From Candidatus Methylomirabilota bacterium (GTDB lineage: Bacteria > Methylomirabilota > Methylomirabilia > Rokubacteriales > CSP1-6): a stretch of DNA of 15,558 nt. Numbering within the stretch: position 1 is the first letter of the stretch; each line of letters opens with the position of its first letter. A program made the translations under genes and the position numbers. This document shows positions 1-15,558 of the stretch, one piece after another. The notes beneath the pieces were generated by a model, which worked only from the letters and a program-made list of their open reading frames with translations, ran no database searches and was not told the DNA's origin. The stretch lies in the NCBI GenBank assembly GCA_046726415.1, contig JBKPAK010000113.1, forward strand, positions 1 through 15,558, read 5' to 3'.

Positions 1-141
1 GAGATGGTGATGCCGGGGGACAACGTGACGATCACGGGGGAGCTGATCACGCCGATTGCGCTGGAGAAGGAGTTGCGGTTTGCCGTCCGGGAGGGGGGAC
101 GGACGGTGGGGGCCGGCGTGGTCACGGACATCGTGGAGTAG
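1..141 (+). CDS. tuf: Elongation factor Tu, C-terminal fragment (5' truncated by window)
   Basis: Manual frame-1 translation: [46 protein letters not shown], the canonical EF-Tu C-terminus; TAG at 139-141. Confidence 0.98.
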
Positions 142-147
142 CTCGGG

Positions 148-297
148 ATGCGCGATATCGTCACCCTGGCCTGCACCGCCTGTCAGCGCCGGAATTACTC
201 GACGACCAAAAACAAGCGGACGCACCCCGACCGCTTGGAGCTGAAGAAGTTCTGCAAGTGGTGTCGTAAGCACGTTCCCCACAGGGAGACCAAGTAG
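148..297 (+). CDS. rpmG: 50S ribosomal protein L33, zinc-binding (C+) form, 49 aa
   Basis: Not in the ORF track. Manual translation: [49 protein letters not shown]. Two CxxC motifs, NY.T.KN and LELKKFC signatures, and tuf-rpmG-secE synteny. Confidence 0.97.
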
Positions 298-314
298 AGA
301 ATGTCGAGGGCTCG

Positions 315-380
315 CTCGAGCGCGGGCGTTGCCCGCGCCACGAGTCGGAATTTCGGAAGCGGCCGGATGGCCGCTTCCGA
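315..380 (+). other. Two GC-rich hairpins between rpmG and tRNA-Trp
   Basis: GCGCGGGC-gtt-GCCCGCGC (320-338) and a perfect 12-bp stem TCGGAAGCGGCC-ggat-GGCCGCTTCCGA (353-380). No U-tract follows. Confidence 0.7.
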
Positions 381-383
381 GGT

Positions 384-460
384 AGGGGTGTAGCTCTAAC
401 GGCTAGAGCACCGGACTCCAAATCCGGGGGATGGGGGTTCGAATCCCTCCACCCCTGCCA
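384..460 (+). tRNA. tRNA-Trp (anticodon CCA), CCA end encoded
   Basis: Acceptor stem AGGGGTG/CACCCCT, D stem GCTC/GAGC, anticodon arm CCGGA-CT-CCA-AA-TCCGG (anticodon 418-420), T loop GTTCGAATC, discriminator G and CCA at 458-460; usual position upstream of secE. Confidence 0.98.
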
Positions 461-493
461 CTTCTCGAGGGGAAGGACGAGGTCAACGCAGCA

Positions 494-685
494 ATGGAAT
501 TCGTGAGACGCGTCCGGGAATTCGTCCAGGAGGTCCTCCTGGAGTTTCGCCGGGTGACTTGGCCCAGCCGCCAGGAGCTCATCAACTCCACGGTCGTGGT
601 CCTGGCGCTCACGGTGATCGTCGCCTTTTTCTTGGGCGGAGTCGACATCGGTCTGTCGAAGATCGTGCAGAGGATCTTGCGGTGA
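494..685 (+). CDS. secE: Preprotein translocase subunit SecE (single-TM type, 63 aa)
   Basis: MEFVRRVREFVQEVLLEFRRVTWPSRQELINSTVVV...: conserved (K/R)VTWP motif followed by one hydrophobic helix. Start moved to ATG 494 because the track start at 431 lies inside the tRNA. Confidence 0.96.
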   Translation: MEFVRRVREFVQEVLLEFRRVTWPSRQELINSTVVVLALTVIVAFFLGGVDIGLSKIVQRILR

Positions 686-1230
686 GCAGTCACACGACCG
701 CGAACAAGCAGTGGTTCGTCGTGCACACCTATTCGGGTTTCGAGAACAAGGTGGCGGAAGGTATCGTGTCCCGCGCCAAGATCTTCGGCATGGGTGAGCG
801 GATCACCCGCGTGTTGGTGCCCACCGAGAAGGTGGTCGAGGTCCGGAACAAGCAGAAGCGCGAAAGCGAGCAAAAGTTCTTCCCCGGTTACGTCCTGGTC
901 GAGATGGAGCTGGCCGACGACACGTGGCACCTGGTGCGCTCGACGCCCAAGGTCACCGGCTTCGTGGGTTCGGGGACCAAGCCGGTGCCGCTGGAGCCCG
1001 ACCAGGTGGACGAGATCATGCGCCAGATGGAGGCGGGGGCGGAGAAGCCGAAGCCCAAGTCGGTGTTCCAACGCGGTGACAAGGTGCGCGTCATCGACGG
1101 CCCCTTCGTCAACTTCCAGGGCGTGGTGGACGACATGAACCCGGAGCGAGGGCGCATGAAGGTGGTGGTGCCGGTCTTCGGGCGGCCCACGCCAGTGGAA
1201 TTGGAGTACTACCAAGTGGAGCGACTCTAG
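682..1230 (+). CDS. nusG: Transcription termination/antitermination factor NusG (182 aa)
   Basis: WFVVHTYSGFENKV, FFPGYVLVEM, TPKVTGFVG, KOW motif GDKVRVIDGPF and FGRPTPVEL. The GTG start at 682 overlaps the secE stop (GTGA), with AGAGGA upstream. Confidence 0.97.
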   Translation: MSSHTTANKQWFVVHTYSGFENKVAEGIVSRAKIFGMGERITRVLVPTEKVVEVRNKQKRESEQKFFPGYVLVEMELADDTWHLVRSTPKVTGFVGSGTKPVPLEPDQVDEIMRQMEAGAEKPKPKSVFQRGDKVRVIDGPFVNFQGVVDDMNPERGRMKVVVPVFGRPTPVELEYYQVERL

Positions 1231-1270
1231 ATGGCGACGTGCGACCGAGTGGAGCGACTCTAGATGGCGA
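1211..1270 (+). repeat. Direct repeat duplicating the nusG stop / rplK start junction (period 33 nt)
   Basis: AGTGGAGCGACTCTAGATGGCGA is exact at 1215-1237 and 1248-1270 (23 nt; 27 nt with one mismatch from 1211/1244). Confidence 0.95.
1231..1263 (+). CDS. Putative 10-aa mini-ORF MATCDRVERL created by the junction duplication
   Basis: ATG directly after the nusG TAG; its TAG directly precedes the rplK ATG; same GGAG and 9-nt spacing as rplK. Translation is unproven. Confidence 0.35.
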   Translation: MATCDRVERL

Positions 1271-1686
1271 AGAAGGTCCAGGCGATGGTGAAGTTGCAGA
1301 TCTCGGCCGGCAAGGCGAACCCGTCGCCGCCGGTGGGGCCCGCGCTTGGCCAGCACGGCGTCAACATCATGGAGTTCTGCAAGGGATTCAACGCGCAGAC
1401 CAGCAGTCAGGAGGGCCTCATCCTCCCCGTGGTGGTGACAATCTACCAGGATCGATCCTTCACCTTCGTGATCAAGACGCCGCCGGCAGCGATCCTTCTG
1501 AAGCGAGCGGCCGGCATCGCCAAGGCTTCCGCGGTGCCACACCGGGACAAGATCGGCAAGGTGACGAGACAGCAGGTCCGCGAGATCGCCCAGCAGAAGC
1601 TCGTCGATCTCAACACCGACTCGGTGGACGCGGCCATGCGCATCGTCGAGGGAACCGCCCGCAGCATGGGCATCGACGTGGTGTAG
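1264..1686 (+). CDS. rplK: 50S ribosomal protein L11
   Basis: MAKKV...[31 protein letters not shown]...KTPPAA...GTARSMGI, canonical L11. Confidence 0.99.
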
Positions 1687-1771
1687 CGAGCCGCAGGACG
1701 GCGCGGGGCTGGGGCCCCGCCGTCCGAGGCGAGCCGAGAAGATGGTGTAGCGAGCCGCAGGACGGCGAGCC
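1679..1771 (+). repeat. 25-nt direct repeat of the rplK stop region flanking a hairpin (period 64 nt)
   Basis: TGGTGTAGCGAGCCGCAGGACGGCG is exact at 1679-1703 and 1743-1767; hairpin at 1696-1725; GCGAGCC occurs four times (1686, 1729, 1750, 1765). Confidence 0.93.
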
Positions 1772-1796
1772 AAGAGAATAGTTGAGGAGAGTCGAT

Positions 1797-2507
1797 ATGG
1801 CGCCGGTGGTGAGCAAGCGGTACGACGCGGCGGCGAGCAAGATCGAGAGGGAGCGCCACTATACGGTCGAGGAGGCGATCGAAGTCGTCAAGCAGATACC
1901 GTCGGCCAAGTTCGACGAGTCGGTGGATCTGTCCTTTCGGCTGGGAGTGGATCCCAAGCACGCCGACCAAATGGTGCGCGGCGCGGTCGTCCTTCCCCAT
2001 GGGCGGGGGCGGACTGTGCGGGTCGCCGTGTTTGCCAAAGGCGAGAAAGAGCGCGAAGCGCGCGAGGCGGGCGCCGATGTGGTGGGGGCGGAGGACCTCG
2101 TGGAGCGCATCCAGGGCGGCTGGATGGAGTTCGACACCGCCGTGGCCACCCCGGACCTCATGGGGCAGGTAGGCCGCCTCGGCAAGGTGCTCGGGCCGCG
2201 CGGGCTCATGCCGAACCCCAAGCTCGGCACGGTCACCTTCGACGTGGGACGTGCGGTGCGCGAGGCAAAAGCGGGCAAGGTGGAATTTCGCGTCGACAAG
2301 GCCGGCAACGTGCATGTCTCGGTGGGCCGGCGGTCGTTCGGTCCGGAGCAGCTCGCGGCCAACGCCATGACGGTGATCGAGTCGATCATGCGCGCGAAGC
2401 CGGCGGCATCGAAGGGGACGTATCTCCGGTCGCTGACTGTGTCTACCACGATGGGTCCGGGCATCCAGCTCGACGCCCAGCGCATCGCCAATCAGTTCAA
2501 GAAGTAG
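1797..2507 (+). CDS. rplA: 50S ribosomal protein L1 (236 aa)
   Basis: [55 protein letters not shown] 1797 chosen because of GAGGAG at 1784-1789. Confidence 0.98.
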
Positions 2508-2526
2508 TGGGGCGAGGAGCGGAACT

Positions 2527-3051
2527 GTGCCGACGCAAGAGAAGGTCACGGCGATCGAGGATCTCAAGACGCGGCTCGAGGGCGTCAACTCGGTGTTTCT
2601 CACCGAGTACCGCGGCCTCACTGTGCAACAGCTGTCGGAGCTGCGCAAGCAGCTGCGCGCGGTGTCGGCGGAGTACAAGGTGGTGAAGAACCGGCTGGCG
2701 CGGATTGCCGTGTCGTCATCGGATCTGGCCGCCATCGCTGCGCATCTCACTGGGCCCACTGGCTTCATCATCGCCCGCGACGAGCCGGTGGCGGTGGCCA
2801 AGGCGCTGCAGACCTTTACCCGAACCGTTCCCGCCCTTGCCATCAAGGCCGGCTTCGTCGAGGGCCAGATGCTCGGCCCTGACGATATGAAGGCGCTCGC
2901 CGATCTGCCTCCGAAACCGGCGCTGCGCAGCCAGCTGGTCGGCGCCGTCCAGGGTCCGCTGGCTCAGCTCGTCGGCCTCTTGGAGCGCGTGCAGAGCGAC
3001 CTCGTCTACGTCCTCGAGCAGCGGGGCAAGGGCGCGACCGAGGAGTCCTAG
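2527..3051 (+). CDS. rplJ: 50S ribosomal protein L10
   Basis: [38 protein letters not shown] start with GAGGAG at 2514-2519; synteny. Confidence 0.97.
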
Positions 3052-3077
3052 AACGTCAGCAGAAAGGAGCCCGTTCC

Positions 3078-3464
3078 ATGGCAAGCGTTGAGGAGATCGC
3101 GGAACAGCTCGACAACCTGAGCCTGCGCGAAGCCGCTCAGCTCTCTAAGTTGCTTCAAGAGAAGTGGGGAGTGACGGCGGCGGCTCCCATGGCCGTGGCG
3201 GCCATGCCCGGGATGCCGGGCGCGGGAGCCGGCGCACCGGTGGTCGAGGAGCAGACGGAGTTCGACGTCATCCTGTCGGCCGCCGGCGACAAGAAGATCC
3301 AGGTTATCAAGGTCGTCCGCGAGCTGACCGGACTGGGACTCAAGGAGGCCAAGGATCTCGTGGACGGCGCCCCCAAGGCGGTGAAGGAGAAGGTGACCAA
3401 GGCGGAAGCCGAGGACATGAAGAAGAAGCTCGAGGAGCAGGGAGCGGCCGTCCAGGTGAAATAG
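3078..3464 (+). CDS. rplL: 50S ribosomal protein L7/L12
   Basis: Ala/Gly/Pro hinge followed by [49 protein letters not shown]. Confidence 0.99.
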
Positions 3465-3519
3465 TCGGAGGGCCTCGACGGCCTCCTTCAAGCTCCCGAT
3501 TTTGCGCGAGGTGCCACAG

Positions 3520-3585
3520 GGCACGCCGGCCCGGCCGGCGTGCCAGGGGCGACAGACTCTGGTGAGGGCGGAGTGAGCGCCCTCA
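3520..3585 (+). promoter_or_regulatory. Structured rplL-rpoB spacer: two hairpins ahead of the rpoB ribosome-binding site
   Basis: GGCACGCCGGCC-c-GGCCGGCGTGCC (3520-3544) and TGAGGGCG-gagtgag-CGCCCTCA (3563-3585), the latter abutting SD AGGAGA (3585-3590). Function is inferred. Confidence 0.5.
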
Positions 3586-3594
3586 GGAGAATAT

Positions 3595-7602
<4,008 letters not shown>

Positions 7603-7926
7603 ATGGAGGCACGTGCAGCAGACATGAGGCCCCGGATGAGAATGGGCATGACCGAGCCACGCGCGCCTCGGACAGCCCATCTGCGGTCCGAACTGACCTC
7701 ACGGCACCCGCGACAAACGGAGCCACGGGTACCTGGAGCGGCCCACCCGCGGTCTGAACCGGGCACCCGGCACCCGCGACAAACGCTGCCACGGGTACCT
7801 GGAGCGGCCCACCCGCGGTCTGAACCGGGCACCCGGCACCCGCGACAAGCGCTGCCACGGGTACCTAGAGCGGCCCACCCGCGGTCTGAACCGGGCACCC
7901 GGCACCCGCTACAAAGGAGAGTGTGA
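7603..7926 (+). CDS. Hypothetical 107-aa Arg/Pro/His-rich tandem-repeat ORF filling the rpoB-rpoC gap
   Basis: ATG immediately after the rpoB TGA and TGA immediately before the rpoC ATG, in the same frame; four 22-aa repeats. Atypical A/T-ending codons and no recognisable domain. Confidence 0.4.
   Translation: MEARAADMRPRMRMGMTEPRAPRTAHLRSELTSRHPRQTEPRVPGAAHPRSEPGTRHPRQTLPRVPGAAHPRSEPGTRHPRQALPRVPRAAHPRSEPGTRHPLQRRV
7651..7914 (+). repeat. Tandem repeat (VNTR-like), 4 x 66 nt
   Basis: Units start at 7651, 7717, 7783 and 7849. By manual count, unit 2 vs 3 has 2 differences, unit 3 vs 4 has 3, and unit 1 vs 2 has 16; no indels and no spacers. Confidence 0.97.
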
Positions 7927-10900
7927 ATGCTGACGGATCGGCCATTCGGCAGCCTGATCAGAGAGGAGAAGCCGTCCCGCGATCTGTGGGGCATCCTCGA
8001 TCGGCATGCGAAGCCCATCACGTTCGACTCCATCCGCATCAAGCTCGCCTCGCCCCAGAAGATTCGCGACTGGTCCCACGGCGAGGTGAAGAAACCGGAG
8101 ACCATCAACTACCGAACGTTCAAGCCGGAACGCGACGGTCTGTTCTGTGCGCGCATCTTCGGGCCGACCAAGGATTACGAATGCGCCTGTGGCAAGTACA
8201 AGCGCATGAAATTCGCGGGGGTGGTGTGCGACAAGTGCGGGGTGGAAGTGACGCGGGCCCGGGTGCGCCGCGAGCGGATGGGGCACATCGAGCTGGCCTC
8301 CCCAGTGTCACACGTGTGGTTCTTCAAAGGGCTGCCTAGCCGCATCGGCCAGCTCCTGGACATGTCCCTGCGGGATCTGGAGAAGATCCTCTACTTCGAG
8401 GAGTATGTCGTTCTCGATTCGCGCATCAACGGGGTCAAGAAGCGGGATCTGGTCTCCGTCGACCGGATGCGGAAGCTCCAGGATGAACACGGTCCAGACG
8501 CCCTCAAGGTGGGGATGGGCGCCGAAGCCATTCGGGAGCTGCTGCGCGACCTCGACCTCGACGGCCTCGCTCGCGATCTGCGGGCGCAGATGCTGGGCGA
8601 GACCTCCGTCCAGAAGCGCAAGAAGATCGTCAAGCGACTGAAGGTGGTGGAGGCCTTTCTCAAGTCGGGCAACCAGCCGGACTGGATGATCCTCGAGGTC
8701 GTCCCGGTGATTCCCCCCGAGCTGCGTCCCCTGGTGCCGCTCGACGGGGGGCGCTTCGCCACCTCAGACCTCAACGACCTCTACCGCCGCGTCATCAACC
8801 GGAACAACCGGCTGAAGCGGCTGATCGATCTCAAGGCCCCGGAGATCATCATCCGCAACGAGAAGCGCATGTTGCAGGAAGCCGTCGACGCCCTCTTCGA
8901 CAACGGGCGGCGCGGCCGGGTGATCACCGGACCTAACAATCGCCCCCTCAAGTCCCTGTCCGACACCCTCAAGGGCAAGCAGGGGCGGTTCCGGCAGAAT
9001 CTGTTGGGCAAGCGCGTCGATTACTCCGGGCGCTCGGTGATCGTGGTCGGTCCCTACCTCAAGCTGCACCAGTGCGGGTTGCCCAAGAAGATGGCCCTGG
9101 AGCTGTTCAAACCCTTCATCCTGCGCAAGCTCGAGGATCGCGGCATCGCCTCCTCCATCAAGGCGGCCAAGAAGTACGTGGAGAAAGAGCGGCCGGAAGT
9201 GTGGGACATCCTCGAGGACGTGATCAAGGAGCACCCGGTCCTCCTCAACCGGGCCCCCACCCTCCACCGCTTGGGCATCCAGGCGTTCGAGCCCATTCTG
9301 GTGGAAGGCAAGGCCATCGAGATCCATCCCCTCGTGTGTACGGCCTTCAACGCCGATTTTGACGGCGACCAGATGGCCGTCCACGTGCCGCTCTCCATGG
9401 AGGCCCAGCTGGAGGCCCAGTGCCTCATGCTGTCGGCCAACAACATCTTGTCCCCCTCGAACGGGGCCCCGCTGGCCGTGCCCACCCAGGACATGGTGCT
9501 GGGGATCTACTACCTGACCAAAGAGCGCCTGAGCTCTCCCGAGCATCCGGTGCGCGGCGAGGGTCGACTCTTCGCCGACGCCGAGGAAGTTCGGGTGGCC
9601 TACGACAACGAGGATGTCGATCTCCAAGCCCGCATGCGCGTGCGCTGGAATGGCACGACCATCGAGACCACGGTGGGGCGGACCCTCTTGAACGAGATCG
9701 TCCCCGAATCGCTGCGCTTCGTGAACCAGGAATTGAAGAAGAAGCAGATCACGGATCTGGTGGCGCGGTGCTACAACAGCCTCGGCAACGAAGCGACGGT
9801 GGCGTTCCTCGACGAGCTCAAGGACATCGGGTTCCGCTACGCGACCCTGTCCGGACTCAGCATCGGCATCGACGACATGCACGTGCCTCCCGCCAAGGAG
9901 CGGCACATCAGCGGTGCCCGGCGCGAGGTCAACGAGGTCGAGCAGCAGTACCAGGACGGCGTGATCACCAACGGCGAGCGCTATAACAAAGTGGTTGACA
10001 TCTGGGCCCACGCCACCGAGTTGATCGCCGAGGACATGTTCCGCGATCTGGAGGCGGGCGAGCAGGGCGGGGAGTTCAACCCCATCTACATGATGGCCGA
10101 CTCCGGGGCCCGCGGCTCCAAACAGCAAATCCGACAGCTCGCTGGCATGCGCGGGCTCATGGCCAAGCCATCGGGGGAGATCATCGAGACTCCCATCACC
10201 TCGAACTTCCGCGAGGGGCTCACCGTGCTGGAGTACTTCACCTCCACCCATGGCGCCCGCAAAGGGCTGGCCGACACCGCGCTGAAGACGGCGGACTCCG
10301 GCTACCTCACCCGGCGGCTGGTCGACGTGGCCCAGGACGTCATCGTCAGCGAGTACGACTGCGGCACCGTGAAGTTCATCGAGGCCACCCCCCTGGTCGA
10401 GGGTGGCGAAATCATCCAGTCCCTCCGCGACCGCATCCTGGGCCGAGTGACGGCGGAGGACGTTCGCGATCCGCTCACCGGCGAGATCATCGTGCAGGCC
10501 AACAACGAGGTCACCGAGGAGCTGGCCCAGAAGATCGAGGAGACGGGGCTGGAGCGCGTGCGCATCCGGTCGGCCCTCACCTGCGACACCAAGCGCGGCA
10601 TCTGCGTCATGTGTTACGGACGCAACCTGGGCTCGGGCCGTCTGGCCGAGCTCGGTGAGGCGGTGGGCATCATTGCCGCCCAGTCCATCGGAGAGCCGGG
10701 GACGCAGCTCACCATGCGGACCTTCCACATCGGCGGGACGGCCAGCGGTCGCGTCGAAACCAAGCACGAAGCCAAGAACGCCGGGACGGTCAAGCACCAC
10801 AACCTGCGCACGGTGGTGAATCGCGACGGCGACCTGGTGGCCACCAACCGCAACGGCGAGATCATCGTGATGGATGACCGAGGGCGCGAACGCGAGCGCT

Positions 10901-12159
10901 ATCCCGTCGTGTACGGCGCCAAGATCAAGGTCAAGCCCGAGCAGCGAGTGAAGGCGGGGACGGTGCTGGTGGAGTGGGATCCCCACACCACCCCCATCCT
11001 CACGGAATTCACGGGCAGCGCGCAGTACGTGGACATTGTCGAGGAGCGGGAGGCCCAGGAGGCGGCCAAACGCGGAGAGGCCGTCAGCGCCACCGTTCGC
11101 GAAGAGATCGACGAGGTCACCGGCCTCGCGCGTAAAGTGATCATCGAAGATCCCAACGCGCGCTTGCAGCCGGGCATCGTCATCCTGGCCCCCGACGGCG
11201 AACGCACGAGCGGTCCTCGCGAGCGTCAGCGCTACCCGCTGCCGGTGGGCGCCCACCTGCTGGTGGCGGACGGCCAAGACCTCTTCGCCGCGGACATCAT
11301 TGCCAAGATCCCGCGGGAAACCACGAAGACCAAGGACATCACCGGTGGTCTGCCGCGGGTGGCCGAGCTGTTCGAGGCCCGCAAACCCAAGGAGCAGGCC
11401 ATCATCACTGAGATCGATGGGCGGGTGGAGATGGGTGGCTTCGTCAAGGGCCAGCGGAAGATCATCATCCGCGCCGACAACGGCGAGGCCAAGGAGTATC
11501 TCATCCCGCGGGGCAAGCACATCAGCGTGCACGAGGGAGACCGCGTCAAGGCCGGCGAGGCTTTGATGGACGGGTCGCCCAATCCCCATGACTACCTGGC
11601 CGTGCTGGGGGATCGCGAGTTGCAGCGATATCTCGTGAACGAGGTGCAGGAGGTCTACCGCCTGCAGGGCGTCACCATCAACGACAAGCACATCGAGATC
11701 ATCGTGCGCCAGATGCTGCGGCGCGTGCGCATCGAGGAAGTGGGCGACACCGACTTCGTAGTCGGAGAACTGGTCGACAAGTTCGTCTTTCAAGAGGAGA
11801 ACGAGCGCGTGCTGAGCCAGGGCAAGCGGCCGGCCACCGCGCAGCCCATTCTGTTGGGGATCACCAAGGCATCTCTGAGCACCGATAGTTTCATTTCGGC
11901 GGCGTCCTTCCAGGAGACGACGCGGGTGCTCACCGAAGCCGCCATCTCCGGCAAGACGGACGAGCTGCGGGGGCTCAAGGAGAACGTCATCGTGGGTCGG
12001 CTCATCCCGGCGGGGACCGGGCTCAGCCATTACACCCGGGTCGAAGTCCTCACGCCCGGGGGCGAGGCCGTGAAACCGCTCGACCAGGTGCTGAGCCTGG
12101 AGCCACTCCCCGATGAGGTGGCCGACGGTGAAGACGGCTCCGTGGCGGCCGCCGTCTAG
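7927..12159 (+). CDS. rpoC: DNA-directed RNA polymerase beta' subunit (1410 aa)
   Basis: [13 protein letters not shown], Zn finger [12 protein letters not shown], catalytic NADFDGD (9349-9369), bridge helix [24 protein letters not shown], trigger loop [21 protein letters not shown] at 7914-7919. Confidence 0.99.
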
Positions 12160-12199
12160 ATTCAAAGGACCATCGCTCAAATCGCCGAGGAGCAGTTGA

Positions 12200-12280
12200 G
12201 GCGGGCCGGAGCGCACGCTCCGCCCGCCGTCGCCAAAATGGCGGTGGGGGTCTCGGGGGAGCGTCGCTCGCTCGCCCCGA
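12200..12280. other. GC-rich hairpin cluster after rpoC (REP-like element or U-less terminator candidate)
   Basis: GGCGGGC-c-GGAGC-gcac-GCTCC-GCCCGCC (12200-12228), CGCCA-aaa-TGGCG (12231-12243) and TCGGGGGAGCG-tcgct-CGCTC-g-CCCCGA (12253-12280). Confidence 0.6.
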
Positions 12281-12282
12281 CG

Positions 12283-12313
12283 TTGACACAGACTGCTCTT
12301 TCAGTTATAAAGT
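12283..12313 (+). promoter_or_regulatory. Sigma70-type promoter for the str operon (rpsL-rpsG-fusA-tuf)
   Basis: Perfect TTGACA at 12283-12288, a 17-nt spacer, then TATAAA at 12306-12311 (alternative TAAAGT at 12308-12313); an AT-rich island in high-GC DNA upstream of rpsL. Confidence 0.85.
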
Positions 12314-12349
12314 TAGGGTTTTGTCGCTGTTTCCGGGTGATGGAGAGCC

Positions 12350-12730
12350 ATGCCGACGATTAATCAGCTCGTGCGCAAGGGTCGTGAGGCGGTGCGCAAG
12401 AAGTCGAAGACCCCCGCCATGCAGGGATGCCCGCAAAAGCGGGGCGTCTGCATCCGGGTCTACACCACGACGCCCAAGAAGCCCAATTCCGCCCTCCGCA
12501 AGGTCGCGCGGGTACGGCTCACCAACGGTCTCGAGGTGACGTCGTACATCCCGGGAGTGGGACACAACCTGCAGGAGCACTCCATCGTGATGATCCGAGG
12601 CGGGCGCGTGAAGGATCTGCCCGGGGTCCGCTATCACATCATCCGCGGCACCCTGGATACCGCCGGGGTCGCCAATCGCAAGCAGAGTCGGTCGAAGTAC
12701 GGCATGAAGACGCCAAAGGGCGGAGCGTAG
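12350..12730 (+). CDS. rpsL: 30S ribosomal protein S12
   Basis: [55 protein letters not shown]. Confidence 0.99.
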
Positions 12731-12733
12731 GCG

Positions 12734-13201
12734 ATGCGTCGCGCGGGAGCGGCAAAACGCGAGGTGCTGCCCGATCCCAAGTACGGGAGCCGCCTGGTCG
12801 CGAAGTTCGTCAACATCATGATGATCCGAGGCAAGAAATCGGTGGCCGAGCGCATCATGTACGACGCCCTGGGGACCGTCGAAGAACGGGCGAAACAGGA
12901 AGCGCTCAAGATGTTCAAGACCGCCATCGACAATGTGAAACCGGCGGTCGAGGTGAAGTCGAGGCGGGTCGGCGGCTCCACCTACCAGGTGCCGGTGGAG
13001 GTGCGGCCCGATCGGCGGACCTCGCTGGCCATGCGGTGGATGATCGGAGCCGCTCGCAACCGCCCGGAGCGGAGCATGGCCGAGAAGCTGGCCGCGGAGC
13101 TGCTCGACGCCGCCAACAACCGAGGCTCGGCGGTGAAGAAGCGAGAAGATACGCACAAGATGGCCGAGGCGAACAAGGCGTTCGCCCACTATCGCTGGTA
13201 G
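12734..13201 (+). CDS. rpsG: 30S ribosomal protein S7
   Basis: [55 protein letters not shown]. Confidence 0.99.
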
Positions 13202-13218
13202 CGACACCGGTTCCAGAT

Positions 13219-13277
13219 GAGGGAAGCGGCGCGGGCGGCTTCCCTCCTCTGCGCTTGGTGAGCAGAAAAGAAGAGGA
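13219..13277 (+). promoter_or_regulatory. Hairpin and possible anti-SD element in the rpsG-fusA spacer
   Basis: GAGGGAAGC/GCTTCCCTC 9-bp stem (13219-13246); TCTGC/GCAGA (13248-13266); TCCTCT (13245-13250) is complementary to the fusA SD AGAGGA (13272-13277). Confidence 0.4.
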
Positions 13278-13282
13278 ACGAC

Positions 13283-15391
13283 GTGCAGCGGCAGTACTCG
13301 TTGGAGCAGACGCGCAACATCGGGATCATGGCCCACATCGACGCGGGCAAGACGACCACCACCGAGCGGATCCTCTACTATACGGGGCGGTCCTACAAGA
13401 TTGGGGAGGTCCACGAGGGCACCGCGACCATGGACTGGATGGTGCAGGAGCAGGAGCGGGGGATCACCATCACCTCCGCCGCCACCACCTGCTTCTGGCG
13501 TGACTGCCGCATCAACATCATCGATACGCCCGGCCATGTGGACTTCACCGTCGAGGTGGAACGATCGCTGCGCGTCCTCGACGGCGCGGTGGCCATCCTG
13601 GACGCGGTGGCTGGGGTGGAGCCTCAGACCGAGACGGTATGGCGGCAGGCGGACAAGTACGAGGTCCCGCGTATCGTCTACGTCAACAAGATGGACCGGA
13701 TCGGCGCCGACTTCTACCGGTGTCTCGACATGCTGCGCGAGCGCCTGGGCGCCCACCCCGTCGCCGTACAAATCCCCATCGGACGCGAGGACCACTACCA
13801 GGGGCTCGTCGATCTGGTAGATGAGGTCGCCCTGGTGTGGGACGAGAGCGACGAAACCCTCGGGAAGGAATTCAAGAAGGCGCCCGTCCCCGCCGACATG
13901 GTTGACCTCGTCAAGGAGTACCGCGAGAAGCTGATCGAGGGCCTGGCCGAGGTCGACGACCACCTCATGGAAAAGTACGTCGGGGGCGAGGCGGTCACCA
14001 GCGAGGAACTGCGGGCGGCCATCCGCAAGGGCACCATCGCCATGACCCTCTTCCCCGTCCTGTGCGGTGCCTCCTTCAAGAACAAAGGGGTGCAAGCTCT
14101 GCTGGACGCGGTCATCGACTACTTGCCCTCGCCGCTCGACATCCCGGCCGTGCAAGGGATCAATCCCGAGACGCACGCGATGGAGGAGCGGAAGGCGGCC
14201 GATGACGCGCCCTTCTCGGCGTTGGCCTTCAAGATCATGAATGACCAGCACGTGGGCCAGCTCGTCTTCCTCCGCGTCTATTCGGGCACGCTCTCCGCCG
14301 GTTCGGGAGTGTACAACTCCACCACGGACAAAAAGGAGCGGGTGGGACGTCTCCTTCGCATGCACGCCAACAAGCGGGAGGACATCGAGGCGATCGCCGC
14401 CGGCGACATCGCGGCGGTGGTCGGTCTGAAGGTCACCACCACGGGAGATACGCTCTGCGATCCGGATCGGCCAATCGTCCTCGAGTCCATGACCTTTCCC
14501 GAGCCGGTTATCGCGGTGGCCATCGAGCCGAAGACGAAGGCTGACGAGGAGAAGCTGGGGTTGTCGCTGTCCCGGCTGGCCCTCGAGGACCCTACGTTCC
14601 GCGTGACCACGGAGACCGAGACGTCGCAGACCCTCATCCACGGGATGGGTGAACTGCACCTCGAGATCATCGTCGACCGCCTCCTCCGCGAGTTCAAGGT
14701 CGAGGCGAACGTCGGCAAGCCCCAGGTGGCCTACCGAGAGACGATCCGGAAGCCGGGGGTGGCCCAAGGCAGGTTCGTCCGCCAGACGGGCGGCCGCGGC
14801 CAGTATGGCGACGTATACCTGGAAGTGGAGCCCGCGGCCGGCGAGGGATTCAGCTTCGAGAACAAGATCGTGGGCGGCACGATTCCCCGAGAGTACATCC
14901 CGGCCGTGGAGAAAGGGGTTCGCGAGGCCTTGGAGACCGGAGTGCTCGCGGGCTATCCCGTGGTCGACGTGAAGGTGCGCCTGACCGATGGGTCCTACCA
15001 CGAAGTGGACTCGTCCGAGATCGCCTTCAAGATCGCCGGCTCCATGGCCTTCAAGGAAGCGTGCCGCCGAGCGAAGCCGGTGCTGCTGGAGCCGGTCATG
15101 GGGGTCGAAGTCGTGACTCCGCGGGACTACGTGGGTGCGGTGATCGGCAATCTGAACAGCCGGCGTGGCCGCATTGTCTCCCAGGAGATCCGGGGCGGCT
15201 CTGAGGTGATCCGGGCCAGCGTGCCGCTCGGCCAGATGTTCGGCTACGCCACCGATCTCCGATCAATGACGCAGGGCCGCGCCACCTATACCATGCAGTT
15301 CGCCCGCTACGAGGAAGTCCCGCCGGCCATCGCGGAAGAGATCATGGCCAAAGTGGCCGGCCGCCCCGCCGCGCGCGCCGGATCCCGCTAG
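13283..15391 (+). CDS. fusA: Elongation factor G (702 aa)
   Basis: [78 protein letters not shown] start with SD. Confidence 0.99.
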
Positions 15392-15417
15392 AACACCGAA
15401 CCAGAGGAGCTGAAGTC

Positions 15418-15558
15418 ATGGCCAAGGCGAAGTACGAGCGGACGAAGCCGCACGTGAACGTGGGGACGATTGGGCACATTGACCACGGCAAGACGACGCT
15501 GACGGCGGCGATCACGAAGGTGCTGCACACGAGGAACAAGCTGATCGCGGTGCGGGAG
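15418..15558 (+). CDS. tuf: Elongation factor Tu, second copy, N-terminal fragment (3' truncated by window)
   Basis: Manual translation: [48 protein letters not shown]-loop [16 protein letters not shown] upstream. Confidence 0.98.

Follow-up and report, generated by a model that had tools for sequence, protein, structure and literature searches.

Three gene junctions within one stretch of DNA from a soil member of the Rokubacteria carry extra sequence bounded by a repeat of the upstream stop codon and its context. This raises the question of whether the inserts at nusG/rplK (J1), rplK/rplA (J2) and rpoB/rpoC (J3) are products of one stop-anchored system, as a first-pass annotation of the locus had proposed, or whether they arose separately. 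Here, we analyzed the complete stretch of 15,558 nt (the window), its genome of origin (G000, 98% complete) and related genomes, among them the two congeners G001 and G002. We conclude, with a probability of roughly 70%, that the three inserts represent three independent local tandem amplifications and not one stop-anchored system. Most of the extra junction DNA can be put down to ordinary repeat biology, apart from one odd rule of size.

The gene names and the assignment to one operon agreed with the Pfam matches (Table 1). Rfam 15 covariance models, applied to the whole window at E values up to 1, matched nothing beyond the tRNA and left the junction repeats unmatched.

Table 1 Genes, repeats and spacer frames of the window
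Feature	Position	Strand	Remarks
tRNA	384-457		Single Rfam 15 match
nusG (NusG + KOW)	685..1230	+	TAG stop 1228-1230; Pfam, orthologues
J1, 33-nt tandem duplication over nusG stop and rplK start	1206..1270	+	Copies 1206-1237 and 1239-1270
J1 spacer frame (ATG..TAG), 11 codons	1231..1263	+	Duplicated rplK start and duplicated nusG end
rplK (L11)	1264..1686	+	TAG stop 1684-1686; Pfam
J2 local duplication	1679..1767	+	Exact 25 nt, 1679-1703 / 1743-1767; rplK stop context and 5' end of the element
J2 family A core, GCGAGCC-GCA-hairpin-GAG-GCGAGC	1686..1734	+	First G is the final base of the rplK stop
J2 second, degenerate family A unit	1750..1781	+	GCGAGCCGCAGGACG / GCGAGCC, without the 28-nt hairpin part; direct sequence reading
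rplA (L1)	1797..2507	+	GAGGAG 1784-1789 ahead of the gene; Pfam
rpoB	3595..7602	+	TGA stop 7600-7602; Pfam
J3 spacer, 107-codon frame	7603..7926	+	Open, flush with rpoB and rpoC
J3 family B array	7656..7915	+	66-nt units at 7656, 7722, 7788 and 7854; last unit 62 nt
rpoC	7927..12159	+	Pfam

Structure and origin of the three inserts

The two copies at J1 are identical at 29/32 positions and spaced 33 nt from start to start. The exact 23-nt repeat described earlier is present and includes the nusG TAG as well as the rplK ATG; all three mismatches are confined to 9 nt, and this clustering suggests constraint on the rplK-adjacent copy. The frame running from the ATG to the duplicated stop is indeed flush and in frame, and with a score of -0.086 per codon this putative ORF is a by-product. 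The J1 sequence is unique in G000, with no second near-identical copy and no element sequence. In both congeners the site is empty: TAG is followed directly by ATG in G001 and TAGCG precedes the ATG in G002, giving one copy compared with two in G000 and a missing period of 33 and 31 nt, respectively. A 170-nt contig of run X5, produced by another assembler, covers positions 1164-1333 with 0 differences, and J1 is therefore not an assembler artefact.

J2 carries one copy of a GC-rich hairpin element of ~49 nt, referred to as family A, with its hairpin arms at 1696-1709 and 1714-1725. The 25-nt repeat reported for this junction is exact at a spacing of 64 nt, but the accompanying ATG-started ORF amounts to the trivial ATG-GTG-TAG at 1741-1749. 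The tails of the two units are alike (1728-1746 and 1764-1782, 79% identical).

Family A is represented in G000 by 34 nhmmer hits at 25 loci, and the J2 core yielded 33 BLAST hits. More than 111 exact pattern matches were obtained, nearly all of them in other Rokubacteria MAGs. The distribution among relatives is patchy, with abundant copies in G000, G004, G010, G016, G024 and G035 and 0 hits within the 800 kb of G002 that were searched. Copies are 94–98% identical between genomes whose rplK regions are merely ~75–83% identical. All multi-copy loci consist of direct, head-to-tail repeats, none with mixed strands, and the array periods of 60–64 nt are not multiples of 3. The spacers of these arrays (12–14 nt) are identical within each array, locus-specific and repeat the local flank, which points to local amplification after arrival. 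Short direct target repeats flank some copies (e.g. C217, C145 and C144); at single-copy loci target duplications are inconsistent.

The gene downstream of family A is co-oriented at 22/25 loci in G000 and, among 80 loci in other MAGs, at 60 versus 10 that are not. At the G000 loci the element ends 2–450 nt (median ~29) ahead of the next start without overlapping it, and at 8/25 loci it follows divergent neighbours. In an alignment whose loci were picked by a pattern fixing most of the 3' arm, so that conservation is overstated and the room for covariation limited, 97.1% of the cells of the 12-bp hairpin are paired and four pairs have changed on both sides, a result matched by 0/500 shuffles. 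On the sense strand, G·U exceeds A·C by 13 to 2. These compensatory and G·U-biased changes, together with the sense placement, suggest a role at the RNA level. Most likely, family A would act in the mRNA as a sense-strand hairpin just upstream of the next ribosome-binding site, where it could stabilise the transcript, provide a processing site or insulate. Found in sense orientation ahead of genes across an uncultured order, it would be a candidate for a signal that generally governs mRNA processing or stability in Rokubacteria. In the RNA runs, only 5–7% of the sampled words were present. A function as regulon marker was rejected, since the functions of the 20 downstream genes that were scanned are diverse.

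At J3, what was described before as a 6-nt repeat (7600-7605 and 7924-7929) is just TGAATG, a stop plus a start. The junction is instead characterised by a tandem repeat of 66 nt (family B), for which TRF gave 3.2 copies at 7702-7915 and ~4 units are counted from 7656. The reported ATG-to-stop frame is open throughout, and AAGGAG at 7915-7920 is the ribosome-binding site of rpoC. G001, G002, G023 and G024 contain a single copy of the unit compared with ~4 in G000, while the rpoB-rpoC spacers of the remaining same-family genera examined measure 16–53 nt. The empty orthologous sites that had been sought are thus present, at J1 in the congeners and at J3 in most of the other genera. Run X2 contains a contig connecting 7602 to 7907. 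No further near-identical copy of the exact J3 unit occurs in G000; family B as such has three loci in this genome and additional ones in relatives. Related arrays were located at C293:27720-28035 and C281:26289-26559, 66-nt arrays lying at atpH/atpA and on C281, and one of the three (C281) has stops in all frames. Family B is unrelated to family A, and the initial observation that the inserts share no obvious sequence was borne out.

Based on these structures, J1 would be a tandem duplication of recent date, in which 33 nt across the nusG stop and the rplK start were copied. At J2, a dispersed family A copy would have come to lie directly after the rplK stop, its unit would later have been duplicated together with 7–8 nt of rplK, and the second unit would then have lost its hairpin. 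At J3, a family B unit would have been amplified from one copy to ~4. The copy number probably changed via slippage or unequal exchange. When a tandem duplication begins within the last bases of the upstream gene, the stop of that gene is necessarily copied, and if the duplication also spans the downstream start, a mini-frame from start to stop inevitably results. Where operons are essential and tightly packed, selection would let no events pass other than junction-preserving ones, and the re-created junctions may hence reflect the geometry of tandem duplication combined with purifying selection. Inserts that preserve the junctions of essential operons can consequently arise without dedicated machinery, which is a caution against inferring 'systems' from MAG sequence.

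Local duplications with a period of 32–36 nt

J1 is one of ~100 sequence-unrelated duplications of 32–36 nt in G000. A census of local repeats (14 or more consecutive identical nt at offsets of 8-300) revealed a sharp peak at this size, comprising 100/471 loci (20, 38, 9, 18 and 15 loci at periods of 32, 33, 34, 35 and 36 nt), compared with 29 loci at 27–31 nt and 18 loci at 37–41 nt. The 100 units fall into 97 clusters, by which a hidden dispersed 33-nt family was rejected; a link to type IIB restriction sites was likewise rejected, since the best common bipartite motif occurs in at most 11/80 units. Most events show ~2.0 copies, 0–3 mismatches and 0–5 nt of microhomology. Clean two-copy events extend just 0–5 nt past one period, and many arrays of the class hold 3–6 copies that have diverged from one another. 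The events are spread across 77 contigs, as chance predicts. Their density of 13.1 per Mb in G000 is ~5 times that of five relatives, of which parts totalling 2.4 Mb were sampled and whose assembly methods may differ; there, the size class accounts for 6/140 loci (two each in G002 and G001, one each in G036 and G024, none in G007). At four of nine orthologous loci compared, the genomes differ by one period.

The sharp peak, the ~5-fold excess and the near-zero microhomology of clean two-copy events are not predicted by generic slippage. A tentative alternative for the J1 class is that these duplications were left by a specific process, independent of sequence and with a ruler of ~33 bp, which is active or was so recently. 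The size distribution, the near absence of shared sequence or motif, the chance-like spread, the low mismatch and microhomology counts and the excess over the sampled relatives all argue for it. As one possibility, staggered breaks of ~33 bp could be filled and rejoined by Ku/LigD end joining, in line with the two Ku copies and the LigD primase-polymerase gene of G000; flaps of the size of an SSB footprint could be another. Against such a ruler, no enzyme for it was identified. Cas1 was rejected as a 33-nt ruler, as it was not found in G000, G001, G002, G004 or G010. Ku was dismissed as discriminator because it is present in all five genomes examined, and loss of the PolA 5' nuclease was dismissed as cause because the gene is present; both occur in relatives and therefore do not explain the excess. 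Furthermore, the independent-read check within the class covers J1 alone, and neither of two junction-specific patterns, one for C121 and one for J1, had a match in JGI metagenome contigs, a collection from which the organism may be missing. The listings and abstracts searched contained nothing relevant on a duplication size of ~33 bp.

If true, a sharp, genome-specific duplication size of ~33 bp would be a new bacterial mutational signature and could indicate an unrecognised repair or replication step. As a speculative broader picture, the lineage might have, or have had, a sequence-independent ruler duplication of 32–36 bp whose products survive between genes or at their edges, with family A as an order-wide sense mRNA hairpin before ribosome-binding sites.

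Stop codons, spacer frames and mobile elements

For 62/6982 genes, 12 nt or more of the stop context are repeated downstream, compared with 1/20946 shuffles. This comparison had been proposed as a means of refuting the junction pattern; with a frequency far above the shuffled null and empty orthologous sites, the pattern is real. Stop codons as such have no special role in it, since stop anchors are no more repeat-prone (8.9 per 1000) than intergenic anchors (10.9 per 1000). Of the repeats with periods of 32–36 nt, 80 lie in the 1.14 Mb that are non-coding or at gene boundaries versus 20 in 6.47 Mb of coding DNA, and the period is divisible by 3 in 166/186 local repeats of the coding class. 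What holds of the earlier inference is its 'selective filter' half. Deleting one unit seldom fuses the flanking genes (5/80 flagged, mostly test artefacts), by which frameshift-split genes mimicking junctions were rejected.

Selection of the spacer frames as relay ORFs, with ribosomes that finish the upstream gene restarting on a mini-frame and being handed to the downstream start, is unlikely. The flush, in-frame ends at J1 and J3 would fit such a relay, and mini-frames coupled at both ends are, under a loose definition, somewhat enriched (184/2693 junctions versus a shuffle mean of 135), which speaks against independent amplification as the best explanation. In four other genera (G004, G007, G016 and G023), the nusG-rplK spacers hold short frames overlapping both flanking genes, and some selection for relay translation may thus act. 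However, just 3/3066 spacers in G000 are flush in-frame ATG-to-stop ORFs. The J3 frame scores -0.295 per codon compared with +0.35 to +0.42 in the neighbouring genes, has a GC3 of 0.64 versus 0.88 and matched no Pfam family; in the congeners it is out of register (G001) or lacks the ATG (G002), so that its proposed role as a coupling-preserving ORF was not upheld. The family A periods and the one family B array closed in all frames likewise speak against a relay. Altogether, the spacer frames are not genes, as judged by non-coding scores and missing conservation.

Still less probable is a single mobile-element system, MIRU-like or REP/RAYT-like, that inserts at stops and starts, rebuilds the junctions and made all three inserts. 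Its appeal lies in the dispersed, intercistronic and sense-oriented occurrence of families A and B, the patchy presence of family A with copies more alike than the rplK regions of their host genomes, and the short target repeats at some loci. Yet, J1 lacks any element sequence, the two families are unrelated, family A stops short of the next start and also follows divergent neighbours, and target duplications at single-copy loci are inconsistent. The suggested search for RAYT/IS200 transposases (PF01797) gave 0 matches in G000 and in the element-rich G004, G007, G010, G016, G024, G033 and G035; the family matched in 10/41 genomes examined, with positive control genomes. The central proposal of the first-pass annotation, one stop-anchored mechanism building coupling ORFs, did not stand up to three separate origins, stops that are not favoured, the rarity of flush spacers, the non-coding and unconserved J3 frame and the lack of any Y1/RAYT match.

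Assembly artefacts are a very improbable source of the duplications, even though the most frequent period, 33, coincides with a common assembler k-mer size and the excess is specific to the G000 assembly, as J1 is spanned exactly by the contig of a different assembler, duplications tend to lie outside coding DNA and keep the frame where they fall within genes, many arrays consist of diverged copies and a one-unit collapse does not fuse genes.

Relation to known repeat systems

No description of the junction repeats was found in the literature searched. Non-coding DNA of 8–17% was noted in Rokubacteria and, in the available part of that source, left unexplained (PMC5712423), the words 'repeat', 'intergenic', 'palindrom' and 'tandem' having no occurrence there. 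CRISPR arrays differ from the present repeats, whose within-array spacers are identical, and G000 has no Cas1.

Family A resembles REP, BIME and REPIN elements as a short, GC-rich, extragenic hairpin in tens of copies, for which transcription is probable. In contrast to REP/REPIN-RAYT systems, no Y1/RAYT gene was found, the element never occurs in inverted pairs, and its consensus lacks GTAG; its hairpin is flanked by the direct repeat GCGAGCC, and its sequence is conserved order-wide and not within one species. CGTC REPs are described, in the part of the source available, as having no dedicated transposase, stems of 8–9 bp that open with two A-T pairs, a tail of CCA and dimers that are mostly arranged head-to-head (Di Nocera et al. 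2013, PMC3733652). Compared with this partial description, the family A consensus likewise shows CGTC at the foot of its inner stem and has no dedicated transposase, but it differs in its 12-bp G-C stem, 2-nt bulge and direct arrays.

The MIRU comparison was made by described architecture. According to the available part of one account, MIRUs insert at start codons and contain an ORF whose translation is coupled, at -4 nt, to that of the gene downstream (PMC12548453). Measured against this partial account, family A lacks start-codon insertion and -4 coupling, ending at a median of ~29 nt before the start; moreover, its period is not a multiple of 3, and the flush J3 frame is not conserved. The MIRU analogy drawn in the first-pass annotation is not supported for a single stop-anchored system but is fair for J2 and J3 as dispersed, sense-oriented, intercistronic tandem-repeat families. 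Like MIRU-VNTRs, both consist of head-to-tail units of 62–66 nt between co-directional genes, are dispersed (25 loci for family A and three for family B, with J1 being unique) and, at J3, vary in copy number among close relatives.

The J1 class shares with minisatellites and microhomology-mediated tandem duplications, as far as the available part of the source describes them (PMC8639346), the local tandem copies located mainly outside genes and the presence or absence that varies between close relatives. Slippage driven by microhomology would not be expected to give so sharp a size mode or so little microhomology at the flanks. Copy numbers of two versus one at J1 and ~4 versus one at J3 among relatives are those expected of a simple VNTR or slippage duplication.

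Repeats at gene junctions across the genome

The inserts at the nusG/rplK, rplK/rplA and rpoB/rpoC junctions are composite, namely one local duplication belonging to a genome-wide size class and two locally expanded, dispersed intercistronic repeat families. The genome carrying them (G000; 7.6 Mb, 352 contigs, 67.5% GC; the window is all of contig C113) encodes secE, nusG, rplK, rplA, rplJ, rplL, rpoB and rpoC co-directionally here, based on Pfam. The first-pass annotation, which described inserts bounded by repeats of the upstream stop context, held up for the most part, and chance does not account for the pattern. Using our own gene calls (7273 genes, reproducing those of the window), stop contexts of at least 12 nt recurring within 150 nt downstream were found for 62/6982 genes but only 1/20946 shuffles. 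Despite this large excess over chance, stop codons are not special among non-coding positions, since anchors placed 15 nt into intergenic gaps recurred at 44/4046. Anchors within genes recurred at 11/5509, and start contexts were repeated upstream at 27/6741. Flush in-frame ATG-to-stop spacers were rare (3/3066: nusG/rplK, rpoB/rpoC and a 33-nt spacer on C68), and a loosely defined two-end coupling applied to 184/2693 junctions versus 135 on average across 50 shuffles. Tandem duplication combined with selection, acting on an essential operon whose genes are densely packed, would produce both the re-created junctions and the mini-frames. In the same operon, two GC-rich palindromes, identified by eye only, lie in the 130-nt rplL-rpoB spacer and possibly represent an attenuator or terminator.

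Positions of the junction features and associated loci (approximate values marked ~)
Feature	Contig	Position	Description
nusG/rplK copies	C113	1206-1237 and 1239-1270	29/32 identical, period 33 nt
nusG/rplK frame	C113	1231-1263	open, flush with both genes
rplK/rplA exact repeat	C113	1679-1703 / 1743-1767	25 nt, period 64 nt
Family A core, rplK/rplA	C113	1686-1734	GCGAGCC-GCA-hairpin-GAG-GCGAGC
rplL-rpoB spacer	C113	3465-3594	palindromes ~3474-3493, ~3517-3547
rpoB/rpoC frame	C113	7603-7926	107 codons
Family B array, rpoB/rpoC	C113	7656-7915	~4 units of 66 nt
Family B array	C293	27720-28035	316 nt, spacer ahead of gene 28036-29562
Family A array	C30	20808-20980	three tandem units, at contig end
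LigD primase-polymerase gene	C217	17152-18006	stand-alone
Ku gene	C226	1006-1542	
Ku gene	C9	55401-55907	

The nusG/rplK duplication and its size class

At the nusG/rplK junction, the reported 23-nt exact repeat, containing the nusG TAG and the rplK ATG, was recovered together with its frame. A 170-nt contig from an independent run with a different assembler (X5) spans the site (window 1164-1333) with 0 differences, and the sequence has no second copy anywhere in the G000 genome. Because both same-genus genomes have an undisturbed junction (TAG then ATG in G001, TAGCG then ATG in G002) and one period fewer (33 and 31 nt, respectively), the spacer consists of 7 nt duplicated from the start of rplK joined to 26 nt duplicated from the end of nusG. 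Of the two copies of the nusG codons, the one in the gene keeps the conserved YYQ, and all three mismatches are confined to the one in the spacer.

Other relatives carry frames of their own in this spacer. The 197-nt spacer of G015 holds a frame that begins with ATG flush against the nusG stop and resembles a second, diverged copy of the C-terminal KOW region of NusG, which would make it an older, larger junction-spanning duplication. In G004, G023, G007 and G016, frames of 4 to 10 codons open on the nusG stop (TGATG) and close at or next to the rplK start (ATGA, GTGA or TAGATG); these could reflect relay translation or decayed old junction duplications.

Periods of 32-35 nt account for half of the stop-anchored repeats (31/62). 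When local direct repeats in G000 were counted without regard to genes, 471 loci were obtained, 100 of them with periods of 32-36 nt (20, 38, 9, 18 and 15, respectively); the neighbouring ranges of 27-31 nt and 37-41 nt held 29 and 18. These 100 loci are intergenic (40) or cover a stop (19), stop and start (11), a start (10) or coding sequence (20, of which 17 have periods of 33 or 36 nt). Most comprise ~2.0 copies that differ by 0-3 mismatches, and microhomology is scant; the units form 97 sequence clusters with no common motif found and are spread across 77 contigs, matching chance expectation. Among 140 loci with 28-40-nt periods, nine had orthologous sites in sampled same-genus DNA, and four of these (nusG/rplK, C25:3107, C244:10180 and C92:9461) differ by one period. 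Locus density in the 32-36-nt class is 13.1 per Mb in G000 versus 3.3 per Mb in the pooled congeners (Poisson P ~5e-4). The class accounted for 2/42 of all loci in 800 kb of G002 and, in 400 kb each, for 2/21 in G001, 1/12 in G036, 1/44 in G024 and 0/21 in G007. The G002 sample (C19:1-800000) shows its own mode at 84-87 nt (11/42) in place of this class.

A technical contribution to the size class may exist, as the comparison with independent reads covered the nusG/rplK site alone within it; however, the class avoids coding DNA, its periods are in-frame where events fall inside genes, multi-copy arrays exist and copies have diverged, all of which argues against a technical origin. As causes, Cas1 (none found), loss of the PolA 5' nuclease (present) and Ku (also present in relatives) are not supported. 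With a stand-alone LigD primase-polymerase gene, located directly 3' of one family A element, plus two Ku genes, this organism is probably capable of end joining.

Two dispersed intercistronic repeat families

The exact repeat at rplK/rplA also stands, its two copies being separated by a hairpin with 11-nt arms; the accompanying ORF does start with ATG but is merely ATG-GTG-TAG. Contigs of three independent runs (X1, X2, X4) support both flanks as well as the start of the rpoB/rpoC insert. The ~49-nt GC-rich hairpin element found here (family A) has 34 matches at 25 loci in G000 (nhmmer), with core matches also in many same-family and same-order relatives and at more than 111 places in public genomes (exact pattern, lower bound). 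Among the exact matches listed, almost all belong to MAGs named Candidatus Rokubacteria, Rokuibacteriota or Methylomirabilota, and a few come from bins under other names; on this basis, G000 represents an uncultured Rokubacteria from soil. Arrays have periods of 60-64 nt, and their 12-14-nt spacers are uniform within a locus, locus-specific and a copy of the local flank; therefore, arrays grow locally. The second rplK/rplA unit lacks the 28-nt hairpin part, as does a similar unit on C112. The array on C30 has a tRNA gene on one side and, on the other, the start of a gene with a match to the EF-Tu GTP-binding domain.

With the caveat that the aligned loci were retrieved by a pattern fixing most of the 3' arm, 97.1% of hairpin cells were paired versus 35-57% with the partner slid; both sides vary at 4/12 stem pairs, and the observed values were reached by 0/500 shuffles. 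One-sided changes on the sense strand gave G·U 13 times versus A·C twice. The element is co-oriented with the downstream gene at 22/25 G000 loci (median ~29 nt to its start) and at 60 of 80 loci in other MAGs (10 opposite, 10 not callable). Downstream genes are functionally diverse (20 scanned), and the element has no Rfam match.

Its distribution among relatives is patchy. Family A occupies the equivalent position 3' of rplK in G004, from another genus, is degenerate there in G016, G024 and G007, and is absent from the 31-nt spacer of G002. We found no match in 800 kb of G002 and two weak matches in 400 kb of G001. BLAST with a 901-nt query containing the element gave high counts in G004, G010, G016, G024 and G035; these counts are minimum values to which the orthologous gene region also contributes. 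In the closest relative, G001, the rplK-rplA spacer (98 nt) is occupied by another insert bearing two GC-rich hairpins, and G009 (241 nt) and G018 (138 nt), both of other genera, have tandem repeats unlike those of G000; each ~78-nt unit in G009 repeats the rplK stop context GAGTAGATGTTCGAGCC.

At rpoB/rpoC, the supposed 6-nt repeat is TGAATG only, and the actual feature is a tandem repeat of 66-nt units (family B), the last of which has the native ribosome-binding region CTACAAAGGAG at its end. The proposed frame is indeed flush and open, but a gene-like coding signal is lacking: it scores -0.295 per codon versus +0.35 to +0.42 for genes, has a GC3 of 0.64 versus 0.88 and matches no Pfam family. 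In the congeners, the frame is out of register (G001) or without ATG (G002). A single unit is present in G001, G002, G023 and G024; the spacer measures 16-53 nt in the remaining same-family genera examined, and genomes from another family of the order have an unlike insert of ~150 nt. An X2 contig displays an insert-free form, in which 5 other letters link 7602 and 7907. The family recurs as diverged copies with 68-78% identity at other sites in G000 as well as in G004, G016, G019 and G024; the unpublished G011 also matches, and no claim is based on it. Further 66-nt sense arrays in G000 lie at a third co-directional junction (C281) and on C293, between genes whose translations read as atpH and atpA. 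Two frames are open throughout the C293 array, one ending in an ATGA overlap with the start of the downstream gene.

Comparison with known repeat systems

The RAYT/TnpA-type enzyme suggested earlier was not detected, as a search for the PF01797 transposase gave no match in G000 or seven element-rich relatives. On this result and on the arrangement of the copies, the inserts do not qualify as REP/RAYT systems. The likeness to mycobacterial MIRUs does not extend to coupling ORFs, in which the inserts differ from MIRUs; as an analogy, however, it is fair for the rplK/rplA and rpoB/rpoC inserts.

Follow-up and report, generated by a model that had tools for sequence, protein, structure and literature searches.

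Mycobacterial interspersed repetitive units (MIRU; Supply et al. 1997, as relayed in the available portions of PMC12548453 and PMC3184786) are the closest described counterpart of the locus considered here. In those portions, MIRU appear as 40-100 bp units, scattered as well as in tandem, that lie between the genes of polycistrons in the orientation of these genes. They contain an internal ORF that overlaps the neighbouring genes, with a -4 nt coupling to the downstream start, they show tetranucleotide direct repeats when filled and empty sites are compared, and their copy number is variable (PMC12548453, PMC3184786). Our element also resembles other systems. With REP/BIME and other hairpin repeats, as the available text of PMC3184786 presents them, it has in common that it is short, GC-rich and found in many copies between operon genes; with MITEs, that it is small, non-autonomous-looking, present in many copies and associated with a short target duplication; and with the leader or upstream ORFs of termination-reinitiation ('bicistronic design' in the available text of PMC12548453), that it carries a short ORF that would serve only to terminate at the next start.

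The window, by which we mean the whole stretch of 15,558 nucleotides that was analysed, contains rpoB and rpoC, identified by six Rpb2 and five Rpb1 domains (Pfam), respectively, and between them a further ORF (Table 1). This ORF opens with an ATG (7603) immediately after the rpoB stop and closes with a TGA (7924-7926) immediately before the rpoC ATG. A preliminary description of this DNA had stated that all three ORFs share one frame without any spacer, and we confirm its account of the layout: all lie on the + strand, the run 3595-12159 measures 8565 nt or 2855 codons, TGAATG stands at both joints (7600-7605 and 7924-7929), the Shine-Dalgarno sequence (SD) of rpoC falls within the last codons of the ORF, and the product would contain 23 Arg, 19 Pro and 8 His, with no Lys, Phe, Trp, Tyr, Cys, Ile or Asn. 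Among 28 relatives, the rpoC start aligned at residue 1 in all 28 and the rpoB C-terminus aligned to its end in most.

Table 1. Features of the rpoB-rpoC region, in coordinates of the window.
Feature	Position	Strand	Details and source
rpoB (RNA polymerase β)	3595..7602	+	1335 aa, stop TGA 7600-7602; ORF list
107-codon ORF	7603..7926	+	107 aa, fills the entire rpoB-rpoC spacer
5' part of spacer	7603..7650	+	three ATGA motifs: 7624-7627, 7636-7639, 7648-7651; sequence, three-frame print
Repeat unit 1	7651..7716	+	blastn self match; nhmmer 7656-7716; alignment A1
Repeat unit 2	7717..7782	+	TRF period 66; nhmmer 7722-7782
Repeat unit 3	7783..7848	+	TRF; nhmmer 7788-7848
Repeat unit 4	7849..7914	+	TRF; nhmmer 7854-7914; R1 match 7850-7916
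rpoC SD segment	7914..7926	+	GGAG 7916-7919, then GTG TGA
rpoC (RNA polymerase β')	7927..12159	+	1410 aa; ORF list

The spacer is a tandem array with a period of 66 (TRF: 3.2 copies over 7702-7915, 95% matches), preceded by a more diverged first copy that begins near 7651 (blastn self match 7651-7767, 84.6%). This first unit is the most diverged of the four and the nearest to the single copy found in same-genus genomes; it has the canonical ATGAC start at 7648-7652, with a single additional codon after it. The fourth unit ends with the conserved family motif GCTACAA, and GGAG, the core of the rpoC SD, is the 4-nt motif duplicated at every unit boundary of the rpoB-rpoC locus. The three ATGA motifs in the 5' part of the spacer are all in frame and are read as Met codons; they look like truncated unit starts, comparable to the 9- and 13-codon stubs at loci C90 and C143. 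Since 66 is a multiple of 3, a single open unit yields an open array, and the four 66-nt units of the window, having no internal ATGA boundaries, are read as one frame, which is the family frame (MTEPRAPRTAHLR...). We regard it as nearly certain that the window ORF is an array of this family of ~65-nt repeats and not a gene.

Iterated nhmmer searches recovered 37 copies of the element (E<=0.01) at about 16 loci of the source genome, both dispersed and in tandem, with a unit length of 65 or 66 nt that lies within the MIRU range. Each of the 16 loci is adjoined by an open frame on the same strand (100 codons or more, GC3>0.80), and 13 of them are flanked in this way on both sides. A sequence-only model of the element, R1, gave more than 1,700 matches, itself a lower bound, in 78 of 151 sampled genomes of the order: 74/126 in family f1, to which the source genome belongs, 3/21 (weak) in family f4 and 0/3 elsewhere. 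At E<=1e-5, R1 matched 57 of 93 f1 genomes versus none of 57 genomes from ten other families of the phylum; judged by these matches, and as sampled, the element is confined to a single family of Candidatus Rokuibacteriota. Genome G117, with 65 matches, is less regular, in that several of its copies have no upstream same-strand ORF. A literature search on repeats in Rokubacteria, largely confined to sources outside subscription journals, found neither a description of the element nor a use of the term 'MIRU-like'.

A canonical copy consists of ATGA, 22 codons (MTPRAPR.GHPR...) and a second ATGA, so placed that the start of the mini-ORF overlaps the stop of the upstream gene and its stop overlaps the start of the downstream gene, as in the -4 coupling of MIRU; at C103:7309-7680, there is a chain of six mini-ORFs of this kind. 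One frame of the element has a stop that overlaps or abuts the downstream start codon. At the 3' junction, a success was scored when the first stop lay within 30 nt of the element 3' end and an ORF of 80 codons or more started in overlap with this stop or directly beside it. The family frame succeeded there in 42 of 70 arrays versus 9 of 140 for the other two frames, and at the 5' junction in 32/70 versus 13/140; these counts pool related copies, take gene limits from long high-GC3 ORFs instead of gene calls, and include 30 'best of genome' loci chosen with a model that has ATGA at both ends. The letters at the 3' junction vary among ATGA (-4), TAATG or TAGTG (-1) and TGA|ATG (0). The geometry that a relay would use is not kept at every site: the 5' junction shows no enrichment in G117 (5/27 versus 9/54), and at C103:44102 and C189 in-frame TAG stops precede the start of the gene by 17 and 6 nt.

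The element lies at gene junctions on the sense strand, with a 4-nt duplication at its borders, and comparison with close relatives shows that its copy number varies. In the three genomes of the genus there are 4, 1 and 1 units at rpoB-rpoC and 4, 2 and 0 units at atpH-atpA. At locus C151, two ATGA enclose 2 units in the source genome, and in 4 of 5 relatives the two genes overlap by a single ATGA. The empty rpoB-rpoC site of G017 reads stop-GA-GGAG-ACTGCGA-ATG, and in the filled site of G023 the element is flanked by two copies of GGAG. The preliminary description had suspected a target duplication in the two TGAATG hexamers: a duplication does exist, but it comprises four nucleotides, with the letters GGAG here and ATGA at most other sites, and the right-hand TGAATG is also present in relatives with 14-50 nt spacers that lack a full-length element copy.

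In the 28 relatives, rpoB and rpoC are separated by 13 to 253 nt, a multiple of 3 in only seven cases. Frame-breaking lengths, to which the preliminary description had pointed as evidence against the ORF, were thus found; they refute a conserved gene but not a translational relay, because relatives restore an ORF across the spacer through other arrangements. A strict bridging ORF is present in 6 of 7 element-bearing rpoB-rpoC spacers, and in G000, G002, G066 and G117 it uses the family frame, and its end directly adjoins rpoC.

We considered whether the element acts as RNA or DNA signal. A structured RNA or attenuator was rejected: RNAalifold predicted 0 pairs on 26 units, the single-sequence fold was no better than that of shuffles (z-score -1.05), neither a conserved stem-loop nor covariation was found, the spacer had no Rfam match, and no terminator- or promoter-like site was found in 7300-8200. 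The conserved TACAAT-like 3' motif was rejected as a promoter on account of its overlap with the downstream ATG, and we also rejected a tRNA-derived origin suggested by a TTCGA-like motif, whose pairing is inconsistent between copies.

With MIRU, within what the available portions of PMC12548453 and PMC3184786 convey, the element shares unit size, orientation, internal ORF, tetranucleotide repeats and variable copy number. It differs in its host, which belongs to Candidatus Rokuibacteriota and not to Actinomycetota, and we stress that the likeness is functional and that no homology is claimed. The window array differs further from MIRU in lying between rpoB and rpoC, in having its 66-nt units fused in frame with no internal ATGA, in junctions that are flush (0 nt) rather than -4, and in a duplicated tetranucleotide that is the SD core. 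Unlike REP/BIME and other hairpin repeats, the element has no conserved hairpin by the folding results given above, and it has a fixed orientation and a reading frame. It departs from MITEs in its frequent tandem amplification and in showing no apparent terminal inverted repeats, as no pairing is predicted. From bicistronic designs it is set apart by having its ORF on a repeated, apparently mobile element that is tandemly multiplied.

The account that we favour, and consider probable as a whole, is that the 107-codon ORF is the built-in frame of a four-copy, MIRU-like array of a ~65-nt repeat with a putative relay function. A translational-coupling relay is a plausible fit to the anatomy of the family. 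Under this hypothesis, ribosomes ending on rpoB could restart at 7603, would translate the array and would terminate beside the rpoC start; the coupling of rpoC to rpoB would be kept, the 324-nt insert would stay covered by ribosomes, and the array peptide would be a by-product without function. That the frame of this array is really used in such a way is a tentative claim, to which the sequence leads us to give slightly less than an even chance. As rpoC has its own strong SD, the relay, or the coupling itself, may be dispensable. A bolder version, which we think distinctly unlikely, is a mobile 'portable coupler' that would settle on stop-start junctions or SD sites and bring its own mini-ORF, with copy number as a heritable dial; by making reinitiation weaker or later, each extra unit would tune β:β' and ATP-synthase subunit ratios between strains.

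Neutral repeat expansion competes with the relay for the same observations, and we hold it to be rather unlikely, though by no means negligible. It would make the array tolerated junk whose frame stays open through GC-richness and the 66-nt unit, with nothing reading 7603-7926. Under it, rpoC would be translated from its own SD, at 7916-7919. Openness is indeed cheap at such GC content, given that the unit consensus, as read off, is open in all three forward frames. Two minus-strand ORFs are likewise open across the spacer (7545..8108, 187 aa; 7574..7858, 94 aa), so at the 68-70% GC of this stretch openness by itself is weak evidence. In null spacers, a bridging ORF (start from -4 to +3 nt of the rpoB stop; stop flush with or overlapping the rpoC ATG) arose with a chance of 0.4% under a first-order Markov model, 1.6% with the last 20 nt kept and 4.6% with the tandem structure kept; the improbability at this single locus is modest. 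Neutrality also accommodates the GC3 of the ORF (0.64), the rpoB-rpoC copy of G023, which lacks both a start codon close to the rpoB stop and a bridging ORF, and the frame-incompatible lengths, in G001, of the C151 remnant and of the atpH-atpA array, the latter of which nevertheless retains an SD-like AAGGA.

What neutral expansion accounts for less well is the frame asymmetry of the family at its 3' junctions, and the way in which several stop-start solutions arrive at the same geometry. In G000 and G001, rpoB ends in ...TCC TGA with no GTGA overlap and the ATG follows directly after the stop, whereas G002, G024, G066 and G117 have GTGA at the rpoB stop. At the tgt locus of G001, an internally deleted copy still reads ATGA, 13 codons, ATGA. 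These junction properties could nonetheless come from a master copy and its choice of targets, and not from site-by-site selection.

That the copy number, and with it the ORF length, is an artefact of collapsed or expanded near-identical units during assembly is improbable in our judgement, and compatible with the other readings. The preliminary description had made its case conditional on the assembled junctions, and these stand in part. When contigs from 4 public soil-metagenome runs were compared with the window, two of them crossed from the rpoB stop into units 1-2 (contig X1 record 7, 7489-7733, 1 difference; contig X3 record 20, 7491-7778, 6 differences), and pieces of X2 and X3 covered 7736-7844. 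Overlapping pieces from different runs thereby cover 7489-7844, and a few bases distinguish the individual units; both observations argue against an artefact. No contig spans the whole array, so the count of four units is provisional; 7854-7909 is almost devoid of contig cover in these four runs, although missing cover proves nothing, and two further arrays of the family sit at contig ends (C39, C169). Any whole number of 66-nt units would preserve the frame. In six metatranscriptome runs, 0.07-0.09 of the sampled words were present.

As another option, the preliminary description had proposed that the ORF encodes a novel small, basic product with affinity for RNA polymerase or nucleic acid. 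In favour of this, the ORF is intact and directly abuts both genes, and its product would be rich in Arg and Pro; this reading is already largely refuted, and we consider it very improbable. None of 318 candidates among proteins of 58-188 aa was a homologue of the 107-aa product at E<=0.01, and a Pfam search assigned it to no family. GC by codon position is 0.79/0.68/0.64 in the ORF versus 0.66/0.38-0.40/0.89 in rpoB and rpoC, so that the coding GC3 signature is absent, and across 26 units the three codon positions have entropies of 0.86/0.75/0.91. Neither length nor frame is conserved, since same-genus genomes have one unit at the site, in other frames, and the atpH-atpA array is read in another frame of the same element.

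Natural rpoB-rpoC fusions exist in Helicobacter and Wolbachia, and in them, as here, rpoB and rpoC share one frame. A linker for double UGA readthrough into a β-β' fusion, the last of the earlier proposals, accords with the common frame of the three ORFs and with the 78-nt spacer of G023, which is also in frame and stop-free except for the rpoB TAG, but it is so improbable that we set it aside: two in-frame TGA remain in the window, only two of the seven relatives' spacers that are multiples of 3 are stop-free, the stops vary among TGA, TAG and TAA, and the spacers within the genus, 137 and 125 nt long, put the two genes out of frame.

Read as a repeat array with a putative relay, an apparent new gene in the most conserved operon of bacteria becomes a member of a recognisable element class, and the MIRU principle of a junction-inserting repeat with a coupled mini-ORF extends to an uncultured soil phylum. 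For annotation, this means that such ORFs should not be called proteins and that the N-termini of downstream genes at element sites may be element-derived. The many natural copies, which differ in junction type, copy number and frame, would lend themselves to a test of how much distance termination-reinitiation tolerates. Across the whole window, a tRNA at 384-457 is the only feature that passes Rfam gathering thresholds.

The 107-codon open reading frame that lies between rpoB and rpoC is a repeat array, not a gene, and is ordinary in kind. Gene order in the window (from Pfam, the tRNA separately) is tRNA, secE, nusG, rplK, rplA, rplJ, rplL, rpoB, rpoC, with fusA further on. We confirmed in the sequence what the preliminary description had noted: rpoB, the ORF and rpoC share one common frame with zero spacer and two TGAATG junctions, the product contains 23 Arg, 19 Pro and 8 His, and the SD of rpoC lies within the final codons of the ORF. 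The stretch between the two genes is a tandem array (TRF period 66, 3.2 copies, 95% identity), to which self-comparison of the spacer added an older copy, and four units stand in register at spacer offsets 48, 114, 180 and 246, anchored on a common pentamer.

Features at and around the junction of rpoB and rpoC
Feature	Coordinates	Strand	Remark
rpoB stop, TGA	7600-7602	+	ATG at 7603 directly 3'
ORF stop, TGA	7924-7926	+	107 codons after ATG 7603; abuts rpoC ATG at 7927
Tandem array (TRF)	7702-7915
Older copy (self-comparison)	from ~7651
Alternative-frame ORF	7923-8339	+	overlaps rpoC start
Antisense ORF	7545-8108	-	overlaps array

The proposal that the ORF encodes a new small peptide is rejected: no homologue of the 107-residue product was found among 318 candidates (proteins of 58-188 aa) at E≤0.01, no Pfam family was found for it, and GC by codon position is 0.79/0.68/0.64 in the ORF versus 0.66/0.38-0.40/0.89 in rpoB and rpoC. 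A β-β′ fusion made by readthrough is likewise rejected. Among 28 relatives of the same order the spacer ranges from 13 to 253 nt; only 7 of the 28 lengths are multiples of 3, and only two of those seven lack a stop in the rpoB frame, which counts against a gene as well as against a fusion. In the two other genomes of the genus the spacers, of 137 and 125 nt, each contain one unit. No coding or RNA-structure signals were found for the array or the element. Two antisense frames are open across the spacer stretch; long alternative-frame and antisense ORFs here are typical at this GC content and are taken as spurious.

The unit of the array is an element dispersed through the host genome (7.6 Mb, 352 contigs, 67.5% GC), whose nearest named rpoC loci are in Candidatus Rokuibacteriota MAGs at 93% and 91% amino-acid identity. 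Iterated nhmmer recovered 37 copies (E≤0.01) spread over some 16 loci; many of these loci contain 2-6 units in tandem, at periods of 65, 66, 63 or 51-55 nt. All 16 loci adjoin, 13 of them on both sides, an open frame on the same strand that has ≥100 codons and high GC3. In the canonical anatomy, as read from loci printed in three frames, the TGA of the upstream gene lies within an ATGA, the ATG of which opens a 22-codon frame (MTPRAPR.GHPR...), and the TGA of this mini-ORF lies in turn within a further ATGA, the start of another unit or of the downstream gene. Six ATGA-linked mini-ORFs follow one another without a break at C103:7309-7680. The units of the window ORF are read in this family frame (MTEPRAPRTAHLR...), and they fuse into one frame because the internal ATGA has been lost and the unit length is 66 nt. 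Another housekeeping operon behaves likewise: between atpH and atpA (Pfam), four 66-nt units make one ORF of ~107 codons, joined to each gene by an overlapping ATGA. This ORF uses another frame of the element than the window ORF, which favours an open bridge and counts against a specific peptide.

Copy number varies among relatives, and filled and empty sites reveal that the element brings a 4-nt duplication of whatever sequence it lands on. At the C151 locus the two genes overlap by one ATGA in G002, G007, G015 and G024, whereas in the host genome a pair of ATGA encloses two units, and G001 retains a 27-nt remnant flanked by two ATGA. The atpH-atpA units number 4, 2 and 0 in the three genomes of the genus, with G002 reading TAAATG, and at the tgt locus of G001 an internally deleted copy still reads ATGA, 13 codons, ATGA. 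Between rpoB and rpoC the duplicated tetranucleotide is GGAG, the SD core: the spacer of G017 is 13 nt long (stop-GA-GGAG-ACTGCGA-ATG), that of G023 contains the element, enclosed by two GGAG within the same flanks, and G007 has only the two element ends left between two GGAG. For this reason the unit boundaries in the window are GGAG-like, the last of them serving rpoC.

Seven rpoB-rpoC spacers contain the element (G000, G001, G002, G023, G024, G066 and G117), and a strict bridging ORF is present in six. In G002, G066 and G117 the rpoB stop is overlapped by a GTG (GTGA), from which 43, 57 and 52 codons, respectively, run in the family frame to a TGA flush with rpoC (the figure of 43 is a hand translation; the presence of a bridging ORF in G002 was confirmed by computation). 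G024 also bridges from GTGA, ending at a TGA 4-6 nt inside rpoC (read by hand). In G000 rpoB ends ...TCC TGA, so that GTGA is impossible, and an ATG follows right after the stop; G001 has the same rpoB end and a 47-codon ORF in another frame that stops 7 nt inside rpoC. In the G023 spacer no start codon was found near the rpoB stop. In any case, two frames out of three terminate at the rpoC start (GTG TGA ATG CTG ACG), and the random expectation of bridging is 62% for G002 and 49% for G024 with GTGA fixed, 3-8% for G001 and 0.4-4.6% for the window. Taken at this locus alone, selection for a bridging ORF is suggested, not strongly.

The unit consensus, read by eye, is open in each forward frame, and openness was therefore not used as evidence. 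Success at the 3' junction was scored, per array and forward frame, when the first stop after the core fell ≤30 nt from the element end and joined the start of an ORF of ≥80 codons, by overlap (-4 or -1) or flush (0), either directly or via ≤3 short hops. The count pools 70 arrays: 14 from the host genome, 29 best-of-genome (from 30 genomes) and 27 from the near-complete G117; it excludes arrays with <300 nt of flank as well as four overlapping loci (L193, L201-L203). The family frame succeeded in 42/70 arrays at the 3' junction versus 9/140 for the other two frames (Fisher 5.5e-17), and in 32/70 versus 13/140 at the 5' junction (Fisher 5e-9), values that overstate the evidence because copies are related by descent, best-of-genome loci were chosen by a model with ATGA at both ends, and gene limits were set by ORF length, not gene calls. 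In G117 alone, whose loci were not so chosen, the asymmetry holds on the 3' side (12/27 vs 2/54) but not on the 5' side (5/27 vs 9/54), so it is the coupling to the downstream start that is robust. The 3' junction has one geometry in several spellings (ATGA, TAATG, TAGTG, and TGA followed directly by ATG), which simple inheritance of one end sequence would find harder to explain.

The family gives real, though indirect, support to the relay put forward in the preliminary description. Ribosomes finishing rpoB would reinitiate at ATG 7603, read the array through and terminate beside the rpoC start, where the SD at 7916-7919 and the adjacent ATG would recapture them; rpoC would stay coupled, and a long naked mRNA stretch inside an essential operon would be avoided. 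A passage of PMC3184786 on mycobacterial interspersed repetitive units (MIRUs) describes tetranucleotide direct repeats, ORFs, and ends that overlap the neighbouring genes. The element is classed here with MIRUs by its manner of working, and it belongs to an apparently undescribed MIRU-like family.

Of 151 genomes sampled from the order, 78 contain matches to R1, a sequence-only model of the element: 74/126 in the window's family (f1), 3/21 in the sister family f4 (E near 3e-4) and 0/3 in others. At E≤1e-5 R1 matches 57 of 93 f1 genomes and none of 57 genomes from ten other families of the phylum; in some f1 genera the element was not found in the genomes searched. Counts per genome level off at ~33, since no more than 33 candidates were scored, and a count at that ceiling is a lower bound; deeper scoring of G117 gave 65 matches. 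The R1 tallies and the 30-locus set include three unpublished genomes (G011, G096, G071), and no statement rests on them alone. Seven f4 rpoB-rpoC spacers (L018, L022, L023, L025, L026, L028, L029) are 136-139 nt long, well-conserved, GC-rich and distinct from the element, with two obvious palindromes just 5' of the rpoC SD; they could be a structured RNA or processing site.

The assembled junctions of the window are borne out in part by contigs of four public soil runs, in which overlapping pieces cover the left joint and units 1-3, but not the last unit or the whole array. A contig of run X3, from a relative ~87% identical, joins 7602 to 7907 (final 20 nt of the spacer) with 5 other letters, and is a natural short-spacer variant from the same kind of soil sample. 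At five G117 loci (L179, L183, L188, L178, L197) a common A-rich motif (~AATCGGCAAGA) precedes the element, sometimes with TTCAAT further upstream, and no upstream gene overlaps the copy; such copies may form a subfamily of greater length, or may be promoter-proximal, with the mini-ORF as leader ORF. In the host genome, the genes downstream of C281:26371-26557 and C111:14166-14221, identified by eye, seem to start with element-derived codons (MTPRAPRPG... and MTPRAPCLMIQG..., respectively), and genes may thus acquire N-terminal extensions or alternative starts from the element. Two contig ends, C39:1-141 and C169:1-109, carry arrays in which the unit is shortened to 51-55 nt; the assembly was probably interrupted there by the repeat, and the two ends may join. 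The whole-genome TRF list, with 275 arrays among which periods of 30-36 are especially common, also shows another tandem-repeat family, with units of 60-63 nt that have a GC-rich palindromic core, at C15:22120-22241, C30:20804-20980, C112:36260-36393 and C145:9752-9882.
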